This document shows positions 1-64,000 of a stretch of 64,000 nucleotides of DNA, piece by piece. The stretch's first letter is position 1, and each line of letters starts with the position of its first letter. The DNA comes from Styela clava (Eukaryota): the NCBI RefSeq assembly GCF_964204865.1, contig NC_135260.1, positions 14,570,001 to 14,634,000 on the forward strand, in the 5' to 3' direction. The notes under the pieces were generated by a model. The model was not told where the DNA came from, made no database searches, and was given only the letters and a program-made list of their open reading frames with translations. The translations under genes were made by a program, and so were the position numbers.

Positions 1-1253
1 AATTATAACGTATTATAACACCATTCTGTAGGCTGTGTTGTCAACTCTCGATCTATATGGTCTTGTACAATAGAGGTCAGGAAACATCCCGAATTCATGA
101 AATGGAAAGTTGCGGCATAGGTTAGTTATTAGATGGTTGGCTTCGCGATGATAGGACAGCTGGCCTATTGTTCCCGCTTTGATTGGCTAGCCGTGGGCTA
201 GTTTTCGTAGCCATCAAAACCAGATGTATGGTAATATGAATGGATTTGTCAGTTAGGAGGGCAGGAAAAAAGAGAAATGGAAATCAGCGAGGCACGAGGA
301 AAATAAATTAAGATGAAAAATGTGAATGGGATGAAAAAATCAAAATCGAGTCTGGCTCATTGATAGGTAACGTACGTTGCAAAATAAAGCAACTCAGCGT
401 GTATTACCAAGTTCCACGTTCAAAGAATTTGTAAATCCAGTAGCGAGGCAAGGAAAATTAGGATGGGAGATGAGAATAGGGAAAAATCGAAGACGCCCAT
501 GTCGGTCGATCAGTAAAATCAGCGAGCGGCCCAGAGAAAAAATTAAGATGAAATAAAAGATAATTGATAAATAATAACGATCAGCGATAGGCCCATGGCA
601 AATTCAGTAAAAATGATGTTTTATTATCTACATGTTTCTCACGAACATGAAAAAAATAATATATTCTTATATATATGTGCATCGGAGAAAAAAGATCATG
701 GTGAATATTATCAATGACAATGAGGCCTAGCTTTTTTGTGATTTTGGAGTAAGCGTCAGAAGCACTCAAGAACGAATATTATAACTTCCAATAATTTTCC
801 AGAAACTGATGTCGTCAGAAAATCTTGGAAATACAGAAATTATATGTATAGTAAAAATTTGTTGACACGATGCGATTATCACTTTTTTATGTTATTGGAC
901 TAAAACATAGAAAAAGCTTTCAATTTTGCGGGACAAATGTCATAATATAGCGGTGTATTTTAACAAATAAATATGTGCTCCTTGTTCTCAAAACTGACAG
1001 AATAGGTTTGCTTGGTGGCAGAAGGAAAAAAATTATCCATTGAACAGATGAGATGGAGAGCGACGAAAATACCGCCGACCATAACAGAAGTTAAACCAAT
1101 GAAGTACACAAATCCAAGCTCTGTGAGTTAGACAGAGAAGCATCCTAAAAACAGGTCAGGTAAGCAGAAGTGCTAAGATCTTCCAACAATAATGAAATCT
1201 ACAACACTGAGAATGCATAAGTCAAAAACTTGTCTATGCACACGACCCCAAAG

Positions 1254-1590
1254 ATAGCATAAGCAAAGAGAACAATGAAAAAAGAGAAAATCTAGCTCCG
1301 CCATCATACCTTTTTATGCTTATCCTTCGAAGGCTTCTTTTTGCGAGAAACTTTTTCACTTGAAGTTTCTTCTGTTTGCGGAATGTCGCTTCCGACTTTT
1401 GCTTTCTTTTTAAATTTCATTATTTTTACCCCATGATCATAGGAATTTTAAATCCAGCGCCTGTATTTTAGACTGGCGTGAATTTGGGTGATTTTAATGA
1501 ATTAAATTATTAATATTATTACGTCACAGTACATTGTAGCACGAGATATTTACGCCGAATAATAGCATAACTTGAAACTTCCGGCGTTTG
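1254..1590 (+). repeat. Dispersed direct repeat, copy 1 (copy 2 at ~5409-5758)
   Basis: Long near-identical blocks, e.g. CTTGAAGTTTCTTCTGTTTGCGGAATGTCGCTTCCGACTTTTGCTTTC, in both copies. Confidence 0.85.
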
Positions 1591-2974
1591 TTGCTCATAT
1601 AGCAAGAAGCTCACTCAAGTTATGGTTTCGATTTTTAATGTTGAATTCATTATCTAATAGAATTATGTACATATGAGTACATATGTATTGTACTGTACAT
1701 ATGTACATATAATTTTCATCGAAACATTTAAAAGATTGTTGGTAATGATATTTCCCCGACTCCTAACCCATTCACTTTATACCATTGCAAAATGAGGAGT
1801 GTTTTGAAGATTTGACACTCACAAATTGATTTACATGCTCAAAATCATTACTTTTGAATAAATATACAACCACGTGCCGCTTACAGGTACTGATAGCTGA
1901 TTTCAATCTAGTATATATATCGCAGCTTTTCCGGGACGAATATTTGACGAACAAATAAGACGCAAAACGCCGGAAACGAGGCAATGTTTACAACCATGCT
2001 TGAATATCTGTCTGGGCGAACGAAGTGTCTGAACGGCAGAAAAATTATAATTCATCGTTGACTTTTTGCTGATTGTGAATCGTCACAGAGATAAACAAGG
2101 AAGTCGACGCTTGGAGAAACACCCATTCAACACAATTCCCATAAACAAATTTGTGAAGCAATGTACATCACCACCATGACGTTATATACGAAATCAAACA
2201 TCTGTGCAGCAATTTGTATTCGAGTATTCACGACAACTGGAGTGCTCAATGGCTTCGTGACACATTTCAAAAATCCCTCGGAAGAATGCGGTTTAGCAAT
2301 ACATAGCAGGTATTGCAGGGCCAGATCATGTCTTTCGGGTGTCGTAAACACTTGAGACTTCGATGCCCTATATACAGTGCTTAATTAACCATTAACCAAA
2401 ATAAGAACCTACTTTGGGCACCATCGAATTTTCTATACACAACCTGCAATAGAATCCCAAGGAATGCATTTATAATATAATGGAAAACTGCTTGACCATA
2501 GTCTTTAAATTGATTAGACCAGTATTTAATCAGAATCGGGCCTCAGTGTATGATCAGAATGAATAGAAATGTACATCGCACACGCACGACGCAAGTTACT
2601 GCGTTTCATATTTAGTGCCTGCGGTAGCATGTCACGGGCAAATGAACCACAAATGTAAAACGGGATATCATGGAATATTCACACATTCAATTCTTAAATT
2701 AAAGCAGCGCAACACAATAGTCCCAGACGAACGGTATTTATAGAGGCATGATACCTGCTTCGGATAAACTCCGTATGTTTGATGTAATTTTTTCGAGGTT
2801 ATTGGCCTCGTCGTGGGCTGTCCGGCGTGACGTTGTTAATTAAGTTAGATTCTGATACAATCGCCCTCGTCAGTAGCAGTGGCTCAGGGGAAACGTAGGG
2901 ACATGGTCAAACATCAGGCAAAGTAAGACAGTAGGTTCGAGCCCCGCAAGCTAGACTGAGTTGTAGGGATGGGC

Positions 2975-3580
2975 CAGCAGACAAGACAGGCGGTCGAGAT
3001 AGGAAAGGGATTCGGTGAGCAAGCGAGGATAACAGCCAAGGAGCGCAGAGATTGAAAGGCGGGCAGCCAAAACATGCGTCGCCATCCATGGAGGAAAGTG
3101 AGCCCAAGATCGAGCCAGTACAACAGCCAACAAACAAGTTAACAACGGAGATAAATGAACACCAGGGAGAGGTGCCAGCTGAGCTTCAAGGACAGTAGAC
3201 AAGACAAGAGGCGATCAAGCCAGAACAGCAGTCCTAAAGGAAATTTTTTTACACCCCGAGAGGCGAAACCGACAAGCAAAATAGAACAGCAACCAAAAAG
3301 AGCAGAAAAAAAGGCCAGTTACCATTTAAGGGAAAATATGAACCAGAGAGGCAACAGGTAAAACAACGGGGAGATAAATTAGCAGCAGAAAAAGGTGCTA
3401 GTTGAGCTGCAGTGATAGCAGACAAGACAAAAAGCGGTCAAGCCAGAACAGCAGCTCCAAAGGAAATTTCATAGACCCCGAGAGGCGAGGCCGACAAGCG
3501 AAATAGAGTAGCAACCAAGGAGAGCAGAAAGAAAGGCCAGTCGCCATGAAAGTGAAAATATGAACCAGAGAGGTAAACAG
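2975..3580 (+). repeat. Diverged ~220-bp tandem repeat, purine-rich on the + strand
   Basis: 3141-3359 and 3362-3580 align along their length (AGACAAGACAA..TCAAGCCAGAACAGCAG..CCCCGAGAGGCGA..ATATGAACCAGAGAGG); weaker copy at 2975-3140. Confidence 0.75.
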
Positions 3581-4939
3581 AGCTCAAGGTCAAGCCAGCG
3601 GGCAGTCCCACAAACCAACCGTCAGAAAAAAAATCAGAGCGGATAGACTTTATTAAATAGTGTAAAATCCACTCTTAAAGCAGATAAAATAAGAGCGATA
3701 AAATACGATGCTTACTCTGGGACAGCCAAAACCAAGAAGAGACCGACGCTGTGAACCCACAGCACAGTTCACATATGCAGTGGTGGTTGGAGTCGAGTAA
3801 CTGGATCCAACTATCGGGCGAATTAGGGCTCAGACTCCACACACCAAATCACCAATGCATATGCAATAACCAGACAAGAAATATAAATAAAATAATAAAC
3901 AATGAAAAAAGGACAATTCCAGTCCCGCCACATTCATTAGCAAGCGAGCAAAAAAGAGCAAGGATAACATGAACCAGAGAGGCCAAGCGGCAGTCAGACA
4001 TGGAATAAAAGAGGCAGCCCAGTCCAGGAACCGAGTAATTAGAAAGCGAGCGAGAAACCAGCAAAAGAGCAAGCGGCAGTCAGAGAGCGAGGCCCTGTCA
4101 GGACAGGGCGGATTTAAAGCGAGACCGCAGACATGAAAATGGAGATAAAAAGAACCACCAGCAGACAGGGGTAGGCCCCCGGAACAGGCAAGCAAGATCA
4201 GCAAAGAGTATTAAAAGAAAGTAACACCAGCAAAAGAGAGAGCAGACATGAAAGTGGACAAGGGGATCCAGGAGAATAATGACACGAGTTCTTTATATTT
4301 TACAGGCACGCATTTGGCATCAGTAAGAATCTCTTATGTTAGTGCAATATTGTCCCGGGGTTACATACGTCAGTGGACAAGTAGGCTATACGTCTAACAG
4401 TCCGACCCTGAACTCTATTCTATGAGTTATCATTTACACGTTTCTCAGGAACATTACGAAAATAATATAATATACTCTTCTACATATGTGCATTGAGGAT
4501 AAAAAAACTTAGCGAATAAGATCAATGCGGCAGGGTCCAAAACAAAACGTGACAGCCTTCTACACATCGTTAGATGCAAATGGATGTTCGGCATGAGACA
4601 CGGCTAAAGTGTGAGAGTATTGAACCACTAAGTTCAAATTACATAACCTGTGGTTAGTCGATGTAATAAATTGCTCATTCCGATAACCGTCTCTAATGAT
4701 GTAAAGGTCGATATTCTCCCGTTTTTTTTTTCAACTAGTAAATTCCCGAAGCATCATGCAGAAAAAAAAAGCCATACCGGCGACAGCACGAAGCGCAACA
4801 TTTTATTTTTTAAATCCGCTTTCGCGTGGCGATCGTCGGATCATGGGAAAGAGACGCCACCCATGCAACATAATAATAGTCTTATTAGAACAATAAACAC
4901 TCGTTGTTCATTAAATTTAAAGTGAGTAAACTCGCGATA

Positions 4940-5034
4940 TTTCGATCACTTTTGGGTTTTCTCCGACTTGCGGCCGGCGAGACCTCCTCAAAAGTTTTTG
5001 CGGTCCTTCAACCTAGCAACCTTGAACAACCCTG
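4940..5034. mobile_element. hAT-type MITE end fragment
   Basis: Ends in ...AACCTTGAACAACCCTG (reverse complement CAGGGTTGTTCAAGG), followed by AGGTAGAC (nnnTAnnn, Buster-like target). No partner end found. Confidence 0.4.
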
Positions 5035-5408
5035 AGGTAGACAACAAGGTACCGGTAAAATTCCAAACTACAGTTGTGACTTGTATCCTTTGGTATTGGT
5101 ATTTCGATTCACGTTGACACTGGAGGCATGAATCTTTATTGCCACACTCCCTCGGGATTAGTGATTCATTGTTTTTATGATTAAATTACACATGAGGGGG
5201 CACCAAAGGGGCCTAATCCGCCCCTGCATCTGGAATATGTAGGACAACTTATTCCATACAAGATATGGACTGTTACCAGACGAGAGGCGGTATTACCCCA
5301 TATGATTAAGTCGTCTTATCTACTCACCTCTCCTCTGAAATTATCTGCACCAGCGGATAATGCATACGTGAACCTCTATCTCTGGATACTGTTGCAAACG
5401 ACTTCCAA

Positions 5409-5758
5409 AATAGCATAAGCAAATGAAACAATAAAAAAGCGAAAATCTAACTCCGCTGTCATACCTTTTTAGTCCTGTCCTTCGAAGGCTTGTTTTTGCG
5501 AGAAACTTTTTTACTTGAAGTTTCTTCTGTTTGCGGAATGTCGCTTCCGACTTTTGCTTTCTTTTTCAATTTCATTATTTTTACCCCATGATCATAAGAG
5601 TTTTAAATCCAGCGCCTCTTATACAATAATGTATTTTAGACTGGCGTGAATATTTAGGCGATTTTAATTAATTAAATTATTAATATTATTACGTCACAGT
5701 GCATTTTATCAGGTGATATTAACGCCGAGTAATGGCATTTGTTAAATCTTCCGGCGTT
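5409..5758 (+). repeat. Dispersed direct repeat, copy 2 (copy 1 at ~1254-1590)
   Basis: Matches 1254-1590 with a short insertion (~5618-5630). Confidence 0.85.
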
Positions 5759-6204
5759 CTGGGCTCTTTTGGAAGAAGTACACTACATCGAAGATCCTAT
5801 TACCCAGCTCGGATAGCGTTGTAAACCATATTTGTTTGTTTTTGCACTCTCTTACTGGTGAAACAACAGAACTCCATCGAATCCACAAAACCGTTTCCCT
5901 GATCATAAATAAAAGTTGTACAAACGTGGTCATACGGACGGTACACATGTATTGGCCCAGATTTACCAACAAACTTTGAGAATAGAACAAAAAATAAATC
6001 TTGAACATGGGTCTGCACTGTATTTCACATATGGTTCAATGTACTTGAATATTTTGAATACTTGAAAAAAACAGCTCATAAAGAAAAATCCCTGAATTCG
6101 TCTTTCGTTTGTTTGATACACATTAATCTTGGAGAAATTGAGGATATCATTTCCTTTAAATATTTCAATCGCTTCAAGTTACACAGAGAATTGAAGAGAG
6201 GATG

Positions 6205-9200
6205 TCATGTTTGATCAAATACTCTTCTTTGATGACGAAGATCAGAATAATTATGTGACTGAAAGACCATAGCATGAAGAATGTAGGAAGGATCCACAGC
6301 TGAAAACAGAACTGAATTTAGGTATTGTACTTTGAATAAAGGAAAATGGTGTCCGAAATTTTAATACCGCAGATTTAACAGACAAAAAACAAACAGAAAA
6401 TGCAATTGACACAAACAAACACAAACACTGCAAGAGCAGGATAATTGAGAAGGCATTATTTTTTACATATACTGCCCCAAAGTAAAATACCAAATCCTCA
6501 TTAAGAAGCTGTGAGAACTGACGAGAGACAAACAACTTGGGTAAGCTCACTGTTATCATTTGCAGTCAGATGAAGGATTATTTGTCATTACAATCCTTGA
6601 CAATGTCGAAGAAATGGCTATGTTAGACACTCTGCTATGTTAACCAATCAAGCAATTATCGTAATTGCTCATACTTGCTCTACAGGATAGAGCTTGTTCA
6701 TATGAATATAGGATAAGCTCAAACATAACATAGCAAATGAACATTTTTTAAACAATATGAAAAGTAGTAAATACATACCATTACTTGCGAATATACTTGT
6801 ATGGCGAAGCCAATTTTTGAGCCAATATCTGTTTGCTTCTGTACTTAAATTTGCGCTATCGAGGCCTCTAAGAAAAGTGGCCTGGAAGGATAGAAAACAA
6901 AATCAAACAATAGCAATATCACTGCGCAGTGATCTTACAAGAATCACTCCCCTTCTAAGTCCTCAAGTAGAATGAAAGAATACTCGTCAGCAGAATGGCA
7001 TTACTGTGCTAATATAATTTATGATAGTCTTAATTCACTACTTGGTTCAAAATATAATTGACCAATTAAAATTTGAATAACCTGGAAAAGCTTAATCATA
7101 AATATAGGATTTCAGAGTAAATTCCCATTGTTCCTTTCTTCAAAATAGATAATATAATTTCACGAATGATAGTGAAAAAGAAACCCAAATATCTACATTC
7201 GAGAGTGGATTAACTATGACTTATGAACAGTGGTACATACCTCTTGCAGTTCATCTTCTGATAAATCATAAACGAGGTTTTCTCTTCTTAATTTTTCATC
7301 GAATTCAAGAATTAACTTCACTCGATGATGTAGATAATATCTCAACCAAGGTGATGGGAAATATTTCCATAGAAAGTTTATATGGCAAAATGAATGCTGT
7401 AAAAATTTCATAACATTAACTTAGTTGCTGTATAATCAGAGTAGCAAAAAAGGAAGTTTCCTTCTTAATTGCTTATGAAGCAAAAATGTAATCGGGTACC
7501 CTGACCATAGAACAATGATTTATAAATCCTGCAATATCCCGAATGTGCAACACAGATTTTTATTTATGATATAGTTATTGTAAAAATTTATGAAATCGTT
7601 TTTTTTTTATAAAACTACAATAAAGCATCTCTTGTGAAGTCTAGTTTTCTGCAAAAGTTTATGAATAGGATTTTGTTTTACGAGCCTAGCGACAATAAAA
7701 GCATCTCTTGTGAAGATAATTTCACCATACATATGAAACAACATCTGTGTAGACTTTAACATTATCCAAACAATATCTTCATCGAAAGCTACTTTTTATT
7801 AATATCAACAACGAACCAGGAGTACTGGCGGCAAGCCATCCAAACTTAGTGGATTTTCTATACTAGAACACCATTCTCGAAACTTCCTCAGATCATCATT
7901 GGTTGGGACCTTGGTTGAATCATTCACCTGAAAAATTTGTTTTAAAAGGCATTGTATGGCCACATAAAAAAAATGTAGTAGAAAACTTTTCTTTGAAAAC
8001 ATCTATTAATTGAACATATATGAAATAATTAAAGCAGTAGGTATTACTGAACTGTTCAAAATTTTTATAGAGACGCGCTGCTATAAATAACAATTCGTGA
8101 ATCTCAGTTTTGACGGACAACTCAAACGACATTAATGTGATGGATGTGGTTGCTTTTCACTGCACAATTTATCAATTCTCGAAGCAATTTGTGACAAGCA
8201 AACTCGTCGGTTCGACATGGCACGGGTTGACCTGTATTTTGTCATCAAGTTGGTAATATTTGAAAATGCTGCCTCACACATGTAGGTCATTGCAAAAAGC
8301 AATAAAATTTCAACAGCTTTTTCTGACAGCAATGGATATTCCTCCGCAACGCTCGACCAAAAAAATAGAGATTGATCAAATTCTTTTTATAGGACCCCAG
8401 TTTGGGAAACCCTGATATGCATAATCACAATAATACTCTTGTTCATCAATACAAACCAGTGTCAATAGATCTGTTAAAGCTCTCTGAAATGCTGCGCTAG
8501 GATGATTATCTTTAATGAAGTTCAGATGATGTAGTACGATTCCATGGTGAATTTTTCTATTCATATGCATATCAGTGAAAAAAATTTTCCGCTGCTTTTT
8601 ACTCCAGTAACAATGTGGTAAAAGATGTTGAGGAAATAGGGCGCTGAAAATTTGTAAATACAATGTATGTATGAAGATGTGAAGAACATTCAACTTTTCC
8701 AAATAGAGTCGCAGGACATAGCCTACTATACGATATATATTAAATTAATTTAGCCAATATGAATTATGGAATTCATTCAAAAACTTAGGTGTCCCATGTG
8801 AATATGTTATTAATACTTTATAAATAATTTTTCATTTCTAGTGTTTACTGTGGAATGGATGAGAACTTGTTACAAGAAGTCAGTTGTAATGAAAAGTTTT
8901 CACTTGTAAAAGAATTTTTTTTATCTTTTCTGTAAAAGTTGCCTTTCGACAAAAAAAATGATCACTTAAGTGCCAAATATCAAAATGTTGGTTTAATAAT
9001 ATTTCATGTTAAAATTTAATCATACCCATTTTTCAAATATGTTGCTGCTACAAAAGTTAATTCTTGAAACTATCCTCTTATATTATATATCCTACATATA
9101 GAATACCTTTGAGTTCGACAATACCATGCTAGACAAAAGTGCACGAAGATATGACTTAAATCATTTACTTCTAGTATAATAATATTTTCAAGTTCAACAG

Positions 9201-10653
9201 CAATTACAAGGATTAAACTTACACAGGAATAAAAACAATAACGATTCCCATTGGCAGTAGAAATAAAGGCAATAGAAATGATGTTTTCAGAAGACTGCCT
9301 TTGACCTGTTCAGGAAAAAAGACAGTGTAAGATCATATAAATAAAAATAAATGATGTACGAACTCGCTTTGATTTAGGGATACGGTTTTTCAAACAAACA
9401 GGAAATTGTGATGAAATACTATGAGTTTTAATTAACTTACATCAAACACAGCTTTATGTTCCTGATATGTTGTTTTGTAATTCGGCTGAAGTTTTCTTTT
9501 CTTGGAAACCGACCTCCATGTTCTGAAATCAGAAACTTGTCTATTGAAACCTGGAGTAAAAATGTTATTTCTGGACTTATCATTGAATATTCAATTTAAC
9601 ATTCAATATGATGGATGAAGAAATTCATGGTTGACCAACTGTTACAATGGAAATGAGTACAGCAGTCAACTTTGACATAAAAAACTGACAAGACACAAAC
9701 AACTTCTTATGTATTATGCTATAAGTTATTTATGCTATAAGTTAAATATGCTATCAAGTACCCAGGCTGATCATACAATATGCCTTATATGGGAAGGTCC
9801 AATAGGTACTCTGGGGACAATGGGTTGGAGGCAGGAGTTTGGCTTGTCAAAATTTCCATGCTTTTCAGCTTGCATGTCAGAAGTTAACTGAGAAGATGAA
9901 ATTATTTGAAACTATTTTGTAGTATTTCTTCGTTGACACAAAAAATTCAACCTTGACGAGAGTTATTCTAGTTGCTGCAAAGATATATTAAAAAAGGCCC
10001 TTTAGTGAGTAGGCCCAAATTTGACAGTTCATTATGTATTTTCATTTAGGATGGCAGGTATGCAAAGTACCACAATAGGTAGCCTAATATTGAAAACAGA
10101 TAAATCTGGCATTACAACATAGTCAGGACACGCGGACATGGAGTTTTAATTTCAAAGTTTAATATTTCAAATCGTAAGTATGAGAGTTGATGTAGTCATA
10201 GTATTAAAGCAACGACCAACCTCTTGAAACCAATGGTATTTGTGTCAAAAAATAAAAAAAATTATGTGTTCATACAATAATATGCTGATGTTAGTTGTCT
10301 AGTCTAGTTCTCTAATGCGAATTGACTTGATGTTAGTACAATATCTTATTACTAAAATAATGTCGACTTACCAGCTTACCTTTCAACATTTGTTCATAAT
10401 AGTTTTTCAGAAATGGCCATCGTTTTAGACTTGTCAAAACCAGTTTATTAAACTTTTCAGAAATGGTCTTTTTGGGATTTCTTTGGGGCGAATTTTTCCA
10501 TGATCCATGCGTATTCTTGTTCACAAAAGATTGCCCATTTGAAAATCGTCTGCACCCAGTACTCTGGTGGCTACCATTAGTAGTTGCCGCAACAAAATAC
10601 AATCCGTGAACATGAGTCTGCGGATCCAACTGAGACCTCAAAACTCTCAACAT
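6205..10653 (-). CDS. LETMD1: LETM1 domain-containing protein 1 (mitochondrial), 8 exons, 372 aa
   Basis: Exons 10653-10380, 9550-9441, 9305-9223, 8643-8457, 7927-7817, 7396-7241, 6881-6779, 6299-6205 (1119 nt), all AG/GT with matching phases. The protein starts with Arg-containing MLRVLRS (presequence-like) and has a hydrophobic segment FLLPLFLLPMGIVIVFIPV. Segments ALFPQHLLPHCYWSKKQ, FPSPWLRYYLHHRVKLILEFDEKL...LSEDELQEATFLRGLDS, NRYWLKNWL and SYILHAMVFQSHNY are colinear with human LETMD1 as recalled (YLFPRQLLIRHFWTPKQ; ACYLRGLNS; RTWLGEWL; SLLLHNVVLLSTNY). Confidence 0.9.
8132..8414 (-). mobile_element. Internally deleted hAT (Buster/Charlie, ZBED5/FAM200-like) transposon remnant in LETMD1 intron 4
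   Basis: TIR CAGGGTTTCCCAAACTGGGGTCC (8414-8392) lies next to the hAT dimerisation C-terminus FWSSVAEEYPLLSEKAVEILLLFAMTYMCEAAFS...TKYR...RIDKLCSEKQPHPSH*. Confidence 0.88.
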
Positions 10654-12689
10654 ATTTTTAAGATGACACTTACACAAAACTAGTATTACGCTTTCATAGG
10701 AACTGTAGACTACCAAAACAAGCACATTGAGGAAGAAACATCGACAGAAACTTATGCTGATTTGTAGCAAACTACTGACAAACAAGCCCAAAAGCACTCT
10801 GAACCAACGACCAGACGACCGTTTTCAGCAATGCAGTTTTCGAGAATGAGATATCTCGACCAAGTTCCAATTTGTAAAATGACATTTTTGAAAACTTTAC
10901 AGCAAAAATGTGGTTTAAGAACTTTAAAGTATAACTTGATATTTCCACCTCGCTAGTACGGTAGTGAACAAGTTCATGTTAGCAACGATACCGGTACCCG
11001 GTATACCAATATCTGAATATGGTACCGTACATTTGAACCCACGTACCGGTACCGCACCGGTACATTTAAACTCACGACAATTGCACCTGCATACTATTGC
11101 ACATATGGAATTTTTTTTTGTTTTGCGGATATTTGAACCCCTGGGTTTTAGCACCAGCATATAGATTGAACCCGCAGATATACCGTACCTAGCCTACGCA
11201 TGGGTTCAAATGCACGGTCACCTTCGGCTTCATCAGGCTTTCATTCTTCAAGAGTTGTACTCTTGCTTGAAACCATATACGCGAATTATGATGTTTCCAT
11301 AATGATGCTATGGACCTTTCCCCGACATTTGACCCTCGAAAAATTCTTCCTATTAGGCCGCGAGCCGAAGCCATTTATCTTTCAGTTTCGTAGCGCACAT
11401 AAGGTAACCTGAATATGATTTTAAAATGTTCCTTAGAAATTTAGTAACAAATATTGCCTTGTTCCCACTTCCAAAAGTTGCACCTTTTACAGAAAAGATG
11501 CTTTTACTACAATAAATATGTGTTAACATTCGTCCTATTTTCTCTGCTTTTCCGGTATCATGTGCAGACTTCTGCATGACGTAACAACCAAATTAGTCAG
11601 CTGTAAGTGGATCCCCCGTGGTCGTATGAATATCAGATGTACTACTGCTCGCTTTTGCGTTGAGTAGCCTTTCCATAGTTTTTTTTCAGTTATTATTAGG
11701 TCAGTTATTCTAAGGAGGTGTTGAAAAGTATAAGTAAGATATTAAACACTTGTATATCCTTACCATGAATAGCAATTTTAGTTGAACACTAGCTCATAAG
11801 ACGTTGTTAAATAGGTACGGTGCGGTAACTCCAAGGAAGGCTAGACCTAGAATAATATGTCACAAACAACGATATTTTCTGGCTTGCATGAAATGTTTAT
11901 GATAAATTTAATGACTCTTCTTGACTATTCAGCAGACTTATACTACTATATAGGCCACAGCATATTTGGAAATAGAAATTAATGGCTGTTTCTTTAATGC
12001 ACGGTTGTGTGAAAGAGAAGAAAATAATCAATTTTGGTAATGTCGGTTGGTCTAAATCTAAATTCATTAAGTCGACAAGAACCTGGGAAGCAATGATAAG
12101 TTATGCCGGAGTGGAAAGAAAAATAGCATTGGAAACGATTGAGAGGGGAGAAATCAAGTTGTAGACAGACAGTTGATGTTTTAAAATATAGTCTATAGTC
12201 CATAGTCCATACTCATACTGTCATAGGGCATTTCAGACTGTGATATATCAAAATTTCGTGTAGCTATAGTCTAGTAATGGTATGCAAACACTGCTGGACT
12301 GTAGTACATGCAATGAGCATATATACGCTCATTGAGTACATCAGATAAAATGCATTATGTATTCAAGGTATTAGTTAGTATTACTATTTAGTGGTATTTT
12401 TACACTCATGCTGTTCCAAATATGATTTTCTTCCTCATTTTAGATACTGTACTACAAAAGAAAACGGCAATGTTCCACCAATCCGACCTAACGCAGGCTC
12501 TGATCCCTACTGCTATCAGTGCTATAAAATGGATTAAACAAGAAGTCTTGAAGCGTAAAGGTATATGAGAATCATAATAGTTGCAAACAGCTTAGATGGG
12601 CTATTCATATTGAAATACTTTAGCACTTTTCTGCAGTTGGAACAGCCCATCAAACTCATGTTGGAGACTTCATTGAGGTTTTCAATTCA

Positions 12690-13075
12690 TTTTTTTCTCA
12701 ACTATGAAGATCTTTTGAGGTTAACGAGGCATTAATAAATAAAGCTGAGGAATTTGTTTGTTCACTGTATGAAGAAGATATGAAGAATGTAAATGATACC
12801 TGGGCACGTCTATTTAACACTGGCAAACATAAGGATTATACTCAACCACCCAACAATGATTCACTGGAGACGCATGTGGCCCTCAAATCAGTTCTTGAGT
12901 TGGCAAACTGCAAGTGTAAGAAAAGTAGTCAAAATAATTTATGCAAGTGTGCCAAAATCAACTTAAATTGCACAGATATTTGTTTTTGTATTGACTGCAA
13001 AATCACAGTACACTTTTAAAGGAAAAGTCGATTTTCGAGATAGTGGATTTCGAAAACAATTCAGAAGAAAGTGAA
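12690..13075 (+). pseudogene. Relic of Academ(X)-type transposase C-terminus (post-XPG region and Cys-rich finger)
   Basis: Frame reads EALINKAEEFVCSLY...VNDTWARLF...QPPNNDSLETHV, then SVLELANCKCKKSSQNNLCKCAKINLNCTDICFCIDCK; stops and deletions upstream. Confidence 0.65.
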
Positions 13076-13112
13076 TTAGATATTGCAGTTGATTTAATAA
13101 GTATCATTTATT

Positions 13113-15003
13113 TTATTGGACACGTAGTGGACATAACGATAGTTTCAATATTATGTTGTTCTTGTTGGACACGTAGTGGACATAACGATCGTTTCAATAT
13201 TATTGGACACGTTTAGTGGCCATAACGATCGTTTCAATATTATGTTGTTGTTGTTCTTGTTCTTTGACACGTTTTTAAAAAATCGCTTTTCTCTTCGAAT
13301 ACTGGACCAATTGCTTTGAAATTTTCAGTGGTTAAAGATTAATTTCTTCGCTAGAAGGCTATTACTTTTATTTATCTCAAAATTTTGCGTGAATTCTATG
13401 AAATTTGATATTTCGTCTAAAATTTTGCTGTATTATTTTTTATCCATGGGAACACGGATTTTAGTCAGTGTCATGACTGGCTGTACGTTTTGATTCTGCA
13501 AAATTCTTGCTACTGGAAATTCAGAACTTATTTGAGGGTACCGGTAGCGTCAAAGGTACCGGTAAAGACTGATTCGCTCTGGTCTAACGTGTCCATATAT
13601 TTGTGCGTAGCTCTCTTGTGTTGTTGTTGTTCTTGTTCTTTGACACGTTTTTAAAAAGTCGCTTTTCTCTTTGATTACTGGACTAATTGCTTTGAAATTT
13701 TCAGTGGTTGAAGATGAAATTTTTCTCCAGAAGGCTATTACTTTTATTCATTTAAAATATTTCTGTTAGCTCTGTAAGATTTGTTTTTGTTTGCTATGAC
13801 GTCACTAAACGTTCTGCGGATATCGGACGCCATTTTGTGTCCAACGGACCATCTTGCAATTTCAATTCACGCTGTCACAAGACAGGACCTTCTAAAGATA
13901 GAGAAGTTCTGGTACCGTAACACAGCGCGGTGACACTGAACTAACTCGTAGCTGTCAAAAGCTTGAAAATCCATACATATATGAGAAATAAAAAGATGAA
14001 ACTTGGCAGGTGGGTAGAGTTGTGTTTCTTTTAACCATATTTGAAAGTTTCGCGTTTCTACATTTGAAGGAGGGGGAATAGGGGGTTTGCATTTCCGATA
14101 CGTCGATAATATCTTTGTCAACCAATTTGCGGCCACCGTGTTTTCGTCTGTTTGATTGCTGTGATGTGGTGCTTTGTTTATAATTTAACGAGTTTTGTTC
14201 GAAATAACCGCGTTCTTGAAATATATGACGGTCAGAAATGCAATTAGAAGCCCAATGTTTTCACGCTGTCACAAGACAGGAACTTCTAAAGATAGAGTAG
14301 TTCTGGTACCGTAACACAGCGCGGTGACACTGAACTAACTCGTAGCTGTCAAAAGCTTGAAAATCCATACAAATATAAGAGATAAAAAGATGAAACTTGG
14401 CAGGTGGGTAGAGTTGTGTTAACCATCTTTGATAGTTACTTCTATCCCCCGGGATAAATATGTAAATCCTATCCTAATACGCCGATATTATCTTTGTCAA
14501 CCAATTTGCGACCACCGTGTTTTGTCTGTTTGATTGCTGTTTGGCTGCGTATGCGATAGTCTCGACGCAGCAGAAACGATGATCAAGGCTTGAAATCCGT
14601 GGTCGCACACTGGTCGTTCGGTCGCAAATACGTCTTTCGAGTGCCGTACTTTGGGGATTTGTATAGCTTTAACCCTTTGTCGTAGAAAGTTAATACGAGG
14701 TTTAGCGTGTAGAATAAATGCCGCCAATGCACCCACGGTGAAAAAATTAACGGGTTAGATATATATTGGTTTTTGTTTTATAGCGGTTTGAATGAAATTG
14801 TCCGCAGACTGGCAACACCACCCTAGGCCTGGTGAGTTGTCCGTGTAGTCGAATTGTCCATCAGCCCTAAACGGCTATGACAGTCACTGTACCAAAAATT
14901 GTACCCCGATTCGGCTGGTGTTAAGTTGACGCATGTTATTTAGTAACGTTTTTATGTGAAATGTTTGACTGCGTGTCCATATATTTGAGCATTGCTCTCT
15001 TGT
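13113..15003 (+). mobile_element. Non-autonomous Helentron/HINE-like rolling-circle element(s), compound, nested in the Academ element
   Basis: 5' TTATTGGACACG (three tandem copies, 13113-13212) and complementary subterminal CGTGTCCAT at 13588 and 14972; 3' hairpin GAGCattGCTC followed by TCTTGTT into a T-run; internal duplicated blocks 13245-13400/13620-13775, 13867-14025/14260-14420 and 14108-14162/14487-14540. Confidence 0.5.
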
Positions 15004-16424
15004 TTTTTCCGGACATTTGTTAGTGTCGTAGTCCTGTTTCTAGAAATAATATTGCCCTTGTTCAAATACATAACCACACAAACTAAAAAAAGACTAATTG
15101 TAATATTTCTGTTCACTATGTTATGTACATATTGTACATTCATTTAATTTTCTTGACTTTTACGATAAAATTTCTAAGTGAGAAATTACTGATTTATTTG
15201 TGTTTTCGTGCTCACGATGTTAATTTGTGACTTCATTGCTTAAAAATAAATACGTTTGATAGCTTCTATAAAATGGATGTAGCTTTTTATGCTGTTCTTG
15301 TTGTAAGCTACTTGTGGTTATTACATAAAATTTATTCGCTAATGTGAATCAGCGTTGTTGGTGTCGCTGCTTTCGAGGTCACCCGCGACTCCTGTCACAC
15401 AATTAAAGTATTTTTTGTTGTAGGTTACATGTATGCCATATTTTTCGTAATCTACCTAATAAATTATGATTGACTGAGAAAGTCCGATTTTGGTCAGGCA
15501 AAACATTACAGAAATACATTTGTGTTAGTGTGCTGTAGGGCTCTCGAATTGCATAATTCTTATGTATGTGTTGTAAACTTATGGTTATTGAATTTCCGGG
15601 AACCTCTTATATTCAATTTCGCATCAGGATTGTAGAACAAGCTGTAATGAGTTCAGTATGTTCATTTTCACACAAAACTGAAGAATTTATTTAGTTACCA
15701 GATGTGCGCTACGAAACTCATTTTCTGGGCGTTTTCAAGGCTTCGTCTCACGGCCCTTATCCGTGGCAAGGATCTACAAGTGTTTAATAACTTACTTATA
15801 CTTTTTAACAACGTCTTAGCATAACTTAACTAATAATAACTAAACAGGGCTATGGAAAGGCTGCCCAACTCAACGCAAGATCGAGCAGTAATAACTAAGA
15901 TTCATCCGCTCGCTAACAGCTGATACGATTCAATTGTTACGTCATGCAGAAGCCATTGTTCATTGCCGAAAATGCATAGAATATAGGACAGATCGTAGCA
16001 CATATTTCTTGTAGTAAAAGCGTCTTTTCCGTAAAACGTGCAACTTTTGGAAGTGGGAACAAGGCAATATTTGTTACTAAATTTTTAAGGAACATTTTAA
16101 AATCATTTTCAGGTAGTTACCTGATGTGCGCTACGAAATTCACTTTCTAGGCGTTTTTCAGGGTCTCGGCTCGCGGCCTATATAGTTTACCCTGAGTTTA
16201 CCCAACGACTAACATACCGAGTTTACCATTGCAAAATTTTCGGAGCTATTTTGAGAGTGCATTTGCAAGTTGGCGCCTGTAAAATGGGGTATGTGTTTCA
16301 AACCATCATTATGATTCATCCCATACAAGAATCTGTTTTTTAAAAGTACCGGTAAAGAATTTTAGCCTAGTCTATCACAGCTATTCCTACACTAATTTTT
16401 TATTACTGCAATTAAATTAGACAA

Positions 16425-19256
16425 TAAGTTTATTTCGTCGTGCAAGAAATCATAACACAAATTCAAAATAGGAAAAAGTACTTATGCATTACAGTAACGG
16501 ATTTCATTGCAATTAACTGGAAGTCGCGAAGGACCAGAGATGGTCATCATAAGTCTGCGACACCAAGATTAAAAAGGAGTTAATAAAATTTGAAATAAAT
16601 GAAAGCAATAAGCACGAAGAGAAACCTATTCATTCGATAATTAACCAACAAGATTGATATGAATCAGCATATATGATTTGGAAGAGAATGTAAAAATAAA
16701 AGTCGGGGAAATTCAATTGATATACGGTAATTATAAAAATAATTCACCATATCATTCAGCTGTACTTCCGTATAATTGCAGCGATTAAATTTTTTATCTA
16801 TTGTCATATGCAACACTAAATCGAGCGATCATTTTATTTGATGAAAAAAATTAAGCAACCTCCATGAACGAATTCTAAGGCACAACTTATACTCCATGTA
16901 CAACCAGCAACATATAATTAAGGAAGAAAATAAAATTTGGCCCAAGGTCGAGTTAGGCCTTAAGCGCATACATCGAGATCGGAGGCGACTTCAGCCACTT
17001 ATAGTTTCAGTTGGTTAGCTAACAGCGGTCAATCATTCATCAACGAACTGGAAAATTGTTTAGGTTGCTGAGCGACCGCACGCGCATTCAGAATCTGATT
17101 TATAGAGACAAAAAGTTTAGGGTAAGAAAAATAATACTATATCAGGCGACTCGGAAGCTATGTCACGGAACGGCAGTGAAGCGAACCGCTATTGTTTATA
17201 ATTTATATGACAAAGACGACAATAGGCCATGAAACTGTCAGCAAAGCTGCAGTTTATAAAGACTACCAGTAGTTTTTGAATAAATATTTTTTATATGTAT
17301 TCTTGAAGCAGTTTATAAAGACTACCGGTAGTTTTTGAGTAAATACTTTCTATATGTATTCTTGGAAGTTGTGTAGCCATGTGATTTTATTTCGTGTGAA
17401 ATATTGTTCCATATTTTGATACCTGTGTATTTGATTGAGTTTTGTGTTCTTGCAGTAGAATATTTGGGAGCAATATAATTTCCACGCGAAGAAGATCGGG
17501 TGTAATGTGCGCGGGTGTTACACTGCTTAGTAAAATATTTATCGAATGCTTCAGGTAGGGATTTATTTTGGTGTTGATACATTAGTTTTGCAATTTCAAA
17601 ATTATATAAGTTTTTCAATTTCAGAATGTTGAGTGTCGAATATAGCTGATTAATCTTAGTTCTAGGTGCTGCATTGCAAAGAGATCTAGCAATTCGGTTT
17701 TGTAAGACATTAATTTGTTTTAAATATTCTTGTGCAGCAGCTCCCCATGCTGAGATTCCATACTGAACAGAAGATTGAAAGAGTGAAAAATACACAGAGC
17801 GCAGGGTTGACGTAGGCATTTATTGTTTGAGCTTGTAGGTGATACCGACTGCTCTAGTTATTTTTTTCACCACATGCTCAATATGTTTGTCCCATTTAAG
17901 ACCAGAATCAGTAAAAATTCCTAGGTATTTGTATAACACATTTTCTAATTTGGTACTATCAATTTTTATTGATAAGTCATGGTTTACCTGTTGCTTTTGG
18001 GGAGTAATTATCATAAATTTTGATTTTTCAATATTACTTGTCAATTTATTTGAAACCATCTAATCATGTACCTTCAGCATTTCATAGTTTACAATATTCT
18101 CTAAAGTTAAAATTGATTTATGACTGGAAAGAAGACCGATGTCGTCAGCGAATAGTTTCGTTACTAAGAGCAGTTGGTGGGATCATTAATATATATTAAG
18201 AAAAGGATTGGGCCAAAACTTGATCCCTCTGGGACGCCACAAACTATTGGTAAAGTTTTAGATGCTACATCGCCATTTTTTACAAATTGAACTCAGTTCG
18301 TTAAGTAGCTATTTAAAAGTGATTGGAAGAAATCCATAATTAGATAGTTTATGAAGCAAAATTTTGTGGTCAACTGTATCGAATGCTTTCTTCAAATCGA
18401 TGAAAACAGAACAAACAATCTCATTATTTTCTAATTTGTCATAGATGTAAGACATCATGTCTAAAATAGTATATGGTTTGTTGAATGGTTGTCCCTAAAT
18501 CCAAATTGAGATTTATTTATTATATTATGTTTGTTGATAAATTTTACCATTCTTTCATATATAAGTTTTTCAAAAAGTATGTTTAAACAAGAAAGAATAT
18601 AAATAGGTCTGTAGTTAGATATTATTTTATTATCACTAGATTTTAAAATTGGTGTTACTCGAGCAATTTTGAATACTGAAGGGTACATACCCAGCTGTAT
18701 TGATTCATTGAACGGAATCATAAGGACTGGCGATATTATGTTTACAATATGCTGAAGGAAACATGATGGAATGTTATCAGGACCAATAGCTTTGCCCTTT
18801 TTTAGGCTTGAAATACCACCTATTATTTCTGAGAGTAAAACAGGCTGAAGAAATATGGTTTGCGAGATCTTCAAAAGGAAGTATTTTTTGTAATCCGAAA
18901 CATCATTAAATTGACTGGCTAATTTTGGACCGATGTTAGTGAAATAGGTGTTGAACTCATTTGCTATCAGCAACTTTATTAGTTTATTACTTTATAGTTT
19001 TATTTTGTAACATAATTTCTGTAATAGTATTCTGTTTGTCATTTTTAACATTTACTATTTCTTTGATTGTTTTTCATGTTTGCTTTATATTGTTTCGGTT
19101 TTGCTTAAGCGTATTATGATAATGAAGTTGTTTAGCTTTCTTTATTTTTCCTTTCAGTTTGTTGCAATACCTCTTGTATAAATGCTGCTGTGACATGTTA
19201 CCTTTCAAATAGGACTTATTGCGCATTTTATTTTTGATGGACACTCGTATACCCAC
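16425..19256 (-). mobile_element. 5'-truncated, degenerate non-LTR retrotransposon (CR1/L2/Crack-like ORF2 reverse transcriptase plus 3' UTR)
   Basis: ORF fragments IANEFNTYFTNIG, KAIGPDNIP, SNYRPI, SQFGFR..HST, FIDLKKAFDTVDH, CGVPEGSSFGPILFLIYIND, KLFADD, YKYLGI, YGISAWG, with frameshifts and stops. Putative 3' end CGAAATAAAC at ~16430; the 3' boundary is approximate. Confidence 0.9.
17249..17366. repeat. 59-bp tandem duplication at the LINE ORF2 stop codon
   Basis: GCAGTTTATAAAGACTACCxGTAGTTTTTGAxTAAATAxTTTxTATATGTATTCTTG twice. Confidence 0.85.
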
Positions 19257-19282
19257 TATAAATTAAAACTTCTAGGAAGACA

Positions 19283-19510
19283 GAGTGCTGATTGAATTAT
19301 CTGATTTATATTTAAGTTTCCGAAACACAACAGAAAACTAACGCGAAAACGAAGTAATGTTTACGACCACGCTTAAAAATCTGTCTGAGTGAGAAAAGTG
19401 TCTGAGCGGATGCGTAAAGGGAGCCTTGTTACGTCACTTTTCGCATCGTGCTGATTGGCCAATGTCACGAAATAAATAAGAAAGTTGATGGTCGGGAAAA
19501 GGTTCATTAG
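19283..19510 (+). repeat. Diverged interspersed repeat shared with ~1885-2125
   Basis: Shared AATGTTTACxACCAxGCTTxAAxATCTGTCTGxGxGAxxxAAGTGTCTGAxCGG core. Confidence 0.65.
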
Positions 19511-19949
19511 GTAAATTGAATTGGAGGTAAGATATAATTCAAATTTAATGTCAATTTTAAGTTAAGACTACAAGAAAATACTTGTAACAGGTTTTAAAAG
19601 TTTCATTCGAAGCAGAATTGGTGGTTCACACCAATCGCACGATATGTCTTCTCGCAAAAGACACGAAACACCCATCCATGTCGCTGTGGTTGGGATCCCG
19701 ATTCGAAATCTCGGCGATTTCGACTTATTCATTCATCTTAATATCAGGATTATTATGTCGGAATCATAAGAATTCAAAGTGTAATTTTTATCTTTTACAT
19801 CACATTTTATCACCCGGAATACTGATTACGGAGTTGAAATAAATTCTCTGGCGATATACTTCAGTTCTTTAAACTACGGTCATGAAAGTAAGCCTATCTG
19901 ATACTAGCCCGCGCAGATCAAATTTGGGTTTTTAAGTCAGCCAGCATTT

Positions 19950-20078
19950 TCTGTCAGCCGGTTCTGTTACAAACGGAACATTGACAGTAACCAGTACTTC
20001 TAACCGGTTTGCTGATCTCATAAAATTCCACGAGATGGTTCTATAGAACCGGTGCGAACCGGCTGAATCCCACCATCG
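19950..20078. mobile_element. hAT-type MITE end fragment with AACCGG subterminal repeats
   Basis: ...AGAACCGGTGCGAACCGGCTGAATCCCACCATCG; the reverse complement resembles the CAGTGGTGGGATTCAGCCGGTTCGCACCGGTTC hAT terminus. Confidence 0.5.
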
Positions 20079-21956
20079 GGTGAAACTACATTTAGTGATT
20101 CCTAGTCTGGCACAACTCTACCAAAATGCTTTGTGTAAGTCCCGAAACGAAAAGTTGCCTTATCTTGATACCTCAATAGCCCCCAAATCAATCTTCAAAC
20201 ACCAGAAATATTTCATTGTATATCACAATTTATAATTCAGTTCCAATGCTGAAATATATGCCCAGTCGAATAACAACAATTTGTCATTGTGGCTATCAAA
20301 TATAAGCAAGTATAATATATTCTTGCATGCGTTCATCAGCTCACAATGACAAGGTACCTCCCTATTCGACTAGGCAACTTCCATGAAGATCATGTTAACA
20401 ACTGCATAACAAAAAATAAAAGAAATCAAACGAATAAAATAAAAGAACGAACGACAAAGGGAAAACGAGAAAAGATCGAACAAATAGTAACGAAATAGAA
20501 CCATAAGACCTCTCTGCTTTTTCAGAAGGGACTGGAGGAACCTAATAAAAAACAATTTTGCTAACCAATATTTGACGTTATCCTGAAATGGAATTACTTG
20601 TTCTATAGTTTCTATAGTTATCATACAATTCGTAACCTTATAGCATTAGCAACAGCTTATAAATAAATAACAGGCCAATAATGATATGTCAACTATATCA
20701 TTAAACAGTGGGGTTCGCAAGATAAAAAGGAATATCACGTCCTCAAAAACAACAAAAAAACAAAATGTAAATGAGCTATTGATTAACATTTTACCAATCT
20801 TAAGATAAATGTAATACACATCCTTAATTTTTCGGATACTACCGTGGAAATCCTATTTAACATTACCTAGGTAGTCGGATATTTATCGACATACATACAG
20901 CAAAAAAGTACTACATGCACGTACCCTACTCGTCGTATAATTATTGAAGTTAATGTTATACTCGGCAATAATGAGCAGCAGAAAAACAGTGTTATAATAA
21001 ACAAATGATGTGATACAGTAATGCTAAACTAATTTTGTTCACTATCCATGAATGAGTGGGCAATGAAATTCGCAGTATCGTCAATAAGAAAATTTCGTAG
21101 TTTATTACAGGCAATATTACATTCAAAATAGTAGTAGCATTCATTCATACGGCCCAACACAATAACACGATTCCATGTTTTGCAAACGGCAATTATTGGC
21201 CCCAAATATTTCCATTGTTCAATCGTTCTAAAATCAGGTAGGGGAATCGATACACGATTTGTAAAATATCGAAAGCAATGACGTGCAAATCGAATATTAC
21301 TTTTGTAATCAAAAAATAAAAACAAAAATAACTGAATCTTCAATATATTACAATATTATAGAAAGCAATAAATAGTAAAATAGAGCGACGCGCAATAGGA
21401 GCTAAATGTTGCGCAATAGGCGCCGAATATTGCGAAATAGTCTCACTCCTTTTATCTAGTCTAATAATAGTAAATCGTATAGTATAATAATATAATAGTA
21501 TACAGTGCGACAGCAGTAACTTGTCTCAATGGCCAGAAGGATGTCTATCATCGGACCACATTAGGTGGTACATTAGATCAACACACGGCCAATCATGATT
21601 CGATGACAAAATTCTGTCAAGGCTATTGCGATGGTAAAAATAATGATGATAATATTAATAACAATAATGTCAGTTGACAAACGGTCTTGAAGTCTTGCGG
21701 TAATGTTTTAAATTTGTATCGTCTCAAAGGCAACCGTGCTGTAAAGCACTCCGTTTTGCGTAATGCTGAGAGCGCAGTACTAAGTTTTCATGGTACCGTT
21801 TACAATCCACTTGCCTTTCGGCTCCTTCATACTTCAGAGTCTACTGGCCTCCGCATTGAGCACCTAGCTCGCAAGGCACCCATTGACTCCAACAGAGCCT
21901 GTTTTAGATCATTTAGGTGACAGATAATGTCGTCCATTTTGAAGAGAGCAGCCTCA

Positions 21957-22239
21957 TCACGGAGAGCTCTCTCGTTTTACAGCAGATTTGTCCCCATCAG
22001 CATCTTCTGTAGTTATACAAGGTATCCTGCCACTGCTTTGTGATTGGTCAGATTTTGTCGAAGACTTGTCGTCGTCCATTGAAAGTTGAAATTGAAACTT
22101 TGCAGCCGGAGAATTGTTGGACTGAGGTTGAGGTGTCCCAGAATCGCAGCAAGAACTTTCATCTTGACTTGCTTCAGCGGTGTGACTGTCGTCAGATATG
22201 TCCGCACTTTCAGCGCCGTCTTCGGGAACAGGAGAGGGA
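21957..22239 (-). CDS. PDE4: PDE4 last coding exon (ERK-type PxSP site, FQF motif)
   Basis: ctttag|(S)PSPVPEDG...[13 protein letters not shown]...RESSP-TGA; the splice creates PGSP. Confidence 0.92.
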
Positions 22240-25200
22240 CTAAAGAGGAAAATTGCCATTTAATTACATTCACTACAGGCTATGAAATCTGAACGCTTAC
22301 ATAATATTTCATCAACGAGTTGACTATAGCAAAAAATAAATTCTTATTCTAATAAAATTAAAAAAGCTTACCTTCCAGGCATTTGCTGGCTATACCATTC
22401 TCTGTTCGAAACCAATTGATCGACAATTTCCTGAGCATTTGGATTAACCAAATCCGCCCACGTTTCCCAAAGTGGGTAAGCAATGTAGTCGATGAAAATG
22501 ACCTAAAGAAGAAAAAGGATAATTGTTTATTCCATTCAATTGAAAAGAAAAAATATTAATCAATCCCGGCCAAGTCGGTGCCAAAGTAATATGTATTTGA
22601 ATCTTTTATATTTACCTGAGAGCGCTCCACGGAAGCAGTGTGTCTGTCACACATGGGACTGATTTCGAGTCCTCGATCTCTTTCCACGTCTCCTTGAAGC
22701 CAATATTCGTTCATAACTCGGTCTGTCCATCCTCTGTATAGTTCTAGTGGTTTGGTAGGATTGCTCAAATCGGCGCAATGAATCATATTTTGCAATACTT
22801 GGATTCGGTCGGTGTAGTTATCAAGCATGAGTACACCGGATGTAGCTACTTTCTTCGTTTCCACCATTGTCTTCAAATTAGCCAATAGTTGCATGTGTTT
22901 TGACATGTCGGTTGCGAGTACCTGGATAACAAATGATAATAAACAGATTAGCATAAAGGTATTACGTAGAAAAGACGTAATATAATGAGTAGTAAACAGC
23001 TAAATCACGCCAACGATAATGGTGTTATTGAATTATACTCATAGCAAGTTATCAGAATTTGTTTACAAGGCTCGTCTTCCTCATCACTTAAAATGATAAT
23101 GACGTCATATTTATTGGAAGACATCGAAACTATTATATTACGTCACAATACACAAGACGACGTAATTGCATACCGGGGGTTGGCGCAGAGTGCCGTCGTT
23201 GCTTGGTACCGCGAGGACTTGGCTAACTACCTCATAAATCATACGCCATACATGGGATGTGCATAATTAGGACTTATTTTTATTTTATAATTTATTTTTC
23301 AGTTAGAGTTCGCTTAGTCAGAACAAATGATAGTGAGTGACGAGTTCTTGTGGTAACTTAATCGAATACAGTCTCCATAAACAATTTTGTTTTTTTGTCG
23401 ACGCTATTGATCTCCGGTAACTATTCGAATCTTCAAGTAGGGGCAATTTCAATAATTTTCAAAATTTGAGGTTACGTTTGTCTGAACGGTGAACTTATAC
23501 TAGTTTCAATTTTAATACGAAACTAATGTTGAGGTACCATCAAATCTGATGGTGAAAATTAGTCTTAAACGAGGCTACGGTTAAACTTACCATGTCAATA
23601 ACAGTCTTTCTAAAACTCTGCCATTGTTTTCTAGTCAAGTTTTCGAATAAGTCGCAATCTTTTTGCTGCATGAGTTTGAAACCAACAGCCAAATGATGAT
23701 TTTCCAAAACCGATTCGTCGTTATACATGATTGCCAGTTCGCTTCCTGGTGAAAGAAAGGTCATAGTTTAGAAGATGGAACTGGAAATTTCACCTATTGT
23801 ATATAAAAAAAATTAGAAGCATAACTTACTTGTAGCACAATGAAATTGATTATTGAGACCGGGATGGTCAACGTCATGCATAGCGCCTGCAAACAGTGCC
23901 GCCAGGATTTCGATTTCAGTAAAGACGCTCTAAAATGGCGAAAAATAAAAACATCGTTATCAAAAGAGTTCTGTCAGACGATGCTATACTATTATAATCA
24001 ATTGTGGTGACATAAAGTAATACTGATAATGGTAGACGCCGATAATATTTGTACGTTAACCGCATAACAATGAATCATAACGAAATTTAATCAGAAAAAA
24101 AAAATGATCAAAAATTAAATCAAACTCACGTCGAGGGCAGCAGACGACAATAAAACGTGCACAGACTGCAAAACGTCGGCAGCGTGAATATTGTTGTGGA
24201 ATGGAACTTTACGATAATGGTCTTCGAGTGTCATTACGTATGCTAAACATTTTTGCGGAGAAATTTTATATTTGTTCAACATGTCGCGTTTCTGTTAAAA
24301 AAAATAAAATTTTTAGAATACAAAAAAACAAAATAAACATAAATTAATAATATGTATTTCAAAGCACATAAGCTATGTAACTCCGTTAAGCAATAATATT
24401 TAAAAAAAAAAACGTAATTCGGGACATTACCTGCAAAATATTGTATAAAGTAGCAGATAGAGGTCGTCCGTTTGTCATTTCAGAAACTTTAAAAAGGTTG
24501 ATGCCACCCCAAACGTCCACACCATCGAGTTCCTAAAAATATGAGAAATTGAGTAAATTTGGTTATCAATTCGATCGAGCATTCTAAGAAAATCGGGAAA
24601 CATGCCGTTACCGTAAAATTCACAACAACGAAAAAACAAAAAGGCGAAAAAGAAAGCGCGGGCGCGGTTTCGATGCCTCACGAAAAATTGTCATTAGCGC
24701 GTTTTTTGCTAATTTATCTGGTTAATTCTTCCGACACGCACAAACACGAAGCTATACTCAATACTTGTTCTTTGAAATCCGTTTTACCGGTAATTTGATA
24801 AATAAACACTTTTTAGGAGCATTTTAAATTTACAATGTGTGGTTTATGTATCGAAAAACGCAGTTACTGCAAATTCTAATCATCCACATAATCGTGATTA
24901 CATGAAAATACCAGTTGTTTTGTGATTTATTTTCTATGATGGGTTGTGAGCGATACTCTGAAAATGCTCGGTAATGAGTTGACTTGTAGATGATATCTCA
25001 TATGTATAGGTCACGTAAGGCTTTCCGCTCAACTAAATCATAAGCAATTGTTAATAACCAATACATGAGTGGCTTACGTCGACGGCGACGAGACCAATAG
25101 GAAAACATGTTTTGCGTTCATTGATACGAAATATTTTTATCGTCGTCATAAAAATCGATAAATCGTTTAGGGGTAATATAAAATCTATTATTTTTATATT

Positions 25201-28200
25201 CAAATTAACAGTTTTATTTTTATTTTACTCATACACATAATCATATGAGCAACATACCATTTTAAAGTCGTGTTAGACGAGCAATACTCTAATTAATAAA
25301 TAATCACGTAATAGGTGGAGGTATATACAGGGTTTAGATTTAGACCATTTTGAACAGTTCAATAAATTTACAAAAATTATTACTGGCATATATGTAAGAT
25401 ATATGTTTTTCACGGAGAAAAATTCTATGACTCTTAAAAAGAAATTTCTGCAGCGATGACACGGATTTCGTTGATATACGATAACTAGAACACGTTTCGT
25501 CTAATTCAAATAAACACAGCCGATAATGCGATAATAAAAGGGCGTCGGAGTCCGATTGACCGCACAGCAATAAAAAAAGCAAATAAAGTTATTATTTCAC
25601 ATTTTTAAGATTGAATAAAACAGCAAAAACAAAATAACGTTAGACAACGCATAACCGAATAAGGCGTCACCGACCAATGGCGAGTATTAAAAGTTGCACT
25701 CAGCGAGAAGTTGTTGTGGATCGATCTTTCGCAGAATTGATTCAACTGGTAAGAATGTCTAATACAATATGATTAAGAAGTCAGCTTTCATCCAACGACC
25801 TTGGGACGAAATGAAATCTAACTTATGACGTCAAACAAAAATGAGATATTAAACCCGACCACTAAGGTCGCAATAGAGCCGCAAAGTCTATAAAGAGGTT
25901 TTATGACTGTCACAAAACATGCATACCTTTGCGAGCGCGCTTTCGTTGTTGACGACAACACCAAATGTCGGTATTGTTTTGAACTTGAGAATATTTTCAC
26001 GATGTTTGTTTGCTTTCTTGTTTATACCTGTCAAATAAAAATAATAAATAAATAGATTAAAAATCTAGGTTGGCCAGCAACGAGGTGAGAATTCGTAAAT
26101 TACAGACAGAGATGCAAAAGTTACCCACGTAAAGAAATATAATCAAGGTACATACACAGCACATACATATGAATAGAACTACTGGAAGTGACAGATGTTT
26201 GTTGGATAACATGAAAAATTTATTTGTAAAGTAAGGTGTCTGGATTTGAGTCAACTAATAGTATCAGAAGCATTAGCATCCTGTAGAGACACATCTGGTA
26301 CTATAAGGCAAATAATACGTTTGACGGCCACATTTATAATAAGTTAATACAAATTCGGGAAAATATTTTGATACTGTTTTGCACTAGGAAAACTAAATGA
26401 TCTTTCTAAGTAATAAACGCAAGTTTTATAGCAGAACAATAAAAAATAAGATTGTTTATCTCAGTTAGGTCAAAATTCTTCATTTGAACAAAGAAAAATC
26501 ATTTTCTCCTTTTTATTTAATTCATTTTAATTGCCATCTACAAGTAACTGTAGTTCTTTAAGAATATTTTATTATTTTTTATACAATCTTTTCAAAAGAA
26601 TTCCTGAAATTTATATCGTCAGACCAAAACAAGTCAACATATAAGAGTGCTACAAAAATTCAAAATCAAAAAGTCAAAAATTTAAAAAGTTGAATTTTTT
26701 GAACGCACGAAATCGGCATATTACGACAGTTTTGAATCCAGTTGTAACAAAACACAATAATAAATGCTGTAATGTACCTGAGACCATTCCCATAACTTTG
26801 CAATTGGGGTTGAGTTGATATTTTGTGCTGGGTTTGTGATTTTGCTTAATTGCTGCGTAATTCGGAGACGCTGGTCTTGGTTCCTCTTCTGGGTCAGTTG
26901 TCATCATGTCATCTTGGTGATCTACAGAAGAAAAATTTTTACAGGTCAGAATTTTTTTTTTAAATATATGATATCAACCGGAAAGTACCGGATATACACG
27001 CTTCATTTCCAGGTCGATACATATTCAAATATTCTACTTTAATGTAAAATCAATTGGAAATTATAAAATAAATTGAAATGTGCTAAATAAAACGGTTGTT
27101 TCTAAGTCAACCAAGTACATGCGTGAAGACACGAAAATTGGCATTTTCCTATTTCTAGTATTATAAGATAAAATTCATCCGAAGAATATTACGCGTTACG
27201 GCCTAAACGTGACGGCCTGATTTTTTTGTCGTCCTCTGGAACCCCCGGGGCGAATTTATTCTTCAATATGAAGAGGGAATAATATAATGAGATATACTGA
27301 TATTTCGTCACGCCGCGCGCTTAGTGTGTGTGCATGTGTTTATTTATTTATTCATGTCTATCCGTGTGATAAATTATCTAAAAAAATGATGATTATACCG
27401 ATCAAGTAAGGTACAGTAGTAAACACCACACAATTTTTTTTTTTTTATAAATCCTAATGTCAGATTTAGTGATGCTGGTATTAAGATATGGGAGCCGCCA
27501 GACGCAAATGCGTTGGCAAAAATCGACAAGTCAACGAAGGAACAGATGCGTCTGGTCAGTAATTTCACTGAAATAATCCCCCCTATCAGAGGTTAACAAT
27601 CAAAATATCGATTCGGAGGCAAATTGCACACATTCAGAATCCAATTTGTACATAACAATTGACAAATATGCAAAATACGTACTGGTGATCGACCGAGCAC
27701 AAGCTGGCTCATAACAGTAACAGTGCTTTATACATCCGTTTAAGCAGGGCCTGTCGCCTTGAAACAAGTCACCGTTTGTAGTCCTGCCGTCCGCATGGAA
27801 ATCTTTATGAAGTTGCACGGTGAACGACCGGGTGGCGGCGTTCCATGACGCCGACACACCTTCTGCGGCAAAATATGTATCTTTCTCGAGGGATGAAGCC
27901 AGGCTGGCAACATGGGAACATATCCTATGAGCATGATACTCTGCCGTTTGATTTATGTCCGGGTGGGAATGGGGGCGGATAACAGCAGCATAGTTGTTAT
28001 TGTTGACGTCGTCAGTAGCAGCCACCGGCAAAGAAGACCTCCTGGTCGACGGTGGCTTGTTAATAGATCTAGCCTGTGACACTCTCCTTTTCATATTATT
28101 CGGTAGCATAAATTGTTCGCTATATCTTCGGTTTGCCGTACAAACAGACATGGCAACTTTTGCCTTTTTAGAAGACTTTGAATGAGACGATTTGAACCGT

Positions 28201-31200
28201 TTCGGTTTCAGTACCGCCACGGCGGCCTGGGCCTCCTTCTGGGATCTCGCCCTTGATATTAAATTCCACTCCTCGGTAGTAAGATAACGATCGTCGGAAT
28301 CCGGGCGCTTAAGATTTGCGAAATATTTGATAACCATGTCGCAAAATTGCATGACGTGGTTCGTAATAACTAATTTTAAAGGGTCTATTCTATGGAACAA
28401 AATAAAGACATTTATCGTTTGAACAAACCCATTCACACTATACTAGCTAACATAATTCAAGTGCAAATATCACAATATTAATTTTCTAAAACCTACTCAA
28501 AATCTACAACTACAAAATATATAATTCTTTCTGGCGCGTAACATCCTACCTCCCAAGCCTCACTGGTAGACTGAGCATCCGCGGCCTGTCAGTGAGTAAT
28601 AATATACCCGGAAAGGTCTGTTTCCATTGACGTCATTGCGTCGCTCGCTGGGAGCAAGAAAGAAACAGAGCAGACGAGCGAGAACAAAAACGAGAGAAAA
28701 AGACAAAAAGAGCAGAGCGGGCGCCCAATCGAAAATTGCATTGCTGCGACGCTTCAACCCGACTTTTCGAATCGCATTATGTTACATTTCATTTGTATAG
28801 GGAAGACAAAATTCGAATAGTTTAATTATAAAGAATTCACAATGTTCAAAATATTTCAGATATATATCGCACTGATCTTGCGATCATTATACATTTTTGA
28901 TATGTCAATTTTAGTTTGAGACTCGTCTATATTCTCCAAAATGATTGGTATAAGTTTAAATGGCATATTCATACTCTTGGACATTCGTTCTTTAATCATC
29001 GAATTTATTGATCACGGCTGAATCTAATTGGTTTTGACGTCAGGCACGCCGTGTCCAGTAACAGAATCCGTTTGACGTCACTACGAAAACGTGTCTCTAC
29101 CGCTTATTCATAGGTGTAGCTGGACTTCGTTCATTCTTTTATAATTTTCATCGAATTCCTACTAAAACCATCAAGGTACTGTTGAGATGCGATACACTAA
29201 AAATGGGCATGGTATATAGATATCTCACTTTTTTTATCTCAGGACTGCAGCGCGAAAACGCCTTAAACACGCCCACTGGGTCAGCGGGGTACGCTGATCC
29301 AAAGGCATGGGACGCATACCACATGGCAAAAATCCAGATACGCTATCGCTAAATACTGGTACGCGAATATCACGCCATGTGATAGAAGAAATATGGGGTC
29401 ATTGAAGGCTAGGTAGGTCTGGGGACGTCACATACTCGGAAGTTTACGCACACGATGGAAAACCGACGCAAAACGTCACGTAAAGTCAATAAGATGACAC
29501 ATACTAGTACTAGTATATTATATTAAATTATAACCATGAAAGTGGGGCATACACGAGTGAGTCGCTCCAAACGGGGGCGTATTATTGACGTCATCAATGA
29601 TGTAAGGCTAATTTGATCAACAAAGCGTAATTGTCTTTACTAGTATTTATGCGTAAAATATTTTAATTAATGTAATCCAACAATTCGTTACGTATGTGAT
29701 AGTAGTGCATGAGATAAATGCGATAAATACACGACCAAATACACTCAGGTACGTATGATTTTTGTTACGCGATAGAAGGAATTTATTAAAATGGAAAAAA
29801 AAAATACTAAATCAATTGATGATATCATGAGAAATACTTAAAATTGCAAGTATGGCCATAAGGAATATACAGAAAATAATTCCGGATTCTCTATCGGAAA
29901 TGAGTAAAAAATGGGAATCTCAAACTTCCATACAAAACTTGTGAATGTTTTTCCCCGTATGTGCTATATATACTGCACCCATTGTTACTTGACCGTTTAT
30001 TTAAACCTTAACTTCAATTCAATCTGTATTGGAAGCAAATGAAAGTCCCACAAAATAACGCTTTTATGTATAGTAGTAATGTTATATCACAAAAATAGCC
30101 GCGAACATGTTCTGGTTGCATTATTCAACGTAACAATAGAAAAATACCAAGGTCATTGTTTTACCGAATGCACATGACAACTACCAAGAACATCAGGCTA
30201 ATTTAATAGGGAATAGCTCCAGAAATGACATAACGGAATATATCAATTGTTTTTAAAATGCACGCCCTGTTATTGTCTGTTTGATGACGGTCATTGCTTG
30301 GGGAATGGAAATTTCAATATTATAATTTATCCGGGAATTACTCACAAAAAATACAAAAACGCAAAAAAAGAATGTGGGACAACCCAGAATAGAAAAATGA
30401 CTTCCTTTTTTGATCAATGTTCAACATTGAATTTGAATTTGTCGTTCTGATGTATAATATATGGAAAGCAGTAATTAATGCACGAGGTAACGACTCACAA
30501 TTTTGCCCATAGTATGGACCATACCAAACCGATGGTTATGATCGAACATAATGTTTAACGACACACTTTACTGGTTGCAGGGCGCATCCAATTACTAACT
30601 GGACAGACATCTCTACCAACGGCCTATAGATTTAAATCAGACATCTGTTGATAAAATTCAACAAAAAGCTACAATTATGTGTATCGATTGTCATACTATA
30701 CAACCTTCAATCAGCAACGTGATAATATAGACATATTATACCATGAAATCGATATCAGGTTATGACAATCGACGAAATGCTATCGAATTTAACGGTAATG
30801 AGATCTCCTGCTGTGCTGCACAAGGGGATGAATTATTGCATGTGAATAATTGTCTTGCTGTAAACGCGAAAGTATCGTAATACGAAATCGCGGTTTTCGT
30901 CCGTCTGCACGTACTTTTGACGTAACAATTGGTGACATTAGTAAAGTAATCAACAGAGTAATCACTGTTCGGAATTATGCATGGATATTTCATTTTGAAA
31001 TATACTTTTTTCGAAAATCAAATAGAATTTCAGCAATTCACAGCAATGTGAAATTGTCTCCAGCGGATACCTGATACTAGATCACAGCGTCTTCATCGAT
31101 GAAATTTACTATCATTGATTGAAATTGTGGGGAACAGATTTCCCCCAATGACGTCATTGGTGGCTTTATCAGAGACCTAATTGGACTGAACTTAGCTTTT

Positions 31201-34200
31201 ATTGTATTTGTTTAGCCTACTGAATGATCGCTAATGCTAACAATAAGATTTGATTTGAAACCGCTACATATTTGCATATAGAAATAAATAACCTTGAAAA
31301 TTCAGTCCGATGTGCTCTATTTGGGGCTAAATAACCAGGTAAAGTCATCAACGGATTACTACATAGTGATCCAACCAAATCCTGTTAACTTTTCGTTATC
31401 ATCAATTTGGTTGAAAAAGGCAGTTGTTGAAATGTATAAGATACATCCATTCTTTGACGTAAAAGCACTTATGAGTAAAGTACTAGGGTATCGAAGCGAC
31501 TGGAGTGCTCATCTGGTTTTAAGACAACAAAACACCGAATCATGTTCTCCAATATACGGTACTGTAAATGTTGTAATACATCGTATCATACTTATAATGT
31601 GGGTATATTTTTAAACGTGAAGTGATGGGCGATTGCGTAAACATGTGGTCTATAGGCTCCCAACCATAATATTATTAGGGAAAACCCAACAAGCGAATTT
31701 ACGCCCAACAAGTTACATTAGTGATATAACGTGGTGTATATAAACTATATACCATTTACGGACCTTGATTTTCATAAAAAAATGATAACAAATATATAAA
31801 TCATAAATTGGAATTTACAACTTTCTGATTCATCTCATGATCTTTCTCTGAAAATCCCCCAATTGTCCCCAATTTTAAAAGAAACAATGCATATTTCGTT
31901 ACAATATATAATACTTTAAGCCGACCATTTTGACCACATTCACTTTTACCCTGATCCAATGCCGACTGTCGAAACCAATTAGCCATTTAAAAACGCTAAT
32001 TAAGGTACAATACCCTGCTAAACGATTATATTTCGAGATACTTAAAAGGGAAATCGTCATTAACTGATTTTCTATAAGCTACGTAGAAAGTTAAATACCT
32101 TATTATTTGTCCAAAATGAAAGATTACCATAATATTAATCAGAGAGTAGGATGTGTATAATTATAATCGTAATAAGAATGACAAAAATGTGGCCCGCCTC
32201 TTTTAATATAGTACAAGGTCAACGTTGTGTTTCGCGAGGAAGCATAAGGTTGAAAAAAATAAAACACAGGTTATGAGGCAGGAGGAGCTGATAGTAAGTA
32301 TATACGTATACTATTGATTTAGTATTCTTAAATACACAAAAAAAAATAACTTTCGAATTCTAAAACACCCTATTCCGATTACCTTTAGTCGGGCGTACTT
32401 TTAAATTTAGACTATATGCATACTGAGCACTGACACAATTCTTCAAAAAAGTCCTGGCAAGATTATCCAGGGTGACCAGTAAAGCAGATTCTAGAGAGGA
32501 AATAACTTTTGTGTACAGCCGTGTACAAACAAGAAGTTAAGTCGTAATAAATTTTCTTCATTTTCGTAGAAGTTATTAAGAAATGTATGGGTTCTGTTTT
32601 GGGGGACCCCCTAAATACCTATATATAATAGTGAATATACTGAAATCAACATTATTTTGCTATTGTAACAATTTAAAATCACGAGATCCCCATGCAACAA
32701 AAATAAAGACTCAACTATAGTATACACAAAACCCATGAGTGTGCTATTTTGAATGTACCACCAGTGATGACAAAAGATAATTAGATAAAATTGTGTACCT
32801 ACCACGATAAGACAACGAGTCACGGGAGTCGGAAAATCGCCAATTCCGCATACAATTCGTGAGCAAATGGAAATTGAAAATGAATTGTTATCAACATGTT
32901 ATTTGTTTTCGAAATCCCGACTTAATTTCAATTAGTATTTCGAAGTGATACACAGTCCCTAACTCCTGTATGTTGTTTATTGTTGATATTTTCATCCGTG
33001 AGTGAGCTGATATCTTATACTAGACCCAATTCGTTCATATAAATAAATATAAGTAATATACAAAGCAGTTGGTTATATCTTCCCAATGCGTATATGTCAG
33101 CACACGTTCTGTAGCGGTGAGACTGTGACGTCACATACGCTATTGTAGTTTTCGCAATGGCGGGGAACGTGGCTTAGCCAACATTTTGCGTCGGTAAAAC
33201 AAGCTCGACCACATTTAAAAAAACATAAAATCATCACCCCGCGCTTGGTTAGAAGTATATAAAATTACACGCGGTAGAAACTAGTGTTCCCTTGGGACAT
33301 TCGATCGTATTCTAGTTACCCCTACCGGGTACGTCTTTACTATTGCGTAAGATTGTCGCGCAGCTCTACTGAAAGTGGTGATGAAAAGTCGCCGGGTTCG
33401 AAATGTAATTCCCCAGCGTAACGTAATTACTTGCGTGCGTAGTTTCAGAACTCCAAAGAAATGACAATATTATCTTCGATTGCACAATGTGGTTTGCTGA
33501 TTCAAGAAAGTCGCAAGGGGCGAAAGTCCGTTCGGGGAGTTTGTAAAGCTGAAAATGCCGTACAACCAATCATGATGGCTATGGTGTAGGTGTGTATTGA
33601 TAAGAATGGCGCAGCCTCGAATGATGGCAAACAGTACAGCGAAGACAAAGAATGCCCGAGAACAATAAATTCTCTCCACAAAAATTACATTCATCTTTGA
33701 TTCATATTAGGCAAAGAAGTGTTAATTAAGGATTAGCTTCACAGAAGCGACAAAATAACCTCTAAATTGAAAATTTCGGAGAGATTTTATAACAGTGTGA
33801 ACCGCAAAGATAAATCACCCGCAAAACAACAAATATTTAATATTATTTCAAAACATGCAATCAGTGCAAATACAAACAACATGCATCCATGTTGTTGACT
33901 CGTATTTTACAAGTAATACAAACATAACCAGAAATATGCCAATTCAAACATTTTACATAAGTCGCTGGTGAGTTCAATAGGTTACAATACATATGTGAGT
34001 TAGGTTGACTTCTGGTCAGTTCATATAGTTGGTCAGTTGCCAATATGGCCATTTGACGCGTGAAATTTGTGATTACTTAGCAGCGTAATGGATATTTCTT
34101 TGGGGGGATGCTTTGAAGTCAACAATATAGGCTTCCACCACCGTATACACGGTGTACACCGGTGTAAGTATAGACATAAAATTGAAAAAAAAAAAAATTT

Positions 34201-37200
34201 GCGACAATAAACCCCACCAAAGTTACGATATTTAATCAAAATACAAGCATTACACAGAACAACTTTGTAATATTGATATGACGTATGTATATTAATGTTA
34301 CTTGGTTTTTATGTACAAAACGGACATTTAATAGTCTCAGAAGTACAAAGAATGACATTAGTTCTTATGACGAATCAGACCGTTGCGCCTTCATCACTTC
34401 AGTCACCGAACGATGACAAGTGAATCTTAATGTTTATAAACACAGACCACATCAAGGGATAATCATGACGTCATATGTCTTCAATTTCACTTTTGAACTT
34501 GAAACGCCCACTGCACCACAAGATATCAGTAAACATATCTCGAGCCTAGAGTCTCAAAATGAAATAACCCAACAAGGCAAGACGTGTTCTATCCAAACAT
34601 CACTGATTAAAATATAGTTTTGTTCCATATTCAAATTCATAAACACCAATTTGTTTATAATAAGTCAAGTCGAAATTCAAATGTCGTAGTTTTTTTTTTA
34701 TTTGGTTATATATAAAGATTACATGGATATTATATTTTTATGTCCAACCGTCGTTACCCTAATTTAATTACCCGACACCACATGCAAACTAGGCCAAGAT
34801 AAACATCTAAACAGCAATAAAATGCCGTAAACAGTATCAATTAGCTATATAATAGTATATTTATTTTGAGTAAATAACATAAAAATTACCCTACATCATA
34901 CTGGTATTCATTTTTAAATTAGAATACCAGTGCTATAAACTCATATTGCATAGACAGCAAGTTGGAACAAATAGGGTTGTACCGATAGTTAAAGAAGATA
35001 TCGAGATTACCGGAAGAGGTCAATGTTAGTGAATGTAAGCAGTCCAATGGAACTCGTCATAGGTTTAGTTACATAAAGCTATTTGTATATGAAAAAATAG
35101 AAATGCAGTGCTCATTTGTACCAGCTGTCAGAGTTTGTCACACCACGACGCGACAACTAAATTTTAAAAAAAGGTCTGAACAAGCACGAAGGAAACAATA
35201 TGCAAAAATATGAAAAATGAAAACAAACGCAAATTGAATTCCATTTAAAGACATATCACACAGTATGTCATATAAACGTGTAAATCATAAAAGGAAAATT
35301 CCAGTCAATTTCTCAAAGTGCACTTATCCCAATAGTTTCTAAATATTTAATAAATACCAGTACTAATTTCAATAAGCTTTGTCCAAGTGCTGATAAAAGT
35401 CAACTTATTTTTCTCGAAAAAAAAAAAGAAAAAAAATGAAACAAGAAGCTTGCGTGCCGCCGTCAAATTATCTAAGGTACGGAGCGACAATTAAGATATA
35501 TTTGCACATTCGCTAATGCTTGTCGTTTGACCACAAGACGAATTAACTCGTTAATCCGACTAAATTGTCCAATGTATGTCATGAGTAATATAGCTAGCCA
35601 CTGAAACCTAGACACTAGAAAATCCGTTTATTAAATAAGAAAAAGGTAAAAATTAGATGAATTTCACATTTCCCACAAGTAATTACTCAAATTCGAATAA
35701 GTATTGTTAGATAACAATGCTTATTTTCACAGTGAACTTCAGTCAAATATAACAATATGCAAAGAACAAATAGTGTTGTAAATGAAAATGACAACACAGT
35801 AGAGGAATCGTGGTCCCGTTCCATAAAAAGTTAAAATTTCCTATAACATAACTAAACAGTATCTATATGCATCAAATCGCTTAATTTACGAATGAATTTA
35901 CTGTAAAAAGCGAGATATTTTCTGCAATTTTCAGAATTTTACTGGGATATTTGGAGCAATTAATATTCCTCGCGTGCTATGAAAAATTATACTTCGATGT
36001 CTCGTGTTGTCGAGGTTATTACATTGAGTCAATCAAGATATAATTATTTTATAAACCCATCATTTAAAACGTCATAATAGCGTAATCATATTTTATTTTT
36101 GCTGAGTTATAACATGACTAATTACTAGAAAGCGAACGACATTTTTCACGATCCAAACACACCACATATAAGCATAATTTTCTATTTTTTGTGACACTAT
36201 ATTTTTGCAGAATATATTGATCATTCTAAAACCATTCTAACTGGCGATTCAATCAATAATGCGTTTCTAAATTCTGCCACAATTCTTAAGATTAAATAGT
36301 ATTCCCTAATTAAAGGCTAGACAAAGGCCTTTGGGATTGGTTAAATTTGTTGAAATCAAATGGCAATAACAAATTAGGAAATCGGATGTCATCTCATCAC
36401 TATTACACATACATCGTCAACGCGCTCATTACTTGAATTAATTACAGGCATCACGCGTATAGCGGGAGAAAACGTCTTCTCTTTGATGTATTACAGATAC
36501 CACATTAGGCCGTCTTACAATAAAACACAATAACAGGCCAGGGATGAAAGCCGTGGGCTGGAGACATTAATTTCTTCACAAAAGGCGCGTTTCCGCTATC
36601 GACGAACGTAATGAACGGTTATAAGCGGGATAGAGAATGCTAAATTCAATTAATAAGTCTCAATATAGGCGATTTCACAAAATTTCGTGTCGGTCGCTTC
36701 CAGGTAAAATGCGTAATATACCAATAATCCGAAAAAAGCAAAACTACGCATTCATGAATATGACCCTCACTTAAATCATGCTTCATTAGAGATAGCTCAT
36801 TATTGGCCAATGCTAGGTTTCGAAAAGTCAGAATATGGACGTATTTACTACAAAATATCTTTCAAATTGAGCTCAAAATATCCCGGATAATCCTTATTCA
36901 TTGCTGGACAAAGAAACTGCCAATTAGAGGCAAAACATCCTACTATGTGAAAAATTTTCCCTTTGAGTATTGTATTCGTTACAATTTATAATTTTATTCA
37001 CTACAACCATAATAGATGATTATGAGTAAAATATAAATGGTCAGCACTAGAAGAACGCCCACTTATATTCAGCCGTATAGTATAGTACATAACAGACACA
37101 TACCCAATTTGCTATAAAGGTATTATTGGAGATGTCTGTGGTATAGAAAGTGTCTTTTTAGTTTTAATTGATGATTATCAATTTTTGAGTAATGTAAATA

Positions 37201-40200
37201 CATGTCTTTCAAGATTAAAATCAAAAGTGCAAACACGTATAATTTAACGATCTGAAACATATTATAACAGTTTATATCGATCTCGAATTTTATATAATAT
37301 AGATAAATCAGATACGCGCGGTTACAATATAGGCAAATTATTTTTATCTAAGTAAATTGTGCGTAACAATACATTAACTATGATTGCATAGATTCTCGAA
37401 AAACGTTTTGAAGTGCAATATACTTTAAAAAATCGTTCGTTAAATTTTTTTAAATTAATAATGTTAATAAACGCTCGCAAGACCATTAAAGACGTTATAA
37501 ATTCTTAGAATGATTTACTATCGCACGTCCATAATATTTACTTTACATAAAATACTTCTTATTGGCCCTTTCCTCAAAAGATATGCGACATGTCGTAAAA
37601 AAAGCTCTTATAGCGAGCCGCTGCATTTCCCAATATTCGAAATCCACAACAAAACCGTAAATTCCAATCATATTTATAGCTTTTTACCTAAAAAAAAAAA
37701 TTTGCCTCATAAATTTATAATAATGCTTGCGTGTACGACATTATGACAAAGTGACATAGCACAAATTGAAAAATATGTATCTAACGAAAATTTGGGTCCA
37801 TGTCACCTCGCTACTGTTTTGAACTATAAAGTCAATTAAATGAAGACGAAACGGTCCACAAGACGTGATATCATACACCAAAGTACATTATACTAATGAA
37901 AATGGTCTAAAATAAAAAGCCCCTCTAAGGTGGCATAAACAAAAATATTGTTCTGTTTTTAGCTGGAATGGGTCATTCTCTATCCCGTGTATTATATCAG
38001 GAAAAAATACTACGGTATCGGATACTGGTCCCGTTCGATTTACCCTAAATCGTGTTTATTTATTTATGTTTCATTGGGAGCGCAAACAATAAACAATGTA
38101 TGGCGTCCATTAATTCGTCAACGAAATAATCATCAGTGCTTGTTTGGGACAAATTCTCAAAAAAAAAATAATTCTAAAAAAAATATGTTTGTTTTGGCGG
38201 ACAATGATCGACAACAACAGACACGTAGGCCATTTATATATTATTCGCGAAAACGAACAATATTTGAAAATATTTGAGAGAGTCGGTACTAAAACAATAT
38301 TAATAGAATCCATTGAGCCTGTCCCCAGTGTATTTTAAATGGAACCTAATTTCTTCAAAAACATTATGACGAAATCAAGACAAAGTGCAAATGGGTCCAA
38401 GTGGATCGAAAATGAACTTTTATGAACAATTTATCACTTTGATACTCAACAAAGAATGTTATGTACGATTGAGACTTGTGGTTTTCCCAAATTCAACCAA
38501 AATAACATGTATTTACAAAATGAGAAAATTGGGCTGAGCAGGCGAAGGCATGTCTGTAGACATGCCTAAAGAACACTGTTTGTTGATATATTAAAGTAAA
38601 AGGGGAAGTAATGAAAAACGGTAAATTAATATGGTAACTATTTTGCCAGCTTCGGGCAAGCCAAGGTTTGCCTTACCTGAAATGGGTTGATTTTTATTGA
38701 AAATGGTTTTGCTGCAAAGCAAATCACAATATGTATTATAATATCTCAGTCAGCAGTCTCGTATCGAATAAGTAATGTAGATGGTAAGCATTATCGTAAA
38801 CAGACAAAGAGTTTGATATATTGACACCGGTCATGAGGGCGTTCTGCTCACCAGGAACCACTTCCGTCATGTATTTAGTAACAAAATATTTACGTCTTTC
38901 ACGCATTTGCTCTATTTACTTTACGCATATACCGCTTCACAGGAAGCATCGATGGCATCATAACGCAAACTATATCTTGTTCTGGAAAGTGTTACCATTT
39001 TATTATGATTATTTATTAATACGCGATTTAGTAGCCTAATTAAGCCTGTTGACAGGATATTATTTAGCGGCAGCGTATTAGAAGAGCGATCAAAACATGG
39101 AACTTATTTTCTACCTGGAACTGAATAATATCATATATAGGGAATATGACGTCATACAATATATTGACCAATCAGAATTTATGTAACGAATCAACAAGAT
39201 ACACCTTTTATGTGTTTATAATTTATCAGCAAAGCACTCACCATAAAAGCTTATACCTGGATTAAATTCTAATCTGAGTAAATCTAAAATTATTTTCAAT
39301 CACGGAATGTGGTTTAAAGTTTGTCAGTTGAAATCCCTATTTCCAGTAAATACACTAATGCGATACCTTTATACCAAAAAAGTGAAGTCAAATAAAAATT
39401 GAAAAAGTTGGCAGACTAAAGCAAAACAGTAAACGCCCGGGCTCTTTTTTCAGGACGGGCCAAGTGAAATCCAACACGATTGAAACGTGAACATTTCATT
39501 TTTTTTTTAAGAGCTTCAGTTATGTGGAATTCACCGCTTCAGATCTCGCTATATTTCTTTATAGTTTCATTGTGGCAGCACCTAACATTGCTCAGAGGTG
39601 AGTCTGCATTACCTCTGAGTAATGGACTATAGTTTTTTTTTATTGCCGAAAGCTAGACGTGCTACATAAGAAAGGGTGATTTTACTATGTTTTCTATTCA
39701 TCTGAGAAAAACGCCGCTGTTTTTAGTCGAAATAATTTGTGAACTGATTTAAACTGGATTTTGAGGGCAAATTCCTCGATGTATAATTTAAATCAAATTT
39801 ATTCAGGATTTCAAGCTTTATTAAATCTAATAAATTATTCCTGGTCAACAAATTCAGACCACGGAGTTGTTTTTCAGGCGAAATTACATGCATGACTAAA
39901 CAATGAACAAAAGTCGGGTTTGACGTCACGGGAAAGAGTCACGTGGTGCGTAATTCAGTGGATCGATATTTCACATCCGTCCAAGCGAAAAAAATTTAAC
40001 CATCTTGAAGAAAAATTTCAAGCCTGTCAATTATGGTAAGTGGAGATTATAGATTGAAAAGGGAATTTGCTACTGTGACGAATTGTAATTTATAAAATAG
40101 TCTGACGATGAAAATGTTTAATTTCACTAAAATTGCAAGTAGCGTGATGAGCACATTCCGATAAAAAATAAAGCGTGTTGTTGGTGGTATATTTATCGTA

Positions 40201-43200
40201 TTGTATAAAAGTATTGTATTCATCATATCGGTCAACGCATGGACCAGTGAAAGATCAAGTTTCAAAATTTGAACAAGGAGATGCACTCGGAAATAATTTT
40301 CTATACTTCGTTTCATCAAATTACTAACGACAGCCAATCAAATTTTACAGAAGTAGACTCAGGACATCGCAATGTCTAACAATATATTGTAAGGCGTAAT
40401 AGTAGAATAGCAAACTATTGCACGGGGACATCTGAAACAATGGGATTCATGTTTAAATCATGTCGCAATACGACAAAGGAGAAATCTGTATTTCTGTATT
40501 GCAACATTTTTTCCAACGTTATCTTTTATATTCGGGTATTTAATACATACCGCGTTTAGCTAAAACACAGTGCTCATTGAGTACTTGAAAATTCAGGAGT
40601 ACTTCGATTTACAAACCACAGAGCTTGCTATATTGCACAATTTTGTTTCAAAATCAGGACGCGGTGTATCTACCATCGTCACTACGCAACGTAAAGTGCC
40701 AATTTAAGGTAGAAAGGTGTATTTGTCAGGTGTTGTTGTCAACTGTAATTTACACACAGATTTGAATAATTACAGCAATTCTGACTGTTCTGAGACGGTA
40801 TTGTATAATAAGGGCATCAGGCTATTATACAATTCGAATTCTGTAAAAATACGAAATTTTATGAAGCGCGGTGCGTACATGAACCGGCCCTGCCAAATAT
40901 TTTTCATTAGTAGTTTATGCTTGATAAAGCGTGAGTGTACCGTCCAAGTAACTAAAATCGTCAATGGTACATTTTGCCATAATGGCATGTTTCTATATCG
41001 AACTCTTGGTGTCTTTGTCACGCATGTTTTTGAACCCGACTCCTCGACCACATCATGAGATTTAACTACCGGTGTATAGGTTTTGAGAAAATAAAAAAGT
41101 TCTCGTATCATGTGATCGAAGATGTATTCTCCAATCCGGGCGTATTCCCAAAACATAGAACGTAATTATTTATAGGTTAAAATAAATAATAACGTAACAG
41201 TTGGTTGCCATCGAAATATACAAAGCACAACATATTAACTTCTCATGCCAGCATATTAGATATATCAATTTGAAACGCCACGTTTTCTGGTATATGAGTT
41301 GTTATTTTAAACACACTTAAACGCAAAAATCACTGAGGATAACTACTGTCAAAATATTTAAATTTCATAGACTTAAGGACTACTTTGAAAAAGGTGTTAC
41401 GGGGTCAAGTAAAAAATGAGAGATTGAGTTTCTGACAGATATATTCATTATCATATTACCGACAAGATGCTGCAAGAAAGTTCAACGACCCAGTATTGGA
41501 GATCATTGATCTAGACAAGAAAGACTTGTTCGCTGTTTGTTCAATGTTCAGCGCGCATTTGTGGTTCAAAACCCAAGTCTAGCCGAAGGGCAACCAACGT
41601 ACGATAGTGGGATAGGCTTGTCTTGGCTGGTTATCGCATTCCTAAGATATGACGCGAGTTATAACAAACTTATCAACGGATCAAGTATGTTTATGGTGTA
41701 TAGAAGCAACTATTATATTAACCATAAGATTCAAGTACAAATTTTACATATAATCTCATATGGAGCCAACCGTAACTTATCGCAATTGCTCTTTATCGAA
41801 GATGAACCACGATCTGTATTATTAATAAATTTAATAAATAAAACTTTTCCGTTTCATAACCCACATTAGATATTCTTGTACTGGCTTGGTATATCATTGA
41901 AACGCGCCAAGAAGGCTCGGTTTATGTGTGACCAATAAAGAACAATTCTCAACAAGAGATAATATTAGCTCAAATAGTAAATTTTAATTCAGTGAAGCGA
42001 ATCTAATTGGACTGAAAGTACAATAATGAATTATGAACATCATTTCTTGTGGTACGAGTTCAACTTCAGGTTTTGTCTTTGGAACCTAATAGAGGTAAAT
42101 GTATGTATGGGTAGGAATGTAAATTTTTACACACGTTACGGTCGTTAACTTTCCTGAGCAAACAATGCTATAACTCAACTTGAGACAGTCTAGTCATTCC
42201 AAATCAGGCTGTTCCGCTCTCGTAGATAACACAAGAGAAAACTGAGGCGCGTGGGCGCATGTTTCTGTCATCATGCTCGTTTATGACGTAATAAGAGGAT
42301 TAAGTTTTCGCAAGGGGTCGATTTACTTTTAGTCCGAGATTGAAATCGCTTTCAAGCGCAGTTGTGCGTATATTCAACCGCGCCTGAAGAATTCTTTGTG
42401 AATGACATCGTGCGAAAAGGTCCAATGGTGAAATATCCTACTCTTGCGAAAATGCTGGAATGACTGCGCGTTTTTAAGCCGCGACAAATGGGTACTTGTA
42501 TATCATATATGAATACTTCAGAAGGCGTGTGAGGATTTTGATATGACGTATAAAGTGGGAAGATTTGATGGACTACTGAAGTGGACATCTTATGACAATT
42601 ATGACCAATTGCAGCTTAAAGTGGGTGACGTTATATATTGGTTAACATCGAATAAACGCTAGCCACCTCGGATGATCTCATCCTAATATTCTATAATTGC
42701 GAAGGCGGTGTACAATAATGGCGGAAACAAATGAGTTAGATGTGATGTAATCATGCTGATTGCTTTTAATGTTGCGTACGTTTCGATTTTAAGTTGAAAA
42801 TGTCACAATTTGCGGACTACGTAATATTTCAGCAATATACGCAGAAATAGCTGATTAATTGGTAATTTTTTACAACAAAAAATCCCTGAAAGGAAAGTGG
42901 TAATTTTATGTGAATTTTTCGAAGATAATTACCATTAACCAAGTGCCATACATGACTGACACTATCTACCCTTGATTCATACTTGGCAGTGAGTAAATGG
43001 GAAATTAAAGCTAAACACACCTGTGACCATAGCTCGAATTAACAAGCTATTTCGAAATGGTCCATACTTGAAACGTGAACCCCATATTGATAAACTACAA
43101 ATCAATCCAATAAAATATCAAGCGAAGTCAAAATATTTTGTCCATAACGATGAATATCCTATTCAATTGATCACTAAACAACCATTTACGCATGTCATAT

Positions 43201-46200
43201 TTTGTCAATTTATCATAATTCACTGAATGTTTAAGGAACACAAAATCAATAATAAATCAAATTCATATGATGTAGTGAGAGTACATAGTGAACACCAGCC
43301 GAGGTTTATAGAGAAAACCAATTTTTTTTCTGTATTTATTTCGTCATAATGAATTAAACAAACGCTTGGACCCATCCAATCACCTCTCTCTGATTGTAGC
43401 TAATGTAAATTTGTTAAATCCCTTTATAGCTTTAAACATACTCAAGTACAATTGTTAAGACCATATAAAGCTGTGGTATTAATTTATTGCCAGTATATCC
43501 TTTCTCGTAACTAAAGAATTTTCTTGGACGTGACAATCAGCAGTTATTCATTGCGTAGAAAGGTGAAGTCTTTTTGGAACAACGAACAACAAATCGTTGG
43601 TTTTTTCCATCAATTTCAAGATACATACATTGCAATGAAAGTTTGGTTAGCATGTCAAGTCAATCTTCCAAAGGTAATCCATTTAGGCTAAAATGTCTAA
43701 TTATAATATATTGCTTTGACGTTAGACAACAGAAAACGGGTAAACAAAACTGCTATCCGATCGACATATATAGCTGGCAAAAGCGCTATTCCAGAAAGCG
43801 CATGTTGGTCAAATTTAGGTATGACCCTGTTGGTATCATTCCAAACATAATTCCTAATACGTGCAAGGAAAAACGATCAAATTGACTCTTATAGTGCTAC
43901 TTTCATTCGTTCATTGATAACTGAGAACGATAAATTATCACATGAAAATCCACGTGGATTCAACAATTTTTTCAAGTTTTAGGTCATTCCTGTGTGATGG
44001 TATTAGCAATTCAGTCTTTGAAACAAGTTTTAAACACAAGAAAATAATGCTGACATGATCATAGATAAACCGGGTTTAAGTGCATGTGTCGTATGAAGCC
44101 CATGTATGTCAATAGTCTAGGAATATCAATTTATCAATTAGACAAAAATTAATGTCCGGAGCTGACTAATGTCTATGATCAGGCTGACGCAACTTATTTT
44201 TTTTCTGTATTTTCTCCGATCAAGTAAGAACGAGGATAATTCTTTTATAAAAAATACAATCCAGCTGAGTAACCTTTTCATTGACGTAAACGCGGTTGAG
44301 ATTTGTGGTGACACATTAGTTGATTTATTTCTTCTTTTTTTCTTTCAAGTTTTCTATTTAAAAAACCGCCTTTTTTCGTTATTTTTTGCACGAAGTAGAA
44401 AATTTCGTGAAGTGTCGATCTGTCATTCATTAATTTAATCCCCAAACGCAAATTGTTGAATGTCAGTTCCGTCTTTGTGAAATAAATCTTGTTTGGGACC
44501 AATATGTGACATTCTATAGACACATTACGCCCTTCAGTTTCCTGCTTTTGCTATATAGCAGTTTCTATCGATATTTTCCCCATCATAAATTATATCATGT
44601 CTATCATGTGCCACAACGGACATGAATCCTCTGTTTGAACCATTCAGCAACATAAAACGCGCAATATCGTTATTTCTAATAATTAAAGTTCACGTCAGAC
44701 TTCTTGGATTTTAATTCTAATCGCTTTGTATTCAAACTATGGGACAGAGATTTTTAGGAACAGCATCACAAAATGTGGGATAGAGGTTTTCAGGACCGGC
44801 ATTACGGAATATGAAACAGAGGTTTTCGGGACGGCATCACGGAATATGGAACAGAGGTTTTCGGGACGGCATCGTGGAATATAGAACAGAGGTTTGAATA
44901 GATGAGAACGCATGGGCGCGACTAAAGACGGGGGTGTTGATTCTACTGAAATCCAATGCTATTCAACAATGTTCGTTGTTACATTACCACAATTTATCCT
45001 ATACACTTCTTTGTACATACGGATTAACCAACTTTCCTTCCGGGTCAGATTAGCTTGAAATACCCAATTCCACAAAGTCGTATAAGCTGCTGAGACCACA
45101 ATAAACAGAATAACAGATCAACGTGATTGGTTGGTTATGATTATTTGAAAGGAGAAAATATGTTAAATTGAAAAGAGCATTTGTGTGCAGCAAAATGAAC
45201 TAATATCAGAGGAGTGTCGTGGTCTGGAAAGCAATTAGTGATCTTTATTAATACAAACCTTTTGACCACATGAGGTTCATTGTAAATTATTAGTCAGTCT
45301 GTTTATGTAAAATTGACAATCCAATATTCAGTCAAACTAATTGTTCCGAGTATAAGTCAAGAGATTCATTTATGCCAATTGTTTATCTCATTATTGGCAA
45401 ACGCCAGATGCACAAACATGCGTATTATAATGACTACGGTATTGCCAAAAAAATGAAAAATATTGCGAATCGTGATTGCGCGTGAACCAAAATTTGTGCC
45501 AGGTGTGGCATTTATTACGATTTTGGACTCTTTTCACGGTTTTTCATTGTTTTTGCAAGGTTTTGCAAGGTGTTTGGTAGTTTTTGACGTTTTTTTAAAA
45601 CGTTTTATAAAATACAAGTGCAATCTATAGACTAAATCAGCGCTTTCGCTCTGAACAAGGCTCTAAGCAGGGCAGCCACTGACATCTAGCGATATGTAAG
45701 GGGCTAATATTATTCGGAATGATCGGGATTTTTCCGGCTGCGCATTGCCTAGTCCTATCCCATTTATCGTATAACCTGGATGGATGGGGGGGGGGGGGGA
45801 GGCATGTGATTTAAATCACAGATGTATAATATGGAATGCGAGCTCAATTAGGTCTAACGTTTTAGCGCTTGATTAAATTTTTTTTGATCTCAATGAACAA
45901 GGCTTTATGCAGAAAACAACGTGACGTACATAGCAAAAATGAACACTAACAATCGCTTAAATTACTACAACACGGTTTCGAATAGTTGACATAATAATCT
46001 TTATCGAATTAGACATAAAGTTGCGAAGCAGACAATTTTATTAAACGTGCGGTCTATACTTTTTATGTGATAAACGAAGTCTTTGTATTGGGCAAAAATA
46101 TTCGGGAAATGAAATGAACTCATCGTGTATGCTATTCCGGTAATATAACCAACCACGCAAAGGGGTCAACTACCGCGATTCAGGGTGATTTACAGTAAAT

Positions 46201-49200
46201 TAATTACATGACACGATAAGACATTCCAAACATCAAAAATGATGATGACATCTCTCCATTCTTGCATAGTTACCCGAAAATGTCATTCCTGCCCAGAACG
46301 GGCGCCAAAACCTATGTTCGGAATGCTATCGAACATGTTATCACCAAACGGCTGTACCAGGAATTTGCAAATTGCAGCTGAACAAACACCAATACTTGTG
46401 TATGTTAGAATAACTATAATCTTTTTCGGCGATTGCAAATTAGGTATAGCAAAATCAAGCAACATACATAATTGTACATATATCAACAAGCGAGCACCCT
46501 AAAATACCATTGTTTTATCTTTCACTTCTGTATTAACCGGAATAACAAAACTACTGCAAAATAAATAAAAAAATCACGTTGTTTTCTATTTGGTTTAAGT
46601 AATTAAACTTGGAGATCACCTAGCAAACCAAATTTGTAAATATTCCGCTTGTAGGATTCTATTTATTCTCTATAAACAAACAGATAAACAAATCAAACAT
46701 TGCATTTCTTGTAAATGAGCGCAATCAAGTTCAAATCAAAACATTTCACGCTCTTCATACAAAACTAAGCGTGGGGCCCATATGGAGTCGCCTAATTATG
46801 CATTGGCCAACTATAAAGGAATCGAAAGTAAACCTAAGTTGAAGAGGTCAATTCAAGTTGAGGTACGAGAGTTATAATAGTTATCGGTATATCGCATAGT
46901 CTTTTTTCATTTATATATTAGATTAAAATGCCTAACTCAATCGTTTATATACATATGCAACAGTTGTGTGAAAGCGGCACGTAGCAAATAACACAGCGAG
47001 GGCGTTGCACACTAGTCGAGATAACGAAAATAAATTGAAAACAAAAATGCTATCCATCAATTTATCTGCTGCTAGTAATTTCATTTTAGCTGCAAAATAT
47101 TTTGTTTTGCAATTGTTATCTCTTCTTTTATTGCAAATTCTTATCACCATCTAAGGTCTGCGTACGCGACAGGTCGGTTTTGAGTTGCGAATAGCTAATG
47201 CTTAAATTGCGTGTCTGAGATTATTTTCTTTGCATTTTAATTATTTATTCCACCTGCTCTGAAATGACGGCCTGGTGGTGACACCCGCCAAGTTTGACAT
47301 TGGTTTTGTGGGAAGATTACATCTAATCTTCAGACTTAAAATGGTGATTTACATCTAATATAGATAAGTCAAGACTCAAGAGTGCTTTTTGCGTTATCAC
47401 AGATTATCTTAGATCGAATGAGATCAGAAATAAATTGATTCATAAAGATGTGTTTATTTATTTATTATTATTGCCAACGCGGGGGCCAACTATAAATCAG
47501 TGTACATTTTCAAATAAAGTTTGGGTGATAGTAATAATAAGGTAAGCATCTGGGTAATAGAAACAACCACTCAATTGGGTTGGCTGGTTTAGGGGTAAAA
47601 AACCCATATATAATTATATTTGAATTCTTGTTTTCGTTTAGGTAAGGTTAAACTAAAGGTCGAAATAACTACTATTCTTTCGGAATGAACCAATCAAGCC
47701 TGAATCAGTAAAACACAAACGCGATAATAATAATTATAATCGTATCATACATGATCAGTCAAATTTCGTATGAAAAATTCCATCGTTTAGGCGGTTGTAG
47801 ATAATGTCACTTTACCCATATTCTCGGGTTATCTTACAACAGGCGACGCATACCAGTGACCACGAAGCATAGAAAATTGCCATTTTATTTCGTTCAAACT
47901 TTTTTTCATAAAATATCATTCCTATAATTTTCATTTTACGTGCAGAAAGAGAGAGATGGTATCGACATAAAATTCACTGATAAATTTCCCGGAAAGCGAC
48001 AAAGGCGAGCTGTGTCTTGTACCATGCCAGCATAAATAAGTAAATAAAAATACGAGACATGAATTTGGCTTATGGTAAATCTTAAAAAAACAAAAATATA
48101 AAGAAAAAGAGAAACTTTGCCTTAGGGGTGATATATCATCCTGTTGTAAGGTATTTACGTAAGACGAGAGAAACGTGTAAATCATGTGTAGTCATCAGCA
48201 CCCCGACATAAGAGATTTCAATGTACGATAATTAGGAATTTTACAAGGCATGTGTTGAACTCACTGCCTATATTACAGATCAATACCTTTCTACGGAAGA
48301 AGCTATTCAAATGTGGGTTAAGGCCATACATCCAACCCTATCTCGAATTTCCGAGCGCCTGATTTGAAAGAAATTAAATTTCAGGTACTGCTTCATGAAT
48401 TCACACGTTAAGAGTCATAATTGCTGAAATATTTTATTATTGTCTATGTACATTAGAAAGGTAAAGCAGGTACACTTGTGAAACTGAACTAGCCTTGACC
48501 TAAACACACAATAGGGACACGGATACATAGATCGGGGGACTTCCACGAATCGAAGATAATAGACGGAAAGCATCAAACATGTTATTTTCAAAAGAGCTTT
48601 GCGAGATTCCCCGCGTGTGTGTGCGGCTGCGGAAAATTGTCATTCAATCAGTAAATCATAATGAATTGAAAAGGTAATAAACGCGATGCAGGGTGTTTTT
48701 TTTATCAAGTACATTCAGCAACAAAATAGGTATATTCTTTGCTTTGTAAAATTGATCTACGATGTTTCAACATCCTAGGACCTAGAGCTTCCAATATAAC
48801 AAAGCCAACGTGTTGTTGGATTTCATACTCTAATGTAAAGTTTGTTTCAGCTTCTGCGCAGATTCGCTTATGAACGCAACGTATTTAAAACTGAATACTT
48901 TTTAAAAAACCCAGATCATTTAAAAAATTAACGTTAGAAAAATAAAGGTGTTTAATGACGTTTTAATCTGGACATCAGACTATGTAGGTATAATCTATAA
49001 TTGGAATCGTGTGCACGTGATCCATACACAGTGCCCTCGGTATATTACAGAAAGTCAGTTTGGTATACCCAAAACGATTCTAACCAACTCGTATTGTTGA
49101 AATTAAATAATAGTATAAAGCTAACAATTTTCATATTTGGCAGTTCTCAGACGGTAAAACGATTTTCAAATTTTGAAGAGCAGGTCAGTTCAAGTTTAAT

Positions 49201-52200
49201 TTTACATTATTGATCTTTGTTTATTTCAGCCCGGCAACGTATAACAAAATCAAACTTATTCAAAAAATGAAGAAAGAAAATTATAAATAAATACAAAGGG
49301 ATTAAATCTTTTGATTTCAAAAAGTTCAAATTTTTGAAACATCAAAAGCCGTGATCCGAAAAAGATAAGTCTCCTTTATGTTTTAGATTCTTTTTACTGT
49401 ATCCCGAACTAAGTCCTAATCAAAAATTCGTTTAGTGAATTTTCGACACGCTAGTCATCTCATAAGATCTGAGGCAACTAACCGTCTCAGTTCCATTTCG
49501 AAAGCATTTTTCTTTATGTCCGGCGGCATTATTTGATATTGAAGGTCTATCGACCGCTATGACGCACGTAGGTTTTGTTTTATTCAGATAAATCAAGGTT
49601 TTGTATCTATTTCGCAATGTTGTGTAAGCAATGAAGCAAGCTGGTAGACGAGTAGTTGAAAATCGCCCACCTTGTTCCATCCATTCATTCATCTTTTGCA
49701 AAAATGACAGTGATTCAACCCAACATTAGCGGAACAAAAATTGATTCTATTTATTTTCTTACACTTCATTTTATTCAACACGAATTTAATGAAGTATTTA
49801 ATTTGAAATATCATTTAAAGATTATCACATGTAAGTTGAGATACTGGGGGATTGTGCATTGAACTGCAGTATTTAATTTAAAATATTATTTAAAACTTAT
49901 CACAGGTAAGTTGAAATACTAAGGTATTGTGCATTGAACTACAAGTCCTTTCTCTTTGTCTAGTTCCTATTTCGGATACGCATGTTGCTGTTGTTACAAG
50001 AATTCTTGAACGAGATAATATCAAAGTGATAAATAAAAATAACAATATCTTTCCAAGAAAAAAAAAAGTATATTAGTATTAGTATATTTGCTATTTCATG
50101 GAAAGAGATTATCTTATTCTTATTTGATATAATGTAAAAAATAACGAGTATGCAAGATTTCAGAATTCAAATACCCTATGGAGAATATGCTTTTGTTTAT
50201 AATATGCAGGTGTTTTAAGCCTTACGAATTTAAACCGTAATCACCATGATAAAACAGGTGATTTCCTTCGACCACACGAGCTACCATATTATAAAGCACC
50301 AGAATATTATTTTTTTTTCAATATATGCTACCGAATTGATTGTTCTTTGTATGACTCCGTTAGAAACCGAAAATTCTGAATGCCTCATACATGCATCGAA
50401 ACTGAACTGTTATTGTTAAGTGCGACAAGGGCTCGAAGTCCCAAACACTCATCAGACGAATTTTTACGTAACGTTGTCTCGGACAAGTTCCCAGAACCTT
50501 ACGTTAAAGGAAGCGACGCTGACGTTCATAGATAAACTTCATCGATGACTTTTTAACCAGAAATGTCATATAGGATATCCGTTGCATGAGATGTGTCAAG
50601 TTATAAAACGCCGCCAACTTGGTTTCCCATTAGCACTATCTATCCAAAAAAGCCGATATCGCATTTATTATTTTTAAACTTCAGAGTGATTAATCATGTG
50701 CGATCCAATGGATATTTATTTAAAAAAAAATTTCTTGTACAATTTTAGGAAATTTTTTTTTAGTAAAGCAGCAATTTTAATAAACATAAGCCCAGTCCCC
50801 ATGAGATTAGTTCATTTTTGGTGAGCAAGAATAAAATAGGTGAAATGCTAAATCAAAAACGCATATCGAAAAGTCCATATTTTCAATTATCCATTATTTG
50901 TGAAATTAAAATTGGCTATAGAAAGTAGGTAAAAATAATGACATTTCGATAGCATTTCCGATTTTTGTTTTATTGTTTTCTCAATGTTAATTAACATGAA
51001 ATACTGTCAAAAGATATAATCAATAAAAATCATTCATCTTCGTCTTTTAATTTATTGTCTACTTGGAAAATATCTTTAGATTTAATACCATTGCAAATAT
51101 TTGGTATGGCGAATCGCCAGTACGAAACCAAAAAGCAACGAGGTATCAAAATGTTGATGACAGGTCTAGTCTGGAAAAAAGAATCAATAACACTGGAATA
51201 GGGTGCAAAATATACTGGGCCTTGACACTGACGTTAGTTAAATGTAAATTACGCATTTGGTCGTACATTGGTATCAAAGTTGGTCAGCGATGCCGACTCT
51301 CGAAACATTATCGGGGGTCCCCATAAAACCTCAGGATATAAAAAATTAATAGTCTATTATACATATATTTTATTACACAACCATAAAATTTGGTAATAAA
51401 CTGGCAAAGTGTATATCAAATATAAAAGCAATCCTATTTGCAAAGTGGTGCAACTTATCCACTGTGACGTCATACAAAAATTTTCTGACGCAAATGGAGA
51501 GTCATGCGGAACATCAATTTTCTTCGGGTTGGATGAACGACTTAATTATTTAAAATAGTTATATTTACACATAAGTTCAAACAAAAGACCTAAATTCAAT
51601 ATGCAGAATTCGCAAACCAAGTAAATTCCAATGTGAAAAAGTGTTCCTATTGTACACGTGGTACAATATTTGACCAATGCACGTCTATTCGCGCCATTAA
51701 TTCGATTATACAATCCAATCCGGTGTACTTGCAATCGATGTTTGAATAAGATAATGCGTTGGTATACAGTAGCATTGTCGTAAGCACTTTAAATTGTGAC
51801 GCCATGGAAAGACATTAAACAAATTTAACTATCGATGTATATTGCATAGTTGCATATTTTGAAACGGTACAATTTAAAATGGCCCGAGTTACACACACAG
51901 ACCAATTTATATTGATTTAACTATAGCATTTAAAACATGGATAGACTGCCACCAAAAGTTCGAAAAGTCACCGTGTCTATTACAGATTCATAAACCAGTT
52001 TGAATTAAATTAAAATCTTAATTTAAAATCCCTCTATTCGATTATAAAAGAAAAAACTGTCATTTAATTTACTTTTATATATTTCATTTGATTTGTTTTG
52101 TAGGTTTCTGTGTCAATTTACCGATGACATAAAATAAAAACGAAAGTCGCTAAACATTACCTACGTAGCGTGTATATAACATCATAATTAAATTACTAGA

Positions 52201-55200
52201 TCAAGCTAAGTCAGGGCGTTATTCCAGCGCTAGGATTTCCCCTATTCCGTACATTTAGTTCTATAATTAAACGTGGTATTTAGAGTTATAACTTATGACG
52301 CACATAAAATCACAATCTCGTATAAAATCTGCACACACTGGCCACGAAAACAAGTTAAATGTGAAAGACATGAACCATAAACGTATGTTATAATTTGATA
52401 ATGAATGAAAATATAATTATGCACGGAATACGGAATTAAACAACACTAGTTTCAATTCTGATCTGTTAAAGAAAACCCGAATGTGGAAGTTTGCTTTCGA
52501 ATAACATCTGATTTCATTTACAACGTAATTCATTATTATTCTGCATCAGTCAGATAATTTTAGGCAAACCTTTCGTCCTTATTTTAGACAAGGTTATGAA
52601 AAAGCAGTAATTTCAGGTTGTAAGACTTTTGCATTGCGTTGCAAGAATATTACACACAGGTGAAGAAGGGTGGAAATAAATTGGGGTACGAACTAACAGC
52701 TTCAACACAATTGCAATTATACACAATTAAATCCGATATATAAATTCGAACAAAAATGTTTATTGTTATCACTCCAGGACGAGGTTGGGCAATTTTTTTT
52801 TCTAGCAAGAAAAATTTAATTTGGAAACTACTCTAAATTAAAGATGTTTTAAGGGCATATATGATGGCATAGTTATAGTTACATATTTTATATAAAGTTT
52901 TAAAATAAATATAAATTTTGTAAGTAGTAGTATGAAATTTTCACCAACAGTAGGAGACCGCAAATGGCTTTGGCGGGCACAGTTTGTTCACTCATGCACC
53001 AGGGAATGGATATTGCTTATATGACCGTTGAATTCAGAAATTTACTTGTCATTTACAACAGTAATAAGTATCCCACCCAGTGTAGGCTCAATTGAAATTT
53101 GTATATCTCTATCTGCGATAGGGGGGTCATTCCATTTTTTTAATTGGTCGAAAGCTACAGAGGTTCATATTTGTATTGCTATAGTGTTTGAAACAAAAGG
53201 TATTCTGTGTGAAAATATATTTAATATTCGTCAATATTAAGACTACTGGGAGTACTGTTGTATTGAGCAATTACTGAGGAACTACGCCACTGTGGCGTAT
53301 GGAAATGACATTAATATGAAGCGGTAGGAGAAATTTTCAACAAACAATGGTTAATTAGACATGGGAGTCATTATTTCCAAAAGTCGCGGTTCGCTATATT
53401 ATAGATGAGCTTACAAAAACGCAGTTTTTTCTTCGACAACAACATTAAAATCGAAAAAAGAAAACAATAATTGGACCTAAATATTTGTGAGAAAAATCTC
53501 AATACGGCTAAAAGCAGCATTTATGAAGTAATTTCATCCAATTTTCCAGCAATAATCTGTTGCTATTTGGCCAATCAGTGAAAAACAGTGAGAAGCAATT
53601 GGTATCTATGGCCAGGCATGATTGGAAAACTAGGGGCATCTTCTCACCTAGCAATTATTCTATGTTATTGGCGATAGAACAAAACATTTTCAGTGAAATT
53701 ACATACTAGAACCAGACCATCGAAGATTAACATATTTTCAAATGTAAGGCTGTAATTGTTTAACCGTTTAAGATTATAAAGCAAATTTAATTGTTTTGTT
53801 TTGACGAGGTTTGTTTTGCCATCGGAGAAACGGATACACCATGAGATGAGGTATATATGATAATTTCTTATATAACTATTTCTTATACTAGTTTGCCCTG
53901 AGCTTTCAACTAAAATTGATAATAGAAAAGTTTGCAAGCGACAACTGAAGAATAAAGTGCTATGTATCTGTTAAATCGACCACATATTTGTCAGTAGATA
54001 TCGGTTAATGCAGTGGTATTATCGGAATCACGCCCAAAAATACAAACTTCCATCAACAGACGTAAGACGTGAAATATCCCTATCAACTGATATCGTATGG
54101 TTGACGAATATTCAACAAAGGGATGAATTAGAAGAACGCTGATTTCAAACCAACTCCGAAACTAATCCCCAACTCTAATTTATTACAAGCGATGTCAAAA
54201 TCCAACCCTCAAAAGGTTACAAATTACGTGAATTCGGAACTGCCCGCATGTAAAACCAAATATACATTTCCTGATAAATCGAAACAAGGTCCTTCGCGAT
54301 CAATTTCCCATTCGAAACAACTGCGCTACTTTTCGCGCATGGGTGACCCTAAAACGGTACCATTTGCGTCATACGATGTTTATTAGTGTAGAGGTCAAAA
54401 CTATTCCAGGGGTTGTCAGTACATTGTTCACACGCGACAAACTAAATAGAAATAATAAATCAATGCGTGACCGAGATTCAATATACCAGTCCGAAATAAC
54501 TTTATATTTATATACCTATAAGCTACTTTAGTTGACTACGATAAACGCAAATTGAAAAGTTTCTTCGGGGTTAAGGATGGCGCTATCTGATAGCCTTTAT
54601 AGGGTCAACATTGCTCTTTACACATTTTTATCATTTAAGATGTACTTGACAATCAAACGGTACTTTCTTTAAACCCTTTTCTCAAATGTATGAAAGAAAC
54701 TGTTACATTTTATAACAAGTCAGGAGACCGATGACGCGCCACAAACGCAAAAGAACATTAAAAAGGTATTTGCAAACACAGAAGAAAATACAGGTTCCGT
54801 TTTGGACCGCTAGAGTTCCGCGTCTCTATTTGCGTTTCGATCGTATTTTCGATGTAACCGCAGAAATGACTCAAGAATGTGTTTCATCGAACATGGTTGT
54901 TATATGAATCCTTCTTTTATGTGTGATGAATATGTGGTCATTATCGTTTGAATACAAGCAGTAAGTGTTGTCTACATAAAGAAAAGGCCCATAAAACATT
55001 GTCTTCGATTTCATCGAGCAAACACCGATGACAGGTGGGAGGAGATGACAAACAGAAGAAGTCAATCTTACGCCGTACTTTGTAACCATAAAATAACCAA
55101 ACGAATGAAGTTCTGTATTATAATGTATACTGGCTGTGGCTGTATGAATGCAAGTATGAAGTATGAATGCAAATTTCGTTGGTTCGATTTTGTGTGGCGG

Positions 55201-58200
55201 CTTTGAGTCGCACGAACAATGATGCTTTGTGAAATACAATTAGCCAGAATAGGCTCATTTTTGTTTTATGGAACGTGATAATACCAACTCTACGGACGTT
55301 TTCATCAAATCGCATAGGATATAAAGCTAGAGAATTTTCAAAAAAATCATTCTGCTGCAGCACCGTGCATATAGAACGAGTAAGCCTTGCTCGACACGTA
55401 AGAACACCATAAGATTTCCTTGTCATTCCCACACATTTGAAAATCATATTTTTAACTTTACACTATCTGAGCAGTGCACCTTATGCATATATACGATTTT
55501 GTCGATGATAAACTGATTATTTTAAATCAGCGCGAAGCCTAATTCCACAAAACATAGAAAAACTCACCTAAGTATGTAGCTGATATAAATTCAGAGACTT
55601 GATTTCCTGATTTGCTACTTTCGGAAAGATGATTCAACTCGCGGTTCAGCATTCTCTTGAACTGTAAAAGGAAATGATATAAGAGTCATATACTATAGTC
55701 GGTTCATCAGAGTCTTAGACAATGATATTGTTCTAAGGCAAAATGCATAAAAGCAATGGCGATGAAACATGACTGTGAAATTTGATGAAAAAAACACATA
55801 AATCTTGATGATATCGATTCGTTCACGTTCAATAATTTCACCCAGTCGCGCGCAGACTCGAACAAAAAATCGTTTCGTTCGCGACCAATATTTTAATTCT
55901 ACCGGAGAAAAGAGCGTTTCGTTCGCGTTCAAGATCGTAAAAATGAAAGTCAAGTTCAATATTCAGCTGAATTACTATAAAACAAATATAAGTCGTTTCG
56001 TGCATTCATTAACTTCGCCTGTGCTTGTTTTCACATCGAATTTCAATTTTATGGGCTCATAGTCCGTATTTGAGAAACCCGGGTAGTAAAATGAAATAGT
56101 CTTGGACCGTGAAGACAAACACACCATTTTAATGTGTTTGTATAACCGTATGTGTAACATACCCTAGGTCAGTGTTCCAAATCTGACTCGCATGTTTTTT
56201 CATCAAAAACCTAAATGCTATTGATTCTAATTTGAAGTAAATTTTATTGTTAATTATATAATTATTAGTAATTATATTTGTGGGGAGTATTACAGCGTAA
56301 AAACTAGGAGGCATATATTTTGCTCAAATAGAGAAACGCCTCGATCTGAAAAAATCGCTGATCGCAAACAAATAATAATGTTGAAACAAAAAATAAGTAA
56401 ATAAATATTATGCAAAAATTATTGTTTTTTGGATTAGTAATTTAATTTTGCGGCCAGAGAAGTACAACATGTAGTTTGGTATTCACGCATATCATTGGGT
56501 TGCGAGATTATACGAAATTCATTATGTACATAATCTAGGTCGCTTGAAGAAATGGCTTGAAGACACTGCTCCAGGAAACAAAATAAAAACGAAATACATA
56601 ACGTATTTGTTCTGTGAGTGGGCAGACCACAGATGTCCGACAATGTTCAAACGTCATTTTGCCAGTTATATAAGATTGATGAAATCGATATAAAACACTA
56701 TTTACACAGCTAATAGCTAAATAACCAACAACATTTAGTACATACAGCTCTGTGAAACAACACGCGATCGTAAACGTAAACGAAAGAATCTACATCAGAA
56801 ATTTCTCAATCCCATTTTCTCAAATTTCACATGGAAGTCTGAGGTGTGTATTTCTTAATCCTTTATGAATTGGATGGCTCGAAACTGCCAGCGTAATGGT
56901 ATTTTCGAAAAAAAAAATAGGTTTCGGGTAATTTTTGATGCAAATGAATCGAAATTGAATTGTTGAATGTAAATGAATCGATTCAAGGGGGACTACAGAA
57001 ATGAAAATAACTACGAAAGGTATACATGATGCACTGCATTATGGCCGATGGACTTACGGCAGTTCAGGTTGATACGATTAGGAAAATAGCTGTTGAGTGG
57101 TGAATTTCACAATTTAGAATTACCGATCCTTTATAAATACTGATATTCATGTTTGCCTATTTGGGTTGACTTTACCTTGTTCGACGCCATATCACTGACA
57201 GAACGATGTGTTTGCACTGTTTCTAGTTGATCGAGACACCAATCTAATTCCTCTAAAGTTTCCAATGATTGTTTTTTGAATTCTTCGGTACCTGATAAAA
57301 TGAAGGCAAATTTTTAAGATAAATTTGAAGTTAAAAAAAAAAGGGATAACCGTGTGTATAATAAACATGTGATGTTCATTCTTTTTGGTGGGGGGAACCC
57401 CAATGAAACATTCCAGAAGCTTGAGGAAGTGGGAATAGAAAAATCGAGGAACTATCTTATTCGCAAGGCTGTGGAGTGGTAGAAAATTTACAATCGACTA
57501 CAACTTTGGATTGAAAAATATTTTGGCTCAAACTCAAAATCAATTCCAGCTCCAAAACTCCACAAAAATCAAATTGTGACAACGTAAAAGTTTTGCCGAA
57601 TGCAAGCCTTCTTTGATGAACTGCTAAGATCACTAAGTTAAGTTAATGCATTCTCAGTTTTAGTAGAAGGTTTTGACTTGTCACCATTGAAAGTTTGCAA
57701 CTCTGATTTAGAGTTCGAAATTATAATATTTGACATGGGTTCCGACTACAGTGAAAACATGCTCAACTTCGACCCCCATACCCCTGCTTATTCGACCCGT
57801 ACCAATCCGACGATAATATATATGTATAGTCTCACACACAGCTAACTGTCATCCATGGATCAAACATGATTTACACATCGAAAGTATGAGCCTCTGGTTC
57901 ATAAAAATATGTATGGTAAAAATATGTAACCACAATATGGTTTCAATAGTTATGAAGTAAAATGTCATACCGTATACAAAGGCTGGAGTGGGTGTTTGCT
58001 GCCCACTAGCGGTGAAAGTAGGACTGCTGACGCGAGGTGTTTGTCCTACCGGAGATCGTCTGAAAAAAATACATTATTTAGTGATTTGGTATCCAAGTTT
58101 AACAAAATGAAGTTTTTCATGGGTATATCTTTTTTTTCAAATATTACATATCAATCATATGTCTAATTATATGACGATTACTTCTAATCGTTAAAATAGC

Positions 58201-61200
58201 GGATGAATTTCAATGGATTCCGTAGATTTCAAACTAACATTCATAAGCACCGAGATAATTAGCGCTTCAAGTTGTATAGCCATACAAATATAGCTAATTT
58301 TAAATCATTTTAAAATCCTTTTCTGTGAGTATGCAAGGATATAGATATAAAAAGTATGGTTTGATTGAGTTATAATAAATTGATAAAACGAGATTTCACA
58401 GAAAATTGAAAAATTACACATTGATCTGACAATAAATTCTATTACACTTGATCATGATTTGAATGCAAACCTCTTGTTTCCATTTCAAAATTCCTTATTT
58501 TTAATAATTTAATCACTGGTTTGTGCAAATGCTGAAATCACATAGCTTACCTTGAGTTTGTAGGATTTGCGGAAGTAAGCATCATGAAATCATTTCGAAT
58601 TCGGCGTAGACTGGCAAGAACCTGAAGAAAAGATAAAATCAAATGTTTGATGGGAATATATGTGTGGCGTCGGACTTGTTTTTACTAGGGTCGGGGAGTA
58701 GAATGTTCATACTGTCGGAGTCGGAATTTCATACTTCCAATGATGATATTGAAAGACACATATTGTTTAAGAAACTAAAAAGGCATCCATTTTACTAAGC
58801 ATTCTTATCAACCTATTTAAAAAAGGCTTGCAAAGCCCCATGTTTTTGTCATCAAAATTTGATTTGGGTAGGTTCGTAATTGATGTTGGATATTGAACTT
58901 TTTTCTACCAGGATTCGACAATTTTGAGTCGACATTGTGAATTTTTCCTGATTCCAAAGCCCTGTTATGGGATGATCAATGTATTATATGATGCCGGCAC
59001 GAATAACAACAAACCAATAGTGCCATCTAGTGGACCGTCTAATTCTAATATGAGCTAAAAAGCATGTTACGAATTTCCTCAAACAAGGATTCGGTATACC
59101 AGGCAAACCGGGGAGCATTTTATTTATTATATTTGCGTTAAGAGAAGCGAATCGATGCTTGTTTCCATCACTGAGGAATTTCGTCCCGGGAACTCATTAC
59201 AAAGCGATACTTTGTATTCAAACAGTGGAAGATAAAAAATAAAAATGCTGTGATTGAAAAGCACGACATACCTGTGCAAATGGAGTGACGATGAGGTCTT
59301 CCCCGCCATGTCTGAAAATGAAAAAATTGATTAATTAAAGAACGTGTGCAGCGCAACGTAACATCCACACATTTTCCGCACAAACTAACCGAATATATAT
59401 CAGTATCACTCTGAAAATTTTTCTAATCGGAAGTATAGTATAAAAATCCAAGCAACAATACCAACCAGACGTTTTTTTATTACTCGCATAGAAAAGCTGA
59501 AAAAATATGTCAAATTTAAAATTTACGAATTATGACTTGGGCGAGTCCATTAATAAGAAAATAGTGGGTATAGGCGATCTGCATACATACATTAGCATCG
59601 TATTAAATTCAATGATACAATAACAACATAAAAAACAAAAATATAATAAAACAACAAGTATTGAATGCAAATTTTTGCGACATATTGAAGGAAGTATAGA
59701 TACGGTTGGATGTGAGGAAGAGGCAATTATGAAAATACATTTAAAATATGTAGCTATCGAGTTCGAAAGTATTTGAATAATCCGGCTACTTTAGCCAATG
59801 AGTATAAAAACAATTCCAGTTAGAACAGGGTATCCAAACAACTAGTAGTATCCGGTTACGGGTCATAAATAGACGATAATAAAATGGAATTAAAAAACAT
59901 TACTTTGATTATCCATACGGCTTACTAAATATTTATACAATATAACCGCGATATTACTAATTACAAAGCAGAACTTAAACAGTCACAAAACAAAGCAGAA
60001 ATTAAATAGTCACAAAGTCTTAAGTTATCGATCACATATGATTAGTTAGCCCCTAAAGGTGTATTAAATGACGAAAAATAATTGAATAAACACTGAAGAT
60101 ATATTGAGAACTGACGCCGTAACAAAATTGAAATTGTAACGGGACTTTATGAACACCCTGTATCTTTCATACAGCCGTGTTATTAAAAAAAATAGCCTGC
60201 GCTTTCCAATACCGGCGCAAAGTTGTTGCTATTGTTCTTGGTTCACATTGAGCTATAATGTAACATAGGTTTCCAGTTTAAGCCAATGTGGGTAACATTC
60301 GCATGTTGGGTTCATTTTGCTGAACGCGAAGCAAGTTGTTAGTTCGCTTTTCAAGGTATATACAGGGTGTCTTGAAGTAAATGAAACGCATTAATTCGAT
60401 TACCAATTGTGTCGGTTTCATTTAGTTTGGAACACCATACATATATATATATAAGGGATGATATCACGAATTGAACGAAAATACAGGGTGAGCCACAAAA
60501 CCGAGCGCTCCCGTAGTATGTGCACCAAGATGGCGCACAACCCGAACCCTAACCTGTTACTCATACTAGGTTCAAGTTGTGCGCCATCTTGGTGCACATA
60601 CTACGGGAGCACCCAAAGCAGAACCCATATATTTCTTAATTATTTCTACGAAAAGAAGGGAAATTTATTTCACCCTTGAAATACTGTTGTGTTCTCTCTA
60701 AAACATGTTTTAAATGATTAGGATTCTGTTTATTTAGTCATTTCATATGAACAAATCTATTTTTATTGGATAAAACGCGCCTGATTTATAACATTACACG
60801 TCGAGTGCACGATCATGGAAAATATCATTTTTTTTAAACAGAAGGCGAACCGATGGTAACCTCAAACTATAGACACACCCGTTTCAAATACTTCATCTGA
60901 TCATATTTAGGAAAGTTAAATGGCGTCAATTAAATTCTAAAATACTATTATTGTAACGTATAAAACTGGTTAAATAGAAAACTAACTCGAATTCGATTTA
61001 TCGCAGTTATTCACACAAAATTTCCACAAAGTTTACTTACGGTTCCAAGTCGGTAATCTTTCGTTTGCGTATGGTTTTATCGGCCATGGATGAAAGAGAG
61101 GATACACAATTTCTAATGATCTCTAATAGATTCAACGTTGTCAGCATATCAAGCAAATACAGTATACCAATACCACGGAAGTTAAATTTGCAATATAGTT

Positions 61201-62765
61201 CATGCAAAAATGACCGACTTAATTTTTTCCGGGTTTTGCATAAATTCTTTTTTTCACTTTGGTGATTCAACAATTACAAAAAATTAATACATACATCAAA
61301 CAGGTTGCGCATTTATTGTTTTGTTATTTTGTTCGGTACGCTACAGATTAAATCGGTTTTCCGGAAATTAGCAATACAATCAGCTTACCCCAAAACAAAA
61401 ACAGTCAACCTACACTGCAGAAAAAAACGTATGTTCGTGGCAATATGACGATTAATTTTGCAGATTATAACTCAAAGTAATGACTACTCATGAATGTACT
61501 ACTCGTCATCAAATAATTGTGAAATCACATTATATTCTACATGTTTTTTTTTTCTAAGTATCTGGCGAATAAGGAAATAGATGCTGAACGCTCCGTCCAC
61601 TGTTTACTTTACACATTATTTCATTTTAACTAGAGATAAATAAAATGTAATTTGAAATTTTGAATATTCTGAGCTAAAGTTTTAACTGCCTAGAATCAAA
61701 ATTTGACTAAATTCCGAACTAAATTTGAGTAAATGCGAAGACAAATTTCCTATATTTCAAAAGCTTTCTTTTTTTTAAGCAGCACTCTACTATCTCAATC
61801 GACCTAATAGAGTTTGGTAAAGGATTCCAATGCAAGTGAAATGCTATCATATTTATTATATTAATTTGGTATTCCGATTCACCTAGTCATGTGTTATGGT
61901 TGAAAATTTATAATAGCTTTTGTGCTTCGTGATAGAATCGTGACAGATTATGTTAAATTTAAAAGCACACTGGTATTCGTACATATTTTAAAGCAATATC
62001 TACAGCGGCCACAGTAGTGCCATTTGCATAGAATGTACAAGGTGACCCGAAAAATAGACCCATGGTATTTGGACATATGATAGAGAGAACATAACTTTTG
62101 TGCAAAACGTCCTAAATTACTGAAACGTTTAGGTACAATCATAAACAACATTAAAGGGTTTTAGTTTTTTAGGTCATACATGAGTGAGCTTAAAGTAAGT
62201 TCAATAACATATCTAACATACATAATATGCAGTTAAAGTTCGTACGACCTCTGGTACGTTTACAGTCATCGTAAAAACCAAAACATATGGTAAATAAGGA
62301 GCGGTCACGAATCCTTACTCGAAATTGTATCATTTCTGGGAAATCGAGAAGATATATACTTGTAAATAAACATAAATCTAATCATTGTGCAAATACGCTT
62401 TACCGCAAGTGAAAAAATAAACAACCGATTGAAAATGACGATTCTATGATGCGATTTAGGGAACGCAGGAAAACAGTTCAGATGTAGATTGTAGAGAAGC
62501 CAACATTGTCAAAAACCTGCGAAGAGTGCGAATTCATCAAAAAAAAAATACTTCAAAGTACACTTACGTATCGCTGACAATAGAAGAAGCCCTAGATGCC
62601 ACTTTAGGCGACTGTTGATCGAATTCAGCATCTGATCTATAGAGAAATGATTCCCGTCGTTGACTATGAGCTTGAGTAGCTGGATGAAGAATGAGGCCTG
62701 ATCCTGGTGAGGACTGAGAGTCCATTGGTACTCTGCCGGGTGCAATTCCATTTTCGACGTCAAAG
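21957..62765 (-). CDS. PDE4: cAMP-specific 3',5'-cyclic phosphodiesterase 4, long form; 15 exons, 5' exon not in window
   Basis: Hand-spliced exons with AG/GT boundaries and consistent phases: 62765-62568, 59311-59272, 58621-58551, 58059-57971, 57291-57176, 55661-55568, 26921-26778, 26027-25927, 24532-24431, 24291-24130, 23929-23830, 23745-23591, 22921-22616, 22502-22372, 22239-21957 (2092 nt, ~696 aa). Motifs: UCR1 [12 protein letters not shown] and [16 protein letters not shown]; UCR2 [14 protein letters not shown] and FKRMLNREL; catalytic [39 protein letters not shown]; C-tail KFQF. Confidence 0.97.
22372..22502 (-). CDS. PDE4: PDE4 catalytic exon, C-terminal helices
   Basis: ctttag|[43 protein letters not shown]|gtaagc. 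Confidence 0.96.
22616..22921 (-). CDS. PDE4: PDE4 catalytic exon (306 nt)
   Basis: atccag|VLATDMSKH...[21 protein letters not shown]...[15 protein letters not shown]|gtaaat. Confidence 0.97.
23591..23745 (-). CDS. PDE4: PDE4 catalytic exon
   Basis: caccag|[51 protein letters not shown]|gtaagt. Confidence 0.96.
23830..23929 (-). CDS. PDE4: PDE4 catalytic exon (HD motif)
   Basis: ttttag|[33 protein letters not shown]|gtaagt; PDEase signature HDxxHPGxxN. Confidence 0.96.
24130..24291 (-). CDS. PDE4: PDE4 catalytic exon (HNxxH metal-binding motif)
   Basis: aacag|[54 protein letters not shown]|gtgagt. Confidence 0.96.
24431..24532 (-). CDS. PDE4: PDE4 catalytic exon
   Basis: tttag|[34 protein letters not shown]|gtaatg. 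Confidence 0.95.
25927..26027 (-). CDS. PDE4: PDE4 exon, linker region 2 part b / start of catalytic domain
   Basis: ttgacag|[34 protein letters not shown]|gtatgc; resembles vertebrate IPRFGV...LAK. Confidence 0.92.
26778..26921 (-). CDS. PDE4: PDE4 exon, linker region 2 part a
   Basis: ttctgtag|(D)[47 protein letters not shown](G)|gtacat; phase 1/1, completes the conserved TYLD. Confidence 0.85.
27600..28352 (-). CDS. Uncharacterised intronic ORF, 250 aa from first ATG (nested gene or PDE4 alternative exon)
   Basis: Longest ORF in the window (278 codons open), GC-richer than its flanks and on the same strand as PDE4. Contains RRYS, RRVS and RRSS motifs. Acceptor tract ttttattttgttccatagaatag at 28385-28407, promoter-like module upstream, AATAAA cluster at ~27339-27352 downstream. 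No recognisable domain. Confidence 0.6.
   Translation of the reverse strand: MQFCDMVIKYFANLKRPDSDDRYLTTEEWNLISRARSQKEAQAAVAVLKPKRFKSSHSKSSKKAKVAMSVCTANRRYSEQFMLPNNMKRRVSQARSINKPPSTRRSSLPVAATDDVNNNNYAAVIRPHSHPDINQTAEYHAHRICSHVASLASSLEKDTYFAAEGVSASWNAATRSFTVQLHKDFHADGRTTNGDLFQGDRPCLNGCIKHCYCYEPACARSITSTYFAYLSIVMYKLDSECVQFASESIF
28550..28635 (-). promoter_or_regulatory. Putative internal cAMP-responsive promoter (CRE, TATA-like, Inr) with short non-coding first exon
   Basis: TGACGTCA at 28628-28635, TATATTATTA at 28606-28597, TCAGTC Inr with +1 A at 28572 (TATA about -34), donor GAG|GTAGGA after 28550. Confidence 0.5.
44741..44895. repeat. Minisatellite, ~34-bp unit, ~4.5 copies
   Basis: Unit approximately GAACAGAGGTTTTCGGGACGGCATCACGGAATATG. 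Confidence 0.85.
49814..49940. repeat. Imperfect tandem duplication, ~75-bp period
   Basis: TTATCACAxGTAAGTTGAxATACT...ATTGTGCATTGAACT twice. Confidence 0.75.
55568..55661 (-). CDS. PDE4: PDE4 exon, UCR2 C-terminal half (94 nt)
   Basis: ttttacag|[32 protein letters not shown]|gtgagt. Confidence 0.96.
57176..57291 (-). CDS. PDE4: PDE4 exon, UCR2 N-terminal half
   Basis: ttttatcag|[38 protein letters not shown]|gtaaag. Confidence 0.96.
57971..58059 (-). CDS. PDE4: PDE4 exon, linker region 1
   Basis: ttttcag|[29 protein letters not shown]|gtatga; phase 2/1 bridges the neighbouring exons exactly. Confidence 0.88.
58551..58621 (-). CDS. PDE4: PDE4 exon, UCR1 C-terminal part
   Basis: ttcag|[23 protein letters not shown]|gtaagc. 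Confidence 0.95.
59018..59036 (-). promoter_or_regulatory. CTCF-like motif in a PDE4 UCR1 intron
   Basis: Minus strand GGTCCACTAGATGGCACTA matches the CCACYAGRKGGCRC core; motif match only. Confidence 0.4.
59272..59311 (-). CDS. PDE4: PDE4 exon, UCR1 (40 nt)
   Basis: ttttcag|[14 protein letters not shown]|gtatgt. Confidence 0.95.
60503..60614. mobile_element. Palindromic MITE with perfect 35-bp inverted arms
   Basis: 60507-60541 is the exact reverse complement of 60576-60610; the spacer contains AACCCTAACC. Lies among TACAGGGTG Tc1/mariner-like ends (60154-60162, 60361, 60482). Confidence 0.8.
62568..62765 (-). CDS. PDE4: PDE4 exon, UCR1 N-terminal part
   Basis: cacag|C TTT GAC... translates [65 protein letters not shown]|gtaagt; contains the PKA site RRESF. 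Confidence 0.96.
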
Positions 62766-62987
62766 CTGTGAAAAAATAGAGACTAATAAATAGGGGTCAA
62801 AGGTTGGGTGGAACAAGGAAATTTATTGATTTATGAAATCGGTAGGCGTACATGCATAAATTTATTCGTATAATCAGATATCCCTTCCAACCTCGTTCTA
62901 CCAGAATTATTGAGTACCCAAATTTGATACACATGATTATATTAAAGAGATAAAACATTCTTAAAAAACACAATATTCTCGAACACA

Positions 62988-63093
62988 ATCAAGAGGCAAA
63001 TGAACTGAGAGTCGAATGAAAATTGGGAAAATCAATCCGTATCAAGAGGCAAATGAACTGAGAGTCGAATGAAAATTGGGAAAATCAATCCGT
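62988..63093. repeat. Perfect 53-bp tandem duplication
   Basis: ATCAAGAGGCAAATGAACTGAGAGTCGAATGAAAATTGGGAAAATCAATCCGT twice. Confidence 0.95.
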
Positions 63094-64000
63094 ATTACGG
63101 CGCGAAATTTCGTGGAAACATGGCAACATCGTCGCCATGTTTAATTGTTTTAGCACAACAGTATATAAATTGTCCTCTCTACAGCATATAGCACAAGATT
63201 GACAATTACGCCAATGCACAGGGAAGCGAAATTATACGTCAACATCCGTTGTACATTAGTTTTCGGTTTGCATATAAAGGATTTCATAATACGGGTTTAG
63301 ATCAAAGCAGTATGATGCGCACGGAACAAAAAAAAAATACGACCCATACACAATTGACCACGGTACACAATGGTAGAAAAACATTTTGTCGTAAACATTT
63401 TCAAAACAGAAAGCGTGGTTATACACAAACAGATTTATCTGTTAATGCTATCGCTTGCTTGTTATCATCCGACGACTTAGACCTACTTTTGGACAAACAG
63501 ATGATTCCACAAAACGGGCTAGATGCTTATAAAGAAAATGCTGCAATAAAAACTCTTTTATATAATATTTTTATTAAGTTATACACTCCAGTTCTGCGAA
63601 TGTGACGACAGTATTTCGAAACGAAATTTTTAAATAAAATTAAAAAAGTTTCATTTTTTTGAACAATGATTGAGCGTAAAAACAACAACTCGAGCGCTAC
63701 ACGCAATTATTTCGTCATCAATTTTCAGTTTGGGATTAACTCAAACCGCCAAGAATGCCCCCCTTGGTCGCATCGTCGACAAGTTGCAACACATTCGTCG
63801 GGCTATGACGTCAATGCAACGTATTAGCTTTGAAGGTTCAAGGTTTGGGAATATATGAGAGACAGCGTATACTGGCTCAAATCTGCATAACGCTGTAGGA
63901 ATTTCGAATCCGTCACGGTACGAAACCCATGAGACCATTACGATGGCGAAACAAAAGTGACTTTTCTCGCACCCTGACAGTGCACATTTCGACTTTACCA

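What the first reader, a model, noticed from the sequence alone, without database searches (positions are those of the whole stretch)
27339..28635. Candidate cAMP-inducible, PKA-targeted transcription unit hidden in the PDE4 intron between UCR2 and the catalytic domain
Seen: on the PDE4 strand, in order, are a full CRE (28628-28635), a TATA-like box (28606-28597), a TCAGTC Inr (+1 at 28572), a donor (GAG|GTAGGA, after 28550), an acceptor tract ending at 28390 or 28385, a 250-aa ORF (ATG 28352, stop 27600) and an AATAAA cluster (~27345). The protein is basic and Ser-rich, with three R-R-x-S sites (RRYS, RRVS, RRSS) and a Cys-rich tail ([16 protein letters not shown]). Established: CRE-driven internal promoters give vertebrate PDE4 short forms cAMP feedback induction, but those promoters lie upstream of or within UCR2, not after it. 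Inference: this may be an undescribed feedback module in which cAMP/CREB induces a nested gene or novel isoform whose product is itself a PKA substrate.
Basis: partly seen in the sequence, partly recalled or inferred. Interest (0 to 1): 0.8.

Follow-up and report, generated by a model that had tools for sequence, protein, structure and literature searches.

The report
Alternative first exon of tunicate PDE4
The supposed hidden gene is most likely an alternative first exon of a sea-squirt cAMP-degrading enzyme (PDE4): it gives a version that drops the usual control regions and carries a different front end with likely kinase sites, a form present as an automatic database prediction but not tested.

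Summary
A phase-1 donor after codon 223 (27683) joins it in frame to the next PDE4 exon (26921). A ten-exon GT-AG chain translates exactly to a 717-aa RefSeq model, Styela clava PDE4D-like isoform X12. That protein has a complete catalytic domain and no UCR1 or UCR2. The exon is single-copy. Two unnamed homologues (54% and about 30% identical) stop matching at the donor; codons 224-250 are read-through into the intron and the AATAAA cluster is at background frequency. All three R-R-x-S sites are kept in the near homologue, one (plus an R-x-x-S) in the distant one. Full CREs are enriched over the PDE4 locus, four within 1.3 kb of the ATG, but the proposed TATA box and start site are not above chance. 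Best reading: an internal promoter, plausibly cAMP-responsive, makes a UCR-less PDE4 with its own PKA-site-bearing N-terminus. Splicing rests on a database model and conservation; no read-level evidence was obtained. Induction and phosphorylation are untested. A new variant of known PDE4 isoform biology.

The parts
29586..29593 (.). Full CRE palindrome, most distal of four within 1.3 kb upstream of the ATG
   Evidence: flanks match no other CRE flank among 35 compared
29035..29080 (.). Pair of full CREs (29035-29042, 29073-29080)
   Evidence: region 28800-30200 single-copy in G000
28628..28635 (.).
28597..28606 (-). Weak TATA-like sequence; function unverified
   Evidence: 2 mismatches in 8 to TATAWAWR
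28550..28574 (-). Candidate Inr and 23-nt non-coding leader ending at a GT donor; unverified
   Evidence: no ATG in the leader; arrangement not above chance
28385..28410 (-). Pyrimidine tract with two AG acceptors (28390, 28385); the second keeps the exon in frame with the upstream UCR2 exon
27683..28384 (-). Alternative PDE4 exon, 702 nt, phase 1 at both ends; coding from ATG 28352 (223 codons + 1 nt)
   Evidence: homologues P0001 and P0003
28032..28130 (-). Three R-R-x-S PKA consensus sites (S78, S92, S107) in a basic segment
   Evidence: 3 of 3 kept in P0001, 1 of 3 (plus R-x-x-S at S92) in P0003
27702..27956 (-). Conserved segment, residues 133-217: predicted helix plus 3-4 strands, invariant Y139 H140 H147 W170 and H210-C-Y-C-Y214; no family assigned
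   Evidence: 48 of 85 and 23 of 85 identities; model pLDDT 55; no clear fold match
26922..27682 (-). 761-nt GT-AG intron; holds the donor GTACGT (27682-27677), the unconserved read-through codons 224-250 and the AATAAA cluster 27339-27352
26778..26921 (-). Shared PDE4 linker (LR2) exon that receives the new exon (residues 224-271)
21957..26027 (-). Eight further shared PDE4 exons (26027-25927, 24532-24431, 24291-24130, 23929-23830, 23745-23591, 22921-22616, 22502-22372, 22239-21960) and stop TGA: catalytic domain and C-terminus
   Evidence: exact translation to P0004; PF00233 positions 1-238 of 238; best PDB matches PDE4D and PDE4B
55568..57290 (-). Two UCR2 exons (57290-57176, 55661-55568), absent from this isoform
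   Evidence: PF18100 PDE4_UCR hits; boundaries
62567..62765 (-). UCR1-region exon with the RRES PKA site of the long forms, absent from this isoform; 3' boundary not fixed
   Evidence: translation, acceptor; no Pfam hit for this piece alone; naming it UCR1 rests on the RRES motif (PMC5526615 passage) and position

Best explanation
The ORF is the first coding exon of a PDE4 isoform made from an internal promoter near the 3' end of the 28.6-kb intron that follows UCR2. Codons 1-223 splice to the linker exon at 26921 and on through the catalytic exons, giving a 717-aa cAMP phosphodiesterase with no UCR1 or UCR2 and a new 223-aa N-terminus. Shown: the in-frame GT-AG chain, its exact match to a RefSeq model, conservation that ends at the donor, a complete catalytic domain, CRE enrichment. 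Inferred, each about even odds: CREB acting on the CRE cluster induces this isoform when cAMP stays high; without the UCR2 cap the enzyme is monomeric and highly active; PKA phosphorylation of the R-R-x-S sites changes where it sits or how active it is, the conserved helix-plus-sheet segment serving as a targeting or docking module. That would be a delayed negative-feedback arm of cAMP signalling. The confidence given is for the isoform anatomy (first exon, UCR-less); splicing into PDE4 in any form is about 0.9.
For: Donor found from sequence before the database protein was seen; P0002 then matched residues 1-224 at 99% and continues into PDE4. P0004 equals the ten-exon GT-AG chain exactly; P0002 differs from it at 2 of 717 residues and has the same junction. 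No PDE4_UCR hit in P0004 while both UCR2 exons hit it; no profile match of the new exon to the three UCR exons. Identity to P0001/P0003 is 48 of 85 and 23 of 85 in residues 133-217 but 0 of 25 and 2 of 25 after the donor. Both homologues have S-T-(Y or end) once, where homology stops, which is what a conserved A|GTAC.TA donor would encode (rough chance 0.006 and 0.014; their DNA was not seen). One DNA and one protein match in G000. TGACGTCA is the most enriched of 256 palindromic 8-mers against 170 kb of distant sequence (p 1.2e-5); 9 of the intron's 10 CREs lie within 11.6 kb upstream of the ATG.
Against: No read-level evidence for any junction or start site. The RefSeq record is a computed model of this same locus and its supporting evidence was not seen. 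Both homologues are free ORFs ending in or near the donor; no spliced full-length homologue from another species was found (1 hit, P0002 itself, among 8,000 scored candidates). The exon is symmetrical and in frame behind UCR2, so it may be a cassette. Only 1 of 3 full R-R-x-S sites is kept in P0003. CRE density in the 200 kb of flanks is also raised (21 sites), so the local contrast is smaller (20 in 85 kb inside the inferred gene span against 15 in 179 kb outside, p 0.002, span chosen after seeing the data). The core promoter is not above chance.
Confidence: 0.7

Rival explanations
1. [quoted passage not shown] It may coexist with first-exon use.
For: Acceptor 28385 gives phase 1 at both ends, length a multiple of 3, and no stop in frame after the UCR2 exon. 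P0001 is also open for 11 codons upstream of the matching Met. [quoted passage not shown]
Against: The only long protein holding the exon starts at its ATG (8,000 candidates scored, weak evidence). The alternative acceptor 28390 is out of frame. One frame in three fits by chance. The CRE cluster just upstream fits a promoter.
Confidence: 0.15
2. Stand-alone nested gene or intron-terminated product: an unspliced 250-aa protein polyadenylated near 27345, acting as a PKA substrate or decoy without a catalytic domain.
For: The frame stays open 27 codons past the donor, and three overlapping AATAAA follow. P0001 and P0003 are on record as free proteins of 230 and 229 aa.
Against: The tail is unconserved and differs in length (27, about 2 and about 8 residues). 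AATAAA occurs at 1.58 per kb. The homologues come from 2.1-kb and 1.1-kb contigs where a gene caller would read through a donor (inference). The RefSeq model splices at the donor.
Confidence: 0.08
3. Right exon, different 5' end: the acceptor at 28390/28385 takes a trans-spliced leader or another leader exon, with the true start elsewhere (for example near 28942); the CREs may act as an enhancer shared by several PDE4 promoters. This alters the promoter model, not the protein.
For: CREs are spread over the whole locus.
Against: No paper linking leader trans-splicing to Styela was found (0 hits).
Confidence: 0.4
4. Chance ORF or transposon remnant.
For: No Pfam family above cut-off; low Atlas recognition score; low-confidence fold.
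Against: Single copy (with the tool's caveat that common words are skipped); homologues at E 8e-65 and 7e-8; in-frame link to PDE4.
Confidence: 0.01

Closest known systems
RefSeq models XP_039273346.1/.2 and XP_039257702.1, Styela clava PDE4D-like isoform X12 (P0002, P0004)
   Same: It is this product: P0004 translates exactly from the window's ten exons.
   Different: An automatic name only; the record as seen says nothing on loss of UCR1/UCR2, PKA sites or promoter.
Vertebrate super-short PDE4 isoforms
   Same: Internal promoter, isoform-specific first exon, no UCR1, full catalytic domain. One review counts forms lacking all of UCR2 as super-short (PMC13095499 passage).
   Different: Four other papers define them by a truncated UCR2 (passages); here none of UCR2 remains. 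Short forms are described as not PKA-regulated, whereas this N-terminus has three PKA consensus sites.
Vertebrate dead-short PDE4 isoforms
   Same: Lack both UCR1 and UCR2.
   Different: Dead-short forms have a truncated, inactive catalytic unit; here PF00233 is complete and the metal- and substrate-binding motifs are present.
cAMP-induced PDE4D1/PDE4D2 from an intronic promoter
   Same: cAMP-elevating agents induce short variants from an intronic promoter (PMC10707411 passage); CRE dependence of such promoters is recalled, not read here.
   Different: Those products retain UCR2 in whole or part; induction here is untested.
Drosophila Dunce isoform classes and Schistosoma SmPDE4B
   Same: Dunce has five isoform classes defined by N-terminus and presence of UCR1/UCR2 (preprint passage); SmPDE4B has a large insert after UCR2.
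   Different: Whether a Dunce class lacks both UCRs could not be checked (source paper not found). No sequence similarity of the new exon to either was found.

Membership tests
PDE4 gene product | Complete class I PDE catalytic domain closest to PDE4 | tested here: met
   PF00233 1-238 of 238, E 1.2e-90; 43 of 45 PDB sequences at E<=1e-100 are named PDE4A-D, best PDE4D 4.5e-161
PDE4 gene product | Metal-binding His/Asp motifs, substrate Gln/Phe and P-x-S-P ERK site | tested here: met
   6 of 6 motifs located in P0004; alignment to human PDE4D
PDE4 gene product | Gene encodes upstream conserved regions | tested here: met
   PF18100 on 2 of 3 upstream exon pieces scanned
PDE4 gene product | cAMP-specific, rolipram-sensitive hydrolysis | not testable with these tools
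   needs an enzyme assay
PDE4 long form | UCR1 and UCR2 present | tested here: not met
   no PF18100 in P0004
PDE4 short form | Whole UCR2 present | tested here: not met
PDE4 super-short form (strict definition) | Truncated UCR2 retained | tested here: not met
   the exon 55661-55568 is not in the P0004 chain
PDE4 super-short form (broad definition, PMC13095499) | Lacks part or all of UCR2 | tested here: met
PDE4 dead-short form | No UCR1 or UCR2 | tested here: met
PDE4 dead-short form | Truncated catalytic unit | tested here: not met
CRE-driven internal PDE4 promoter | Full CREs near the first exon, above background | tested here: met
   4 within 1.3 kb; weaker against local flanks
CRE-driven internal PDE4 promoter | Defined start site with core promoter | tested here: inconclusive
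CRE-driven internal PDE4 promoter | cAMP-dependent induction | not testable with these tools
   needs treatment RNA-seq or a reporter
Nested intronic gene | Own conserved stop and polyA site, not spliced to host exons | tested here: not met
   unconserved tail, background AATAAA, in-frame donor; a minor unspliced product is not excluded
Known fold for residues 128-220 | Clear structural match | tested here: inconclusive
   model pLDDT 55

The most novel reading that the evidence does not exclude
Some tunicates have a class of PDE4 in which the whole UCR1/UCR2 regulatory module is exchanged for an unrelated 223-residue N-terminus: a basic arm with R-R-x-S sites and a small His/Cys-bearing domain of no known family. 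A CRE cluster induces it and PKA then controls it directly, so both arms of PDE4 feedback (induction and phosphorylation) are rebuilt in one catalytically active, UCR-free enzyme, which could set the degradation rate in cAMP-timed events such as metamorphosis.
Probability: 0.25. Interest if true: 0.7.

Novelty: new variant of a known kind. Interest (0 to 1): 0.42.

Why it matters
PKA control of PDE4 is described as working through UCR1 acting on UCR2, and forms without UCRs are described as inactive or, in one review, as an extreme of the super-short class. A conserved, catalytically complete isoform with no UCR and its own PKA consensus sites would show a second way to wire the same feedback onto the PDE4 catalytic core, and would be insensitive to UCR2-directed allosteric inhibitors. 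In Ciona, cAMP accumulation against PDE activity is proposed to time metamorphosis (PMC12176390 passages), so an inducible PDE4 is a directly testable part of that timer. The interest is capped because alternative first exons are the normal way PDE4 genes diversify and the product already exists as a database model.

Tried and rejected
RNA evidence: the run search listed 16 runs, 14 holding the stretch or part of it, 0 on record as RNA: no RNA holder listed; not used for or against. No reads or contigs were laid, so junctions and start site stay open. Complex prediction of residues 128-220 with the catalytic domain gave no answer (score 0.00 in two runs, alignment not used); not evidence either way. 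Folding: residues 1-223 pLDDT 39, residues 128-220 pLDDT 55; Foldseek 0 matches at E<=0.001; VIA-align best Z 6.2 (rmsd 4.8, 80 aligned) to an adhesion-GPCR extracellular region, within the range the tool calls common, not accepted. Atlas: no usable hit for the ORF; unnamed clusters at 0.90-0.91 for part of P0001, leads only. DUF1068 hit below cut-off. The new exon as a diverged UCR copy: probabilities 0.1-0.4%. An inverted pair 28523-28543/29763-29783 as transposon ends: both neighbouring stretches are single-copy. A profile search found no homologues beyond P0001-P0003. Genome-wide CRE excess as the cause of the CRE count: rejected for distant sequence (3 of 20 requested stretches did not exist), only partly for local flanks, where 9 of 10 left-flank sites sit in repeats. 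Literature: no listed title on an ascidian PDE4 isoform (14 papers; 11 listed; 8); two searches gave 0; the library lacks most subscription papers and no supplements were opened. Earlier scan findings: none.
Full report
Observation. The ORF 28352-27600 is the longest ATG ORF of the 8 of at least 100 aa in the window. It lies near the 3' end of the PDE4 intron 55567-26922, after both UCR2 exons (PF18100 hits) and 761 nt before the next shared exon. The DNA and the protein each match only themselves in G000, a 377-Mb genome (these searches skip very common words). The best other match of a PDE4 catalytic exon in G000 was 35% identical, so this looks like the only PDE4 gene.

The ORF is real coding sequence. 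A word-based search found one homologue, P0001 (54% identical, E 2.5e-64). A full HMMER search of 1.8 billion representatives found three proteins: P0002 (99% over residues 1-224, 717 aa), P0001, and P0003 (E 7e-8). P0001 and P0003 are unnamed Logan proteins; as G000 has no paralogue they probably come from other species (inference). Profile searches added nothing.

It is an exon of PDE4. A scan for donors inside the ORF gave two candidates, one being CCA|GTACGT after 27683 in phase 1, the phase needed by the exon at 26921. P0002 and its cluster mate P0004 are named Styela clava PDE4D-like, P0004 as isoform X12. A walk along the window requiring GT-AG introns gave ten exons whose translation equals P0004 over all 717 residues. 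P0002 differs at 2 residues and has the same junction. These are computed models of this locus, not independent proof, and their support was not visible. Independent support comes from conservation: identity to P0001 and P0003 is 31 of 37 and 10 of 37 in residues 1-37, 48 of 85 and 23 of 85 in 133-217, and 0 of 25 and 2 of 25 in 226-250. All three proteins show S-T followed by Y or the end exactly once, where homology stops; this is what a conserved A|GTAC.TA donor read through would give (inference; the homologues' DNA was not seen). The AATAAA cluster is three overlapping copies in a strand that has 1.58 per kb. So the 250-aa product is best read as exon plus intron read-through.

The product. 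P0004 has the full PDE domain and no PDE4_UCR hit; its best solved relatives are PDE4D and PDE4B, and six catalytic and ERK motifs are present. The new N-terminus does not resemble the gene's UCR exons. It is basic (pI 10.3 for residues 1-132) with three R-R-x-S sites, reached in 96 of 100,000 shuffles. All three are kept in P0001; P0003 keeps the third as RRAS and the second only as R-x-x-S. Residues 133-217 are predicted as one helix and three or four strands at low confidence, with invariant His, Trp and an H-C-Y-C-Y motif; no family or fold was assigned.

The promoter. TGACGTCA occurs 14 times in the window against 0.93 in shuffles and 4 times in 170 kb from 17 distant stretches; it ranks first of 256 palindromic 8-mers in that comparison (p 1.2e-5). 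Four sites lie within 1.3 kb upstream of the ATG; four of 14 within 958 bp arises in 1.1% of random placements. Against this, the 100-kb flanks hold 10 and 11 sites. Nine of the ten on the left sit in repeats, as does window site 13797; the right flank appears to hold further PDE4 first exons up to about 107 kb. Inside that inferred span there are 20 sites in 85 kb, against 15 in 179 kb outside (p 0.002, span chosen afterwards). The locus as a whole is CRE-rich, densest before this exon. In Ciona, TATA boxes lie at -32 to -29 and putative outrons are often under 500 bp (PMC4691747, passages), so a trans-spliced 5' end is an open alternative.

How it most likely works. An internal promoter makes a transcript that begins at or just before this exon and skips UCR1 and UCR2. 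In mammals UCR2 caps the active site and the UCRs mediate dimerisation and PKA activation (PMC13095499 and PMC10707411, passages), so the product should be an uncapped, probably monomeric enzyme (inference). CREB on the CRE cluster would raise it after sustained cAMP, and PKA sites on its own N-terminus would tune location or activity (inference, each about even odds). The main rival is cassette use: from acceptor 28385 the exon is 702 nt, phase 1 at both ends and open behind the UCR2 exon, with a precedent in Schistosoma SmPDE4B (PMC5526615, passages). A minor unspliced product cannot be excluded. No read-level data were obtained, so these are not separated.

Comparison and novelty. It is a PDE4 gene product. 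It fails the long, short and strict super-short definitions and the dead-short definition (catalytic unit complete), and meets one review's broad super-short wording (passages: PMC11232698, PMC10707411, PMC13095499, PMC11311937, PMC11941749). PMC11931042 (passages) held nothing relevant. Drosophila Dunce has five classes by UCR content (10.64898/2025.11.29.691281, passages); whether one lacks both UCRs could not be checked. Searches listed no title on an ascidian PDE4 isoform; only listings were seen for most, and supplements were not opened. CRE dependence of vertebrate short-form promoters is recalled; what was read is their cAMP induction from an intronic promoter. Verdict: a new variant of a known kind, already a database model, with a conserved N-terminus of unknown family worth testing. 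Interest 0.42.

Noticed in passing
G000:C14 upstream of the window (window-coordinate equivalents 67426, 79896, 95951, 106852; loci L030-L034), minus strand: Four long Ser/Arg-rich ATG ORFs (215, 301, 198, 191 aa). Three have a phase-2 donor (two at the ORF end) matching the phase of the UCR1-region exon at 62765; probably alternative long-form first exons of the same PDE4 gene. Three carry R-R-x-S/T sites and full CREs lie at 80266, 83757, 89982, 92623, 94255, 97098 and 104147.
   Followed up: partly
window 28352-28335: Met6 is invariant in the three homologues and P0003 starts there, so the used start codon may be Met6 rather than Met1.
   Followed up: no
window 13797 and L020 (five sites): A dispersed repeat family carries a full TGACGTCA; a second CRE-bearing repeat pair lies in the left flank. 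Repeat-borne CREs inflate background counts in this genome.
   Followed up: partly
window 17322-17819, minus strand: 165-aa ORF that resembles, from recall, the C-terminal end of a non-LTR retrotransposon reverse-transcriptase ORF; Pfam gave only a sub-threshold hit. A 59-bp tandem duplication overlaps its end.
   Followed up: no
window 28523-28543 and 29763-29783: 21-nt inverted pair, 86% complementary, 1.2 kb apart, bracketing all four upstream CREs; the region is single-copy, meaning unknown.
   Followed up: partly
window 27860-27854, minus strand: A second phase-1 donor-like site (AAG|GTGTGT) inside the exon could give a shorter in-frame N-terminus of 164 codons.
   Followed up: no
window 40770-41156, minus strand: 128-aa ORF in the same large intron, 41 kb region; not searched.
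   Followed up: no
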